In this document: positions 1-56,973 of the stretch, one piece after another | Layout of the letters: each line of letters starts with the position of its first letter | Position numbering within the stretch: the stretch's first letter is position 1 | Source: a virus | Taxonomy: Duplodnaviria > Caudoviricetes | IMG/VR virus record: IMGVR_UViG_3300026546_000005 | Coordinates: 1-56,973 of that record | DNA: 56,973 nt | Reading direction: 5' to 3' (one strand) | Notes under the pieces: generated by a model | What the model was told of the DNA's origin: nothing | Database searches by the model: none | The model's input: the letters and a program-made list of their open reading frames with translations, nothing else | Program-made: the position numbers and the translations under genes

Positions 1-10
1 TGATGTTACA

Positions 11-1948
11 ATGTCAAATGTTGGTGTTGTTTCAATTACTGATGGTGCAGTTGATTCAGATGCAATTGCAGAAAATGCTGTTGGAACATCAGAATTAGAT
101 ACTGCAAATATTCCAATATCTTCATTTGCAACTGCAACTGATAATATTGATATGGGTGGTTATATTATTAATAATGTAGGTACACCTGTTGCAGCAACTG
201 ATGCTGTTAATAAGGAATATGTTGATACAGTATCTGCAGGATTAAGAGCTAAAGCATCAGTTAGATATATTACTGATAATACAATTGGTGATTTTACAAG
301 TAAATCATCAGTTGCAGCAGCTCTTGATGAAGTTGATGGACAAGATCTTGACGATACAGATATTGTTGATGGCGTAAGAATACTTGTAATATGGCAAGGT
401 GGACATTTTAACACTGGACATGTTGATAACGGTATATACGTTTGGGATGACTCTGCAAATAATGGAAATGGCGCATTAGTAAGAGCAGATGATTTTGATG
501 GATCTCCAGATGGTGAAGTTCAATTAGGAGACTTTACATATGTTGCATTTGGTGACGATGGTGGTAACGCGCAATGGGTATTAGTTGGTCCTCAAAATGG
601 TTCTGGTACAAACGGTGGAATAAATGTAGGTACAGACGCATTGCAATTTAGTCCTCTTGCTGGTCCATCAATTGTAAACGCTGGCGCAGGTTTAATGAAA
701 GAAGGTGATATATTACAGATTGATTTAGCTGCTAGCGGCGGTTTAGAATTTAATATGGCGTCAACATCTGGAGCATTATTATATCCTAAAGATGCACAAC
801 TTAAAGTACAAGTTGATAATGCAACAGCAGTTACTGGTGGATTTGCATCAGTTGTAAATATTGGTTCTAATGGATTAAATATTGGTGTTGATGACGCAAC
901 AATAACTCAAAACGGAAGTAATCAATTAATTGTTAAAAATGGCGGAATTGGTACTACACAACTTGCTGATGACGCAGTAAACATTACTAAATTAGATCTT
1001 GGTGAAGGAACTAATGAAATAAATGCAACATCATTTGATTTAACATCTGGATTTGGTACAAGTGGAAATGGAACTGGTGAAATATCTGGTGGAGATTCTA
1101 TTCAAGATGCAATACAAGCATTAGACAATTATGTTAGCGGATTAAGTGACGTTACTGCTCAAACAGGTTCAGGTATTACGGTTCAAAATGATGGTGTAGT
1201 TGATTGGAATGGAGCGTTAACTAAACATGCTAATATAACTGGTAATACTGCTGCATATTCTGTTTCACTTGGTGGCGATGGTTCAACTGCTCAACGTATA
1301 GCTAAATTTAGTGTTTATACTGGTAATGATACAATTGGTTCATCATTAAGTGTTGAAGATGATATTATGGCAACTGCGTATGGAACAGCTGGTGTTTCAG
1401 GAGCAATTGTTGATATATCATCAACAGATAATATGGAAATATCATCTGATGATGGATTAACAATAAAAGGAAAAGTTCCAGTTGTAACTGATACAAGTGA
1501 TAATGGCGGTATTGTATATGATAAAGATTATTCAGGTCATTATACGAATAGATCATTAGTTGATAAAGAATATGTTGATTATGAAATATCAACACATGTT
1601 AAAATTGTTGAAGAAAATGTATTTAATCCATATATTGATGGAGCATCAACACAAGGTGCAGGAACATTAGATAATACAATGATTATTAAAATTACTGCAA
1701 CAACTGATTATACATTTGCATATGATCCTGAAGAAGATATATCATTCTATGTTAATGGTATAATGGAAGAACGTGGAAATGCATGGTATGTTGTTGATCC
1801 TGATAATTCATATAGTACAGTTCCAGAAGGAAGCGAAGATGCTGGACACGCTATAAAATGGAACAATGACATTTATCCATTAGAAAGTGATGATGTAATA
1901 ACTGTTAGATATATCAGATATAATACAACATCTGGCACAAATGGTTAA
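11..1948 (+). CDS. Virion structural / tail-fibre-like protein (probably N-terminally truncated by the window)
   Basis: Gly/Asp/Thr-rich, DAVNKEYVD/LVDKEYVD fibre motifs. C-terminal FYVNG...W...YPLESDDVITVRY domain is shared with the 12159, 52687 and 54189 proteins. Frame is open to the window edge. Confidence 0.6.
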   Translation: MSNVGVVSITDGAVDSDAIAENAVGTSELDTANIPISSFATATDNIDMGGYIINNVGTPVAATDAVNKEYVDTVSAGLRAKASVRYITDNTIGDFTSKSSVAAALDEVDGQDLDDTDIVDGVRILVIWQGGHFNTGHVDNGIYVWDDSANNGNGALVRADDFDGSPDGEVQLGDFTYVAFGDDGGNAQWVLVGPQNGSGTNGGINVGTDALQFSPLAGPSIVNAGAGLMKEGDILQIDLAASGGLEFNMASTSGALLYPKDAQLKVQVDNATAVTGGFASVVNIGSNGLNIGVDDATITQNGSNQLIVKNGGIGTTQLADDAVNITKLDLGEGTNEINATSFDLTSGFGTSGNGTGEISGGDSIQDAIQALDNYVSGLSDVTAQTGSGITVQNDGVVDWNGALTKHANITGNTAAYSVSLGGDGSTAQRIAKFSVYTGNDTIGSSLSVEDDIMATAYGTAGVSGAIVDISSTDNMEISSDDGLTIKGKVPVVTDTSDNGGIVYDKDYSGHYTNRSLVDKEYVDYEISTHVKIVEENVFNPYIDGASTQGAGTLDNTMIIKITATTDYTFAYDPEEDISFYVNGIMEERGNAWYVVDPDNSYSTVPEGSEDAGHAIKWNNDIYPLESDDVITVRYIRYNTTSGTNG

Positions 1949-1968
1949 TTATTAAAATAAATAATTAT

Positions 1969-2005
1969 GAAAAAGGTTCAAAATATTTTGAACCTTTTTC
2001 TTTTT
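1969..2005 (+). terminator. Intrinsic terminator
   Basis: GAAAAAGGTTCAAAA/TTTTGAACCTTTTTC hairpin plus T tract after the CDS. Confidence 0.8.
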
Positions 2006-2036
2006 AAAAATATAACAAAAAAATATACAACTAATT

Positions 2037-2294
2037 ATGTTAATTCATGAATACGTTGAATTAAAAAAACTTGTGTTAGAATTAGAACCAGATATTGAAA
2101 AATTAGAATATAGTAAAATATACGATGCTGGTACTAGAGCTAGACATAAATTACAAGAAATAAGAGCTAAAAGTCTTGAATTAAGAAAAAAAATACAAGC
2201 AACTCGAAAATTAAATAAACTTATTAAAGAACAAAATAAAAAAAATAAATTAAAAAATAAGGTCTCTGACGTAAATAAAAAAAGTGATAAGTAA
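2037..2294 (+). CDS. Histone H1-like (Hc1-type) small basic protein
   Basis: AGTRARxKLxE motif as in Bacteroidota histone-H1-like proteins; Lys-rich tail. Confidence 0.6.
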   Translation: MLIHEYVELKKLVLELEPDIEKLEYSKIYDAGTRARHKLQEIRAKSLELRKKIQATRKLNKLIKEQNKKNKLKNKVSDVNKKSDK

Positions 2295-2466
2295 TTTTAT
2301 TACAAAATGTTTATAAGTGATCTGATGTTATTCAGTGTGTTATAGAGATAGTTATAAATTAATAGAAGTAAATTAAAAAAATATTAAAAAAAATTAAAAA
2401 AAACACTAAACCAATAGCGTTTTTATACTTATATAATATACAGAAAAAATAAATTTAAAAAATAAA

Positions 2467-5007
2467 ATGATAGAGCATACTACAACAAAACCAAAATTTA
2501 AATCTCAAACTACATTTACAAATGAATTAAGCAAAGAGATATTTGAATTAACATATAAATTTGGAAATGAAACAATAAATGACGCCTTTTATAGAGTTGC
2601 GTCATTTTTAGCAAGTGTTGAAGATAATCAAGAATATTGGACAAAACAATTTTATGAAATATTAACAGATTTTAAATTTGTACCAGGTGGTAGAATATTA
2701 AGTAATGCTGGAACAATGTTAAAAGGTACAACAATGATAAATTGTTTTGTATCAGGTTTTGAAGGTGAAGATAGAGATAGTATGATAAGTATATTAGATG
2801 AATTACGTAGACAAGCACTTATTTTAAAATCAGAAGGTGGATATGGCTTTTGTGTTGACACATTAAGACCTCGAGGCGGTTTTATATTAGGCATCGCAAA
2901 TGAAAGTCCTGGAGCAGTTAAAATGTTAGAAATGTGGGATAAACAATCTGATGTTATAACATCTGGAAGTGGTAAAAAAAGTACACATAAAAACGCTAAA
3001 GGTAAAATTAGAAAAGGTGCACAAATGGTAACAATGTCAGTATTTCATCCAGACATTGAAGAATATATCACAGCAAAGCAAACTAAAGGCAGATTACAAA
3101 AATTTAATATGAGTGTTTTAGTAAGTGATGATTTTATGGATGCTGTTAAAAATCATAAAAAATGGGATTTAATATTTCCAGATTATGAAGCAGACATGGA
3201 AACATATAAAAAGGAATGGGATGGTAATATTAATAAGTGGAAAGCTAAAGGTTATCCTATTAAAGTTTATAAAACGCTTGAAGATGCTAATATTTTGTGG
3301 GATTTAATAATGGAATCTACATATAATAGAAATGAACCAGGTGTATTATTTATTGATACTATTAATAGACTTAATAATTTATATTATGAAGAATATATAA
3401 GTGCGACAAACCCATGCGGCGAACAAGTTTTACCAACTGGTGGTGTTTGTTTATTAGGTAGTATTAATTTAACACAATTTATTGATAAAGAGAATTGGAA
3501 TTATAAAAAATTAGAAGAAGTTGTTGAAGTTGCTGTTAGATTAATGGATAACGTAAATGATCTTACAAATGTTCCGTTAGAAATTCAAAAGAAAAATTTA
3601 AAGGAAAAACGTAGAATAGGTTTAGGAATAATGGGATATGGATCTGCATTATTAATGATGAAAAAACGTTATGGTTCTGTAGAAGCTCTTAAGTTAACTG
3701 ATGAATTAATGCATTTTATTGCAAATACTGCATATAAAACAAGTTCTAAATTAGCAGCAGAAAAAGGAGCGTTTTTATTATTTGATGAAGAAAAGTACCT
3801 TAAAAGTAATTTTGTAAAAATATTAGATGATGATACTAAAGAATTAATTAAAAAACATGGAATTAGAAATAGTCATTTATTATCAATTCAACCAACTGGA
3901 AATACATCGTCATTTGCTAATGTTATTTCATCAGGATTAGAACCAATATTTTTACCAGAATATGTAAGAACTGCAATTATTCCACATGTTCCAGATGGTT
4001 TATTATTACCAGAAGGAATAGATTGGTTTGGTGGAACAGCTAAAGAATTACACGGTTGGTCATGGATTAAAGAAGGTGATGAAAATATGTTAACTATTAA
4101 ATTTAAAGGTGAAACATATAAATATGATCATAATAGAGGATTAACTAAAGAGAATTTAGTAATTGATTATGGCGTAAAATATCTTAAGGATAAAAATGAA
4201 TATGAAGAAGATGCAGATTGGAATGTAAACACATCAAAATTGACAATTGACGATCATGTTGAAACAATGAAAGTATTTTCTAAATGGTTAGATTCTGCTA
4301 TGAGTAAAACAATTAATTTGCCAAATGATTATCCATATGAAGATTTTAAAGATGTATATTTAAAATTATATGAAAGTGGAACAATTAAAGGTGGTACAAC
4401 ATATCGTGAAGGTACAATGGCAGCTGTTTTAAGTAGTAAAGATTCTAAGCATAAAAAAGAAACAAGAACAAATAAAATTATTAAAACACACGCACCTAAG
4501 CGGCCAAAAGATTTACAATGTGATATACATTATTTAACTGCTAAAGGATTAAAATGGGTTGTTATCGTTGGATTGTATAATGACGATCCATATGAAATAT
4601 TTGCATTTAGACAAAAACAATTACAACTTCCAAAGCGTTTTAAATCTGGGTATCTTAGAAAAGCTAAAAGTGGTGTTTATAACTTAATGGAAGATTTAGA
4701 AGGAGATGGATTAATAATTGAAGATATTAAAGAATTTTTTGAACGAGATGAAGATGAAGCTTTAACAAGAATTATTTCTACTGCATTGCGTCACGGTGCT
4801 GATGTTAAATTTGTAATTGAACAATTAAATAAAGCTGAAGGAAATATTGTAAGTTTTAGTAAAGCTATTGCAAGAACGCTTAAAAAATATTTAAAGGAAA
4901 ATACAAATATGAGTGGAATAACATGTGATAACTGCGGAAGTACTAACGTTGCAATTGAAGATGGATGTTTTAAATGTTTAGATTGTGGTGCTAGCAAATG
5001 TAGTTAA
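2467..5007 (+). CDS. nrdJ: Class II (adenosylcobalamin-dependent) ribonucleotide reductase
   Basis: PGGRIL, NC, TNPCGEQ active site, SIQPTGNTS, C-terminal CxxC...CxxC; no small subunit nearby. Confidence 0.9.
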   Translation: MIEHTTTKPKFKSQTTFTNELSKEIFELTYKFGNETINDAFYRVASFLASVEDNQEYWTKQFYEILTDFKFVPGGRILSNAGTMLKGTTMINCFVSGFEGEDRDSMISILDELRRQALILKSEGGYGFCVDTLRPRGGFILGIANESPGAVKMLEMWDKQSDVITSGSGKKSTHKNAKGKIRKGAQMVTMSVFHPDIEEYITAKQTKGRLQKFNMSVLVSDDFMDAVKNHKKWDLIFPDYEADMETYKKEWDGNINKWKAKGYPIKVYKTLEDANILWDLIMESTYNRNEPGVLFIDTINRLNNLYYEEYISATNPCGEQVLPTGGVCLLGSINLTQFIDKENWNYKKLEEVVEVAVRLMDNVNDLTNVPLEIQKKNLKEKRRIGLGIMGYGSALLMMKKRYGSVEALKLTDELMHFIANTAYKTSSKLAAEKGAFLLFDEEKYLKSNFVKILDDDTKELIKKHGIRNSHLLSIQPTGNTSSFANVISSGLEPIFLPEYVRTAIIPHVPDGLLLPEGIDWFGGTAKELHGWSWIKEGDENMLTIKFKGETYKYDHNRGLTKENLVIDYGVKYLKDKNEYEEDADWNVNTSKLTIDDHVETMKVFSKWLDSAMSKTINLPNDYPYEDFKDVYLKLYESGTIKGGTTYREGTMAAVLSSKDSKHKKETRTNKIIKTHAPKRPKDLQCDIHYLTAKGLKWVVIVGLYNDDPYEIFAFRQKQLQLPKRFKSGYLRKAKSGVYNLMEDLEGDGLIIEDIKEFFERDEDEALTRIISTALRHGADVKFVIEQLNKAEGNIVSFSKAIARTLKKYLKENTNMSGITCDNCGSTNVAIEDGCFKCLDCGASKCS

Positions 5008-5028
5008 CTCATTAATAATTAATTAGTT

Positions 5029-5319
5029 ATGAATCAATATATATTTATGTTTTATTATATAAATGTTGCAAATATGCCTCGTATTAGATCACAAGAAGTT
5101 ATTGCAAATGTTATTGAACGAACTTATATTAATGATGATAATATAATTCAACAGTATTTTCCAATTACAGTAGGTGAAACGCGCGTTGAAGTTGTATCTG
5201 TTCCAAATATTATAACAAATGATAAAATTGCAAATAGTATAAATAATAAATTACAATATATTGTTGAAGAATTTAAAAATTTAAAGCCAATACAAAATAT
5301 AGACGAAATATATGAATGA
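5029..5319 (+). CDS. Hypothetical protein
   Basis: ORF co-oriented in a tightly packed operon. Confidence 0.6.
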   Translation: MNQYIFMFYYINVANMPRIRSQEVIANVIERTYINDDNIIQQYFPITVGETRVEVVSVPNIITNDKIANSINNKLQYIVEEFKNLKPIQNIDEIYE

Positions 5320-5530
5320 CAAATTATCTGAAGTACAAAGTAAAATTGCATCATTGTGGAGTAAACATTTAAATGCTAATGATTTTAAAAATGATTTAGA
5401 AAAATATTTAAATGAGAGTAATGATTGGCATCATACAAATTTAACAATTGAAAATAATAAAATTCATTTACAACTTTATACATCTGAAGATGATGGTTAT
5501 GATTTTACTGTTAAAATGACAAAAAAATGA
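5312..5530 (+). CDS. Hypothetical protein
   Basis: Start/stop overlaps with both neighbours. Confidence 0.6.
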   Translation: MNDKLSEVQSKIASLWSKHLNANDFKNDLEKYLNESNDWHHTNLTIENNKIHLQLYTSEDDGYDFTVKMTKK

Positions 5531-5814
5531 GTAACTTGTTTGATAATGTACGTGAAGATGATATTAACACATATAAAACTGTTGTGTTTACAGTATTAAA
5601 TTCTATAATTAATAAAAATACATCTGAAGATAATGTAATATATTGTAAAATTTTAAAACATTATACAATACATGAAACTGATTTTTTTAAATTATATTAT
5701 AACATTTTTATAACTATTGTAAATGATGAACATCTTTCAATAGAATTAAGTCATGAAATTAAACAATATATTTATAATAACTATAATAAATACAAAAAAT
5801 TATTAAATGAATAA
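5527..5814 (+). CDS. Hypothetical protein
   Basis: ATGA overlap with the upstream ORF. Confidence 0.55.
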   Translation: MSNLFDNVREDDINTYKTVVFTVLNSIINKNTSEDNVIYCKILKHYTIHETDFFKLYYNIFITIVNDEHLSIELSHEIKQYIYNNYNKYKKLLNE

Positions 5815-5817
5815 AAT

Positions 5818-7284
5818 ATGTTAGTAGATTACGAATATAAAAACAGTAAATTATTAGTTAGTTATATTGCAAAAGACGGTAATATAAAAATGAAATATTA
5901 TAACTGGAGAAGACCTAAAAAATATGTTATCACTGACGATTATGACAAAGAAGCAGATCCAAAATATAAATCATGGACAGGAAAAAAAGTTAAATTAGTT
6001 CCAACATCACAACCAAACAGATATGCAATATATGATTTTTTAGATCATTTACCTCAAGAAGAACAAGATGAAATTTATGAATTTAACAATCCTAATATAT
6101 TTTATATTGATATTGAAACAGAGATTGTTGATTCTGGCTTTGTAGATCCTAAAGACGCAACTTCTAAAGTACAGACAATAGCAATTACAAATGGTAATAA
6201 AGTGTTGTTATTGGGTGTTAAACCATTGTCTAAGGATGATGAATTTTGGATTAAACAAGAAATAAATAAAACATTTGCTAAATTTAATGTTGATTTTTCA
6301 TATGTTAAATATATGTATTTTGGTGCCAGTGATACACCTGAAAAAGATATGTTATATTATTTTTTCACAAAATTAGTTCCTAAAATGCAAGTTTTAACTG
6401 GGTGGAACTTTGTAAATTATGACTGGACATTTTTAGTAAATAGATGTAGAAGATTAGGTATTGATCCATCTGTTGCAAGTTTTACAAGACGTCTTGAAAA
6501 AGTTTGGAAAACTGAAGAAGAATTACCATTTCACAGAGTTGTAGTTGATTATATGGATTTATATAAGAAATGGGATAGTAAAATTAAAGTTAAAGAATCA
6601 AATGCATTAGATTTTGTAGCAGGAAAAATATTAGGTGTAGGAAAAATTGCATATACTGGAAGTTTACAAGATTTATATAACAATGATTTTAGACATTATT
6701 TATTTTATAATGCAGTTGATACTATATTAGTTCAATTTATTCATGAAAAAATGCGTTATATTGATATAATGTTTGCGATTAGTACCCTTGCAAAAATTAG
6801 AATATTGGATGCAGTTAGTACATTAAGAGTAACAGAAGGTGTTTTAAGAAATGATTTTAGAGATAAAAAAAATATTGTATTAGTTAAGGAATTTGAAAAT
6901 GATGTTAACAATGAACGTGTATTAGGTGGATTTGTAAAGGATCCAGTTAAAGGAATGAATAAGTGGGTTGCGTGTTATGATTTTGCGTCTCTATATCCTA
7001 CAACTCAGCGCCAAAATAATATTGGACCAGACACATATAAAGGAATGAAAATAAGTAATAAATTTGCTGAATTTAAAGGTATAAAACATGAAATAACTAA
7101 TAATGATGTTGTATGTGCAAATGGTGCAGTTTTTTCAAAAGATTTTAGTGTTACATGTAATAAATTATCTGAAATTTATTTTGAAAGAAAAAAATATAAA
7201 AAAATGATGTTTGAAAAATTAACTGAAGTTGAAACATTACAAAAAGAACTTAAAAAATTAAAAGATGAATATAATGAAATATAA
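5818..7284 (+). CDS. Family B DNA polymerase, N-terminal subunit (3'-5' exonuclease plus motif A) of a split enzyme
   Basis: ExoI DIET, ExoII GWN..YD, ExoIII YNAVD, motif A YDFASLYP; ends before motifs B and C. Confidence 0.85.
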   Translation: MLVDYEYKNSKLLVSYIAKDGNIKMKYYNWRRPKKYVITDDYDKEADPKYKSWTGKKVKLVPTSQPNRYAIYDFLDHLPQEEQDEIYEFNNPNIFYIDIETEIVDSGFVDPKDATSKVQTIAITNGNKVLLLGVKPLSKDDEFWIKQEINKTFAKFNVDFSYVKYMYFGASDTPEKDMLYYFFTKLVPKMQVLTGWNFVNYDWTFLVNRCRRLGIDPSVASFTRRLEKVWKTEEELPFHRVVVDYMDLYKKWDSKIKVKESNALDFVAGKILGVGKIAYTGSLQDLYNNDFRHYLFYNAVDTILVQFIHEKMRYIDIMFAISTLAKIRILDAVSTLRVTEGVLRNDFRDKKNIVLVKEFENDVNNERVLGGFVKDPVKGMNKWVACYDFASLYPTTQRQNNIGPDTYKGMKISNKFAEFKGIKHEITNNDVVCANGAVFSKDFSVTCNKLSEIYFERKKYKKMMFEKLTEVETLQKELKKLKDEYNEI

Positions 7285-7866
7285 TTATTCATATATTTCA
7301 TAATAACCACGACGTTGATTTGCTGCAAATATTTTTTTAATAAATTTATTTTCAATAATTTCTCTAATTACACTTGCTAAAAACTCAACTTCTATATATG
7401 AGCTAATACTTAATTGAGATTTAGTTGATTTTAAATACCATTTATTATTTTTTTTATAAAATCTGTTACTATAATCATCTTCACCAACAACATTTTTTGT
7501 TTTTATAACAACATAATTATTTAATTTTTTAATTAAGTTTTCAGCTGCTTTTTTATTTTTATAAAATTTAGTATCACTATAATTTAATGTAGTTAAAAAA
7601 ATATATTGTTTAAAGTTATTTTGTAAAAACGCGTATGTATTATAAAAATCAGTTTCAGAAAAACACGTTAAATCTACAACACTATCAAATTTATGATTTA
7701 ACAATAATTTAGTATCATCATTAAATCTATCTCCTTTTATTAAATTAACATTATTTATTGGATTTTTACCTCTATTAAAATGCCAAACTTCATAATTATA
7801 TTTTAATAATTCATATGTTAAATGTTTTCCAATAAACCAGGTTCCACCTAATATTAAAACTTTCAT
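7285..7866 (-). CDS. NAD-dependent epimerase/SDR-like protein (short)
   Basis: MKVLILGGTWFIG Rossmann motif, FNRG, GDR, YxxxK. Confidence 0.75.
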   Translation of the reverse strand: MKVLILGGTWFIGKHLTYELLKYNYEVWHFNRGKNPINNVNLIKGDRFNDDTKLLLNHKFDSVVDLTCFSETDFYNTYAFLQNNFKQYIFLTTLNYSDTKFYKNKKAAENLIKKLNNYVVIKTKNVVGEDDYSNRFYKKNNKWYLKSTKSQLSISSYIEVEFLASVIREIIENKFIKKIFAANQRRGYYEIYE

Positions 7867-10800
7867 TATTTTAAATTTAAAAGTTTTTTAATTTCATTTA
7901 ATTCATTTTTTAAATAATTAATTTCTTGTTCTTGTTCTTTTATTTTATTATTTAATTCTTTAATTGCTGCAGTATTATAAGGAATTATTTCAGTATATCT
8001 AATTCCTTTATACATTTTATTATCTTCTAAACTTTCGTGTTCATTAATAATATGTGGAATAATTTCTTCAACTTCTTGAGCAATGAATCCATTATGTAAT
8101 ACGCCAGGTTTATTAATAAATTCAAATGAAACAGGATTTAATTGTTCAATAATATTTAATGATTCATTTGAATTTATATTTGTGATATTTTTCTTGATTC
8201 GTATATCAGATGATATTGATGACGAATATGCAATTACATCTCCATCTGCATGAAAATCACCATCAGATTCAAATCTAAATTTTTCAGAATTATTAATAGT
8301 AACACCAATATCACTATTATTTATAAAAAAACCTGTATCAGAATTACTATTAAATGCTATAGATGGAGCATTTACAGATCCATCATCAAACTTATTTGTT
8401 CCATGACGGTGTGATGCTAATGCAAAAGCAGATGCATGTTTACCATCAACAGTGTCTGCATCTAAACCAGAATTAGAACCATCATTACCTTGATGCCAAA
8501 CTTTATATTGTGATGATTGTCCACCAGCGTATATTTCACCAGTAGTTATCATACCACCATATTGAATGTTAGTAAGATTTACTGTTGTTTTAGCAGTCAT
8601 ACTAGAATAATTACTAACGTCACCTGGATTTGTAGCGTCAGGTATAAAATTCTTTAATACCCAACCAGATGCTTGAAAATTATCACCTAATAAATATGCT
8701 ATTAAATCATTTGAGCTATCATTAACATATACTTGTAGAACTGCGCCATCATATGTTCCATTATCTTTTATTCTAATACTATTAAATACAGCACCACTAA
8801 ATTTAGAATAAGTAAGAACTGTAATTTCATTACTAGAATCAGTTCCATAGTGATGTGTTGCATAAAATATAGTTGCACTATGTCTACTTCCAGCAGTATC
8901 TCTTATTCCAAATCTTCCTATAGCTCTATCTCCAGTGTTTGTTGCTATTGTATACCAACCAGCATCTAAATTATCTGAAGCTTCAACTTGTATAGCCGTA
9001 TTATTATATAAATCCGATGCATGATAGCCATCAACTGTATCTGCATCTAATCCTGAACCAGAACCATCATTACCTGCATGCCATGCTTTATTTTCGTCAA
9101 TATATAGTCCTTTAGATCTTGTATTTATGTTTAATCTACCTTCACCGTCATTTTGTGCATAAATCATTGCATAATCTGCACCATTGAAATCACCATTCAT
9201 GCCATCAAAATAAATTGCTCCAGAATTATAAGTTGAATCACCTTTATAAATTCTTATTGCACCTTCATTAGTTAATGAACTTGGTATAGTAATATTATTA
9301 TCGACTGTTAAATTATGTAACCATGTACTATCATATGAACCAAATAATGTTTGACTTCCAGTTGGTTCTGTGGACGTTGGCATAGAATTCATAAAAAATT
9401 TATATCCATTTGGAATAGATGTTTTACCGCGAGATAATTCATAAACACTTGCACTTCTATATGAAGAGGTATTTTTTATCCACAATTCAGTTTTATAACT
9501 TGCAGTTCTAATTAATTTTATATCTGTTGCTGGATTTAAACCCCATGATGCTCTATCTGTACTTTTATTTCCAATTGTTTGTAATACAGTAAGATCAACA
9601 TGATTTGTATCCCAAACACCTTGATTATTATATCTTAAACCATAATGAAGCATTACATAACCACCATATGCTTCTCCTGATTGTATTATTAATACTCCAC
9701 CTTGATATGACCAAGCTGAACCGTGAAATTCACCTATTTTAACCCATTTATTAGAATTAGAACCAATATTATAAATATTACCAACATAATTTCCTCTATT
9801 ATATCTTATAACATAACCTCTATTATTATTTGTGTTTGTTAAAGTTCCTCTACTTGTTATAGTTACTGCATTTAAAATTGAAATTTTAGTTTTATATCTA
9901 ACATAATCATTACCTGTTAATGAACTATATTTTAAATAAAACCAATATTTATTAGAATCATTACTATCTGTGTATATATCAAATAAAAATGGATTTTCAT
10001 CTTTGCTATCAGATAAAACTAATACATCACACGTTACTTTACCATTATAATCAACAGTATAATTAATAATATAAGATCCATGTCTTGTATCAAGATGAAT
10101 TGTTTCTGATATAATTCCATTACTTGATTTTATTAAACTACCGCCAGTTAAAACAATAGTATTTGGTGGAGATGAATCTAAACTAATTTCACCTGATATA
10201 TAACTCCATTTTTCTGGATTTGAATTAGCAGAAGTTAAAAATTTAACCCAGCTATCCCAACTATCTGTACCAGTTTTACCTCTCATCCACATATCATTTC
10301 TGCCTGTTGCATAACCTTCAAAATAAAACTGTTTTAATCTAGTATCACCATATCCAACATTCATAATGATTGGAACTCTTGCTGAATAGTGTGATAAAGT
10401 TCCATAAGGTGTATTAGTAACTTCACCTCCTCCGGTATCAGCGCTCCAAAAACCATTTCTTAATAATGCATCATTAACGTTTCTATTTGGTATACTACCT
10501 CTATTTCTTAGTAAATATAAATCATTACCTCGATGCCAAACTTCTTTATAAGATCCATCATAATCAATCATTAATTTCAATTTAGTGTTAGTTGGATTTC
10601 CATTTGAATCTGCTGGATATATTCTATGTTCATTACTAGCAGAATTATAATATGATTTAGACATATTTTTTGTTCCATCTTGTAAATATATAACACTACT
10701 TAAATATAAACTGGATCCTTTTATATTACCATTTACATCTAATTTTTGTGATGGATTATTAATACCGATTCCAACATCTCCGCCTACATACATACCTTTA

Positions 10801-12014
10801 CCAGCTCTTATACCACCATCAACATTAAATCCTGCAGTATCTTTGTTACTATCTAATGACATTATTGAAATATCAGCAGAGCTATTTTCAAGTCTAAATG
10901 TAAATTTACCAGTGTATGTTTCGCCACCAATAGTATATTGTGTTTTCCAATAATCTCCAAATAATAAACCAACACTTGAATCATTTTTAATTCTTGTATT
11001 TCCATCAACATCTAATGAATAAGATGGACTAGATACACCAATACCAACGTTATTTGATGAATCAATTGAAATAGCAGTTGCATTTCCATTCATTAAATAA
11101 AAATTAGATGCCGCACTATTTGTTTGAGTTTTAATATAACATGAATTATTAGATAAATTATAATATAATGACATATTACTTGTTGATGTTTTACCAATTC
11201 GTAAATATCTAGTATTATTTTCATCATATAAAGTTATATCTCCCTTTGTTACATCTAATGCGCCAGTTGGTGATTCAACATTTATTCCAACACTTGATAT
11301 ATTATTTGAATTTAATTCAGTTATATTAGTATATGTTATTGATGTAGATGTATCATATTTTGCAATTTTATTAGCTTCACCTGTACCAATATCTCCATTA
11401 TCAGTATCACCAAGTTTTAAATCTATTTTATTAGTATTTGAATTTGGTGAAATATTTATTGAATTATCACTTGATTCTAATTCTAATGCTCCTGATATAT
11501 TATTTAATTTATATACTAATCCATTATTTTTTAAACGTTTTGTTGTTAAATCGTGTATTGATGAATTTTCAATTATTTCAATTATATCTGATCCACTTAA
11601 TGGTTGAGATGGATTATCAGGATCATTTACATTTGTATCCCAAATTGCACCATACACAATAAATGCGTTTCGTTCTGATTCATCACCATATATTCTAGTT
11701 TCAAATGAATTAGTTCTTTTTATAAATGCTTGTGATAATCCAACAACTGCTTGATTTGATTGAACATATCTAACTTTTCCAGCAAGCCAAACGAATCCAC
11801 TATCACCAATGTTTTCTAAATTGTTAGAATCGCCAGTAAATTCAGATTCAATATTTTTATTTTCTAATATATATGCTTCTTCACCGTCAACAGTGAAATT
11901 ATTATAAATTGTTTCTAAATATTGAATCTTTTTTTGAATTTCAATAAAATCTTTATTATTATATGGACGTCCACCTTCATTAAATAATAATTCTCGGGCA
12001 TTTTTATCTGACAT
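7866..12014 (-). CDS. Tail fibre with C-terminal peptidase S74 intramolecular chaperone
   Basis: VGIG...P...LDV.G repeats, two WH.GNDGS.SGLDADTVDG repeats, SDIRIKKNI...GFIAQEVE chaperone and a coiled coil. Confidence 0.85.
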   Translation of the reverse strand: MSDKNARELLFNEGGRPYNNKDFIEIQKKIQYLETIYNNFTVDGEEAYILENKNIESEFTGDSNNLENIGDSGFVWLAGKVRYVQSNQAVVGLSQAFIKRTNSFETRIYGDESERNAFIVYGAIWDTNVNDPDNPSQPLSGSDIIEIIENSSIHDLTTKRLKNNGLVYKLNNISGALELESSDNSINISPNSNTNKIDLKLGDTDNGDIGTGEANKIAKYDTSTSITYTNITELNSNNISSVGINVESPTGALDVTKGDITLYDENNTRYLRIGKTSTSNMSLYYNLSNNSCYIKTQTNSAASNFYLMNGNATAISIDSSNNVGIGVSSPSYSLDVDGNTRIKNDSSVGLLFGDYWKTQYTIGGETYTGKFTFRLENSSADISIMSLDSNKDTAGFNVDGGIRAGKGMYVGGDVGIGINNPSQKLDVNGNIKGSSLYLSSVIYLQDGTKNMSKSYYNSASNEHRIYPADSNGNPTNTKLKLMIDYDGSYKEVWHRGNDLYLLRNRGSIPNRNVNDALLRNGFWSADTGGGEVTNTPYGTLSHYSARVPIIMNVGYGDTRLKQFYFEGYATGRNDMWMRGKTGTDSWDSWVKFLTSANSNPEKWSYISGEISLDSSPPNTIVLTGGSLIKSSNGIISETIHLDTRHGSYIINYTVDYNGKVTCDVLVLSDSKDENPFLFDIYTDSNDSNKYWFYLKYSSLTGNDYVRYKTKISILNAVTITSRGTLTNTNNNRGYVIRYNRGNYVGNIYNIGSNSNKWVKIGEFHGSAWSYQGGVLIIQSGEAYGGYVMLHYGLRYNNQGVWDTNHVDLTVLQTIGNKSTDRASWGLNPATDIKLIRTASYKTELWIKNTSSYRSASVYELSRGKTSIPNGYKFFMNSMPTSTEPTGSQTLFGSYDSTWLHNLTVDNNITIPSSLTNEGAIRIYKGDSTYNSGAIYFDGMNGDFNGADYAMIYAQNDGEGRLNINTRSKGLYIDENKAWHAGNDGSGSGLDADTVDGYHASDLYNNTAIQVEASDNLDAGWYTIATNTGDRAIGRFGIRDTAGSRHSATIFYATHHYGTDSSNEITVLTYSKFSGAVFNSIRIKDNGTYDGAVLQVYVNDSSNDLIAYLLGDNFQASGWVLKNFIPDATNPGDVSNYSSMTAKTTVNLTNIQYGGMITTGEIYAGGQSSQYKVWHQGNDGSNSGLDADTVDGKHASAFALASHRHGTNKFDDGSVNAPSIAFNSNSDTGFFINNSDIGVTINNSEKFRFESDGDFHADGDVIAYSSSISSDIRIKKNITNINSNESLNIIEQLNPVSFEFINKPGVLHNGFIAQEVEEIIPHIINEHESLEDNKMYKGIRYTEIIPYNTAAIKELNNKIKEQEQEINYLKNELNEIKKLLNLK

Positions 12015-12158
12015 TTAAGTATATTACTTTTCTATTATATATAAAATTTTATAATATAAGACATTTATAACTTATAAAAATTTTATATATAAATCATTAA
12101 TTAAAATATAAACATTTGTATTGTTTTTTAAATATATAATAAAAACTATGACTATATA

Positions 12159-12893
12159 ATGTCTATTAAAGGTAAACAAATTATTGATAGTACTATAACA
12201 CAACATAAACTGAATTTATCAGATCCTGTAAATCCCACTGATGCTGCAACTAAACAATACGTAGATAATAATAATTCAATAGAATATACATCAATTTCAA
12301 ATTTAAAAATGATTGCTAATAACACATCAAATAATGGTGATTTAGCAGTTAATACAGAATTATTACAACAACCAGTTGCTGGATCTGGTGTAGAAGTATA
12401 TGTAAATGGAGTTCAAATTAATGTTGGTAATAGTACTGCTGGAGATGCGTGTTATTTTTCTCCAGATGGATTATATATGCGTTTACCAGGTAATGAGCGA
12501 AAAGGTGATAAATTGTATTGGAATGGTGATGCAGCTGGATTTAATTTAGATACAAATGATGTTATTGATTTTAAATATATTATAAGTGATGTAAATGATA
12601 GAATAATTACATTATATGATGGAGATGTATATATGTATGATTACACATTAAACAAAAATTTATTTTTATTTAATGGTTTAGATGGTGAATCTGCAAATAT
12701 TATAATAGATGGTCAATCATATGAAGTAGGCAATGTCACAGGAACATTCACCTGGGATATTGGAAATGTAAATGGTTCTTTACATTCATTTTATGCAATT
12801 GGCGAAAATATAACTATTACTGTTAATTCAAATAATTATACAATTGTATTAGATTCTACAACTAATATGAGTTTTACATTAACTTTAATATAA
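12159..12893 (+). CDS. Putative virion protein (IKGKQI paralog family)
   Basis: N-terminus MSIKGKQIIDSTITQ and VYVNG...CYFSPD...GDxLYW domain shared with 52687 and 54189. Confidence 0.55.
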   Translation: MSIKGKQIIDSTITQHKLNLSDPVNPTDAATKQYVDNNNSIEYTSISNLKMIANNTSNNGDLAVNTELLQQPVAGSGVEVYVNGVQINVGNSTAGDACYFSPDGLYMRLPGNERKGDKLYWNGDAAGFNLDTNDVIDFKYIISDVNDRIITLYDGDVYMYDYTLNKNLFLFNGLDGESANIIIDGQSYEVGNVTGTFTWDIGNVNGSLHSFYAIGENITITVNSNNYTIVLDSTTNMSFTLTLI

Positions 12894-12916
12894 TTTTTTT
12901 TATAAAACTTTTTTAT

Positions 12917-12924
12917 TATATTTG
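12917..12924 (+). promoter_or_regulatory. Bacteroidota-type sigma70 -7 element TAnnTTTG
   Basis: TATATTTG about 35 nt upstream of the ATG; the same octamer recurs upstream of many genes. Confidence 0.6.
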
Positions 12925-12958
12925 TAAAAAATAATATAAATTATAAAAATATAAAGTT

Positions 12959-13462
12959 ATGGATAAAACTCAACACAGAACAGTTAATGAAACTGATAAA
13001 GATCTTGATTATTTATATTCAATTGAAGTTCATCCTGTTAAAAACCAAGAATTAGGATACAAAGAAACATTAGATGAACTTAAAAAAGTTAAAGGTGTTA
13101 CAATTGTATATAATGATGACGATTTACAACGAATTGTAGCAAAAATTAATACATATGACGCATCATGTAGAATTGGTTCAAAAAATTGGTGTATATCGTC
13201 GGTAATATATGGCGGCAGTTTAGGAAATGCAAATGGAATCATGTATTGGAATATGTATTTAGGTGATCATGATCATCGTCAATATTTTGTTTGGGATTTT
13301 AAGCAACCAAAAGAAGAATGGGTATTAGTTGGTACAACAACTAATGAAAATATGAATTCTTTTTATTGCGCATATAATTATTATAATAGAGCATTTAGCA
13401 TGGAAGATTATATTAAGGACAATGATTGGGATAGATCATTATTTTTTAATAATGATAATTAA
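12959..13462 (+). CDS. Hypothetical phage protein (S...G..WCI motif)
   Basis: ORF with upstream promoter; ASCRIGSKNWCIS motif. Confidence 0.6.
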   Translation: MDKTQHRTVNETDKDLDYLYSIEVHPVKNQELGYKETLDELKKVKGVTIVYNDDDLQRIVAKINTYDASCRIGSKNWCISSVIYGGSLGNANGIMYWNMYLGDHDHRQYFVWDFKQPKEEWVLVGTTTNENMNSFYCAYNYYNRAFSMEDYIKDNDWDRSLFFNNDN

Positions 13463-13528
13463 TTTTATAATAAATTATATTAATAATAACGGCATATAAA
13501 TGATATATAAAATAAAAATATTGTTTAT

Positions 13529-13864
13529 ATGCCGATTTTTTATGACAATAACAATGATATTATTAAATTAAGAAGATCGGTCAAATCTAAACCAACAAAT
13601 ATTGTTTTAAATATAAATAACAAAAATATTAAATTAACTAAAAAATCTAGTTCAAAATCATATACATTGATAATATATGATTTTGATAAAAAATTTAAAA
13701 TTAAATTAATTAAATTAATTAAAATAATAACTAACGCAGATATAAAATTAATTTCAAATGAATTAAATAATTTACCATTAACTATAAATGAAATTGATTA
13801 TAATGACATTTATAAAATTGAACAAATTTTAAAATCATTACAAATTAAATATATTATTACCTAA
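13529..13864 (+). CDS. Divergent ribosomal protein bL12 (L7/L12) C-terminal-domain-like protein
   Basis: YTLII...KIKLIKLIKIIT...LNNLPLTI...IEQILKSLQIKYII follows the bL12 CTD pattern (KIxVIKxVRxITG...LVxxxP...KLxxxG). Confidence 0.45.
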   Translation: MPIFYDNNNDIIKLRRSVKSKPTNIVLNINNKNIKLTKKSSSKSYTLIIYDFDKKFKIKLIKLIKIITNADIKLISNELNNLPLTINEIDYNDIYKIEQILKSLQIKYIIT

Positions 13865-14417
13865 TTAGTAATTCATCTTTTAAATATTCAATACATAAAC
13901 TTGATATTGCATCAGCTGGTTTTAAAGTTTTAAGATGTGAAATATGTATTTTAACATTATCTGCCAATTTTTCAAATTTTGATCCGTCAGTTGGAGCAAC
14001 AACTTCATCATATTCATTATTTATTAAAGGAATATAATACATATGAATTCTCATAATGCTACCTTTATTTGAAAATAATACTCTCCATTTTTTTAATCTT
14101 GAATAATTTGATTTTACAACTATTCCAGTTTCTTCATATAATTCTCTATAAACTGCTTCTTCTGCTGTTTCATTTTCATCTATTAATCCTGCAACACATA
14201 CTAAATGTTTTTCTTCTCCATCTACAAATTTATATGGTGGTATTACTTCTCTACGCATTACGAATTCCATCGTATCTTCAAAATATGGCACACATATTAC
14301 TGAATCTGTAGTTTTATTTACTTCCCAACCATCAATTTTTATAATTTTTTTATAATCACCTTCATATACTACTTCAGGTTCTTCTTGTTCGTAATTTATA
14401 TTTGTAAATTTTTCCAT
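13857..14417 (-). CDS. Nudix hydrolase
   Basis: Nudix box GLIDENETAEEAVYRELYEETG. Confidence 0.9.
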   Translation of the reverse strand: MEKFTNINYEQEEPEVVYEGDYKKIIKIDGWEVNKTTDSVICVPYFEDTMEFVMRREVIPPYKFVDGEEKHLVCVAGLIDENETAEEAVYRELYEETGIVVKSNYSRLKKWRVLFSNKGSIMRIHMYYIPLINNEYDEVVAPTDGSKFEKLADNVKIHISHLKTLKPADAISSLCIEYLKDELLIR

Positions 14418-14461
14418 TTTTTAAATATTTTTTTGTAAATATAACTATTTTTATTTATTTT

Positions 14462-16777
14462 TTAAATGTTTCTAGCTTCTTTTTCTCTATAATTTGTAAT
14501 TGGCAACTTATCTTGTTTATTTACGTTATCAGCTAATATTAATTTTCCACTTTCTCTTATAATAGATTGTGATAATACCATTTGTAAATTATTAAATTCA
14601 ATTAATTCTTTAAATATTCTAATATTAGTCATTTTTAATTCACTTCCAAATATAACAATATTTGTTTGTATATTGTATTCAATTGGTGTTAATTTTCCAT
14701 TATCAGCTTTTACTAATACTAATTCAGGATTCATATAACTTCTAGGATTGATGTCTGATTGACGACGATAAATAAAATATTCCCATTTTTGTTGAACTTG
14801 ATTCATTTGAAGTACAAATGCATACCAATGATTAATTTGTAGTTCAGAAATAGGAATTTCAATTAATTGATTTCCCCATTCAACATCAATTATATTATTT
14901 GAATATGATATTTTATAACCATTCGCTACATTATCTGTTATAACTTGATTTGTTATAATGTTATATACTAAATCAGATTTTTTACTTTTTAAGTTTATCC
15001 AAAAAATAAAAGATCTATTTTCACCTTTATATAAAACATTATCTGTTATATCATATATTATTGCAATACTATCCGGGGAAACATTAGAAAAATCATAATA
15101 ATTATTACTTATAATATTTGGACCATTAAAAATAGGTTCATTTATTATTCTCGTAAACGAATTTATTTCTTTTCTAGTTACATCATGTGTTAATGCTTGA
15201 AGTTGTGGTTTATTTGATATATTTTTAGTTTCTTGTTCTACTTCTTCTTTAAATAAAGCATCTAATGAATTATTTTCAGTTAATTCATCAATAGATTGTT
15301 GAATATCTACAGTAGGTTTAACATGTAAATTATTTTGTGCTTTACTTAATAATACTTCATAGTAAACACTTGTATTTAAAAAATCTTTATGTGCTTGAGC
15401 ATGATCAACCTGATATAATCTATTTGTTTCACATAAAAATAGCATATCCCATTTTCTTGGACGTTCTTCTAAGCCAAATGCGTTTTTAAATTCATCTCTA
15501 GTAATGTGAACAACAAAAGTTTCGAATAAATCTAAATCAAATGGTGTAAATGAAATTTCATTTTTAGGAAATTTATTATTATCAACTAAAATTTTTATTC
15601 GTTTTTCTTCAATAACATGCGATATTGAATATTCATGTAATACTACATCTCTACCACGTTGATCAGGGTCAGTTTTATAATATACAACTTCCCATCCAAA
15701 CATTTTATTTATATCATTAGTAATTTTATTATATAAATCTGTTGCCTTTAAATCATATGGATTCCATTTATTTTTAGTAAATCTATCATCACATTTTTCA
15801 TATTGTTCAAATTCTGGTGGTGGATATACTTGTGTCGTAATTTCACACGTTCCAGCAGTGTCATCATACTGACAATCATTTCTAAATCCCATTTTACCCA
15901 TTTTTTTATAATTTTGAGTAACATTTTGAAGATCACCAATAATTTCTAAATCCCATATTTTTATTTCACCTGATGGATCATCCCCCTTTCTACAAAATTG
16001 AACTTCAATATACCAAAATCTTAACGGATCAATTTTTAATGATTTTAAATTATCTTTATTTAGTGGCATCCATTCTGACCATAGCCTATTATGTGTATGC
16101 GTTACTCTAAATCTAATATCTAAATATCTATTTTCTGTTATACCTCCAGCAATTAAATTATAATCATATAATTTAAAAACTTTCCATTTATCATATGGTG
16201 ATAATATCATACATTGATCAGGATCTGTTAATGTAACACGTTCAGTTGTTCTATTAATTTCAATCTCACCATTTAAATCAACATAATATAAAAATAATGA
16301 GTATCCATCTTCAGGTGTAATGGTGTCTTGTGGCGCATCTAATCGTTCAAGAGCAATGTATTTTATTTCAACATATAAATCATCTAGCCAATTCCAATTT
16401 TCAGGCATTGTTTTAAAATCTGCCCAACTTGACCACGTTTTATTATCTATTGACCATCTCCATTTTTTAATAAAATATAAATAATCAATGTCACCACCAA
16501 TTTTATCAATTATCTCACAAAATGATGCAACATATTTTATTGGTTTATCATGTCGAATTAATAATGTTTCGTCTGCTTTAAATTCCCATGCATTATTTAT
16601 TAGTTCTTTATTATTTGTTCCAGATTCTATTAATTCTTCACCTGGTAAAATAGGTTTATCTTGACCATTTGTGCCAAAATTTAATAATTCAGATTGTTCA
16701 TCTAATAATGTCCATATAGCATGAAATGGTCCTTCTACATTTGATATTACATTAGGATTTAATTTAATTACAGCCAC
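14462..16777 (-). CDS. Neck protein (T4 gp14-like core) with added N-terminal and LamG-like C-terminal domains
   Basis: NPY...FGWEVVYY...DVVLHE...RPRKWDMLF...LYQV pattern resembles gp14; next to tail genes. Confidence 0.55.
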   Translation of the reverse strand: MAVIKLNPNVISNVEGPFHAIWTLLDEQSELLNFGTNGQDKPILPGEELIESGTNNKELINNAWEFKADETLLIRHDKPIKYVASFCEIIDKIGGDIDYLYFIKKWRWSIDNKTWSSWADFKTMPENWNWLDDLYVEIKYIALERLDAPQDTITPEDGYSLFLYYVDLNGEIEINRTTERVTLTDPDQCMILSPYDKWKVFKLYDYNLIAGGITENRYLDIRFRVTHTHNRLWSEWMPLNKDNLKSLKIDPLRFWYIEVQFCRKGDDPSGEIKIWDLEIIGDLQNVTQNYKKMGKMGFRNDCQYDDTAGTCEITTQVYPPPEFEQYEKCDDRFTKNKWNPYDLKATDLYNKITNDINKMFGWEVVYYKTDPDQRGRDVVLHEYSISHVIEEKRIKILVDNNKFPKNEISFTPFDLDLFETFVVHITRDEFKNAFGLEERPRKWDMLFLCETNRLYQVDHAQAHKDFLNTSVYYEVLLSKAQNNLHVKPTVDIQQSIDELTENNSLDALFKEEVEQETKNISNKPQLQALTHDVTRKEINSFTRIINEPIFNGPNIISNNYYDFSNVSPDSIAIIYDITDNVLYKGENRSFIFWINLKSKKSDLVYNIITNQVITDNVANGYKISYSNNIIDVEWGNQLIEIPISELQINHWYAFVLQMNQVQQKWEYFIYRRQSDINPRSYMNPELVLVKADNGKLTPIEYNIQTNIVIFGSELKMTNIRIFKELIEFNNLQMVLSQSIIRESGKLILADNVNKQDKLPITNYREKEARNI

Positions 16778-16863
16778 TTAAAAAATACTATTTTCTTTAT
16801 ATATTAATTTTGAATATGTTGATATTAAACTTAATATATAATATAAATTAAGTATTTAAATTA

Positions 16864-18708
16864 ATGGGATGCTGTGGACAATCAATAGGACAACCTTTAA
16901 AAAATGATTTTTTAGGAACAGAAAATAACAAAGAAATTCGACTTTCAAATAATTCTGTCGTTGTAACAGAAGGACCAAATACGTTAGCAAAAATAGATTT
17001 ATGTGAATTAATAATTCCATATGAAGAATTTACAAGAACATCTATAACATTAAAACCAAACGCTTCTAACGTACCATTACAATACGCAGGGTTACTTGGA
17101 AATAATATTACATATTTATTATTAGTTGCAACATATGAAGCAGCTAGTATCACTAGACCAACTTCTGATGATATGGATCCAAATAATAGATATGTTGATT
17201 ATTTTTTCAAAACTGAGCCTGAAATTATTAGACATTTTGCACAAATGATGGTTTTAACTGGAACAGAATATACACCTATACCTGAAGTGTTACTTAACAA
17301 TCCAAGTCCAAATAGATCAGTTAAAATAGATATTATTGCAGCGACTACTAGTACAAATATAGAAGATTCAACAACTAGTATTAATTCAGATTATAAAATT
17401 GTTGATGCATTATGGACAGACATTTTATCAGATCCAGTATCAGGAGATTTTATTATTTATTCTAAAGGATCTCCAGTTGCATATATCGATAGAAATAAAA
17501 TATCTAATATTGAAGTAAATGGTAAAATATTATCTTTTGATGATGTTGCAGTTGGTCAAATTGATATAACATTTATTGATGATTTTAATGCTAATCAAGC
17601 AAATTCAATTATAACGTGGGCAATGAAAGATCTATCTAATATAATTAGAGCAGGAATGTCTGCTGATTTAACACCGCCTGAAATATATTATAAAGATACT
17701 TTCACAACTGATATAATATTAAATTTCACTAGAGTAGATTCAACAAATGGTTTTAATGATATAATAACTAAACAAGATTTATATGATTTATGGATTGATT
17801 ATGTTGAAGATGATAGAGATGGTCGTATTATTTTAGATGATACAAATATTACAATAATTGAATTAGAAACTGGAAATAAAATTAATGCAATAACGCGACA
17901 TGGAAAATATGATATAACAATACAAGTATCTGACGTTGCACAAAACATTAAAAAAGATACATTCTTAATAAATGTAAAAGATACTAATGCTGCAAAACAA
18001 ATTGTTAAAACATGGGTTGTTACATATATTAAAAATATAACTGAACAACCACCAATTTATTTACAAGATTATCCTACTAATATAATAAATAAACAAGATT
18101 TAATTGATTTAGTATTAGATAGATTAGCTGATGAACGAGATGGTAATATACCATTAAATGTTAACAATGTAAATGTAACTATATTACAAAATAATATAAA
18201 TAAAGATTTTATATCTGAAGAAGATGTATATTATATTCAATTTGAAGTAATTGATAGCGATAAAAATACATCTACATTATTATGGGAAAATGAATCTACA
18301 ATATTAACTGATAATTTAAATAATCAAGTTGATCATATAATATTAGAAATAAAAGAAAATCAACCAGCTGAAGTAATATGGAAAGAACCATCAGAAGATG
18401 AAACAGATGATATGTACAAATTAAGTTTATATCAATTTAATGTAAATGGTATAATATCTAAAAGTCAGTTATATTCATATTATGTTATAGATGTTACAGA
18501 TGATAGAACGTTAAGACAAAACATATATTTAATTAATAGTAAAATAATTAAAACACACGAATTTAATGAAGAACTTAATGAATATGTTGAAATAGATCCC
18601 GTTGAATTATATTATATTGATTCTAAAGGAATATACATATATGAAGTTCAACATATTGATTCTGACGCAGCAATAAGCACTGAATTAAAAAATATAACTG
18701 TAATATAA
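16864..18708 (+). CDS. Putative virion protein with repeated Ig-like domains
   Basis: Three repeats of I.KQDL..L..D.V.D.RDG.I. Confidence 0.5.
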   Translation: MGCCGQSIGQPLKNDFLGTENNKEIRLSNNSVVVTEGPNTLAKIDLCELIIPYEEFTRTSITLKPNASNVPLQYAGLLGNNITYLLLVATYEAASITRPTSDDMDPNNRYVDYFFKTEPEIIRHFAQMMVLTGTEYTPIPEVLLNNPSPNRSVKIDIIAATTSTNIEDSTTSINSDYKIVDALWTDILSDPVSGDFIIYSKGSPVAYIDRNKISNIEVNGKILSFDDVAVGQIDITFIDDFNANQANSIITWAMKDLSNIIRAGMSADLTPPEIYYKDTFTTDIILNFTRVDSTNGFNDIITKQDLYDLWIDYVEDDRDGRIILDDTNITIIELETGNKINAITRHGKYDITIQVSDVAQNIKKDTFLINVKDTNAAKQIVKTWVVTYIKNITEQPPIYLQDYPTNIINKQDLIDLVLDRLADERDGNIPLNVNNVNVTILQNNINKDFISEEDVYYIQFEVIDSDKNTSTLLWENESTILTDNLNNQVDHIILEIKENQPAEVIWKEPSEDETDDMYKLSLYQFNVNGIISKSQLYSYYVIDVTDDRTLRQNIYLINSKIIKTHEFNEELNEYVEIDPVELYYIDSKGIYIYEVQHIDSDAAISTELKNITVI

Positions 18709-19034
18709 TGACAACATCATGTAGTAATATAAATTCAACAAATAATAGTATAAATGTATCTAACACACCAGTAGATTGTATTATATATGATCCTAAAAGT
18801 TTTTTACCACCATATAATGGTGAAAATTATGTTCAAATAAGAGACATAAATGGTATAATTAGATATAAAATTTACAATAATACTTTAACTGCTAGATATG
18901 TTAATAAAAATATTTTATTTTTAAAAACCGCATCAGAAAATAAAATTATTAGAATAGAATTTAAAACAAATGAAGATGCATCAAATGCATTAGTGTTATT
19001 TTCAGATATGTATAATAATATTCGAGATTTATAA
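18708..19034 (+). CDS. Hypothetical protein
   Basis: TAATG-coupled ORF. Confidence 0.6.
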   Translation: MTTSCSNINSTNNSINVSNTPVDCIIYDPKSFLPPYNGENYVQIRDINGIIRYKIYNNTLTARYVNKNILFLKTASENKIIRIEFKTNEDASNALVLFSDMYNNIRDL

Positions 19035-19091
19035 AAAATAATTTATAATAATAAATTAATATATATAATTAAAATAGATGTATTTAAAAAT

Positions 19092-19673
19092 ATGTTACCA
19101 CATTTTACAAATATAATAACAGCTAATTCATTAAAGGAACCAATATATCAAAATTTATTTGAAATAACTGTTACATTACCACCAGTTATTTCAGCTAATT
19201 CTACGCATGAAACTAGAATATTATTAGAAAATGCAACAAATATAGATTTAAAATTAACTGAAGAAATTAAAACAGTTGAACAAAAATTTAAGTATTCAGC
19301 TAGAGCATATGCAACAACGCCAGATCAAAATGTTGTATCACCAACATTTAGTATTACATTTAATATGAATCAAAATGAAGCTAAATCAGTTGAAACATGG
19401 GCAATACTTAAACGTTGGTATGATTTAGAATGGAATAGTCAAACTGGTGAATTACATTATAAAAATGAAATGATTGGTCAAATAACAGCAAATATTCATG
19501 ATCGTAAAGGTGAAATTATTAGACGTGTTGATTTTGTAAATTGTCAAATTACAAAACTTGATGGCGGATGGGATTTAAACTGGGCAAGTAATAGTGAAAT
19601 ACAATCGTTTACTGCAAATTGGATTGCAGATTATTGGATCGACACTTATTTCGATTTAACAGATTCAAATTAA
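19092..19673 (+). CDS. Tail tube protein (T4 gp19-like), copy 1
   Basis: NLFEIT..LP, F.ITFN, W...W...TG...K, I.DRKG..IR; size and context fit. Confidence 0.7.
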   Translation: MLPHFTNIITANSLKEPIYQNLFEITVTLPPVISANSTHETRILLENATNIDLKLTEEIKTVEQKFKYSARAYATTPDQNVVSPTFSITFNMNQNEAKSVETWAILKRWYDLEWNSQTGELHYKNEMIGQITANIHDRKGEIIRRVDFVNCQITKLDGGWDLNWASNSEIQSFTANWIADYWIDTYFDLTDSN

Positions 19674-19694
19674 AAAAAATAATTAATTATAAAT

Positions 19695-20258
19695 ATGTTA
19701 CCACATTTTGTAAATTTAATATCAACAAATACTAAATATGAACCAATATATAAAAATTTATTTGAAGTTATTGTTACATTACCTCCAATTATTGAAACAA
19801 CAGATTCAAGTAGATTAATATTAGAAAATGTAAATCAATTTACTGGATTAAATGATGTGTTTAAATCATTAGAACCAACAAACCAACAATTTAAATATTC
19901 TTTCAGGAATTACCTTAAAACTCCTGCAACGACAACAATTGATTTTTCAATAAATTTAAATATAAATCAATCTGATAAAAAAGTAATGGAAACGTGGGTT
20001 TTAATGAAACGTTGGTATGATTTAATTTGGAATAGTCAAACTGGTGAATTACATTATAAAAATGATTATATTGGTAATGTAACGATTCAAGTGCATGATA
20101 GAACTGGAGAAGTAATTCGCAGAGTTGATTTTGTAAATGCATTTATAAAATCAATTAGTGGTTTCACTTTTTCTTGGGGAAATTCGGATATAATTAAAGA
20201 TGTAAAAGTTGATTTTAAAGCTGACTATTGGATTGATACATATTTTGATGCAATATAA
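19695..20258 (+). CDS. Tail tube protein (T4 gp19-like), copy 2
   Basis: Clear tandem paralog (KRWYDL.WNSQTGELHYKN, ADYWIDTYFD). Confidence 0.7.
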   Translation: MLPHFVNLISTNTKYEPIYKNLFEVIVTLPPIIETTDSSRLILENVNQFTGLNDVFKSLEPTNQQFKYSFRNYLKTPATTTIDFSINLNINQSDKKVMETWVLMKRWYDLIWNSQTGELHYKNDYIGNVTIQVHDRTGEVIRRVDFVNAFIKSISGFTFSWGNSDIIKDVKVDFKADYWIDTYFDAI

Positions 20259-20288
20259 TTTTAGTATTAAACAATAATATATTATATT

Positions 20289-20319
20289 TGCCATTATAAA
20301 TTTTTATAATGGCATTTTT
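20289..20319 (+). terminator. Intrinsic terminator
   Basis: TGCCATTATAAA/TTTATAATGGCA hairpin plus T5. Confidence 0.6.
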
Positions 20320-20322
20320 ATT

Positions 20323-20592
20323 ATGAATGTATTTGATGAATATTTTAATAAATATGATAATGAACCAATATACACTAATTATAAATTTATTAGAGAACTT
20401 TATAATTATTTAAAAAATTATCATTATAATACAGAATTAACTATAAAACATGCATTATATGATGCTAGAAATTATATTAATAATGGACATGATTTAACGA
20501 ATATTCAAATTTTACTTGTAAATAAAATTATTGAACGTCATAATATAAAAAGTTTTAATAAATATTTAAATTTATTATCACTTGCATGCTGA
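20323..20592 (+). CDS. Hypothetical protein
   Basis: ORF downstream of a TATATTTG motif. Confidence 0.5.
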   Translation: MNVFDEYFNKYDNEPIYTNYKFIRELYNYLKNYHYNTELTIKHALYDARNYINNGHDLTNIQILLVNKIIERHNIKSFNKYLNLLSLAC

Positions 20593-20621
20593 AAAGGTCC
20601 ATTTCAAATATATAATTTACT

Positions 20622-21560
20622 ATGGCAAAAAAGAATATTATTGACGAAAAAGTAGCTGAAGAATTTATTAAAAGCTATTTACAACCAGAACAAGAAGAAG
20701 TAAATCAAGCTGAAACAAAGGAATTTAAAGATACTAAATGGCATGATTTACCATTAATTTCATTACCTTTAGGTAAATTATATCATCCAGGATATAGATT
20801 TGAATTTAGAGCAGCTGAATTAGCTGAAATACAACATTATTCAACAATTGATAATAATAATATTTTAGATATTAGAAACAAATTAAATGATATTTTAAAA
20901 GCATGTTTAAAAGTAACATTACCAAATAATAAACCTGGGTCATTTAGAGATTTAAAATTAGGTGATAGATTATATGTAATATACACAATTAGAGAAATAA
21001 CATTTCAAAAAGGAAAAGTATTATCAATGCCTGTTACATGCACAAATGAAAAATGTAAACATGAATTTGATATTGAATTAATACGAATGAATATTGAAAT
21101 ATATGATAATAATGAAGAAATTTGGAATTTTTATCGTCCAGAATATCAGGCGTTTGTATTTGAAACTACTATAAGTGATGATCCTGTTATAATATCATTA
21201 CCAACAATTGGAATCCAAGAATCTTTTAATGATTGGATATTAGATAAAGAATATAAAAATGAAGAAATAGATGAATCATTTGTTAAAATTGCACCATATT
21301 TAATTAATAAAAATGATTTAACAACTGAAGAAATTGATGAATTTAAAGAAAGAATGACAAACTTAACAATAGAAGAATTTGAATTTATAAATGATGTAGT
21401 TGATCGTTTTAAAAATAAAGATTTTAAAATAGGAATAAAAGGATTAGTTAAAAAATGTCCAAAGTGTGGCCAGGAGGTCCGCACATCTGCCGTGTTTCCC
21501 GAACGAGCATCAGATATATTCATTATTCCAAATGCCTTTGAACAATATCTTAAAAAATAA
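20622..21560 (+). CDS. Baseplate hub assembly / tail assembly chaperone (T4 gp26-like)
   Basis: L...DR.Y....IR..T, CxxxxC and CxxC motifs; downstream of the tail tubes. Confidence 0.6.
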   Translation: MAKKNIIDEKVAEEFIKSYLQPEQEEVNQAETKEFKDTKWHDLPLISLPLGKLYHPGYRFEFRAAELAEIQHYSTIDNNNILDIRNKLNDILKACLKVTLPNNKPGSFRDLKLGDRLYVIYTIREITFQKGKVLSMPVTCTNEKCKHEFDIELIRMNIEIYDNNEEIWNFYRPEYQAFVFETTISDDPVIISLPTIGIQESFNDWILDKEYKNEEIDESFVKIAPYLINKNDLTTEEIDEFKERMTNLTIEEFEFINDVVDRFKNKDFKIGIKGLVKKCPKCGQEVRTSAVFPERASDIFIIPNAFEQYLKK

Positions 21561-21567
21561 AATTTTA

Positions 21568-21729
21568 ATGTATAGGGATCCATGGAATTTATCAGATGAA
21601 ACAATAAATAAATGGCCATACTGGTTATTTGAAGAAAATATTAAAATAATTAATTCTTTAAATGAAGAAGGTGATTCTATTAATTTAGCAGATCCAAATT
21701 TACAGGGTCCATTACAAAATTATACATAA
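21568..21729 (+). CDS. Small baseplate/tail assembly chaperone partner (gp51-like)
   Basis: ATG 7 nt after the upstream stop; W.LS...I..WP.W pattern. Confidence 0.45.
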   Translation: MYRDPWNLSDETINKWPYWLFEENIKIINSLNEEGDSINLADPNLQGPLQNYT

Positions 21730-21731
21730 GT

Positions 21732-22151
21732 TTACATACCAGGTATTTTATCAATATGATTAATTACAAATAATTTACCTAATCCAATTGTGAAAAAATA
21801 GTCTACTTCGTGAACATAACTTGATTCATAATCATAACGATATAGTGGAAGATTAAAATATATTGTAAACGATTTATCTAAATTATCCAATAAATATTTA
21901 AATCTTTTTTCATTAAAATTATGCCCAAATGAATTATAAAAATCTTTATAATGATCAACTAGTTTCAAGTATAAAGAATCTAGTTCATCATATAAATTTA
22001 ATATGATACTAGATTCTTCACCTTGGATTGATATTTGATTTAAGGTTATGAGATACTTTTCCCAAACATTATAAATACTATTTTTATACACTTGCTTCAT
22101 ATCCGCATATTTCACATACATAATAATCTTTATGACTGTCGTGTCCTTCAT
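21732..22151 (-). CDS. Hypothetical protein
   Basis: ORF in a minus-strand operon; true start is probably a downstream Met. Confidence 0.5.
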   Translation of the reverse strand: MKDTTVIKIIMYVKYADMKQVYKNSIYNVWEKYLITLNQISIQGEESSIILNLYDELDSLYLKLVDHYKDFYNSFGHNFNEKRFKYLLDNLDKSFTIYFNLPLYRYDYESSYVHEVDYFFTIGLGKLFVINHIDKIPGM

Positions 22152-22401
22152 ATTTTAATGCATCACTTCCATCTTCATGTTTATGTGAACATTTTTGTTG
22201 TATTTCATTCACAACACGTTGTAATGCATGATAATGTCTTGAATATATTTTTTCTTTTTGTTTTAACACCTTTTTAATTTTTTTATATTCTTTATCAGAT
22301 AATACATTGTTAACATGTAATAATCTAACGCTTTCATATGCTCTTGATATAAGCACTGAATTATTATGTAAATCTTTTAATTCTTGAATTTCTTGAATCA
22401 T
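22084..22401 (-). CDS. Hypothetical protein with C-terminal Zn finger
   Basis: CxH...CxxC. Confidence 0.55.
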   Translation of the reverse strand: MIQEIQELKDLHNNSVLISRAYESVRLLHVNNVLSDKEYKKIKKVLKQKEKIYSRHYHALQRVVNEIQQKCSHKHEDGSDALKYEGHDSHKDYYVCEICGYEASV

Positions 22402-22406
22402 AATAT

Positions 22407-23459
22407 TTAATATTTAAGATCTTTTTCTAATTTATTACTTATTAATACACTATAAATTAATTTTATAGCTGCTTTAACATCTTTTTTATGAACATGTTCA
22501 GTTGTCGTATGCATATATCTAACAGGAGCACTAAATAAAGCAGATGGAATTCCTAACGGATACGCATAACTATCAGTGTTTGTTCCTGTTCCTCTGCCAC
22601 TAGTTTCAAGTTGGTATTTAATTTTCTTTTCTTTTGCAACTTCTTTAATAATTTTAAAAAGTTTTTTATGCACAGACGGCGCATTAGTAATTGCAATTCC
22701 TTTACCAGCTTCAGTAGAACCTAATTTATTAGAATCATATGCAGGGCTTTTTGTGCAATGTGTAACATCAAATGCTAATGCAATATCTGGTTTAATTTTA
22801 TTTAAAGCCATTTTAGCGCCATATAATCCAACTTCTTCCTGAACACTATTTACAATTACTAATTTAAATGGCAATTGAACTTTATTTTCATATAATTTGC
22901 GTAATACCATTGCATTAATATATCCACCAATTTTATCATCCAATGATTTACCAACATAGTAATTTCCATTTATGCTAAATTGAGCATTCATAGTTATTGG
23001 ATTACCAATTTCAATGCCTGCTTTAATTACATCTTCTTTTGAATCTAATCCAATATCAATAAATAATTTATCTAATTCAACTTTAAAATTCTCTTGAATA
23101 TGTATTGCAGGATGTCCAAACACACCTTCAATTGCACTAGTTTCAGTCCATATTGTTACCCTTGCTGCAGGCGTTATATTAATATCACTACCACCAAGAC
23201 AACTTACTTTTATAAATCCATTTGAATCAATATCATTAACAACAAATCCAATTTCATCTGCGTGTGCATCTAATAATACAACAAAATCTGAATCTTCTTT
23301 TCCAAAATACGCATATGCATTTCCATATGAATCTACTTCAACTGAATTTGCGTATTCTTTAACGTAATTAATCCATGTTTTTTGTCCACCTAATTCCATT
23401 TCATATCCTGACGGTGAAATATCATTAAGATATCTTGTTAAAAAATCTAAATCTTTCAT
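22407..23459 (-). CDS. M42-family (M20/M25/M40 clan) metallo-aminopeptidase
   Basis: SPSGYE, DAHADEIG, LDDK, VQEEVGL, DVTH, RYMHT motifs. Confidence 0.9.
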   Translation of the reverse strand: MKDLDFLTRYLNDISPSGYEMELGGQKTWINYVKEYANSVEVDSYGNAYAYFGKEDSDFVVLLDAHADEIGFVVNDIDSNGFIKVSCLGGSDINITPAARVTIWTETSAIEGVFGHPAIHIQENFKVELDKLFIDIGLDSKEDVIKAGIEIGNPITMNAQFSINGNYYVGKSLDDKIGGYINAMVLRKLYENKVQLPFKLVIVNSVQEEVGLYGAKMALNKIKPDIALAFDVTHCTKSPAYDSNKLGSTEAGKGIAITNAPSVHKKLFKIIKEVAKEKKIKYQLETSGRGTGTNTDSYAYPLGIPSALFSAPVRYMHTTTEHVHKKDVKAAIKLIYSVLISNKLEKDLKY

Positions 23460-24035
23460 TTATTTTATATTTAAAAAATTAATAATTTCACTTAATATTA
23501 AATTTATATCAACTAAAGATGAATTTTTAATGTAATAGTTATTTAAATTAATTTTTAATTTATTTGATATTGTAGATTTATCCACTTCAGTTGAAAATTT
23601 ATTTACTATATTATAATATGTTTTTTCTGTCATTTCACCAAGTCCTTTTTTATCATCTCTTAATTTCCACATATTATAATTAGTATCATACAAATATATC
23701 AAAAATAATTTAATATTAAAATCTTTAAAAACACTTAAATATCTTTTTTCAATTTCCCAAATATTATTATTATAATAATTTCTATACAATGGACCCCAAA
23801 CATTCTCGCCAATGTGAGATCTATCAATTATATAATTTTTATTTGATAATAATATATTCTGAAACATTTCAACAAATGTTTCTTGTTGAAATGTTTCAGC
23901 TGAATTTTTTAAATTTTTAGGTGGTTTTCCATAATGTAAAACATGAAATATTAAATCATAGTTATCTATTATTTTTTCTACTAACGTAGATTTAAGAACT
24001 TTATCAGGACCTTCTAATATAATTACATAACTCAT
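23460..24035 (-). CDS. Thymidylate/dNMP kinase-like protein
   Basis: IILEGPDKVLKST P-loop, IIDRSHIGE.V.G. Confidence 0.75.
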   Translation of the reverse strand: MSYVIILEGPDKVLKSTLVEKIIDNYDLIFHVLHYGKPPKNLKNSAETFQQETFVEMFQNILLSNKNYIIDRSHIGENVWGPLYRNYYNNNIWEIEKRYLSVFKDFNIKLFLIYLYDTNYNMWKLRDDKKGLGEMTEKTYYNIVNKFSTEVDKSTISNKLKINLNNYYIKNSSLVDINLILSEIINFLNIK

Positions 24036-25447
24036 TTAACAACTAACTCATTATTTTTATTATACTTATATTTTTTAACTGGAACTTGTTTACCAGTTTC
24101 GCTTAAATATTCAATTGTTTTATTTTCTAATTCTCCAATTCCTAATGCTGGTATTTTTCCTTCTTCTTCTAATTTTACAAGATCTCTTGCATATTCTTCA
24201 CTTACTAATTCGGTATAAATATCATATATTGATTTTTGATTAGGATTTTTACCTACATTAAATATTAATTCAATTGTTTCAGGAATAATTTTATCTGCAT
24301 TAAATTCATTTTGAATTAATTCATATGATGTATCTAAATACTTCTGCATTTCAGATTTATTATTAGATAAATCAATTAAATATTTTGCTAATTCTGGAAT
24401 ATCACTTCCATCTGTATAAATTGCAGAATATGGAATATCAACATATTTTGTACCATCAGTAATTGTATTATATTGTGCCCAATGTAAATCAAATATTGGA
24501 ATTGTACCTGCTCCAATTATTTCAATTTGTGTGTATTCCATTCTATTTCCATAATTTTCAGGTTTTTTAGGTAAACTAAAAAATGACGATGCAAACATGT
24601 GTGATGCAACTAAATCAATACCAACATTTCTTGCAACTGGACCATATACACATACTTCACCTTGTTCTTCATTCACCTTTGTTCCATTAGTATTAACATA
24701 TATTGCTTTTTCATAGTCTAAAATATCAACCTTTGCACCAATAGAACGTTCAATGCCATAAACTTCATTATGCCAAGTATTATCTAATTGTTTTGTTGCA
24801 GCCATTAAATCAATTGATCTACGAACATTCTTTAACGAAGACCATCTCGTAACGCTTATAATTCCCTTTGTTTTATTGTCTTTATATTTTAAACGCCAAG
24901 TATTTAAATCATCTAAATTTATCCATAAAATATATTTAAATAATCGTTTATTTATTTTTTGAATATTTAATTTATCAATTGTTTTTGAAAACCATGTATC
25001 AGTATCAAAATGAAATACTATATCAGCATTATATAAAACTGGAATTAAATATGTAAGTTTATCAATATTAACTTTATGTATTTCATGTATATAAATAGCT
25101 TTTATTGGCTTTTGTATTTTCATATAAAAGTTATGATAAAAATCATATTGAACTTTGTGTGGAAATTTAAAATTTGGATAATTGTTAAATATTACAATGT
25201 CATATTTTTCATTAATTTTTTTTGCTGTTTCTAAAAATTCATCTTCTGAAAAATAAAATAAATTTTTAATTTCGTGAGATTTAGATCGTGCATATTTTTT
25301 AAAACTTAATGCATACATGTCAACTGTTGCACCTGTTTTATCTGCCCATAATTCTAATTCTACGCCACCGCGTGTAACTCCGCAACCTTCTATTCCTTGT
25401 CCATATATAGTTGCAATTTTTAAATTTTTAAAATCTTTCATAATCAT
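24032..25447 (-). CDS. DNA glycosyltransferase, T4 alpha-glucosyltransferase-like
   Basis: GIEGCGVT N-terminus and EYTxxE..xGTIPxF C-terminal motif match my recollection of T4 Agt. Confidence 0.75.
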   Translation of the reverse strand: MIMKDFKNLKIATIYGQGIEGCGVTRGGVELELWADKTGATVDMYALSFKKYARSKSHEIKNLFYFSEDEFLETAKKINEKYDIVIFNNYPNFKFPHKVQYDFYHNFYMKIQKPIKAIYIHEIHKVNIDKLTYLIPVLYNADIVFHFDTDTWFSKTIDKLNIQKINKRLFKYILWINLDDLNTWRLKYKDNKTKGIISVTRWSSLKNVRRSIDLMAATKQLDNTWHNEVYGIERSIGAKVDILDYEKAIYVNTNGTKVNEEQGEVCVYGPVARNVGIDLVASHMFASSFFSLPKKPENYGNRMEYTQIEIIGAGTIPIFDLHWAQYNTITDGTKYVDIPYSAIYTDGSDIPELAKYLIDLSNNKSEMQKYLDTSYELIQNEFNADKIIPETIELIFNVGKNPNQKSIYDIYTELVSEEYARDLVKLEEEGKIPALGIGELENKTIEYLSETGKQVPVKKYKYNKNNELVVK

Positions 25448-25965
25448 TATATTTTTATTTTTTCAGTTTTTTCTTTATTTTTATTATTTTCAAATATTAT
25501 TTTATCTTCAACACTAATATTATTGTTTTTTGAATTCATTATTCTATTTCTTAAACGTGTCGTACTATAATTATGATCACGTTTATTATAAATTATTTTA
25601 ACACCTTCAATATCCCATCCAGTATGTTTAGTTCCTTTATATTCTTCACCAACAAATCTAATATCAGGTTTTATTATTTTAATCATATTTTCTAAATCTT
25701 CTTCAGTTGAAAAAGGAATTATCATATCAATATACTTAACTGATGACATTCTAATCCATCTTTCAAACAATGATTCAACTGGTTTATTTTTAATTTCTGG
25801 ACGATCAATTGTTGGATCTGATAATAATCCAAATACAACAAAATCGCATGAAGATTTTAATTCTTCAAGCATTATTAATAATCCACTATGACCTAAATCT
25901 GCTGTACTTGCAGTAAAACCAATAATTTTACCTTCTTCTTTTAATTTTTTAATTTTATCTAACAT
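25447..25965 (-). CDS. Cytidylyltransferase (TagD/glycerol-3-P CTase-like)
   Basis: GFTAS.ADL.H.G, DPTIDRP..KNKPV.S..ER, R.HNYSTT.LR. Confidence 0.8.
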   Translation of the reverse strand: MLDKIKKLKEEGKIIGFTASTADLGHSGLLIMLEELKSSCDFVVFGLLSDPTIDRPEIKNKPVESLFERWIRMSSVKYIDMIIPFSTEEDLENMIKIIKPDIRFVGEEYKGTKHTGWDIEGVKIIYNKRDHNYSTTRLRNRIMNSKNNNISVEDKIIFENNKNKEKTEKIKI

Positions 25966-25990
25966 TGTAATATTTTATTTTTTTATAACA

Positions 25991-27052
25991 TTAAACGAAT
26001 TCTTGTTTAAATTTTGATATTAAATTTTTAGTAATTTCAATATATTCATTTTTTATATTTTTATCTGGAATATATTTTATAACTCTAATCCATTGCGTAA
26101 TTTCTAATAATTTTAAAATTAAAGCATCTTCTCCACTTTTTATCCATCCATTTAAAAACACTTCGTATTCAAACATTCTATTATATTTTCTGTATGAATG
26201 CAACATTTTAGTTATATCTAATAAATATGATGACCAACTATCTTTTTTATAAATTGGATCAATAAAGAACAATCCATTATCTGTTTGAATTAAATTTTCT
26301 ATTGACATGTCACCATGCATAAACGTACATCTATCATTACAATAATCAACAATGTATTGTTTTGATAACATTGTAATTATTTCATCAAACATTTTATTAT
26401 AATCAACATGCACTTGCATTCTATCTATATATGTTTCAAACTTTACATTAGTTTTATATAATGAAAATTTTTCAATTGCGCTATTAACTTCATCTATTTT
26501 AAAATAATGACCATTATCAACTAAATATTCTAAACATAGTGTTTTACCTACTAGTGAATGTACAATTGGTGTATTCACTAAAGGTGATGCCATTTTATAC
26601 CATTCAGCAACACTAAATGAATCATGATGTGTTTTATAAATTCTATCTCCACGTTTTTCAACTTTTGCGCCAGACCAACCAGTTTTTATTTCTTTTATTT
26701 CTAATTCCATAAAATCTTCAGGTGTAATAGATTTATCATCTAAATACATTGCAGCTAAATATTTATTAAACGATAATTTATGATATTTAACATGATATTT
26801 ACTTAACCATGTTTCAATTAATTTTCTATATTTTTTATCAGCTGCGTCAGTATCACCATCACATGATAATTGACCACGTGCAGTTATAATTAAAATTTGC
26901 CATCCTTTATCATATAAATTATTAATTTTATTAATAATTTGCCAATTTGGCTCTGCATTTTCCCAATCACGAACTGTAGTTAAACTTAATGTATCATCAA
27001 AATCAACTGCAATAGTTTTATAACTTAATGATGTATTATAATCTAGTTTCAT
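25991..27052 (-). CDS. HAD phosphatase fused to an APH/choline-kinase-like phosphotransferase
   Basis: DFDDT, TARG, YLDDK (HAD); GWSGA, HGDMSIEN, FIDP (kinase). Confidence 0.8.
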   Translation of the reverse strand: MKLDYNTSLSYKTIAVDFDDTLSLTTVRDWENAEPNWQIINKINNLYDKGWQILIITARGQLSCDGDTDAADKKYRKLIETWLSKYHVKYHKLSFNKYLAAMYLDDKSITPEDFMELEIKEIKTGWSGAKVEKRGDRIYKTHHDSFSVAEWYKMASPLVNTPIVHSLVGKTLCLEYLVDNGHYFKIDEVNSAIEKFSLYKTNVKFETYIDRMQVHVDYNKMFDEIITMLSKQYIVDYCNDRCTFMHGDMSIENLIQTDNGLFFIDPIYKKDSWSSYLLDITKMLHSYRKYNRMFEYEVFLNGWIKSGEDALILKLLEITQWIRVIKYIPDKNIKNEYIEITKNLISKFKQEFV

Positions 27053-27618
27053 AATAAATATTTTATTTTTTGTAATTCAATCAATTGATTTTCTTTTAAT
27101 TGTTTATTTCTGCCATATCTTAAATAGGATGGATGATAAAAATTAATTATTTTTATATTTTCAAATAATTCTGTATTTTTATATTCATTTATTACTTTTT
27201 TTGCAACTGAACTAAATGTTATTATTAAAGATGGTTTAATTAATTCAATTTGTTGTATTAAATATGGAGAACAATTTTTTATTTCATCATTTAATAATGC
27301 TGAATTTTTAGGAGAACTACATTTACATAAGTTTGTAAAAAACATATATTTTTTTATTATATCATTTCCTATATGTTCTCTTATATATGTTCCAAATCTA
27401 CTTTTCCACCACAATTCCCTATATTTTAAAATATATTCATCTTTACTTTCAATTGTGTTTTTATATTCTAAACCTGGATTTTGTCCAATTATAAATAATT
27501 TTAATTTATCAATATTATTATAATAAACGTGCGGCGCTGGATATAACATTAATGATCTTAATCTTGAACACTTATTACATTGTAATATATTATTTTCTAA
27601 TATTTTAAAATTATCCAT
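27049..27618 (-). CDS. Uracil-DNA glycosylase family 4/5-like
   Basis: CxxC, GQNPG, TNLCKC, C.PYL..QI, YHPSY. Confidence 0.8.
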   Translation of the reverse strand: MDNFKILENNILQCNKCSRLRSLMLYPAPHVYYNNIDKLKLFIIGQNPGLEYKNTIESKDEYILKYRELWWKSRFGTYIREHIGNDIIKKYMFFTNLCKCSSPKNSALLNDEIKNCSPYLIQQIELIKPSLIITFSSVAKKVINEYKNTELFENIKIINFYHPSYLRYGRNKQLKENQLIELQKIKYLL

Positions 27619-27679
27619 GTATAAAAATTAATATTAATTCAATAGTTATATGAAAGTTATATAATTTGTTTTGATTTGT

Positions 27680-28783
27680 TTAATATTTAATTGTAGTTCC
27701 AAATGGTGCTTCTTTATTTGATACACTTATCCATAAGGTTTTAAATGGAGGTTCTTCATTAGGAAATGTTGCATGTAAATCACTAAAAAATACTAATCCA
27801 TTACAATCACCTTGATCAATTAAATACTTAAAAGTATCTCTAAAATCAGTTCCACCTCCTCCTTTTAATTCAAAATCTAATGCATCTTGTAAAGTATGAA
27901 CTTTTTTAACATTTTGTAATCTAGCATCTACAGCTAATAATGTCATATCAACTCGATCAAAATTAGATAATATTGCATATGTTTCTGTCATAAATGCAGT
28001 TAATATTTTTTTACCAATACTTCCAGACGTATCAATTGCAACATAAATTTTAACAATATCACCAGCGAATTGTGGTAAAAAAAATGGAGTTTGTAAAAAT
28101 CGTCTATCCCTATTTGTAAAATCCCAATCAGATGGAAATGATTGAACAAATTCTTTTAATAATAAACGCCAATCAACCTTTGGATATAATAAATCATGTA
28201 TTTCACGTCTTAACCCTGCTGGCATGTCACCTTTAGACTCAGCAATACTTGTTGCATATGTAATTATTTCATTTATTCTATCTACATCTTCAGCAGTTAA
28301 TACTTCATCATCTTGAAGTAAATCAAATAATATTGAATCTTCTTGACTACTTGAATTATAATTATCTGATGGTAATTTATTATAAACTTGTTCAACTGAC
28401 ATATTATTATATTGAGTATCAGTTTTTATAAATGATGGTAATCTAAGTTTACCATTAGATTTACGTGATTCTTCTCTAATTATTAAATTAATGACATAAT
28501 CACAAGCTTCATTCCATCTGTGTTTATCTCTGCCTTGCATACGTTTTTTGTGCAATAATGCAACATGTAAAATTTCATGCATTAATATTGCAGTAAATTC
28601 TTCTCTAGATAATTTTTTAACAAAATTTTGTTCAAAAAATATTTCTTTTCCATTAGTCCAAACATTTCTATTTGGATAATCTCGTTCTTGTATATTTAAA
28701 CTCATTGTGAGTGATCCAAAAAATGGAGACCACAATAACATATATGTTCTAGCGTATTCTAATTTACTATTAAAATCTGACAT
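27680..28783 (-). CDS. Metallopeptidase-like (HExxH) plus VWA domain protein (DUF2201-type)
   Basis: HEILH, DTSGSI MIDAS, GGGGTDF. Confidence 0.85.
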   Translation of the reverse strand: MSDFNSKLEYARTYMLLWSPFFGSLTMSLNIQERDYPNRNVWTNGKEIFFEQNFVKKLSREEFTAILMHEILHVALLHKKRMQGRDKHRWNEACDYVINLIIREESRKSNGKLRLPSFIKTDTQYNNMSVEQVYNKLPSDNYNSSSQEDSILFDLLQDDEVLTAEDVDRINEIITYATSIAESKGDMPAGLRREIHDLLYPKVDWRLLLKEFVQSFPSDWDFTNRDRRFLQTPFFLPQFAGDIVKIYVAIDTSGSIGKKILTAFMTETYAILSNFDRVDMTLLAVDARLQNVKKVHTLQDALDFELKGGGGTDFRDTFKYLIDQGDCNGLVFFSDLHATFPNEEPPFKTLWISVSNKEAPFGTTIKY

Positions 28784-29994
28784 TATTTTAAGACTTTTCT
28801 AATACTATTCATTAACTTTCTATTTTTACCCATATATAACATCATTTTTTTATCACTAATGACGCAATTTATTGCAAGTGCTTGCATTTCAGAACTTAAT
28901 TCATCTACTGCATTAATATAATTATCAATTTTTTCAGTATACTTATCTTTTAATTTATCATTATTTATCATTTTTAATAATCTACTTGATAATGTAATAA
29001 CATAAAAATATAATATATCTTGTCTATCATGTGTCCATGATTCACCAGTGTTTAAAACTTTATCTAAATCTGGTAATTCTTCTTTTAGTGTTAAAAATGC
29101 AAATAATTCTGCTGTTGCACCTGAACCAATTATAGAACTAACAAGTTTTTTAGTATCATTCACATTTAAATTATGTTCATCAGCATCATTTAATATAATA
29201 CTTGTCATTTCCCATGTTCTTGGTGTAGGAAATGCCCAATTACCAGCAGATGGAGCAACTTCTAACATATCTGGTTTAGTTTTAAGAAAAGCTAATACAC
29301 CTTCATGAAAATTATGTTCCATTCCATATTCAATATATTGATCTATTTCTGCTGTAACTTCAACATGTATTAATCTATTAGATAACGGCATTGGCATTTC
29401 ATATGTTGCACCTCTATCTTTCATTCTATTTCCAGCCATAATAACAGCAGTTCCTTCTGGTAATGGATGACCACCCATTTTTCTATCAAGCGCTATTTCA
29501 TATGCAACAACTTGATTTGACGCAACTGCAGTATTTATTTCATCAAAAAATAATAATACAGGTTTTTCTTCAGTACCTGTTGGCATAAATTCAGGAGGTA
29601 TAAATCTAAATCTTGATTCTAATGTAGTTCCTTCTAATTCAGATTTTAACGATTGTAATTTATTTTTTAATGATTCAGTATTTGGTATTGATAATGTTCC
29701 ATTCGATCTTGTACTAATATCATATAATTTTGTAATTAATTTATTTACAGTTTCTAATGTATCAATAGATATTTTATTATCATCTACATATGGAACACCT
29801 CTAACATCAACAGGGCTTAATGTACTTAAACGTATTTCTCTAACTTCATATCCTAATTCTTCACCAACTTCCTTTACAATTGATGATTTACCAACACCTG
29901 CACCACCCCATAACATAGGTGTTAAGTGTAAATTACTTTTTACATCTAATTCTAATGTTTTTTTAACAATTTTGATTGCTTCTTTTGGATTCAT
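28783..29994 (-). CDS. MoxR-like AAA+ ATPase
   Basis: GGAGVGKS, LFFDE, AGNR, NRLIH, PTPRTWE; coupled to the VWA gene. Confidence 0.85.
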   Translation of the reverse strand: MNPKEAIKIVKKTLELDVKSNLHLTPMLWGGAGVGKSSIVKEVGEELGYEVREIRLSTLSPVDVRGVPYVDDNKISIDTLETVNKLITKLYDISTRSNGTLSIPNTESLKNKLQSLKSELEGTTLESRFRFIPPEFMPTGTEEKPVLLFFDEINTAVASNQVVAYEIALDRKMGGHPLPEGTAVIMAGNRMKDRGATYEMPMPLSNRLIHVEVTAEIDQYIEYGMEHNFHEGVLAFLKTKPDMLEVAPSAGNWAFPTPRTWEMTSIILNDADEHNLNVNDTKKLVSSIIGSGATAELFAFLTLKEELPDLDKVLNTGESWTHDRQDILYFYVITLSSRLLKMINNDKLKDKYTEKIDNYINAVDELSSEMQALAINCVISDKKMMLYMGKNRKLMNSIRKVLK

Positions 29995-30061
29995 ATAAAT
30001 AAGTATTTAAAATTATCATTTACTTTTTATCAATACTTATATATGATTAAATTTATAATGT

Positions 30062-30646
30062 TTAATAAATAATTAATTTTTTAACAGCTTCTTCATTATT
30101 AGTATTAACAACAATAAATATAATTCCAGTAATTGAATTAAAATTTGTTTCTGTTGTGTTTGGATATAGTATTAATAATAATCGACCTGTTACATCATAC
30201 ATTTTTACTTCATTTATAATATCATCTGCTGTAACATATATTACTCTATTATTTTCTCTAACATTTATTTTAGATATAGGTGTTTTATAATCTTGCGTTG
30301 GTATATATATTCGTCCATAATAAATTGTATTTGCAACTAATTCTTCATTTCCTGCTGAATCAACCCAGTATGAAAAACGTTCATTTTCATAATGTTCAAC
30401 TCTATATGTTAAATACTCATTATTTAAACTATCATAGGAATAAAAATATATTTCTGTTTCTGTTTCAAACCATTTTCCATATAATTCCCAATTATTTAGA
30501 CTGTCTTTTTTATAAAAAAACGTATTTTGACCATTATACACAGCTTTAAGCGTAGCAGTATCATTAACATATGTTACTAAACTATCTAATTGTGCTGTAA
30601 CGTTATATGTTATAAATAATAATAAAAAAGTAATTAAATATTTCAT
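30062..30646 (-). CDS. Secreted protein with T9SS type A C-terminal sorting domain
   Basis: Sec signal ending TA-Q; C-terminal MYDVTGRLL...GIIFIVV...KKLII. Confidence 0.65.
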   Translation of the reverse strand: MKYLITFLLLFITYNVTAQLDSLVTYVNDTATLKAVYNGQNTFFYKKDSLNNWELYGKWFETETEIYFYSYDSLNNEYLTYRVEHYENERFSYWVDSAGNEELVANTIYYGRIYIPTQDYKTPISKINVRENNRVIYVTADDIINEVKMYDVTGRLLLILYPNTTETNFNSITGIIFIVVNTNNEEAVKKLIIY

Positions 30647-30694
30647 ATCATATATATTTTATTTAAAAATATTTTTTTATTTAAAAAAATGTAT

Positions 30695-30702
30695 TATATT
30701 TG
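30695..30702 (+). promoter_or_regulatory. TAnnTTTG promoter of tRNA operon 1
   Basis: TATATTTGTAAAAC, also found upstream of operon 2. Confidence 0.7.
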
Positions 30703-30739
30703 TAAAACAAACATAAAAAACTTTATATATATTATTGAT

Positions 30740-30817
30740 ATGAAAAATATAATTGTCCATATGAGTTCAAGTAGTTCGCACGTAAGTGTAGGCTATGATT
30801 ATGTGTTACTCATATAA
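30740..30817 (+). CDS. Attenuator leader peptide 1 MKNIIVHMSSSSSHVSVGYDYVLLI
   Basis: Ser/His/Val codon run matches the downstream tRNAs; lies between promoter and terminator. Confidence 0.85.
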   Translation: MKNIIVHMSSSSSHVSVGYDYVLLI

Positions 30818-30837
30818 GGATAATATAAAAATAATTT

Positions 30838-30878
30838 AAAAATCCCTTGGGTAACACACTCAAGGGATTTTTTATTTT
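30838..30878 (+). terminator. Attenuator terminator (3:4) of tRNA operon 1
   Basis: AAAATCCCTTGGGT/ACTCAAGGGATTTT hairpin plus T tract directly before the first tRNA. Confidence 0.85.
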
Positions 30879-30883
30879 AATAA

Positions 30884-30978
30884 GGATGGGTTATCCGAAA
30901 GATTGCAGGGTACCGGAAACGGTCTTGAAAACCGTTACCGCCTCGTCGGCGGTGTGGGTTCGAATCCCACCTCATCCG
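30884..30978 (+). tRNA. tRNA-Ser(UGA), enlarged D loop
   Basis: GGATGGG/CTCATCC acceptor, ACGGT-CTTGAAA-ACCGT, long variable arm, TTCGAAT. Confidence 0.85.
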
Positions 30979-30983
30979 CAAAT

Positions 30984-31068
30984 GGAGAGTTGGCCGAGTT
31001 GGTAAGGCACCAGATTGCTAATCTGAGATGAGGTAATACTTGCGCGAGTTCGAGTCTCGCACTCTCCG
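30984..31068 (+). tRNA. tRNA-Ser(GCU)
   Basis: GGAGAGT/ACTCTCC, anticodon loop TTGCTAA, long variable arm. Confidence 0.9.
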
Positions 31069-31075
31069 CTAACAT

Positions 31076-31150
31076 ACCCCTATAGCTCAGTTGATTTAGA
31101 GCACCTGACTTACATTCAGGAGGTCGTAAGTTTGAATCTTACTAGGGGTA
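31076..31150 (+). tRNA. tRNA-Val(UAC)
   Basis: ACCCCTA/TAGGGGT, CCTGA-CTTACAT-TCAGG. Confidence 0.9.
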
Positions 31151-31160
31151 CTTTTAATAT

Positions 31161-31249
31161 GGGACGTGTAACCGGTAATTGGTGTCCGACCTGATTGTGG
31201 CTCAGGAATCTCTAAAGAGACTATGGGAGTTCGAATCTCCTCACGCCCC
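31161..31249 (+). tRNA. tRNA-His(GUG), atypical (long variable arm)
   Basis: G-1:C73, CCTGA-TTGTGGC-TCAGG, TTCGAAT T loop, extra TCTC-TAAA-GAGA arm. Confidence 0.75.
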
Positions 31250-31253
31250 CATT

Positions 31254-31841
31254 TTATTTAATAGACCATGACCAACCACATTTACCCACACTTGTAATTT
31301 TACCAGTTCTATCTAGTTCAAACATATTTATTTCTTCATCAGTAAAACTTTCATCCATATTTACAAATCCCAATTTTCGATCTTTTAATTCTTTTAAAAC
31401 TGAACCAATTAAACCATTTATTGATAATAACGTTTCAGGTAATTTTAACCACGGATTCGTAACACCTAAAGCAGATGTTAAAGTTTCAATACTTTTGTTA
31501 ACGTTATCTTTTTTAAAAACTCTTGTAATGTGTTTCATAACTTCACCCGTATTTCTAGTTGTTTCTCTTGACTGAACAACCCACATTCTAACTCTAACTG
31601 AATTATGTTTAGGCATATTTTTTTCAAGTAATATTAAACCGTTTGTGTCACCGTCACCATCAGCTTCAAAATCAATTCTATTATCATCCATTTTTCTTAA
31701 TTTTATTGGTTCACTTGGAATAACAGATATTAATGTTTTATCTTTATCTGATGGATCATCTGTTGCAAGTATCATATATAAATTCCAACGTTTACGTTTA
31801 CGTAATATTTCTATAAAATCTAATTCTAATCTAACTTTCAT
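31254..31841 (-). CDS. Hypothetical protein
   Basis: 195-aa ORF with normal composition. Confidence 0.65.
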   Translation of the reverse strand: MKVRLELDFIEILRKRKRWNLYMILATDDPSDKDKTLISVIPSEPIKLRKMDDNRIDFEADGDGDTNGLILLEKNMPKHNSVRVRMWVVQSRETTRNTGEVMKHITRVFKKDNVNKSIETLTSALGVTNPWLKLPETLLSINGLIGSVLKELKDRKLGFVNMDESFTDEEINMFELDRTGKITSVGKCGWSWSIK

Positions 31842-31910
31842 AAACTTTTATTTTTATTTTATTTATACATATTGTATATTTGTATATAATTTTAAAATGT
31901 TTATACTAAA

Positions 31911-32084
31911 ATGAGTTTAATTAATAAAATTAAAAAGATTACAATACCATTAAAACATTTATTTCATAAAAAATGCTCAAAATGTTCTATTGGTTATATT
32001 ATTATTGATCACGAAGAATATATTAATAATAGTTTTGTAATAACTGTATATAAATGTAATTATTGTAATGAAAAATACATATAA
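31911..32084 (+). CDS. Small Zn-ribbon protein (not in the ORF track)
   Basis: 57 aa, CSKC...CNYC; TATATTTG at 31875-31882. Confidence 0.55.
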   Translation: MSLINKIKKITIPLKHLFHKKCSKCSIGYIIIDHEEYINNSFVITVYKCNYCNEKYI

Positions 32085-32141
32085 AATTTAAAACAATTTT
32101 AATTAACATATTATATTAATTAAATATATTTTAATATAATT

Positions 32142-32690
32142 TTGAGTTATATAAAATTATGTGTAGTAAATAAAAAACATTTAGAAGGAATAATACAATA
32201 CGCAAATAAAGCAGCTAAATATTATCAATCAAATAATAGAACATTAGATCAAAAAATAAATCATATTATAATTGGTAAAATCGCTGAATATTTAATATAT
32301 CAAACATATATTGATGAGTTCACTAAACCAAATTTTAATATAACAACTGAACCTGATCCAGGTTGGGACATGATACATATTCCAACTAAATTAAAACTAG
32401 ACGTAAAAAAACAAGTTGACATTAAACATCTAAATTTAAAAACAAACGAATTAAAAGCTGATGTATATTGTTCATTCGTTGAAATAAAATATGATTTAAA
32501 TGTAGGAACAATGGAAGGTTTATTTGAAGGATTTGTTTCAGCAAAAGATTTAATGTTTAATTTAAAAGAATCAACAAATCCTTATTATCGTAAAAAAGGA
32601 TATAAATTTTATGTATTTAAAAATAATATAAATTGGACGTTTAATATAAATGATATAAAAATAAACGAATTAAATTATGGAAATAAGTAA
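32142..32690 (+). CDS. Putative PD-(D/E)XK-fold nuclease-like protein
   Basis: GKIAE...PD.GWD...LDVK pattern. Confidence 0.45.
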   Translation: MSYIKLCVVNKKHLEGIIQYANKAAKYYQSNNRTLDQKINHIIIGKIAEYLIYQTYIDEFTKPNFNITTEPDPGWDMIHIPTKLKLDVKKQVDIKHLNLKTNELKADVYCSFVEIKYDLNVGTMEGLFEGFVSAKDLMFNLKESTNPYYRKKGYKFYVFKNNINWTFNINDIKINELNYGNK

Positions 32691-32847
32691 AGAAAAATTA
32701 CAAATATTAGTAGATTACTTTTTTAAAACCGCGATGTATTGCGATGAATTAAATATTTATGAACGTGAACAAGCAGATGACGATTTGTCAAATATGAAAG
32801 AGTGGGTAGAAGACACTTTTGGACGAGATTTGGAAGAAATTAGTTAA
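32677..32847 (+). CDS. Small acidic hypothetical protein (not in the ORF track)
   Basis: 56-aa ORF MEISKEKLQ...LEEIS overlapping the upstream stop. Confidence 0.5.
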   Translation: MEISKEKLQILVDYFFKTAMYCDELNIYEREQADDDLSNMKEWVEDTFGRDLEEIS

Positions 32848-32885
32848 TTTTTTGTAAAATATTTTTTTTATTTAAAAAAATATTT

Positions 32886-32893
32886 TATATTTG
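32886..32893 (+). promoter_or_regulatory. TAnnTTTG promoter of tRNA operon 2
   Basis: TATATTTGTAAAAC. Confidence 0.7.
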
Positions 32894-32929
32894 TAAAACA
32901 AAGAAGAAAAACTGTATATATAATTAACG

Positions 32930-33010
32930 ATGAGAACAAATTATTTACATATTAACGACATATTTAGTTTTCCCTTCCCACAGGAATGGATTGCTCTATT
33001 TGTGACTTAA
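32930..33010 (+). CDS. Attenuator leader peptide 2 MRTNYLHINDIFSFPFPQEWIALFVT
   Basis: F-S-F-P-F-P run matches downstream tRNA-Pro and tRNA-Phe. Confidence 0.8.
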   Translation: MRTNYLHINDIFSFPFPQEWIALFVT

Positions 33011-33035
33011 TATGTAAGTAAATTATAAAATTTTT

Positions 33036-33077
33036 AAAAGTCCCAAGTAGAGCTAAAATTCAACTTGGGACTTTTTT
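33036..33077 (+). terminator. Attenuator terminator (3:4) of tRNA operon 2
   Basis: AAAAGTCCCAAGT/ACTTGGGACTTTT hairpin plus T tract, 5 nt before tRNA-Pro. Confidence 0.85.
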
Positions 33078-33082
33078 ATTAT

Positions 33083-33156
33083 CGAGTAGTAGTTCAGTCA
33101 GGTAGAATACGTGCTTTGGGAGCACGGGGTCGGGGGTTCAAGTCCCTCCTACTCGA
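33083..33156 (+). tRNA. tRNA-Pro(UGG)
   Basis: CGAGTAG/CTACTCG, CGTGC-TTTGGGA-GCACG. Confidence 0.92.
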
Positions 33157-33163
33157 CATATTC

Positions 33164-33237
33164 GGAGATATAGCTCAGTAGCGTAGAGCAATGGACTGAA
33201 AATCCATGTGTCCCTGGTTCAATTCCAGGTATCTCCA
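33164..33237 (+). tRNA. tRNA-Phe(GAA)
   Basis: GGAGATA/TATCTCC, ATGGA-CTGAAAA-TCCAT. Confidence 0.92.
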
Positions 33238-33290
33238 CTAAGAATTAAAAAAAATATAAACTTTTATTTTTTTATTATAATAAAATGTAT

Positions 33291-33298
33291 TATATTTG
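33291..33298 (+). promoter_or_regulatory. TAnnTTTG promoter upstream of the Ro60/TROVE gene
   Basis: TATATTTG 50 nt before the ATG. Confidence 0.6.
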
Positions 33299-33347
33299 TA
33301 ATTCTTAAAGTTTAATAGTAATAATTTAAAAACAAAAATCTTTAAAC

Positions 33348-34931
33348 ATGGCTAAATTTAACAAAAAAACAGAAAAAGAGACTCTTATTAATGACATGGG
33401 TCAAAAAGCATTCAAACTTTCTCCAAAGGAAGAGTTAATATCAACTGTATTAACTACATTTGTTACTAATTCATTTTATGAATCAGAAAACGAAATATTG
33501 GATAGAATTCGTAAAGCCATGTCAAAATGCGATACTGAATTTGTCGCAAAGACTGCTTTATACACAAGACGTGATGCAAATATGCGTAGTTCATCACACG
33601 TGTTAGCTGGCGAATTAGCACAACGTGCAGCAGGAAAGGAATGGGCTAAAAGATTCTACAAAAATATTTGTGTTCGTCCTGATGATATGGCAGAAATTTT
33701 GGGTTATTACTTAAATGTAATTCGTGAAGGTTCTGATGGTAAAAAAATACCTAATTCAATGAAAAAAGGATTTAAAGCTAAACTTGAATCTTTAGATCCA
33801 TATTTAATTGACAAATATAAAATGAAAAGACGCGCAATTAAGTTAATTGATTTAGTTAATTTATTTCATCCAAAACCAAATGAAAAAAATGCTGAAGCAT
33901 TTAAACGTTTACGTGATGGTATGCCTTTAGATGATCTTTATACTTCTAAAATTCTTGAAAAAGAAATGTCTAAAGCCGGACAAAACACAGAAGATAAAAA
34001 AGAAGCTAAAGCAACTGCTATTCGTGAAACATTAACTGCGAATGAAAGTAAGTCACCAATTTTTAACTTAGTTAGAAATTTACGTAACATACTTGAAAGC
34101 ACACCAGATATGGTTGATGATGTAGTAACAAACATTACAAATCGTGATAAAATTTTAAAATCACGCATGTTACCATTTAGATTTGCAACTGCATATGCTG
34201 AAGTTGAAAAACTTAATGCAGTTGATAGAGACGCAAAAACTAAAGTTTTAAATGCACTTGAAACTGCAATTAATTACTCATGTGAAAATATTCCTGAGTT
34301 ATTTGGTAATACTGCTATATTAATTGACCATTCAGGTTCAATGAGAGGTAGTAACGGTAGTGGATCATCAAAAGTATCTGCATTTTCAGATGTAACAACA
34401 TCTATTATTGCTAATTTATTTGGAGTAATGCTAATGCAATCTCAAGATAATGTATACATGGGATTATTTGGTGACAGACTTGTAACAGTAAAAGACATTG
34501 ATCGTTCAAAAGGTGTTTTAAAAACACATAAAGAAGTTCATAAATTAGGTTCAACATGTGGCCTTAGTTCAGAACATGGTTTATTCGAGTTTTTTGCTGA
34601 CGTTGTTAGACATAGAGTTAGAGTTGATAATGTTATCATATTTTCAGATATGGTAATTGGTTCTAACAGCTGGTATGGTCGCGGATCAATTGGGGACATT
34701 AGAACAGGTTCTGGATCGTTTAATTCATTGTTTAAACGCTTTAAAGAACTAAATCCTTTAGCAAATATAGTATCAGTAAACTTACATGATACTAAAGGAA
34801 CAACAGTCTTTAATAAAAAACTTGGTGTTACTCAAATTTCTGGATGGTCTGAAAAGATTTTTGATGTATTGAAAAATATGTCTAAAGGTTATGAAGATAT
34901 AATTGCAGAAATTGAAGCAATTAAACTTTAA
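33348..34931 (+). CDS. Ro60/Rsr-like TROVE-domain RNA-binding protein
   Basis: G..AF.LSP..EL, FYE, ALY.R....MR, RPDD, KY, L.DL..L.HPKP, LVRNLRN, SR.LPFRF, vWA DHSGSM. Confidence 0.9.
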   Translation: MAKFNKKTEKETLINDMGQKAFKLSPKEELISTVLTTFVTNSFYESENEILDRIRKAMSKCDTEFVAKTALYTRRDANMRSSSHVLAGELAQRAAGKEWAKRFYKNICVRPDDMAEILGYYLNVIREGSDGKKIPNSMKKGFKAKLESLDPYLIDKYKMKRRAIKLIDLVNLFHPKPNEKNAEAFKRLRDGMPLDDLYTSKILEKEMSKAGQNTEDKKEAKATAIRETLTANESKSPIFNLVRNLRNILESTPDMVDDVVTNITNRDKILKSRMLPFRFATAYAEVEKLNAVDRDAKTKVLNALETAINYSCENIPELFGNTAILIDHSGSMRGSNGSGSSKVSAFSDVTTSIIANLFGVMLMQSQDNVYMGLFGDRLVTVKDIDRSKGVLKTHKEVHKLGSTCGLSSEHGLFEFFADVVRHRVRVDNVIIFSDMVIGSNSWYGRGSIGDIRTGSGSFNSLFKRFKELNPLANIVSVNLHDTKGTTVFNKKLGVTQISGWSEKIFDVLKNMSKGYEDIIAEIEAIKL

Positions 34932-34933
34932 AA

Positions 34934-34963
34934 AAGGAGAGGAATTTTATATTCCTCTCTCTT
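34934..34963 (+). terminator. Hairpin / probable terminator after TROVE
   Basis: GGAGAGGAAT/ATTCCTCTCT; weak U tract. Confidence 0.55.
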
Positions 34964-35005
34964 AAAAAAATAAAACAAATATTTTTATTTTAATGTAAAA
35001 TATAT

Positions 35006-35013
35006 TATATTTG
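35006..35013 (+). promoter_or_regulatory. TAnnTTTG promoter of the Y-RNA-like cluster
   Basis: TATATTTG 7 nt before the first stem. Confidence 0.7.
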
Positions 35014-35020
35014 TAAAAAC

Positions 35021-35103
35021 AAACTAAAGATAGTAAGTTTAAAAGTTACATCGTTTATAGGGGAAATAACAATTCACTTTTAACATTAAATCTTCTTTAG
35101 TTT
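35021..35103 (+). ncRNA. Y-RNA-like element 1 (no tRNA domain)
   Basis: AAACTAAAGA/TCTTTAGTTT outer stem, TAGT, TTAAAAGT/ACTTTTAA inner stem, TACATCG motif; downstream of Ro60. Confidence 0.65.
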
Positions 35104-35131
35104 AAAAAACGATCTTTAATATAAATGACAT

Positions 35132-35272
35132 AAATAAGATAGTGAGTAATTTTATTACATCGAGAACAATTAGCTTAGTTGGTTGAGCACTGCCCTTTCA
35201 CGGTAGAGGTCGTCGGTTCGATCCCGACATTATTCTATAAATACATATAAAATTACAGCATTCTTCTTATTT
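35132..35272 (+). ncRNA. Y-RNA-like element 2 enclosing a complete tRNA-Glu(UUC)-like cloverleaf (35164-35236)
   Basis: AAATAAGA/TCTTATTT, GTAATTTTAT/ATAAAATTAC, TACATCG; CTGCC-CTTTCAC-GGTAG; GTCGG-TTCGATC-CCGAC. Confidence 0.7.
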
Positions 35273-35281
35273 TTTCAACTT

Positions 35282-35419
35282 GGCGAGGACAGACAACACA
35301 TTAATATTAAACGTTCTCTGTTCATAGTAGTAATAATATTAATTACATCGATTAGCGATATTGGTTTCGCACCTTGGTTTTGGTCCAAGTCTATGCGGGT
35401 TCGATTCCCGCCCTCGCCG
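35282..35419 (+). ncRNA. Element 3: tRNA-Gln(UUG)-like RNA with the Y domain inserted between the acceptor 5' strand and the D arm
   Basis: GGCGAGG(35282-88)/CCTCGCC(35412-18); insert with ATTAATATTA/TAATATTAAT, TAGT, TACATCG; CTTGG-TTTTGGT-CCAAG. Confidence 0.7.
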
Positions 35420-35426
35420 CGAATTT

Positions 35427-35570
35427 TAAAGTTGGATAGTGATAAAAAACGTTACTTCGTAGCTCAGATGGGTAGAGCAATTGACTGCAGATCAATGGGT
35501 CGTTGGTTCAACTCCAACCGAAAACGTTAATTCGTTTTCTTCACGTTTTTTAAACGTACTTCCAACTTTA
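35427..35570 (+). ncRNA. Y-RNA-like element 4 with tRNA-Cys(GCA)-like D, anticodon and T arms and a loop-closed acceptor-like hairpin
   Basis: TAAAGTTGGA/TCCAACTTTA, TAAAAAACGT/ACGTTTTTTA, TACTTCG; ATTGA-CTGCAGA-TCAAT; GAAAACG/CGTTTTC. Confidence 0.7.
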
Positions 35571-35588
35571 TTTTTTAAACCTGTTATA

Positions 35589-36338
35589 ATGAAAGTTAAA
35601 AAACAAACAGAGCAAACATTTAAATTTGTAAAATCTATAAAATTTGGTAGAACTGACTTACCAACACTTGTTTTTATATTTGGTTATCCGTTTAAAATAA
35701 AGGAACATTTTAATTATGACGGAAATTTTTATTATATTGATAGTCATTATAATAAAGCATTAGTTTATCCGTCTCCTTTTTTAAATATAAAAGATTTATC
35801 ACGTGTAATTGCTAAAGAATTATTATCTAAATTAAAAACTTCAGATGTAGTTTTAGTTGGTTACTCTCTTGGTGCAGTATATTCATTAGAAATATCTAAA
35901 ATATTAGAAGAAAATAATATTAATGTAAAATTACAATTATTAATTGATCCAATTGATACAATATATAATTTTAATACTAAATTATACAATAAATTAAGAT
36001 ATTCTTTTTGTTTTACTGCTTTATTTAGTCGATATTTAATATTTAGTTTTTTAGTAAAATTGCAAAACATATTTAATTTTAAAATTATTACTAGATCAAT
36101 TTATATTAATTCAGTGTATAGAATACATTTATTACGCTATAATTTTTCTTATAATAATATAAATACAATTTTAATTAAAAACTCTACTAATTGTAATAAA
36201 ACTAAATATAGTTGGATTGATATTTTTAAAAAAGATAATATTGATTTAAAAGTGTTTAATGCTAAAAAACATTCTGATTTTTTCTTTAATGAAAGTATAT
36301 TAAAAAAATGGATTAATATACTAAAATTAAATATATAA
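35589..36338 (+). CDS. Stand-alone thioesterase (alpha/beta hydrolase), paralog of the NRPS TE domain; start revised to ATG 35589
   Basis: GYSLG, LIDP, KKHSDFF; NYDG.FYYIDSHYN shared with the 55357 protein. Confidence 0.75.
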   Translation: MKVKKQTEQTFKFVKSIKFGRTDLPTLVFIFGYPFKIKEHFNYDGNFYYIDSHYNKALVYPSPFLNIKDLSRVIAKELLSKLKTSDVVLVGYSLGAVYSLEISKILEENNINVKLQLLIDPIDTIYNFNTKLYNKLRYSFCFTALFSRYLIFSFLVKLQNIFNFKIITRSIYINSVYRIHLLRYNFSYNNINTILIKNSTNCNKTKYSWIDIFKKDNIDLKVFNAKKHSDFFFNESILKKWINILKLNI

Positions 36339-36359
36339 CTGAAAATAAAATTATTATAT

Positions 36360-36665
36360 ATGGCAACATTAGGAAGTAATTTAGATAAGGTTAAAATAAT
36401 TAAACAAAATAATTCAATTATAATAATTGAAACATTTAGTAATCAACAATACTCTGGATTAGGTAGAGGTGAATATGCGTCATTAAGTGCTGAAGAAAGT
36501 ATTACTGTACATAATATTCAAAATATTGTAGTATCTATTAAAAATGAAATAGTTGTTATAAAATCTGCAATGGGAGTTATGCATTCATTTAACATAAATA
36601 TAGTTGAAACTGAAGGATTTAAATTTAAAACTGAATTAGAATTTATTCAAAATTTAATAAAATAA
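36360..36665 (+). CDS. Hypothetical protein
   Basis: ORF in operon. Confidence 0.6.
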   Translation: MATLGSNLDKVKIIKQNNSIIIIETFSNQQYSGLGRGEYASLSAEESITVHNIQNIVVSIKNEIVVIKSAMGVMHSFNINIVETEGFKFKTELEFIQNLIK

Positions 36666-36671
36666 AATATT

Positions 36672-36977
36672 ATGAAATCACAAAATAAAACGAGTTCAGA
36701 ATATTTAAATGATTTGTTAAATACATTAACAAATTCAACTGTTATTAGTGATAAATTTATAAATTATATTTTACAAATAGCAAATAAATCTATTGCTGAT
36801 AATTTTAAATCTGGAAAAAATAATGATGACGAAATATTTGATCATTATAAAAAATTAGTAAAAGAATTTCATTATATAACAATATTTAGTACACATTTTC
36901 AAAATTTAGTATTAGGTATTATACACGATTGTATAACTACAGCATATGAAGAAGGACAAAAAGAAAGGGCTAATTAA
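36672..36977 (+). CDS. Hypothetical protein
   Basis: ORF in operon. Confidence 0.6.
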   Translation: MKSQNKTSSEYLNDLLNTLTNSTVISDKFINYILQIANKSIADNFKSGKNNDDEIFDHYKKLVKEFHYITIFSTHFQNLVLGIIHDCITTAYEEGQKERAN

Positions 36978-36997
36978 AATAATTAGCCCTTTCTTTT
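36958..36997. terminator. Bidirectional intrinsic terminator
   Basis: AAAAGAAAGGGCTAATTA/TAATTAGCCCTTTCTTTT between convergent genes. Confidence 0.8.
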
Positions 36998-37011
36998 ATT
37001 GTTTATTAAAA

Positions 37012-37461
37012 TTATTGAATTTCAATTTTTTTAACTTCTTTAGCTTCTTCAATTTCTTTAACATTCTTTTTCAATGTTACAGTTAAAATACCTTTATCAA
37101 AAGATGCATTTATATCATCTTCTTGAACATCTTCAGGTAATGTAAAGCTTCTTTCAAACATATTATATTTAAATTCTCTACGGATGTAATTTTTATCTTC
37201 TACTTTCTTTTCACTTTCATTTTTAGATTTAATAGTTAACATATTATCCTTAATAAATACATCCACATCTTCTTTTCCTGCACCTGGCAATGAAACTTCT
37301 AATTGATAGTTATCATCATTTTCAATAACGTTTACTTTTCCAAAATCATTGCCAGATAACGATTGCAATGGACGATAAAATAAATCATCCATAAAATTAT
37401 TACCAAAAAAGTCATCTAATAGACTTGGTAAATATCCTGGAGTTCTTTTCATTAACATCAT
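37012..37461 (-). CDS. Small heat-shock protein Hsp20/alpha-crystallin
   Basis: VNV.E, LPG..KEDV, YIRREF.Y..FERSFTLPE, ASFDKGILTV, IEI tail. Confidence 0.92.
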   Translation of the reverse strand: MMLMKRTPGYLPSLLDDFFGNNFMDDLFYRPLQSLSGNDFGKVNVIENDDNYQLEVSLPGAGKEDVDVFIKDNMLTIKSKNESEKKVEDKNYIRREFKYNMFERSFTLPEDVQEDDINASFDKGILTVTLKKNVKEIEEAKEVKKIEIQ

Positions 37462-37490
37462 AGCTTTATTATTTTTTTATTAAATATAGT

Positions 37491-37531
37491 ACAAAAACTA
37501 TGCCAAATTAAAAATTATGACAATTTGTCAT
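37491..37531 (-). promoter_or_regulatory. Sigma54-like -24/-12 element plus inverted repeat upstream of hsp20
   Basis: Minus strand TGGCATAGTTTTTGT (consensus TGGCACGN4TTGC); ATGACAA-T-TTGTCAT at 37517-37531. Confidence 0.45.
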
Positions 37532-38148
37532 TTATTTATGACATTTTTGATATAAAAATTAAGTATTCGTAAACGTTCTTGATCTTTAACTGCAATTAGC
37601 CATTGATATGCTAAATTTTTTTCTATAAAATCAGATTTTTCTTCCATTTTTTCAATTTGAGTTTCAACTTGTTCAATAACATTTTCATCAATTGTAACTT
37701 CTATATCTAATTCAATTGCAGTTTTATATAATGTTATTATATCATGTGAACTATATGCATCTGATGCTTCTGAATACAATTCAAGTTGTTTTTGTGTTGG
37801 ATTTTTTAATTTATCTGGATGAATTTGTTTTGATATTTCATGAAAAATTTTTTGTTCAAATTCACTAGAAGGTGTTTTTTCTGTTATATTTTGCGTATTA
37901 TTATTTTCATCATTAAATCCATTTGTACCATTTTGATTTTTAAATTTAACATCAATTTTCTGTGGATTTATTATATTATTAAATTTTTTTAATAAATCAG
38001 GTTTATCTTTTAATAATTTATTTACTTCACTTAAAAACTTTGGTTCTGCTTCATGCACAATTTCAGTTTTATATTCTATTTCATTAGAATAATAATTATA
38101 TTTAGATAATAAAGTTTTTAATTTTAATTGTAATAATGCATTATTCAT
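37528..38148 (-). CDS. J-domain-like protein
   Basis: IFHEISKQIHPDKL...LYSEA..AY; adjacent to hsp20. Confidence 0.65.
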   Translation of the reverse strand: MNNALLQLKLKTLLSKYNYYSNEIEYKTEIVHEAEPKFLSEVNKLLKDKPDLLKKFNNIINPQKIDVKFKNQNGTNGFNDENNNTQNITEKTPSSEFEQKIFHEISKQIHPDKLKNPTQKQLELYSEASDAYSSHDIITLYKTAIELDIEVTIDENVIEQVETQIEKMEEKSDFIEKNLAYQWLIAVKDQERLRILNFYIKNVINK

Positions 38149-38199
38149 ATTTAATTATAATATTAAATGTAAAATTGTTTAAGTAATATATATTTTAAA

Positions 38200-38433
38200 A
38201 TGATACACATCATGAAAGTAAAAATTATAAATATTCCAAAATATTCATATGAATATTTAGTTACTAATTTTAAACATAAAGTTGAAGATGACATTACTCG
38301 TGATGAGTATCGATTAGGCATTAAAAAAAGATTAATATTAATTAAAAAAAACGATATTGTTGAACGTGCAATATTTTTTAATGGTCAAAAATCTATTGAT
38401 TTGCCTTTAAATTGGTACTCAATTATCGATTAA
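38200..38433 (+). CDS. Hypothetical protein
   Basis: Short ORF. Confidence 0.45.
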   Translation: MIHIMKVKIINIPKYSYEYLVTNFKHKVEDDITRDEYRLGIKKRLILIKKNDIVERAIFFNGQKSIDLPLNWYSIID

Positions 38434-38975
38434 TAAATATCATTAATATTATTTAATGGTATATTATTTTTATAAGTTGACGCAAGTTTTAATAACTTAT
38501 TTCCAATTTGATACGCAGATGTAACTATTTCTCCGTCAATCCATATATCACCATTTTTATCTATTGTTAATAAATTTTCATTATTTATTTGTTCATTTAA
38601 ACATGGTTCATCTACTATATTGCCATATTCATCTTTAACTGGATTTGAATAATATTGATGTGCTATATATTCAAAAAAATTAACAGGTATACTTACAGAA
38701 ATATTTTTAGTTATAAATGACGAAATGTAATTTAAATATTGTTTAATATCATATAAATCATTACTAAATTCATCTATTTTATTTAATCCAGTATGAATAT
38801 TTAAATACTCTTCAACAACATTTAATCTTGAATTTGTATTAACTTCTAAGGTATAAAATGAATTTTGTAAATCATTTATATCATTTTTTACATTTATAAT
38901 ATTCAATTCAGTTTTTAACAACTCAATTTCAGTTTTAAGTTCATTTAATTTATTTTCAATTTCAGTTATATCCAT
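38430..38975 (-). CDS. Hypothetical coiled-coil protein
   Basis: N-terminal heptad pattern. Confidence 0.55.
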   Translation of the reverse strand: MDITEIENKLNELKTEIELLKTELNIINVKNDINDLQNSFYTLEVNTNSRLNVVEEYLNIHTGLNKIDEFSNDLYDIKQYLNYISSFITKNISVSIPVNFFEYIAHQYYSNPVKDEYGNIVDEPCLNEQINNENLLTIDKNGDIWIDGEIVTSAYQIGNKLLKLASTYKNNIPLNNINDIY

Positions 38976-39073
38976 CTAAATATTAGTGTTTAATTATTAT
39001 ATTTAATATATTTTAATAGTTTAAGTAAGTATTATTAAAAAAATATATATACAATAAATATAATATTTTAATT

Positions 39074-40519
39074 GTGGCTGATAATACAAGACGCACATTA
39101 CATTTTGAAGATGGTGGAAGACCATACAATAATACTGATTTTAATGCAATACAAAATTCTATAAATGATGCACAAACTTTTTTAAATAGCATTATTAATA
39201 AAAATGGAGTATTAAAAAATAATACAACATTATATAATAAATCAGTATGGATTTTAGATGGATTTAAAAATAATAGTGGTGATTACACTTTAGGAGAATC
39301 TGGTTTAATATGGTTAGATGGAAAAATAAGATATGTCGAATATCGAGATTTTTCTAATATAAATGAAGATGCATATATTGAAGCAATAAATTCTGAAGAA
39401 AGTAGATTATATAAAGATGGTAATGTTAAAAAAGTTTTTAATGTTTATTCTGCAAAATGGTTATTATTATCAGAACTAGATACTAATAATGTGCATGCAA
39501 AATTTTCTTCTACATCTGATATAGCAAATTCAGTTTTAGATGAAAGTGCATATCTTAAATCAATAATTGCTAGACAATCTAGTACAAGTACATCTGTAAT
39601 ACCTTTAACTGGTAATATTACATTTGAAGGGAGAAATGGATTTAAAGTATATAGAGATGATAATAATGTTAAAAAATTAGTTTTAGAACAAGCAGATCCG
39701 GAAGAATTTGTACATCCACCAATTCAAAATTATTGGCAACCATTTACAGTAACAGTAAGTGCAGGTAAAATTATATCAAGTATTAGTGTAACACCTGATG
39801 ATAGATGTGCACCTAATTGTGGTCAAGGACACATTGAATCATTTAGTGTATCAACAGACAATTTTAAATTATCTAATTCTAATAGAGCTGTAACAACTGG
39901 TTCAGATGGATCACTAACAACTAGTGCTGTAACTGCAACTGAATTAGGATATTTAGATGGAGTAACTAGTTCAATACAAGATCAACTTGACGATAAACTA
40001 AATTTAACTGGTGGTAAAATTAATGGTGATTTAGTTGTCACTGGAGATTTATTTGTTGATGGTACTATTAAATCTAACGATGATATTATTGCGTTTGCTG
40101 GTGAATCAATTCCATCATTAATAAATAATAATACACAAACAGCACAAGTTCAAACAAACTGGGAAAATTTAACTGGATTTACATCTGAATACGAATCAGA
40201 TCAATACAATGTTGCTCAATATCGAATTGATTCAAGTGGTAATGTTCATTTAAAAGGAATAGTTAAACGAAAAGTTGGTAAAATAATATCCGATGAATTA
40301 TTTATAGTATTTCCTAATGAATTAAATCCATCGACAAATATTGATAGTGTTTTTAATGTTGCAAGCGTAGAATTAAAAGAATTCACATATATTAATATAA
40401 AATTTGATGGTACTAATTTTACAGGTGCTATTAAAATAATGAATAAAAATACAAATGAAGAATCTGATTATACCACAGCAATTTATTTAGATGGTATAAT
40501 ATATAATAAAATAATATAA
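39074..40519 (+). CDS. Tail-fibre-related protein
   Basis: N-terminus (L.F..GGRPYNN.DF..IQ; G..WL.GK.RYV) homologous to the 7866-12014 fibre; ELGYLDGVTSSIQ.QL fibre motif. Confidence 0.7.
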   Translation: MADNTRRTLHFEDGGRPYNNTDFNAIQNSINDAQTFLNSIINKNGVLKNNTTLYNKSVWILDGFKNNSGDYTLGESGLIWLDGKIRYVEYRDFSNINEDAYIEAINSEESRLYKDGNVKKVFNVYSAKWLLLSELDTNNVHAKFSSTSDIANSVLDESAYLKSIIARQSSTSTSVIPLTGNITFEGRNGFKVYRDDNNVKKLVLEQADPEEFVHPPIQNYWQPFTVTVSAGKIISSISVTPDDRCAPNCGQGHIESFSVSTDNFKLSNSNRAVTTGSDGSLTTSAVTATELGYLDGVTSSIQDQLDDKLNLTGGKINGDLVVTGDLFVDGTIKSNDDIIAFAGESIPSLINNNTQTAQVQTNWENLTGFTSEYESDQYNVAQYRIDSSGNVHLKGIVKRKVGKIISDELFIVFPNELNPSTNIDSVFNVASVELKEFTYINIKFDGTNFTGAIKIMNKNTNEESDYTTAIYLDGIIYNKII

Positions 40520-40531
40520 AATAAGATTGCA

Positions 40532-41023
40532 ATGAAACATTTATTAAACATACATAATATATTAGAAAATAATTCAGATGATATTTTAAACAAAATTCTT
40601 GATAAAATATCTGAAAATGATATTGATTCATTAACAGATAAAGAAAAATGGTTATTAAAAAATTACGGTAAAACAGAAAGAGATTATGATATTGAGCATG
40701 GATTAATAAATCCTGAAGATGAAGAAAAAAATAATTATCATAATGATTCAGATTCTAATGTTATAGAAGAAATTGATTGGCAATTTAGAAATGATTTATT
40801 AAATTTATGCGAGTACAATCAAATTTACGATTTAAAAAAAATGCCACAAAATTATTGGATATTATCTTTTGAATCAGATTCAAATGTTGCACAAGATGTA
40901 AGACAATTATTATTTAAATATCATAATAAAATAAGAGTTCAGCAAACTAAAAAAGATTACATAAATTTAATTGAAATAATTATTCCAGAAGAAGATGGTG
41001 AATGGTTAAATAGTAGAATTTAA
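40532..41023 (+). CDS. Hypothetical protein (DUF6576-like ILDKIS...SLT..EK motif)
   Basis: LNKILDKISENDIDSLTDKEK. Confidence 0.55.
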   Translation: MKHLLNIHNILENNSDDILNKILDKISENDIDSLTDKEKWLLKNYGKTERDYDIEHGLINPEDEEKNNYHNDSDSNVIEEIDWQFRNDLLNLCEYNQIYDLKKMPQNYWILSFESDSNVAQDVRQLLFKYHNKIRVQQTKKDYINLIEIIIPEEDGEWLNSRI

Positions 41024-41341
41024 TGTATCTATTTTTTCGCACCTAGACAACGCTTCGTTTGTTGTATTACGAATTGTATTTTCCCAATTTACATTAACTG
41101 CATCTTTATTAACACACATATTTTGTCCCTTATATTTAAATTTAATAAGAGTTGTTTTTACTTTTTCACCTGGATCATACATGTAAAAGAATCCATTAAA
41201 CATTTCACCTGATTTAATTATAAGAATAACTTCTTCAATCTCTGCTCCTTTATCTTGTAAATATTGCATATATTGTTTAGTCATATATTTAATATTTTCA
41301 GAGCCATTCCAGCCTTCATATGTAATTGGATATTCATTCAT
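41006..41341 (-). CDS. Hypothetical protein (start revised to MNEYPI)
   Basis: The longer ORF-track start runs through a terminator and tRNA-Thr. Confidence 0.55.
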   Translation of the reverse strand: MNEYPITYEGWNGSENIKYMTKQYMQYLQDKGAEIEEVILIIKSGEMFNGFFYMYDPGEKVKTTLIKFKYKGQNMCVNKDAVNVNWENTIRNTTNEALSRCEKIDTLNSTI

Positions 41342-41361
41342 ATAGTATATATTTAAAAAAT

Positions 41362-41393
41362 AAAGCACTTTAGTAAATACTAAAGTGCTTTTT
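41362..41393 (-). terminator. Terminator closing tRNA operon 3
   Basis: AAAGCACTTTAGTA/TACTAAAGTGCTTT. Confidence 0.75.
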
Positions 41394-41394
41394 G

Positions 41395-41467
41395 AGCCTC
41401 CAGGCAGACTCAAACTGCCGACCTACGGGTTACAAAGCCGTTGCTCTATCAACTGAGCTATGGAGGC
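41395..41467 (-). tRNA. tRNA-Thr(UGU)
   Basis: GCCTCCA/TGGAGGC, loop TTTGTAA. Confidence 0.9.
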
Positions 41468-41472
41468 ATTTG

Positions 41473-41546
41473 TGGGCCTTGTAAGGCTTGAACTTACGAC
41501 CCCCTGATTATGAGTCAGGTGCTCTAACCAACTGAGCTAAAGGCCC
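41473..41546 (-). tRNA. tRNA-Ile2(CAU, lysidine type)
   Basis: GGGCCTT/AAGGCCC, CCTGA-CTCATAA-TCAGG; the leader of this operon is rich in AUA and has no internal AUG. Confidence 0.85.
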
Positions 41547-41553
41547 TTAATTG

Positions 41554-41626
41554 TGGCCCGTGTGGGATTTAAACCCACGACCTATTCATTAAAAGTGAAT
41601 GGCTCTATCAACTGAGCTAACGGACC
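41554..41626 (-). tRNA. tRNA-Lys(UUU)
   Basis: GGTCCGT/ACGGGCC, ATTCA-CTTTTAA-TGAAT. Confidence 0.9.
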
Positions 41627-41668
41627 AATTATATAACATCTTTAAATAAATATTTCCAAAGATCGTTG

Positions 41669-41742
41669 TGGAGAAGGCGGGGCTCAAACCCGCGGCCTCC
41701 GCAGTGCAAGTGCGGTGCTCTAGTCAACTGAGCTACGTCCCC
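41669..41742 (-). tRNA. tRNA-Ala(UGC)
   Basis: G3:U70, CCGCA-CTTGCAC-TGCGG. Confidence 0.9.
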
Positions 41743-41748
41743 ATGTAT

Positions 41749-41781
41749 AAAAAAACCGGGTAACTTTTTGTTACCCGGTTT
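41749..41781 (-). terminator. Attenuator terminator (3:4) of tRNA operon 3
   Basis: Minus strand AAACCGGGTAAC-AAAAA-GTTACCCGGTTTTTTT, 6 nt before tRNA-Ala. Confidence 0.88.
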
Positions 41782-41804
41782 CATTGGTATTAACCACTAA
41801 AAAT

Positions 41805-41879
41805 TTAAATGAGAACACGAGTAACATGACGATATTTTATCGCCTTTTTTATTGTTGTTATTATCGTTATTGTTCTCAT
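41805..41879 (-). CDS. Attenuator leader peptide 3 MRTITIITTIKKAIKYRHVTRVLI
   Basis: 13 consecutive Thr/Ile(AUA)/Lys/Ala codons match the four downstream tRNAs. Confidence 0.9.
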   Translation of the reverse strand: MRTITIITTIKKAIKYRHVTRVLI

Positions 41880-41925
41880 ATCTTTATTATATATAGAGTT
41901 TTTTGTTTCTGTTTTATTATATATG

Positions 41926-41933
41926 CAAATATA
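41926..41933 (-). promoter_or_regulatory. TAnnTTTG promoter of tRNA operon 3
   Basis: TATATTTG on the minus strand about 46 nt before the leader ATG. Confidence 0.7.
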
Positions 41934-41957
41934 AATAAAAGTTTTAAATAAAAAAAA

Positions 41958-42650
41958 TTATTTATAAAAAAAATCATAATTTTTTTCTCCAAGCATTTGC
42001 CTATAGTATGTTATTTCTTTTTTATTTGTATTAATATTATTAAATAATATTTGTTTGTATTCGTCACGCATTTCAATATACAACACATTTGAATTAGCAA
42101 CTACACCAATAATATCATCAACAGATTCTTTTAATGATATATTATTATTTAATTTATTGTTAATTTTTTCAATAAATGTGTCATTAGTTAAATTTAGTTG
42201 TTTATCAATAAAATGTATATAAGCATCACCAGTTAATATATGTTGATAATATTCATATATGTTTGTTATTGTATTATATTCCCACGGAAAAATATTATAT
42301 GTGCATATTTTATTATTTACTCTAATTTCTTGTTCAACTTTTAAATTATATTTATTAATTAATTGAATAAATTCTTCTTTTAATGGTTCAATTGCATTTA
42401 ATATAAACCCATCTTTATTATAAATAAAAACACAATATTTAAATACATCACTTAAAATATGAAGTTTACGCGTTAATTTTGAAATTTCAACAGCAATATT
42501 AGAGTTATTCCAACTATATAATTGCTCATTTTCATAAAACAATCGTCCAGTTGGAAATGCGTATAAAATAGTTAAAGGATCAATTGGAATGTTAGAAGGT
42601 AATACCTTATTAACAATAATCCATGATCCTTTATCTGGTATTATATTCAT
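41958..42650 (-). CDS. Hypothetical protein
   Basis: 230-aa ORF, TATATTTG at 42672-42679 (minus). Confidence 0.6.
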   Translation of the reverse strand: MNIIPDKGSWIIVNKVLPSNIPIDPLTILYAFPTGRLFYENEQLYSWNNSNIAVEISKLTRKLHILSDVFKYCVFIYNKDGFILNAIEPLKEEFIQLINKYNLKVEQEIRVNNKICTYNIFPWEYNTITNIYEYYQHILTGDAYIHFIDKQLNLTNDTFIEKINNKLNNNISLKESVDDIIGVVANSNVLYIEMRDEYKQILFNNINTNKKEITYYRQMLGEKNYDFFYK

Positions 42651-42703
42651 AGTGTAATATTATTTATACTACAAATATAATAATATATTATTAAACTTAA
42701 AAA

Positions 42704-43579
42704 TTACGCACTATATTTTTCTTTTAATTTTTGAAGTTCGTTTTTAGCTTGTTCAATTTTTTTCTCATATTCTTCTTTTATTGAATTACTTCCTTTTGAT
42801 GATTTAAACATTAATAAATTAGATTGCCAATTTTTTATTTGAGATTCTAAATTTATTATTTTTTTATAAAGATTTTTATCTTCTTTATGCGCTCTATATT
42901 GTGTAAAAAAATAATCGCATGCTTCCTTAAATTGTTGGTATTGTTCATCTCTTACTTTTTTTGGCACTTCACCAATTTCTTTCCATCGTTTTTGAATATC
43001 TTTAATTTTATTAGCTATTTTTACCCAATCAGTATTATCTTTTAATTGTTCAACTTCTTCAATTAATAATTTTTTTAAATTGTAATTTGCTTGACGTGAT
43101 TCATCTAAACGTTTAAAGAAATTTTTCTTATTTTTAAAAAACTGCTTATATTTTTGCCAAAATTTTTTATTTAATTCTTTTTGTTCTTCTCTTGACATAT
43201 TTTTAACACGAACATTTTTCCAATCATTTTCAAGTGATTTTATTTCATCAGTTTTTTTATTCCAATCATCTATTCTATCAGAATCAAAAGATAAAAACTC
43301 ATCAAGTTTATTATATAATTGTATTTTTTTATTTTTATTTAATTCATTTAATGAATGATGAATACGATTTCTATTATTATAATAAATTTTCAATAACGCG
43401 CTAAAATTGTGATTTATATTTTCAACATTTGGAATTTCTCCTAAATCATACCATTTTTTTCGTATATCTTGAAATTCTTTATATTTTGAAATATTTTCAT
43501 CATTGTTTACAAATTCTCTAAGTTCATTCAAAATTTGTTTTTTAAGATTGATAATTTCTTCAACGTTTTTTACTTTCAT
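42704..43579 (-). CDS. DUF349-domain protein
   Basis: Repeats of K.IQ..WK.IG.VP......W..F...CD.FF. Confidence 0.8.
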   Translation of the reverse strand: MKVKNVEEIINLKKQILNELREFVNNDENISKYKEFQDIRKKWYDLGEIPNVENINHNFSALLKIYYNNRNRIHHSLNELNKNKKIQLYNKLDEFLSFDSDRIDDWNKKTDEIKSLENDWKNVRVKNMSREEQKELNKKFWQKYKQFFKNKKNFFKRLDESRQANYNLKKLLIEEVEQLKDNTDWVKIANKIKDIQKRWKEIGEVPKKVRDEQYQQFKEACDYFFTQYRAHKEDKNLYKKIINLESQIKNWQSNLLMFKSSKGSNSIKEEYEKKIEQAKNELQKLKEKYSA

Positions 43580-43639
43580 AGCGTTATTATTTTATATGTT
43601 ATTTTTATATTAATATTATTAATTAAAAATTAAATTTGT

Positions 43640-45154
43640 TTAAAATTGTTTGAATATATTTAAAAATTCTGATTTATTAAAATTATATTTAATATTTTTT
43701 TCATCTGTGAAACTTGATGGTGCAACAATTTTATTTACTGCATCTATATAACAAGTTGTTTTACCTTCACTTGATACTAAATATTTACCATGTACACCAG
43801 CATGTTCTAATTCACTTTTATACTTATGAACTAAAACACTATCAATTCCAAAATTTAAATAGTATGGGCTTTTTGAATATTTTTTTAATATATCATACCA
43901 TTTATAATATGGTTCATATACAGTATAATTTACACCTCTTCCTTTATTTTTAAATCCCAAAAATGTAACATTTTCAATGCGAGATTTATTAATAATATCT
44001 AAGTGTAGTGGTAAATCAGTTATTAATTCTAAAATACTTTGAATATAAATAGTTGCACTGTTGTAAATTGTTAACATTAATTTATTTACATGTGCAATTA
44101 CTAATTGTAATTCTTCTTCAGTATTTGCAGAAAATGCTAATGCGTGTATATTTTCTAAAACTCGTTGTTCCTTTTTAGTACTTCCAATATTATAATTTTT
44201 TGTTGTTAAACTAATTTTAAATTTATGCTTTTTAAATGCTGCAACAATTCTATCTAATTCAGGATGTGCTGTAGGCTCACCACCACCAATTACAACTTCA
44301 AAAACATTAGATGCTTTTAATTCAGGAATAATATTATTAATTATAAAATTAGCATCAGCATGTTGTCCATGTAAAGTTGAATTTTGATAACAATAATTAC
44401 AATTATATGAACATTTATCTGTTATTTTTAAATCTACTAAATAAGGATATGTTGATTTTTCAGGTATTAAATATGATATTGTATCATCATTTATATCATC
44501 AAATATATTATGTTGTTTATTTTTTAATTCATTTAAATCATGATTAAATATTAATTTGAACAATATTCCTTTTGTTGTAGATGAAATTGTCCATTCTTTA
44601 GTTATTGGATCTTTAATACAATACGTTTCATCAAGATATGTTAATTGATATAAAATACGTATTATTTTATCAGTATCATCATTTTTAATATGTAAAATTT
44701 TTAATGGATGTTCATGATCATCATTATCATTACCTCCTAATATAACATAGCTATTTTCAACTAATTCTTTATATAAATCTATAAAAAAATCAATTGATGG
44801 ATATTCTGGATTAGAATAATCATGTGGAATTCGTATAACACTTTGATGATCAACATATCCATCCTTAATTTTATTTAAAACTCTATTTATATTTGGTATA
44901 AATTCAGATAATTTAGATGTATTTGCACGAATAAATGCATCTTTTTCATTATATGATACATTTGCCATTAAAGTTAATAATAAATATCTTGTTTTACATA
45001 TTTTAGTTTTACATGTAAAAAAATTCCAACCAAATTCATCATAGTCATTATATTCATCAAAATAATCTATTATTGAATTATTATTAGAAAAAATAATACT
45101 ATGTGAACTTGAAGAATTACTTGCAAATCCATATCTTATAAACGTAATTATCAT
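43640..45154 (-). CDS. Radical SAM protein with N-terminal RxGFxxNSSSSHS domain
   Basis: CSYNCNYC, GGGEPT.HP, YIDAV. Confidence 0.85.
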   Translation of the reverse strand: MIITFIRYGFASNSSSSHSIIFSNNNSIIDYFDEYNDYDEFGWNFFTCKTKICKTRYLLLTLMANVSYNEKDAFIRANTSKLSEFIPNINRVLNKIKDGYVDHQSVIRIPHDYSNPEYPSIDFFIDLYKELVENSYVILGGNDNDDHEHPLKILHIKNDDTDKIIRILYQLTYLDETYCIKDPITKEWTISSTTKGILFKLIFNHDLNELKNKQHNIFDDINDDTISYLIPEKSTYPYLVDLKITDKCSYNCNYCYQNSTLHGQHADANFIINNIIPELKASNVFEVVIGGGEPTAHPELDRIVAAFKKHKFKISLTTKNYNIGSTKKEQRVLENIHALAFSANTEEELQLVIAHVNKLMLTIYNSATIYIQSILELITDLPLHLDIINKSRIENVTFLGFKNKGRGVNYTVYEPYYKWYDILKKYSKSPYYLNFGIDSVLVHKYKSELEHAGVHGKYLVSSEGKTTCYIDAVNKIVAPSSFTDEKNIKYNFNKSEFLNIFKQF

Positions 45155-45214
45155 TGTATTTTTACTTTTTGTAAATATACAATATTTTGTAATAATAAAA
45201 AAATTTTAAATGAA

Positions 45215-45469
45215 TTATTTATTTAAATATAACACTATATAATTTTTGATTATATTAATTATAGGTTGAACTCGTTTATGTTTTAACCAATCAAAACGCA
45301 AAAGATCTGACATTATGTTGTTAAAACCAGTATTTTTAATTGAAAAATATAATAATAATTCTTGTTTATTGAAATGTTTTTTTTCTTTTTCAACATGTTG
45401 TTGAACAACATGTTCTATGTCAGTAAACATTGTCATTTTAATAAAAAATTTCAGATTTTTTAACTTCAA
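45215..45469 (-). CDS. Hypothetical protein
   Basis: ORF; true start probably MTMF. Confidence 0.4.
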   Translation of the reverse strand: MKLKNLKFFIKMTMFTDIEHVVQQHVEKEKKHFNKQELLLYFSIKNTGFNNIMSDLLRFDWLKHKRVQPIINIIKNYIVLYLNK

Positions 45470-45842
45470 AATATCTAGCTAAACGTTCAATATCATGTTT
45501 TCGTTGATCTAATATTAAATTACTATTTAATTTTATTTTATCTTCATCAACAGCCCAATAACTTTGATTATTATTTAAAAAACTTAATACTACTTCATTT
45601 TCTTCAGCAGTTCCTTTATATGTAGTTAACATTAAAAAACCAATATCTAATTTTCTAGTTCTTATAACTTTAATTTTTATGCCATCTTTATATAATATTT
45701 CTTCAGTTCTATTATCCATAAAAAATAACATATTAACAAACGCTAATCTATGATTAAATTCCATATTTAACCAAAGATTTATGTCAACATTGGTTTGTTC
45801 ATTTTCAAATAAATATTTTGTAGTAAATTTCTTTAATGACAT
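45438..45842 (-). CDS. Hypothetical protein
   Basis: ORF with upstream TATATAAT. Confidence 0.6.
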   Translation of the reverse strand: MSLKKFTTKYLFENEQTNVDINLWLNMEFNHRLAFVNMLFFMDNRTEEILYKDGIKIKVIRTRKLDIGFLMLTTYKGTAEENEVVLSFLNNNQSYWAVDEDKIKLNSNLILDQRKHDIERLARYFEVKKSEIFY

Positions 45843-45955
45843 TTTATATTATATTTTTACTATTTTATTATATATAAAACTTTTGTTATAAAAAATCAAA
45901 TATTTTTTTTATTTAATTTTTTTGTATATATTTGTACTATAAAATTAATAACATT

Positions 45956-46216
45956 ATGAAATACAATAAAGAAAAATACATTAATTTTTTAATTAAATCT
46001 GTAACAAGCAAAACAGCGCACAAATATGCTAGATTATTAAAAAATTTAAATCAAAGACTTAAATTTGATTTAAATTGTAATGTTAATGATGCTAAAGAAA
46101 AATTAAAAATTATTAATGAATTAATTTCACTTAACGCATTATTACCAGTATATGCAACAGCGTGGAGAAAATTAATTGAATTTAAAATTAAACAAAAAGA
46201 AAATGATAATTCGTAA
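45956..46216 (+). CDS. Hypothetical protein (start revised to MKYNKEK)
   Basis: TATATTTG at 45927-45934 overlaps the TTG start in the ORF track. Confidence 0.55.
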   Translation: MKYNKEKYINFLIKSVTSKTAHKYARLLKNLNQRLKFDLNCNVNDAKEKLKIINELISLNALLPVYATAWRKLIEFKIKQKENDNS

Positions 46217-46412
46217 ACGATCAGATTTTTCTTCTACATTAGAATTACAATTACAGAATAAAAATAATTCTACTGACAAAAAATTATTAATTGATAATTT
46301 ACGCGAATTAGCTGATATACTTGAATCTGAAAATCCAACCATTTTAAATATTGGATTTCAAATGTCATATAAACATAACGTGCCATTTTTAATACTTGAA
46401 ATAGATGAATAA
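46203..46412 (+). CDS. Hypothetical protein
   Basis: ATG overlapping the upstream ORF end. Confidence 0.5.
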   Translation: MIIRKRSDFSSTLELQLQNKNNSTDKKLLIDNLRELADILESENPTILNIGFQMSYKHNVPFLILEIDE

Positions 46413-46701
46413 TATTATAATATTTTTACCATTTTTAATATTATATGTTACACTTTTTTATTATATTTACTATTATAATAAAAAATATAGCAACATTATG
46501 TTAAATATCATTAAAACAAGACAACGTATGCGTGAAACAAAAATAGATTTTAATAAAATTATAACATATGAAAATAACACGTTTTATGTTAAAAATAAAG
46601 AATGTAAAGATTTTACAACATTAACACTAGCGTTACAGCAAGAAATAGGATCAATTAAAGAAGACAATGTTATTATTAAATCCGTTAACGATATATTATG
46701 A
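46405..46701 (+). CDS. Hypothetical membrane-anchored protein
   Basis: N-terminal hydrophobic helix. Confidence 0.55.
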   Translation: MNNIIIFLPFLILYVTLFYYIYYYNKKYSNIMLNIIKTRQRMRETKIDFNKIITYENNTFYVKNKECKDFTTLTLALQQEIGSIKEDNVIIKSVNDIL

Positions 46702-47189
46702 TAAATGAATATTTCATATTATTAGGTGATTCAATTAATGTTGCATTAAATTGGTTAATAGTATTAACATCTATTTTTGCATTAACTGCAATAATTGTTT
46801 CTGCATCATATTTAAAAGTGTTTTCTGACTATGCAACTCCAGATAGTGCGGATGAAATAACTGGTTATAAATCATTTAAATGGTTTGTAAAATCAACAAT
46901 TGTATTATTAATTATTATATTTGTTAAAACACTAACACCAAATACTGAAGAAATGATTACGTTAAATGGTTTACATAATATTAAAATTAATAAACCATAT
47001 TTAGAATTACCAGTGCCATTAAAATATTTAAAATCTGAATTTCCAAATATTTATGGAAAAATAGATTATAATGAATCTAAAGTTGTAAATAAATTAAATG
47101 AAAAAATAAAATATCAAAATCAAATAATAGATTCATTAAAAATAGAATTAGATTCATTAAAACATTTTCAATTAACAAACTATAAATAA
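46698..47189 (+). CDS. Hypothetical membrane protein (2 TM)
   Basis: Two hydrophobic segments and a C-terminal coiled coil. Confidence 0.6.
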   Translation: MINEYFILLGDSINVALNWLIVLTSIFALTAIIVSASYLKVFSDYATPDSADEITGYKSFKWFVKSTIVLLIIIFVKTLTPNTEEMITLNGLHNIKINKPYLELPVPLKYLKSEFPNIYGKIDYNESKVVNKLNEKIKYQNQIIDSLKIELDSLKHFQLTNYK

Positions 47190-47462
47190 TACGCGCGTAT
47201 AAATAATTAAAATTAAATAGTATGAATAAAGGTCCGCCCATATAACGTATAATAATATGATATAAAATAATAATTAACTAGATAAATGAAACGTATCATT
47301 ATAATTACATTTATAGTGTTACAATATAGAATTAGATCTAAATATTTAGTAAACATATATAAAATATAGATTAATAGATTAAATATATTATAAATTAGAT
47401 ATAATAAATAAACTGTCATACTAACATGTATGATGATATATAACACTAAATATTTATACTTT

Positions 47463-47494
47463 AAGCGGATAATTGCTAGCATTATCCGCTTTTT
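47463..47494 (+). terminator. Intrinsic terminator
   Basis: AAGCGGATAAT/ATTATCCGCTT plus T tract. Confidence 0.75.
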
Positions 47495-47540
47495 ATTTAA
47501 ACATATTTAAGTATATTTTTTATAATAAAAAACACAACAT

Positions 47541-48500
47541 ATGAGTTCATATATACCAAAATCAATTACATATATTTATGGACATAGTAAGTTAACAATG
47601 TATGATACTAAAGCATTAAATGATTTTAATTTTGTTATAAGTGCAAATTACGCTGAAGCATCTGATTCATTAAATATTAATTCATTAACAAAAATAAAAG
47701 ATTATTTTAATGCAGTTGATGGTAAATATTATGAATTTACAACTGATAATAAACCATTTACTGAATTATACATCACAAATAGTATTTATTTTAATAATAA
47801 TATTGATGTAATTATTCTTGGACGTTTTGTAATTGGAACAAATATTAATTTTATTACAGATATAATCAAAAATTGTAATATTCGTAAGGGCACGGTTTAT
47901 GGTTCTGAATTTATATGGGTTGTTTATAATTCAAATATAAAATTAGTTAGAGTTGGATCTGAAATTTATAATGAAGTAATTAAAAAACAAAACTTATATA
48001 CTAAAAAAAATAAAGTTTCAAGTAAAAATTTAAAAATTGGTCATTTTTATAGTAATAGTAGAGGTTTATATTTATATTGTGGTAAAATAAATACAGCAAA
48101 TATTACAGTATTTAAGTATTCATTATTTAATACAATTAGAGATGATATAACATATATAAATAAGTGTACAAAAATAACAACATCTAGGTTATGGTTAAAA
48201 GTTAATGATAATTTAGATTATATTTATAAAAATGGAGTAATAAAATTTATACATGAAAAATGTTTAACGTGTAATGTTGAAATTGTAAATAATAAAATTG
48301 CATATGATCCTAAATATAAACCTATTAAAATTCCAAATAATATTGTAGATATTATTAGAGAAGAATTTATTGAAATATATGAAAATTCTGATGCATTATT
48401 AAATCATGCAAATTATGTAGATTTAAAATATGTTGTAATGGTTAAATATCCTGAAAAAATTAAATTAGATGAAATACTTAGATCAATTTGGAACTTATAA
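47541..48500 (+). CDS. Hypothetical protein
   Basis: 319-aa ORF. Confidence 0.65.
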   Translation: MSSYIPKSITYIYGHSKLTMYDTKALNDFNFVISANYAEASDSLNINSLTKIKDYFNAVDGKYYEFTTDNKPFTELYITNSIYFNNNIDVIILGRFVIGTNINFITDIIKNCNIRKGTVYGSEFIWVVYNSNIKLVRVGSEIYNEVIKKQNLYTKKNKVSSKNLKIGHFYSNSRGLYLYCGKINTANITVFKYSLFNTIRDDITYINKCTKITTSRLWLKVNDNLDYIYKNGVIKFIHEKCLTCNVEIVNNKIAYDPKYKPIKIPNNIVDIIREEFIEIYENSDALLNHANYVDLKYVVMVKYPEKIKLDEILRSIWNL

Positions 48501-48547
48501 CTTATTATTTTTTTATTAAAATATATAAACAAATGTATTTTTAATAA

Positions 48548-49012
48548 ATGACAGACATTTTTGATGAATATCCAGAATATACATTGGATGATATAGATAA
48601 AAAAATTGACACTTTAGAAGAATTAATTAGTGATTTTTCAGAATATATTGAATCTTCTAAAGATGCATTAGATGATATTGAAAATGAATTAATAAATTTA
48701 AACAATAATATTGAAGAAAAAGAAAATAAAATAAACAATTTAATTGATGATTTAAAATCAATTGAAAAAGAAATTAATTTAATAGAACATATATTATCAT
48801 TAAATGCATCGTCAGAAAATATCAACGATAAACAAATAGAATTAAACACATTATATAATGAAAAGGAATATTATAATAATGAATTAACAACATTGTTAAA
48901 AAATAAAAATCGATTAGATATAACAAAAAAGAAGCTAATTCAATCAGCTTCTAATTTATTAAGATCTTTAGATATTAAATTAAATCATATACGCAATTAT
49001 AAATTATATTAA
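48548..49012 (+). CDS. Coiled-coil hypothetical protein
   Basis: Heptad-rich, acidic. Confidence 0.6.
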   Translation: MTDIFDEYPEYTLDDIDKKIDTLEELISDFSEYIESSKDALDDIENELINLNNNIEEKENKINNLIDDLKSIEKEINLIEHILSLNASSENINDKQIELNTLYNEKEYYNNELTTLLKNKNRLDITKKKLIQSASNLLRSLDIKLNHIRNYKLY

Positions 49013-49371
49013 TCAAATTTTAATAAAAATAATACTTTAGTCCCAGATTCACTCATATCATCAAGTATATTTAGTACAGCAGAACATTTAAATTGTGTAT
49101 GCAATTCTTCTAAATATCCTAAATATTGTTTAAACGCAGCTCTAACTAATTCAATATCATAATTAGCAAATTCTGGTATTTCTATTTCTTCAGCATTTAT
49201 TTGCATATTATTTGCAAGAAGTGCTTCAACTAATCTATCTAATTCATCAATTAATCCTTCATAAAAATCTCCTAATACAACATGTATATTATGTTTTCTA
49301 GTTTGCCAATGCCAAATATGAACTTGATCTCTAAAATGAAAAACGTTTAATATTAATTCATTAATATCCAT
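49009..49371 (-). CDS. Ferritin/Dps-like protein (DUF5856-type)
   Basis: HIWHWQT...H..LG.FYE.L....D.LVE. Confidence 0.7.
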   Translation of the reverse strand: MDINELILNVFHFRDQVHIWHWQTRKHNIHVVLGDFYEGLIDELDRLVEALLANNMQINAEEIEIPEFANYDIELVRAAFKQYLGYLEELHTQFKCSAVLNILDDMSESGTKVLFLLKFD

Positions 49372-49462
49372 ATTAATTATTTTTTTTATTTTATTTAAAT
49401 TATATATTAAAAGTTATTTTATAAAAAAAATATATAAAATAATAAAAATGTATAATATTTAA

Positions 49463-50659
49463 ATGCAACGTAAAATAAACATAACTAAATTTGAACGAAA
49501 TAACTTACCTTTATTCAGAGTTTATAGTGGACAAGGTAGAACTGAAATTAATTTTAATGAAACTGCAGCAAAAATGTTTAAAATTAATTTAGATGATAAA
49601 TTAGCAGTTGATTATGATAAACAAATGTTTACTATATTAAGAAAAAATCAAGAATTAAAAGGTACTACTACGTTTTATTTTAGTAGAGCAGTTAAACCTA
49701 ACACATATTATAGAACACACTCAAAATATAAATTAAAATCGGGTATCTATGAAATAGATACTAATGTTGTTAAAATTTCAAACATAAATTGGGTTAAATT
49801 TAAATGGATAGAACCATTACAAAGTAGAAAAACATTTAAAATTAAAACGCCAGAAAAAAATGTTAGTGGAGCAAAAGAAGTATTTAATTTTGTTGTTAAT
49901 TCTTATAAAACTAAACGTGGTGATAAAAAATATATGATTACATTAAAAGCTGAAGATGGATATAAAATTGGTATGAGTAAAAACAAACGTTTAGTAATTG
50001 ATCCTGATACAAGTTCATTAGCAGTTGCACAACGTCCTGATGATCCAGATAGTGAATTTGTAAAATATAAAAGTTATGTAATTAAAAAACAAGATGATAT
50101 TTTTAAAATAGTAAATATACATGAAAAATCGTTTAATAAAACTGGTATATACACATTAATATATGATAATAATTTTGAAAATAATCAAAAATTCTATAAA
50201 TATTATATTAATAAAGTAGAAACTAAAGAAGAAAATAGTGTAAAAAGAAGTAGAAAAAATAAAGAAGAAATATTACAAGATAGACCAACTGAAAAAGATA
50301 GTTTTAAATATTCTGAAACGCCAATGGTTAAAATGTATATTGCTAAAAATAAAAAACAAAAACAAATGGTTGTTTTATTTAATTATGAATTAGCAAAAAG
50401 AATTGGTATTAAAGATGATCATTATATAAGATTTATTAATTCTAATGTAATAATTCATTCAACTAAAAGAAAACATGAAGGTAGATGGTATAAAATTTCT
50501 AAAGTTAATAATGAATATGAAACAAGAGTGAATTTACAAAAAGTTAAATTAAAAGAAGGAGATTATAAAGCAAAAGTATCTGGTAAAAAAATTACATTAT
50601 CTAAAGCTGTAAAAGAATCATTTACATATTTAAAATCTTTCAATGATTTTAATTCATAA
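49463..50659 (+). CDS. Basic hypothetical protein
   Basis: 398-aa Lys-rich ORF. Confidence 0.65.
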   Translation: MQRKINITKFERNNLPLFRVYSGQGRTEINFNETAAKMFKINLDDKLAVDYDKQMFTILRKNQELKGTTTFYFSRAVKPNTYYRTHSKYKLKSGIYEIDTNVVKISNINWVKFKWIEPLQSRKTFKIKTPEKNVSGAKEVFNFVVNSYKTKRGDKKYMITLKAEDGYKIGMSKNKRLVIDPDTSSLAVAQRPDDPDSEFVKYKSYVIKKQDDIFKIVNIHEKSFNKTGIYTLIYDNNFENNQKFYKYYINKVETKEENSVKRSRKNKEEILQDRPTEKDSFKYSETPMVKMYIAKNKKQKQMVVLFNYELAKRIGIKDDHYIRFINSNVIIHSTKRKHEGRWYKISKVNNEYETRVNLQKVKLKEGDYKAKVSGKKITLSKAVKESFTYLKSFNDFNS

Positions 50660-50718
50660 TTAATTTTTATAATTAGTTTTATTTTATTATATTTGTATTT
50701 ATACAAAACTTAATAATC

Positions 50719-51165
50719 ATGTGGGATAAATACGGAAATAACCAAGATTTATATGCTGTTATGACAAAATATCTGTCATACGACAAAAATGACGAAATAA
50801 TTATTGATTCATATTTAATCGACGTAATTGAAAAATTAATCACAGAAAGAGAAGAAACTAATATTAATTCCAGAGAAAAATCATATGATGAATATATTTC
50901 TAGATTAAAACTTCAAATAGAAGAAATGAAAAAAACTGTTGCTGAAGCAAATGCAGAAAAAGAAAAAATGAAAAGAAAACTTCAAATATTTTTAAAAGTT
51001 GCTGCAAAAACAGGTATGATATCTAAACTAAAAGAAGAAACTGAAAAAGTAATACAAGAAGAAAAAGATTATAAAACTCTTAATGTATTTTTTAGAAATA
51101 AAATAACATCTCTTGATAATTACGAAAAAGATATATCAGAATTAGATAAATTATTTGATAAATAA
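50719..51165 (+). CDS. Hypothetical coiled-coil protein
   Basis: ORF with TATATTTG at 50688-50695. Confidence 0.6.
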   Translation: MWDKYGNNQDLYAVMTKYLSYDKNDEIIIDSYLIDVIEKLITEREETNINSREKSYDEYISRLKLQIEEMKKTVAEANAEKEKMKRKLQIFLKVAAKTGMISKLKEETEKVIQEEKDYKTLNVFFRNKITSLDNYEKDISELDKLFDK

Positions 51166-51180
51166 AAATATTAAAAATAA

Positions 51181-51209
51181 AAAAAGCTTGTTAATTAACA
51201 AGCTTTTTT
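51181..51209. terminator. Bidirectional terminator
   Basis: AAAAAGCTTGTT/AACAAGCTTTTT between convergent genes. Confidence 0.7.
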
Positions 51210-52582
51210 ATTTCATTATTATTAATCATATATTCAAATAAAATTTCCTTTTTATTTTCTAATTCGCCATTAATTACTTTATCATAAATAATCTTTTTTA
51301 TATCTCCTACAACTTTAGAAGGTTTTAAATTATAATAATTCATTATATCATCACCAGTTAATTCAATTCTAAAATTACGCAAATCATCTTCTTCACGAAC
51401 TTTTTGAATATGATCATATAATTTATTAAGATCTTTTATCATTTTATCTTTTTTGTCTTGATATTTAGTTGTCATATCACAACTAGCAAATAATAATAAA
51501 TCTTCTAAATTATCACCTAATTCGACGATTAAACGTCTAACAGCTGAATCTGTTACACCTTCTTTTACGAGTTCTTTAGGTCTTCCATGATACTTTATTA
51601 ACAAATAAAGTTTATTAGTAAATTGACGACCAAATTTAATTCTATTAGTAACATGTTTTAATAAATACGCTCCAACTTTTTCATGGTTGTGAAAAGTCCA
51701 ACCTCGTTGTTTGTCAAATCTTTTTGTTTTATATTTACCAATGTCATGTAATAAAGCAGTCCACAGTAAAACTAAATCATCAGTTTTTTCTCTAGTTTGA
51801 TCTAGTACTTGTAAACTGTGATAATAGTTATTCTTATGTTTTTGTTCTGCAATTTCTTCAACTTCATTAAGTTTAACAACTTCAGGTAATAAATAATCTA
51901 ATATTCCAACCTTTCTCATTAATTCTATTGCAATTGATGGTTTATCTAATAACATTATTTTATTAAGTTCATTAAGTAATCTTGAATTACTAACAACACT
52001 TAATAAATTTATATTATTAATTATACTATTTAATGTATTTTTTTCAATATTTAAATTGTATTTTGCTGCTAATCTAATTGCTCGAATTATACGAATTGAA
52101 TCATCAATAAATGTATCATCTGCTTTTATAGGTGTTTTTAAAATTTTATTATTAATATCATTTAAACCATTAAAATAATCTATAACATTTCCAGTTTTAA
52201 TATCTAATGCTAAAGTGTTAATAGTAAAATCTCTACGTTTAAGATCATCTATTAATTGTATATCGTTTTTAGATTTTTTATATGATTTAACTTTAGCCTT
52301 TACTATTTCAATATTAATATCATTATATTGAAGACTTACTGTTCCATATCGTTTAAAAATATGAACATATTTTTTATCTATGTTCAATTTTTCACAAATA
52401 TTGAACATCAATTTTTCTTCAGAATAATTTAAAACAACAATGTCAATATCTTTAGATTTTTTACCTAATATTAAATCTCTAACATATCCACCAACAATAT
52501 ATGCATCAATATTATTTTGATTACATATACTTTTTATTTCATTTAGTGCGTTACTGTTATTAATAATATTTAAATAATTCAT
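51191..52582 (-). CDS. cca: tRNA nucleotidyltransferase (class II CCA-type) with HD domain
   Basis: VGGYVRD...DID, RRDFTIN, DD.IR.IRA.R, LLHDIGK. Confidence 0.85.
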   Translation of the reverse strand: MNYLNIINNSNALNEIKSICNQNNIDAYIVGGYVRDLILGKKSKDIDIVVLNYSEEKLMFNICEKLNIDKKYVHIFKRYGTVSLQYNDINIEIVKAKVKSYKKSKNDIQLIDDLKRRDFTINTLALDIKTGNVIDYFNGLNDINNKILKTPIKADDTFIDDSIRIIRAIRLAAKYNLNIEKNTLNSIINNINLLSVVSNSRLLNELNKIMLLDKPSIAIELMRKVGILDYLLPEVVKLNEVEEIAEQKHKNNYYHSLQVLDQTREKTDDLVLLWTALLHDIGKYKTKRFDKQRGWTFHNHEKVGAYLLKHVTNRIKFGRQFTNKLYLLIKYHGRPKELVKEGVTDSAVRRLIVELGDNLEDLLLFASCDMTTKYQDKKDKMIKDLNKLYDHIQKVREEDDLRNFRIELTGDDIMNYYNLKPSKVVGDIKKIIYDKVINGELENKKEILFEYMINNNEIKKLVN

Positions 52583-52686
52583 CGTAATTAATTTTAAAAT
52601 ACAAATATAACAAAAAATATATTATAACTACAACTTTATGAATATATTTTTTAAATATATACAATAAGAAAAATATAATAATTGAT

Positions 52687-54075
52687 ATGCCGATCAAAGG
52701 AAAACAAATAGTAGATAACACAATTACACAAAAACAACTTGGTGTCGTAACTGAATCAATTGCACAACCAACTGATGTTACAACAAAAAAATATGTTGAT
52801 AGTACTGTTGATAGTGCTGTTACTGGATTAACATACACAGATATTGATTATAATATATCAGCGACTGATACAACTGGAGAATCACCAGTATTAGCAACAG
52901 ATCATCAAATTAGTAAAATACCAGTTGGTGGTGTTAGAGTATATGTAAATGGTTTAGAAATAAACGTTGGACCGGGTCTTATGTCGTTTTTTGCTCCAGA
53001 AAGTAGTGGAACACCAACTCCTAGAGAGTTCGAAGAAGAACAACAAGGTGATTATTTATGGTGGGATCCATCTATTGCTAAATATCAACTGGAAAGCACT
53101 GATGATATAGATTTTGTATATAGAACATATACTGAAGAATATCCAATAATTTCTAATCCAATTAATATTGCAAATGACGCAAAAAACGTTGACGCTTCTG
53201 CACAAACAGGTATTTCTGAGTCTATTACAATAACAGGCATTGATTCAACAGATTTATCTACTAGTGTAACTGACACAGGATTAATTCAATCTATATTTGT
53301 ATCTAATGTTCAATTAGTAATTAATGGATCTGGTGATATAACATCATTTACATTTGATGTTTCTGAAAATACTAGTTCATCACCAAGAACAAATACAATT
53401 AAAATATATCAAACTTCTAATCCAGATGTATTTGATACTATTGATATTATTCAAGCTGGATCTAATATTACATATTATATCACATTTGATAATGATGAAG
53501 GTGAATATACTAATGGCGCACAAACAGGTTTATCAGAAAGTATATCTTCAAATGTTCCAGCATTAAATGCTACTGCAACTGTAGTTGAAACAAATCCGTT
53601 TGTTAGTGACTTAAATGTTACATCAGGAGCTGATGATACTGTAATAGGAGTGTCGTTTAATATAACTGAAAATACTGGATCTACATATAGAACAAATACA
53701 ATTAAAGTCGAACATGATGAAGATTCATCAATTTATGACACAATAATTATTAAACAATATCCATCTCCATCTATAACAATTGATCCAACAAGTCTCACAT
53801 TAGATTTATTAGATGAGTCATTTACTGTAGATGTTACATCTAATGTACCTTGGACAGCAAGTGTGTCATTTGTATCTGGACAAAATTTTATTACTGGAAT
53901 AAGTCCAAATAATGGCGATGGTGGCAGTAGTACAGTTACAATAACATGTACAGTTGATGATCCACCTGCATCTGGTGAACCTGATAACGTATCAGATATA
54001 AAAATTAATTCAGCTTCACCATTTAGTTCTACAACATATGCAACATGCCGTGTCACTCAACCTGCGTCACATTAA
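52687..54075 (+). CDS. Putative virion protein (IKGKQI family) with BACON-like Ig repeats
   Basis: Family N-terminus; F.V.EN....RT.TI and VTSNVPWT repeats. Confidence 0.6.
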   Translation: MPIKGKQIVDNTITQKQLGVVTESIAQPTDVTTKKYVDSTVDSAVTGLTYTDIDYNISATDTTGESPVLATDHQISKIPVGGVRVYVNGLEINVGPGLMSFFAPESSGTPTPREFEEEQQGDYLWWDPSIAKYQLESTDDIDFVYRTYTEEYPIISNPINIANDAKNVDASAQTGISESITITGIDSTDLSTSVTDTGLIQSIFVSNVQLVINGSGDITSFTFDVSENTSSSPRTNTIKIYQTSNPDVFDTIDIIQAGSNITYYITFDNDEGEYTNGAQTGLSESISSNVPALNATATVVETNPFVSDLNVTSGADDTVIGVSFNITENTGSTYRTNTIKVEHDEDSSIYDTIIIKQYPSPSITIDPTSLTLDLLDESFTVDVTSNVPWTASVSFVSGQNFITGISPNNGDGGSSTVTITCTVDDPPASGEPDNVSDIKINSASPFSSTTYATCRVTQPASH

Positions 54076-54091
54076 TGTATCATATTAATAT

Positions 54092-54130
54092 AAAAAAGAA
54101 ACTACATAAAATTTTATGTAGTTTCTTTTT
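54092..54130 (+). terminator. Intrinsic terminator
   Basis: AAAAAGAAACTACATAAA/TTTATGTAGTTTCTTTTT. Confidence 0.8.
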
Positions 54131-54188
54131 GTTTTATCATATTATAGAAAAATAAAATAATATATAATAAAAATATGTCTTTTTTAAA

Positions 54189-54920
54189 ATGCCTATAAAA
54201 GGAAAACAAATTATAGATAAAACTATTAATCAACAAAAAGTTTTAGTAGAAACTAGTTCGATTGTATATAATGACGATGTAAATAATAAAGAATATTTAT
54301 TTTCTAGATTACAAGATCGTATTAGTGAAATGCATTATTCATTATTAAATGAAAATATGCCCGCATATAACGCATCAAATGGACAAAAAGCAACTAAAGA
54401 TGCAGTTATTGAATTTCCATATTCTGATGTTAGAGTATTTGTAAATGGTGAACAAGTTAATGTTGGTCAAGGAACAAACATGGATTGTTATTTTTCACCT
54501 GATGACGGCGTCACAATTAGAGATGGTGGTAATGCAGAAAAAGGTGATTATTTATATTGGACATCAAATAAATATGATTTGGATTCATCTGATTTAATAG
54601 ATTTTGTTTATGTTGTTGGTTATGTATATTTAGTTAAAGAACCAAATTCTACTGTAACATTAGTTCCTGGATATAATCATGTTGTAGTAGAATATACAGG
54701 TGGAGAAGGAACAACAATGACAGTTACATTAGGAAACTCAAATATAACAGTTGGAAATGTTAGCGGTAATTTTGTTTGGGATATTGGTGGATCACAAGAA
54801 CATACATTTAATGTTAATAATAATAATGAATCTATTATTGTAACATATGATGGAGAAGATTACACGGTCTGGTATGATGGAATAGGAAGTTTATTATATA
54901 GTATAAAATTAAATATATAA
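54189..54920 (+). CDS. Putative virion protein (IKGKQI family), full-length paralog of 12159-12893
   Basis: CYFSPD, KGD.LYW, VGNV.G.F.WDIG shared. Confidence 0.6.
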   Translation: MPIKGKQIIDKTINQQKVLVETSSIVYNDDVNNKEYLFSRLQDRISEMHYSLLNENMPAYNASNGQKATKDAVIEFPYSDVRVFVNGEQVNVGQGTNMDCYFSPDDGVTIRDGGNAEKGDYLYWTSNKYDLDSSDLIDFVYVVGYVYLVKEPNSTVTLVPGYNHVVVEYTGGEGTTMTVTLGNSNITVGNVSGNFVWDIGGSQEHTFNVNNNNESIIVTYDGEDYTVWYDGIGSLLYSIKLNI

Positions 54921-54929
54921 GCTAGACCA

Positions 54930-55353
54930 TAATTATCAACAAATAATGGTAAATTTAAAATGACAATAAATGTTACAAATGCTGATGATTCATTTACAAT
55001 ACACAAGCTAATGAAACAAATAATTTTATTGTTAATTTGAACAAGAATAATTTTGGCATTTTTACATATAACTGTTCATCATTAACTGATATTGGTAATT
55101 TATGTAATTAAGACTTTAGTTCTACGGCTGACACAACAAAATGTGTTTATAAATTATGTAACGTTAATAACATATAAGTCTGTAGATTTATTTTAAAATA
55201 ACTTAAACATTACAAATTATAATTACATTTTTATAGATACAACTAATATAAATAATTATTGTTAAACATCATCTAGTTGAGTAGTGTTGGAAGTTATAGT
55301 CCTAGAACAATACTAGATCAACACACTGGAACAAATGAAACAAAATATGTATA
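54930..55353 (+). pseudogene. Possible decayed BspA/DUF285-like gene
   Basis: Fragments FKMTINVTNADDSFTI and NCSSLTDIGNLCN*DFSS in shifted frames with stops. Confidence 0.35.
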
Positions 55354-55356
55354 ATA

Positions 55357-56973
55357 TTAATTTAAATGGCTGTTTAAATAATTATTAAATAAACTCATCC
55401 ATTCTTTTATAACACTCTGATTATTAAAAAAATCAGAGTGTTTTTTTACATTTAATATATGGTAAATTCTATGTAAAAACAAATGTTTAAAATTATTTTT
55501 AGACGAGCTATTATTGTTATTGCGTTGTATTAAAATCGTTAAGTCATTTGTATAATTGAAATTATATTTTAATCTATGAAATGCATATATTGAATGAATA
55601 TATTTAAAACGTTTTAATATTTTTAAATTAAAAATTTTTTGTATATTCCAAATTAAATAATAAATAATAAATCTAATATAATTAAATATTAACTGAGAAT
55701 AATATTTATACTTATTAACTATTTTATTATTTAATATATTTATCGAATCTCGTGGATCAAGTAAAAATAAAAATTTAATATTTTTATCTTTTTCTTTTAA
55801 TTGTTTTGATAATTCTAAAGCGTATACTGATCCTATTGAATAACCAGCTAAAATTATATCTTTATTATCAATAAGTTCTAATATTTCATTAACTCTAACT
55901 TTACAATAATCTTCTATATTATCGTAAATACTAGGAATTGTTGCATAACTATTATAATGACTATCAATATAATAAAAATCTCCATCATAATTTAAATCTT
56001 TTCTAATTACATTTGGATATCCAGTTGCCCAAAATATAGGTGGTAATTTTTTATCACCTTTAATAATATGTTTAATATATTTAAAATAATGATTAGGACG
56101 TTTATTTAATTCTGTTGCTAAATCATATATTGTTGAATGTTCATAAATTATATTATCAGTTAATGTAACACTTAATTCATTTTCTATTTCATTTGTTATT
56201 AATTGCGCAGTTAAAGAATCACCACCTAATTCATCAAAAAAATTATCAAAGACAGAAATTTCATCAACAGATAGATATGTTTTCCATATATTTAATAATT
56301 TTATTTCTAATTCTGTTAATTCTTTATCTTGTTTTTTAATATTAATTAAATTAGTTATTGTATTTTCTATAAATATTCTATCTATTTTTCCATTTTCTTT
56401 TTGAGGGATTTCATCTAATTTTATACATCTAGCAGGAACCATATAAAATTCTAAATTATTCATTAAATAATGCTTAACTTGTAATTCAGATAAATTTTCA
56501 TTTGATTCATAAAATAAATATAAATTTTTATATTTTTTAGAATACATACAATACGCGTCATCAACAATATTAGATGCAATAGATGCAATATAATCTGGAT
56601 TTACTCTGGCGCCACTTATTTTAACATGCGATTCTGCGCGTCCTTCAAAATACAATTCGTCATTTATTTTTTTAACATAATCATTTGATATAAATGTTTT
56701 AATTCCATTTTCAATTGTTAATACTTTATTTGTTTCTTCTTCGTTGTTAATATATCCATTAAATAAATATTTTGATTTAATTAACAATCTTCCAACATTT
56801 TTGTCATTATTTTGATCATCATGTATTAATTCAATATTAATTTTATTTATAGGTTTACCTAATGAAATAGTTTGTGTGTTAACAATAGAATTATGATTTA
56901 ATACATTATGTAAAATTATGCCTGTTTCTGAACTTGCTAATAATATGTAATATTTTGCATTTGGAAAATATTT
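55357..56973 (-). CDS. NRPS-like adenylation-thiolation-thioesterase protein (5' end outside the window)
   Basis: Frame open to the window end; LASSETG (A5), GRLLIKS.YLF.GY (A6), GR...VKISG.RV (A8), YMVP (A9), NGKIDR (A10), DNFF.LGGDSL (PCP), GYSIG (TE). Confidence 0.88.
   Translation of the reverse strand, partial: KYFPNAKYYILLASSETGIILHNVLNHNSIVNTQTISLGKPINKINIELIHDDQNNDKNVGRLLIKSKYLFNGYINNEEETNKVLTIENGIKTFISNDYVKKINDELYFEGRAESHVKISGARVNPDYIASIASNIVDDAYCMYSKKYKNLYLFYESNENLSELQVKHYLMNNLEFYMVPARCIKLDEIPQKENGKIDRIFIENTITNLINIKKQDKELTELEIKLLNIWKTYLSVDEISVFDNFFDELGGDSLTAQLITNEIENELSVTLTDNIIYEHSTIYDLATELNKRPNHYFKYIKHIIKGDKKLPPIFWATGYPNVIRKDLNYDGDFYYIDSHYNSYATIPSIYDNIEDYCKVRVNEILELIDNKDIILAGYSIGSVYALELSKQLKEKDKNIKFLFLLDPRDSINILNNKIVNKYKYYSQLIFNYIRFIIYYLIWNIQKIFNLKILKRFKYIHSIYAFHRLKYNFNYTNDLTILIQRNNNNSSSKNNFKHLFLHRIYHILNVKKHSDFFNNQSVIKEWMSLFNNYLNSHLN

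Follow-up and report, generated by a model that had tools for sequence, protein, structure and literature searches.

Stand-alone NRPS-like proteins of ~800–1000 aa with the domain order adenylation, thiolation (carrier), thioesterase (A-T-TE) form uncharacterised protein clusters across Bacillota, Pseudomonadota, Acidobacteriota and Actinomycetota. A gene at the end of a 56,973-nt phage contig (IMG/VR record IMGVR_UViG_3300026546_000005, analysed over its whole length and referred to here as the window) specifies the same domains in the same order and at a similar length, with ESM Atlas feature scores of 0.95–0.99 and structure TM values of 0.62–0.70 to the bacterial A-T-TE clusters. In contrast to the bacterial proteins, the gene is carried by a phage together with a duplicated free-standing TE, its clade is deeply diverged, and its TE, which is of a rare type, scores under the Pfam cut-off. 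Canonical NRPS terminal modules (LgrA, TycA/GrsA, SrfA-C, EntF and AB3403) give the best matches among solved structures, both for the A-T part (with E values from 5.9e-69 to 1e-34) and for the TE fold; they have the GGDSL carrier motif and a Ser-Asp-His TE in common with the gene, but differ from it in that here there is a single module, with no condensation (C) domain, no equivalent of Asp235 and scores under the TIGR01733 cut-off.

The A-T-TE architecture without a C domain also occurs in the atromentin, polyporic acid and related quinone/furanone synthetases (non-reducing NRPS-like enzymes). In these enzymes the TE is the product-forming domain (PMC9047271); a passage search of that paper gave no usable keto-acid A-domain specificity code. 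Their α-keto acid substrate would fit the Asp missing from the relatives described here, whereas two basic pocket residues and the lack of an aminotransferase or tailoring partner in the window set our gene apart from them. Specialised-metabolism genes have been described on phages before; in the relevant survey passage, phage-encoded BGCs are nearly all bacteriocins of temperate phages, apart from a single, partial case of AMP-binding (Dragos et al., bioRxiv 10.1101/2020.10.01.322628). By comparison, the present gene encodes a complete-looking A-T-TE enzyme in a large phage with many tRNAs. No phage enzyme of this type is described in the titles or abstracts of the papers listed by literature searches.

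The A-T-TE frame lies on the minus strand, a point on which the first-pass annotation was silent, and runs from the last base of the window through 538 codons, none of them frameshifted, to a TAA at 55357–55359, with its 5′ end open. A stop-free run of this length has a chance probability of ~1e-22 to 1e-26 at such a base composition (~20% GC DNA). Judged from the relatives, the missing 5′ end comprises ~270–300 codons beyond the contig end, and the window holds the last two thirds of the gene. We consider it likely that the frame is the 3′ part of a gene which is intact, is carried by the phage and encodes an NRPS-like A-T-TE enzyme of ~800 aa that stands alone as a single module. The features are as follows:

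55357..56973, minus strand: 3′ part of the A-T-TE gene, 538 codons and TAA (open reading frame, relatives)
56359..56973, minus strand: C-terminal part of the adenylation domain, comprising the end of the core and the small subdomain, motifs A5–A10 (NCBIfam, motifs, relatives)
56386–56388, minus strand: codon of the A10 lysine, Lys196 (NGKIDR motif)
56113..56301, minus strand: thiolation (carrier) domain (Pfam PP-binding, six-frame search)
56215–56217, minus strand: codon of the phosphopantetheine-site serine, Ser253 (motif)
55360..56100, minus strand: thioesterase-fold domain, residues 292–538 (Pfam, fold model, alignment)
55837–55839, 55756–55758 and 55438–55440, minus strand: codons of the TE triad Ser379, Asp406 and His512 (alignment)
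35589..36338, plus strand: free-standing TE-domain paralogue, 249 aa when started at the ATG (sequence comparison, alignment)

A terminator-like hairpin is present at 55411–55442, within the A-T-TE coding region.

Two full-length relatives, P0004 (791 aa) and P0003 (835 aa), are 60% and 57% identical to the window protein over 100% of the query. Both have an AMP-binding domain (E 1.8e-40 and 6.5e-31, respectively), PP-binding and a thioesterase-like end, with no condensation domain. Among solved structures they come closest to NRPS modules (LgrA, E 5.9e-69; TycA; GrsA, E 1.2e-41), and their alignments with SrfA-C and AB3403 extend into the TE. P0003 is without ~23 residues around motif A2, and at 57–60% identity all motif residues are retained. 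Among 80 longer proteins the best scored 156 bits at no more than 37% identity, against 660–774 bits for the A-T-TE relatives, and we thus found no longer close form. The first-pass annotation had described an enzyme of the order A-T-TE; that order is supported, with the lack of a C domain read from the full-length relatives, since the N-terminus of the window gene is outside the window. In the window itself, a condensation domain (PF00668) and a second carrier were absent by Pfam and six-frame search. Outside the AT-rich clade, the nearest proteins are A-T-TE proteins of 814–838 aa from Methylococcaceae MAGs, together with the metagenomic P0011, P0012 and P0016, at 26–31% identity. The family to which the window gene belongs is a rare, uncharacterised branch that has bacterial members too.

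Because the contig ends inside the gene, only the C-terminal ~200 residues of the adenylation domain are present, and motifs A1–A4 and five of the nine variable specificity positions fall outside the window. PF00501 matches over its last ~60 positions only (16.3 bits, cut-off 29.9, the domain being cut by the contig end), and residues 3–206 align with the C-terminal ends of the DltA and NRPS adenylation models of NCBIfam. The motifs, named within the A1–A10 series of the NRPS convention, are ASSETG (13–18), FISND (94–98), GRAESHVKISGARV (111–124), LEFYMVP (174–180) and NGKIDR (194–199). The A5 glutamate, A7 aspartate and A10 lysine are kept in the window protein, and their columns are invariant in five of five and also in seven of seven family members. 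The forms LASSE and ISND, singled out earlier as divergent, do differ from the canonical motifs but are no sign of decay, because the same substitutions ([LA]A[SA][ST]ETG and [ST][NG]D) occur in all seven aligned members, bacterial ones included, with the Glu, Asp and A10 Lys kept.

The carrier domain is detected by Pfam (PF00550, residues 225–287, E 1.2e-12; 48.3 bits, cut-off 20.8) and by six-frame search (52.4 bits at 56113–56301). It contains the motif LGGDSL (249–254), in which Gly250, Gly251 and Ser253 are the same in all 12 sequences aligned. The whole-fragment AlphaFold model is poor (pLDDT 57.2; 24–39 in the T domain), whereas the TE-only model has a pLDDT of 91.0 and a pTM of 0.89. 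With this TE model, the matches listed by Foldseek against the PDB are PKS, NRPS and FAS thioesterases, the best of those listed being the Pks13 TE (E 8.9e-10, TMq 0.64–0.68), followed by the TE domains of AB3403, EntF and Vlm2. The triad residues Ser379, Asp406 and His512, within or near the motifs GYSIG (377–381), LLDPRD (404–409) and KKHSDFF (510–516), are the same in all 16 family members aligned. In the Pfam search with PF00975 (cut-off 26.4 bits) the window protein scored slightly under the cut-off, at 24.1–25.5 bits; the phage-clade proteins, with the window protein counted among them, gave 24.1, 20.4 and 20.3 bits, whereas bacterial family members passed the cut-off (35.2 and 33.9 bits). 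A profile search of 1.84 billion representatives returned 41 proteins with this TE type at E ≤ 1e-3 and seven at E ≤ 1e-10. The earlier claim of A, T and TE domains within one reading frame is thus confirmed by Pfam for the carrier, by fold and triad for the TE, and by motifs A5–A10 for the C-terminal part of the adenylation domain.

The free-standing paralogue of the TE lies 19 kb from the A-T-TE gene in the same contig, is 41% identical to the fused TE and retains GYSLG, LIDP and KKHSDFF. In the tree it groups with P0009, inside the AT-rich clade, with support of 100/99. The longer frame that a TTG at 35481 would open overlaps a tRNA and probably goes untranslated. A complex prediction for the carrier domain with the free-standing paralogue gave a score of 0.01 and a mark of 0.32, which weighs neither for nor against their pairing.

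The contig is a genuine fragment of a large, very AT-rich phage. Eight of its 10 large ORFs have PHROG matches, among them head decoration, RNR, DNA polymerase, tail fibre and virion structural proteins, and it also carries a tRNA nucleotidyltransferase (phrog_2244) and at least 11 tRNAs (10 by ARAGORN; 11 RNA matches by Rfam). The window, which amounts to ~26% of the phage genome, contains no other biosynthetic cluster genes and, as stated before, no visible PPTase (no match to PF01648). That such enzymes are unusual in phages is likewise borne out, matches in phage collections being few and distant. In a collection of 50,697 phage records, 34 matched, with a best identity of 25.2% among the 25 matches listed, and in PHROGs a single NRPS-type family matches, a giant of 5,652 positions. 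Several of the matching records listed resemble host DNA filed as phage. Short-peptide-pattern scans of IMG/VR, which can miss relatives, found no close relative with the window protein or the clade alignment; a wider alignment found six distant loci with an A domain only, none extending to T or TE. No related phages were found via the neighbouring CCA-adding enzyme, and no contigs of P0003 or P0004 in a metagenome scan; the same kind of scan with the bacterial branch found only generic NRPS modules at 23–30% identity. By tblastn, no genes are common to the window and the neighbourhoods of two bacterial A-T-TE relatives (L009 and L010).

The argument on substrate binding rests on the relatives, because the pocket region lies outside the window protein. 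We mapped the columns of GrsA positions 235, 239 and 299 by hand from motif alignments, in GrsA numbering, where Asp235 is the α-amino-binding residue. Asp is found at the 235-equivalent position in none of seven family members (Leu, Leu, Phe, Phe, Met, Met, Phe) but in 24 of the 32 ordinary NRPS A domains compared. All seven have Arg at the 299-equivalent, against one of the 32, and either Arg or Lys at the 239-equivalent, against three of the 32. With the α-amino-binding Asp missing and Arg/Lys at two pocket positions, these sequences suggest that the substrate is probably not a standard α-amino acid but a non-amino acid, probably of an anionic or keto/hydroxy acid class.

Domain content, fold, conserved catalytic residues, phage location and rarity are seen directly here; catalysis, substrate class, acceptor and biological role are inferred, and we propose the following catalytic route. 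The adenylation domain would convert ATP and a free carboxylic acid to an acyl-adenylate, from which the acyl group would pass to the carrier, onto the thiol of the phosphopantetheine arm at Ser253. The carrier would need prior priming by a PPTase, supplied by the host or by the ~74% of the phage genome outside the window. The C-terminal α/β-hydrolase TE would then take the acyl group onto Ser379 of its Ser379-Asp406-His512 triad and off-load it to water or an acceptor. As there is no condensation domain, no peptide chain would be built, and the product would derive from one activated unit or from two copies of one. The free-standing TE probably acts on the same carrier, in editing or in alternative product release.

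An artefactual origin, either as host DNA chimerically joined to the phage contig or as a decaying, functionless pseudogene, would be consistent with the position of the gene at the very end of a contig that covers only part of the genome, with a fall in depth from ~28 to ~3.5 across the last ~500 nt in run X1, and with the lack of RNA evidence (no RNA run is among those listed as holding the contig). However, the gene is indistinguishable from phage genes in third-position GC and codon usage: its GC3 is 8.3% (GC 19.8%; window GC 24.6%) against 5.3–14.8% in 14 other genes, in agreement with the earlier remark that it is as AT-rich as its neighbours, and its codon usage correlates with that of the pooled phage genes at 0.974, a value inside the span that the genes of the phage itself give (0.933–0.992). 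The proposed read-coverage check also favours the contig as assembled. In run X1 an independent contig of 2,074 nt spans 54101–56174 with no differences and so joins the neighbouring gene to the TE and T domains (818 nt of the A-T-TE gene), at a depth equal to that of its neighbours (17.6–22.9). Contigs of a second study represent a variant that is ~2% diverged (18 differences in 791 nt), with all three listed differences inside the gene synonymous and at third positions, and in a 97%-identical variant 10 of 361 residues are changed, none of them catalytic. A chimera is thus unlikely, because codon usage is shared and independent contigs bridge to the neighbouring phage gene. Artefact and decay alike are opposed by the 538 open codons, by the catalytic residues all kept across relatives 57–60% identical and by the second TE copy inside the same contig. 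The two conditions under which the first-pass annotation would have been wrong, a chimeric assembly and an inactive or frameshifted A domain, are both improbable, and an artefact or relic of any kind appears extremely unlikely.

If the gene is functional, the three remaining alternatives concern what is loaded and where it goes. The best sequence matches activate amino acids (LgrA, TycA, GrsA; also DltA, which the relatives match at E 3.8e-27), and NCBIfam DltA models align end to end with P0004, as might be expected of a DltA/DltC-like or aminoacyl-transfer enzyme by which an amino acid would be either esterified to a polymer or set free. The scores are nevertheless far under the cut-offs, both for DltA (NF003417, 148.8 bits against 476; TIGR01734, 141.8 against 559.85) and for the amino-acid adenylation domain TIGR01733 (185.6 bits for P0004, 252 for P0011 and 217.7 for the L010 protein, against 317.4), and the α-amino-binding Asp is absent throughout the family, making amino-acid activation very unlikely. 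Loading of an α-keto acid, with the TE joining two units to give a small diffusible pigment or signal as in the quinone/furanone synthetases, would be in line with the absent Asp and the identical three-domain architecture, and for such chemistry a solitary gene without tailoring neighbours would be enough. But the likeness established is one of architecture, the window encodes no aminotransferase for aryl-pyruvate supply, and in view of the two conserved Arg/Lys residues a charged side chain seems likelier than an aromatic one; we regard this alternative as quite improbable. A third possibility, which is a specific version of the TE off-loading step, is that the TE acts as an acyltransferase, handing the carrier-bound acid to a host surface glycan or lipid or to a virion component and so changing the receptor landscape, for example in superinfection exclusion. 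The Pks13 TE, the best structural match, hands its acyl chain to a sugar instead of water, and throughout the family aromatic and basic residues abound in the lid of the TE, which in the model consists of two long helices (domain residues 130–178). Two distant A-T relatives, both without Asp235, sit in envelope loci: L012 (A-T-C, with Arg at both pocket positions) among genes for Wzz, a Wzy-like protein, a glycosyltransferase, ManC and AsnB, and L011 (an A-T protein) directly 5′ of an LpxL-like acyltransferase gene. In the phage, the A-T-TE gene adjoins two ORFs that look structural, one of which has a borderline BACON domain. Against this, the envelope hint comes from only two of 32 comparator loci, whose proteins are 28–29% identical and differ in their third domains; no envelope genes neighbour the closest bacterial A-T-TE relatives (L009 and L010); and in Foldseek the Pks13 TE leads the hydrolytic or cyclising TEs by a small margin (E 9e-10 versus ~1e-8). 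Envelope modification is therefore rather unlikely. The fuller proposal, in which a large lytic-type phage would, in the course of infection, employ the A-T-TE enzyme and the duplicated free-standing thioesterase/acyltransferase to decorate a glycan or lipid of the host envelope, or the phage's own virion, with an unusual acidic acyl group, is more doubtful still.

The preferred reading, an intact phage-carried gene for a single-module A-T-TE enzyme, bears on a biochemistry, that of thiotemplates (carrier proteins), which is almost unknown in phages and in which a phage A-T-TE enzyme is very rarely seen. A conserved, apparently functional A-T-TE gene together with a duplicated TE suggests that large phages may make or transfer a small acyl compound themselves, and the odd pocket, with no amino-binding Asp and two basic residues, marks an uncharacterised substrate class among NRPS-like enzymes. 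If acylation of the envelope or virion were to prove true, it would reveal a previously undescribed way for phages to remodel surfaces or to bring about superinfection exclusion, and would define the function of a rare A-T-TE family that is also found in bacteria.

The window ends in the C-terminal part of a gene for an NRPS-like adenylation-thiolation-thioesterase (A-T-TE) protein, P0001. Its frame runs on the minus strand from the record's last base to a TAA at 55357–55359 and lacks a start codon, as the gene runs off the end of the contig; the chance of 538 stop-free codons at such base composition is ~1e-22 to 1e-26. The record is linear (56,973 nt), with a CheckV completeness of 26%, which by arithmetic implies a whole phage genome of ~220 kb. 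The first-pass annotation had described an A-T-TE enzyme in one ORF, an observation that is correct, with the caveats that the strand is minus and that the first ~270–300 residues of the protein are absent from the window. The features are as follows.

55357–56973, minus strand: A-T-TE gene, 538 codons
56113–56301, minus strand: carrier domain, P0001 residues 225–287 (Pfam PP-binding, E 1.2e-12; 52.4 bits in a six-frame search)
P0001 residues 249–254: phosphopantetheine attachment motif LGGDSL, with Ser253
P0001 residues 348–406: thioesterase (Pfam Thioesterase, 24.1 bits, slightly below the cut-off of 26.4)

Upstream of the carrier, only the tail of the adenylation domain (PF00501) is present, with residues 3–206 aligning to the C-terminal third of the DltA and NRPS adenylation models of NCBIfam. 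The segments that we take to be motifs A5 to A10 of the NRPS nomenclature are recognisable as ASSETG, FISND, GRAESHVKISGARV, LEFYMVP, and NGKIDR.

From 5.8 billion proteins, searched within a near length range, the 7,999 candidates with most words in common were scored; seven matched P0001, three of them closely: the fragment P0002 (361 aa, 97% identity, covering 67% of the query), P0003 (791 aa, 57% identity, covering 100%), and P0004 (835 aa, 60% identity, covering 100%). P0003 and P0004 have a full AMP-binding domain (E 6.5e-31 and 1.8e-40, respectively) with the A3 P-loop TSGSTGNPKG, and a PP-binding domain and thioesterase-like end as in P0001; no condensation domain was found in either. 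The solved structures closest to P0004 are true NRPS modules (LgrA 5.9e-69, TycA 6.9e-50, GrsA 1.2e-41); its alignments to SrfA-C and AB3403 extend from the A domain to the TE, and DltA matches at 3.8e-27. Longer proteins (943–2,690 aa) yielded 80 generic multimodular NRPSs, the best at 156 bits and with identity of at most 37%; because these match far worse than the A-T-TE relatives (660–774 bits), the family shows no sign of being a fragment of a larger synthetase. Neither a condensation domain nor a second carrier domain was found in the window.

A TE profile built from the window TE and a free-standing paralogue, run against 1.84 billion representative proteins, had only 41 matches with E ≤ 1e-3, of which 7 reached E ≤ 1e-10 and 3 reached E ≤ 1e-30. 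Among the matches are the A-T-TE proteins P0011, P0012, and P0016 (819–831 aa), P0017, whose alignment covers a carrier and a TE domain (the scan having covered its C-terminal half), and short T-TE or TE-only proteins. Gly86, Ser88, Gly90, Asp115, and His221 (domain numbering) are invariant among the 16 family members aligned, Ser88/Asp115/His221 corresponding to Ser379/Asp406/His512 of P0001. The confident AlphaFold2 model from this alignment (pLDDT 91.0, pTM 0.89) has a predicted α/β hydrolase strand-helix order and a two-helix lid, and the Foldseek matches listed against the PDB are PKS, NRPS, and FAS thioesterase domains (Pks13 TE, E 8.9e-10, TMq 0.64–0.68; AB3403, EntF, Vlm2, FAS-TE, and YbtT). 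Bacterial family members exceed the Pfam Thioesterase cut-off (35.2 and 33.9 bits), and on this combined evidence we accept the C-terminal domain of P0001 as a PF00975-type thioesterase with an intact triad.

The paralogue lies 19 kb inside the contig, close to a tRNA:

35589–36338, plus strand: free-standing TE paralogue, 249 aa
35456–35522, plus strand: tRNA, anticodon loop GCA (Cys) (Rfam, 51.9 bits; missed by ARAGORN)

A longer TTG-started frame of the paralogue (from 35481) overlaps this tRNA, so its start is probably the ATG at 35589. The free-standing and fused TEs share 41% identity in protein (66% in the DNA match); the paralogue keeps GYSLG, Asp, and His, and its homologue P0009 (249 aa) is 52% identical to it. 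In a midpoint-rooted maximum-likelihood tree of 16 sequences, 3 rows of which are of atypical composition, the fused TEs (P0001/P0002, P0003, P0004) and the two free-standing copies form one clade (support 100/99), in which the free-standing pair has its own branch (100/99). This grouping indicates that the AT-rich lineage duplicated its TE and kept both copies, and we infer that the free-standing TE probably acts on the carrier domain of the fused enzyme, as an editing or alternative release activity.

The same region holds a TROVE/Ro60-like protein with a vWA-like C-terminus (33348–34931, plus strand; Pfam TROVE, E 2.9e-14; phrog_850, E 2.1e-34), followed at 35281–35522 by several RNA elements, among them a tRNA-Glu and a ~140-nt tRNA-like element with an acceptor stem and T-arm that is called neither by ARAGORN nor by the Rfam tRNA model. 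Rfam YrlA (Y RNA-like) matches sub-threshold at 35367–35506 (28 bits against a cut-off of 69, E 8e-4); together these may be a phage-encoded Ro60/Y-RNA module. An ORF at 37012–37461 (minus strand) resembles, by eye, an Hsp20/α-crystallin small heat-shock protein.

The phage location of the A-T-TE gene is well supported. Eight of the ten largest window ORFs match PHROGs, among them a head decoration protein, ribonucleotide reductase, DNA polymerase, tail fibre, and virion structural protein, and a CCA-adding tRNA nucleotidyltransferase with an HD domain (51191–52582, minus strand; phrog_2244, E 2.4e-65) lies 3 kb from the A-T-TE gene. The latter is indeed as AT-rich as its neighbours (GC 19.8%, GC3 8.3%), and its codon usage correlates with that of the pooled phage genes at r = 0.974 (the phage genes' own range being 0.933–0.992). 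Independently built contigs of run X1, which contains 95% of sampled words and is possibly the source sample, tile the region at an even depth of 17.6–22.9; one of 2,074 nt spans 54101–56174 with 0 differences and so joins the neighbouring ORF, via the spacer between the genes, to the TE and T domains. Run X2, from a second study, holds a variant ~2% diverged, including 55451–56241. Given the gene content, tRNAs, composition, bridging contig, X2 variant, and TE copy inside the contig, a chimeric assembly is very unlikely. X1 depth falls over the final ~500 nt, which is probably the reason that the assembly ends at this point.

Ten tRNAs were called by ARAGORN, and Rfam gave 11 RNA matches; at the head of a tRNA cluster, a tRNA-Sec match (30884–30977, plus strand) scores 47.7 bits against a gathering score of 47 and is uncalled by ARAGORN. 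A same-strand run unusual in a phage (22407–29994, minus strand) encodes an M42 aminopeptidase, a phrog “alpha-glucosyltransferase,” a cytidylyltransferase-like protein, a UDG-family protein, a DUF2201 metallopeptidase/vWA protein, and an AAA ATPase. A radical SAM protein (43640–45154, minus strand; 504 aa) has a ~230-residue N-terminal extension without a family match. Two adjacent plus-strand ORFs (52687–54075 and 54189–54920), neither with a PHROG match, have near-identical N-terminal ~20 residues (MPIKGKQI.D.TI.Q) and are otherwise divergent; they are possibly alternative structural or receptor-binding proteins that share an anchor. A borderline BACON domain in the first (25.3 bits against 25) and sub-threshold T9SS C-terminal sorting domains (20.8 bits against 23; 21 against 40) in an ORF with a signal-peptide-like N-terminus (30062–30646, minus strand) hint weakly at a Bacteroidota host.

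Several A motifs had been noted as divergent, and the substitutions prove common to the family: [LA]A[SA][ST]ETG replaces YGPTE, and [ST][NG]D replaces TGD, in 7/7 aligned members, including those of Methylococcaceae. Because they are family-wide, with the Glu, Asp, and A10 Lys conserved, we reject decay as their explanation. P0002 differs from P0001 at 10/361 positions, none catalytic, and the three in-gene nucleotide differences among those listed for X2 contigs are all synonymous and third-position (136 further differences occur across the compared stretch), a pattern such as purifying selection would leave.

For the binding pocket, the seven family members were aligned with 32 ordinary NRPS-type A domains (from 33 of 80 loci, all within L011–L058 and with full 10-kb upstream flanks; L045 was dropped for an internal stop). 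Columns were assigned manually, starting from motifs A4 and A5, in what we take to be GrsA numbering, in which Asp235 binds the substrate's α-amino group.

Pocket residues in the family and comparators
Asp235 equivalent: Asp in 0/7 family members (Leu, Leu, Phe, Phe, Met, Met, Phe); Asp in 24/32 comparators
299 equivalent: Arg in 7/7; Arg in 1/32
239 equivalent: Arg/Lys in 7/7; Arg/Lys in 3/32

Consistent with these columns, the family scores below the curated cut-offs of the amino-acid adenylation model TIGR01733 (185.6–252 bits against 317.4) and of the DltA model (148.8 against 476). We infer a carboxylic acid substrate that lacks an α-amino group and probably has a negative or polar moiety to which the basic pocket residues bind. 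The pocket region is outside the window, so for P0001 this rests on relatives 57–60% identical.

Apart from the A-T-TE gene and TE copy, thiotemplate biosynthesis genes are absent from the window: a search of it found no PPTase, as the first-pass annotation had stated, and the window ORFs scanned include no MbtH, aminotransferase, or transporter. The closest bacterial A-T-TE relatives are likewise solitary. In a Methylococcaceae MAG (L010, 2343–7737), the gene and a 243-aa ORF are flanked by MsrP-like and MsrQ-like genes and look like an insertion; at L009 the gene adjoins UDG and ExoIII genes. A general mechanism in which a non-amino acyl unit would be adenylated, thioesterified on the holo-carrier, and off-loaded by the TE is fairly likely.

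As to the fate of the acyl unit, transfer to an envelope glycan or lipid acceptor is a tentative proposal, ranked slightly above the others. Its weak leads are the predicted Pks13-TE-like fold and, by analogy, two distant loci whose proteins have no Asp235 equivalent: L012 (5419–20046), where an A-T-C protein that has Arg in both of these pocket columns is encoded among Wzz, Wzy-like, glycosyltransferase, ManC, and AsnB genes, and L011 (9953–12683), where a Bacteroidales A-T gene is directly followed by one for an LpxL-like acyltransferase. In non-reducing NRPS-like enzymes, according to the accessible text of PMC9047271, the TE condenses two α-keto-acid units; such keto-acid dimerisation is improbable here, and amino-acid activation, which the family's pocket does not favour, is less probable still.

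According to the accessible text of Dragos et al. (bioRxiv 10.1101/2020.10.01.322628), bacteriocins make up nearly all phage BGCs, and one partial AMP-binding case is described. Our literature search on phage NRPS-type enzymes found no description of an A-T-TE phage enzyme. That such enzymes are unusual in phages, as first proposed, agrees with the databases: PHROGs has one matching family, an unannotated NRPS profile of 5,652 positions; 34 of 50,697 records in a phage genome collection match (best identity 25.2% among the best 25 of 34), several of those listed resembling host DNA filed as phage; and IMG/VR scans found no relative reaching T or TE. A-T-TE enzymes are well studied in fungi, and many bacteria have the architecture too (ESM Atlas clusters), so the kind is known; what is unusual is the phage setting and the branch to which this family belongs.
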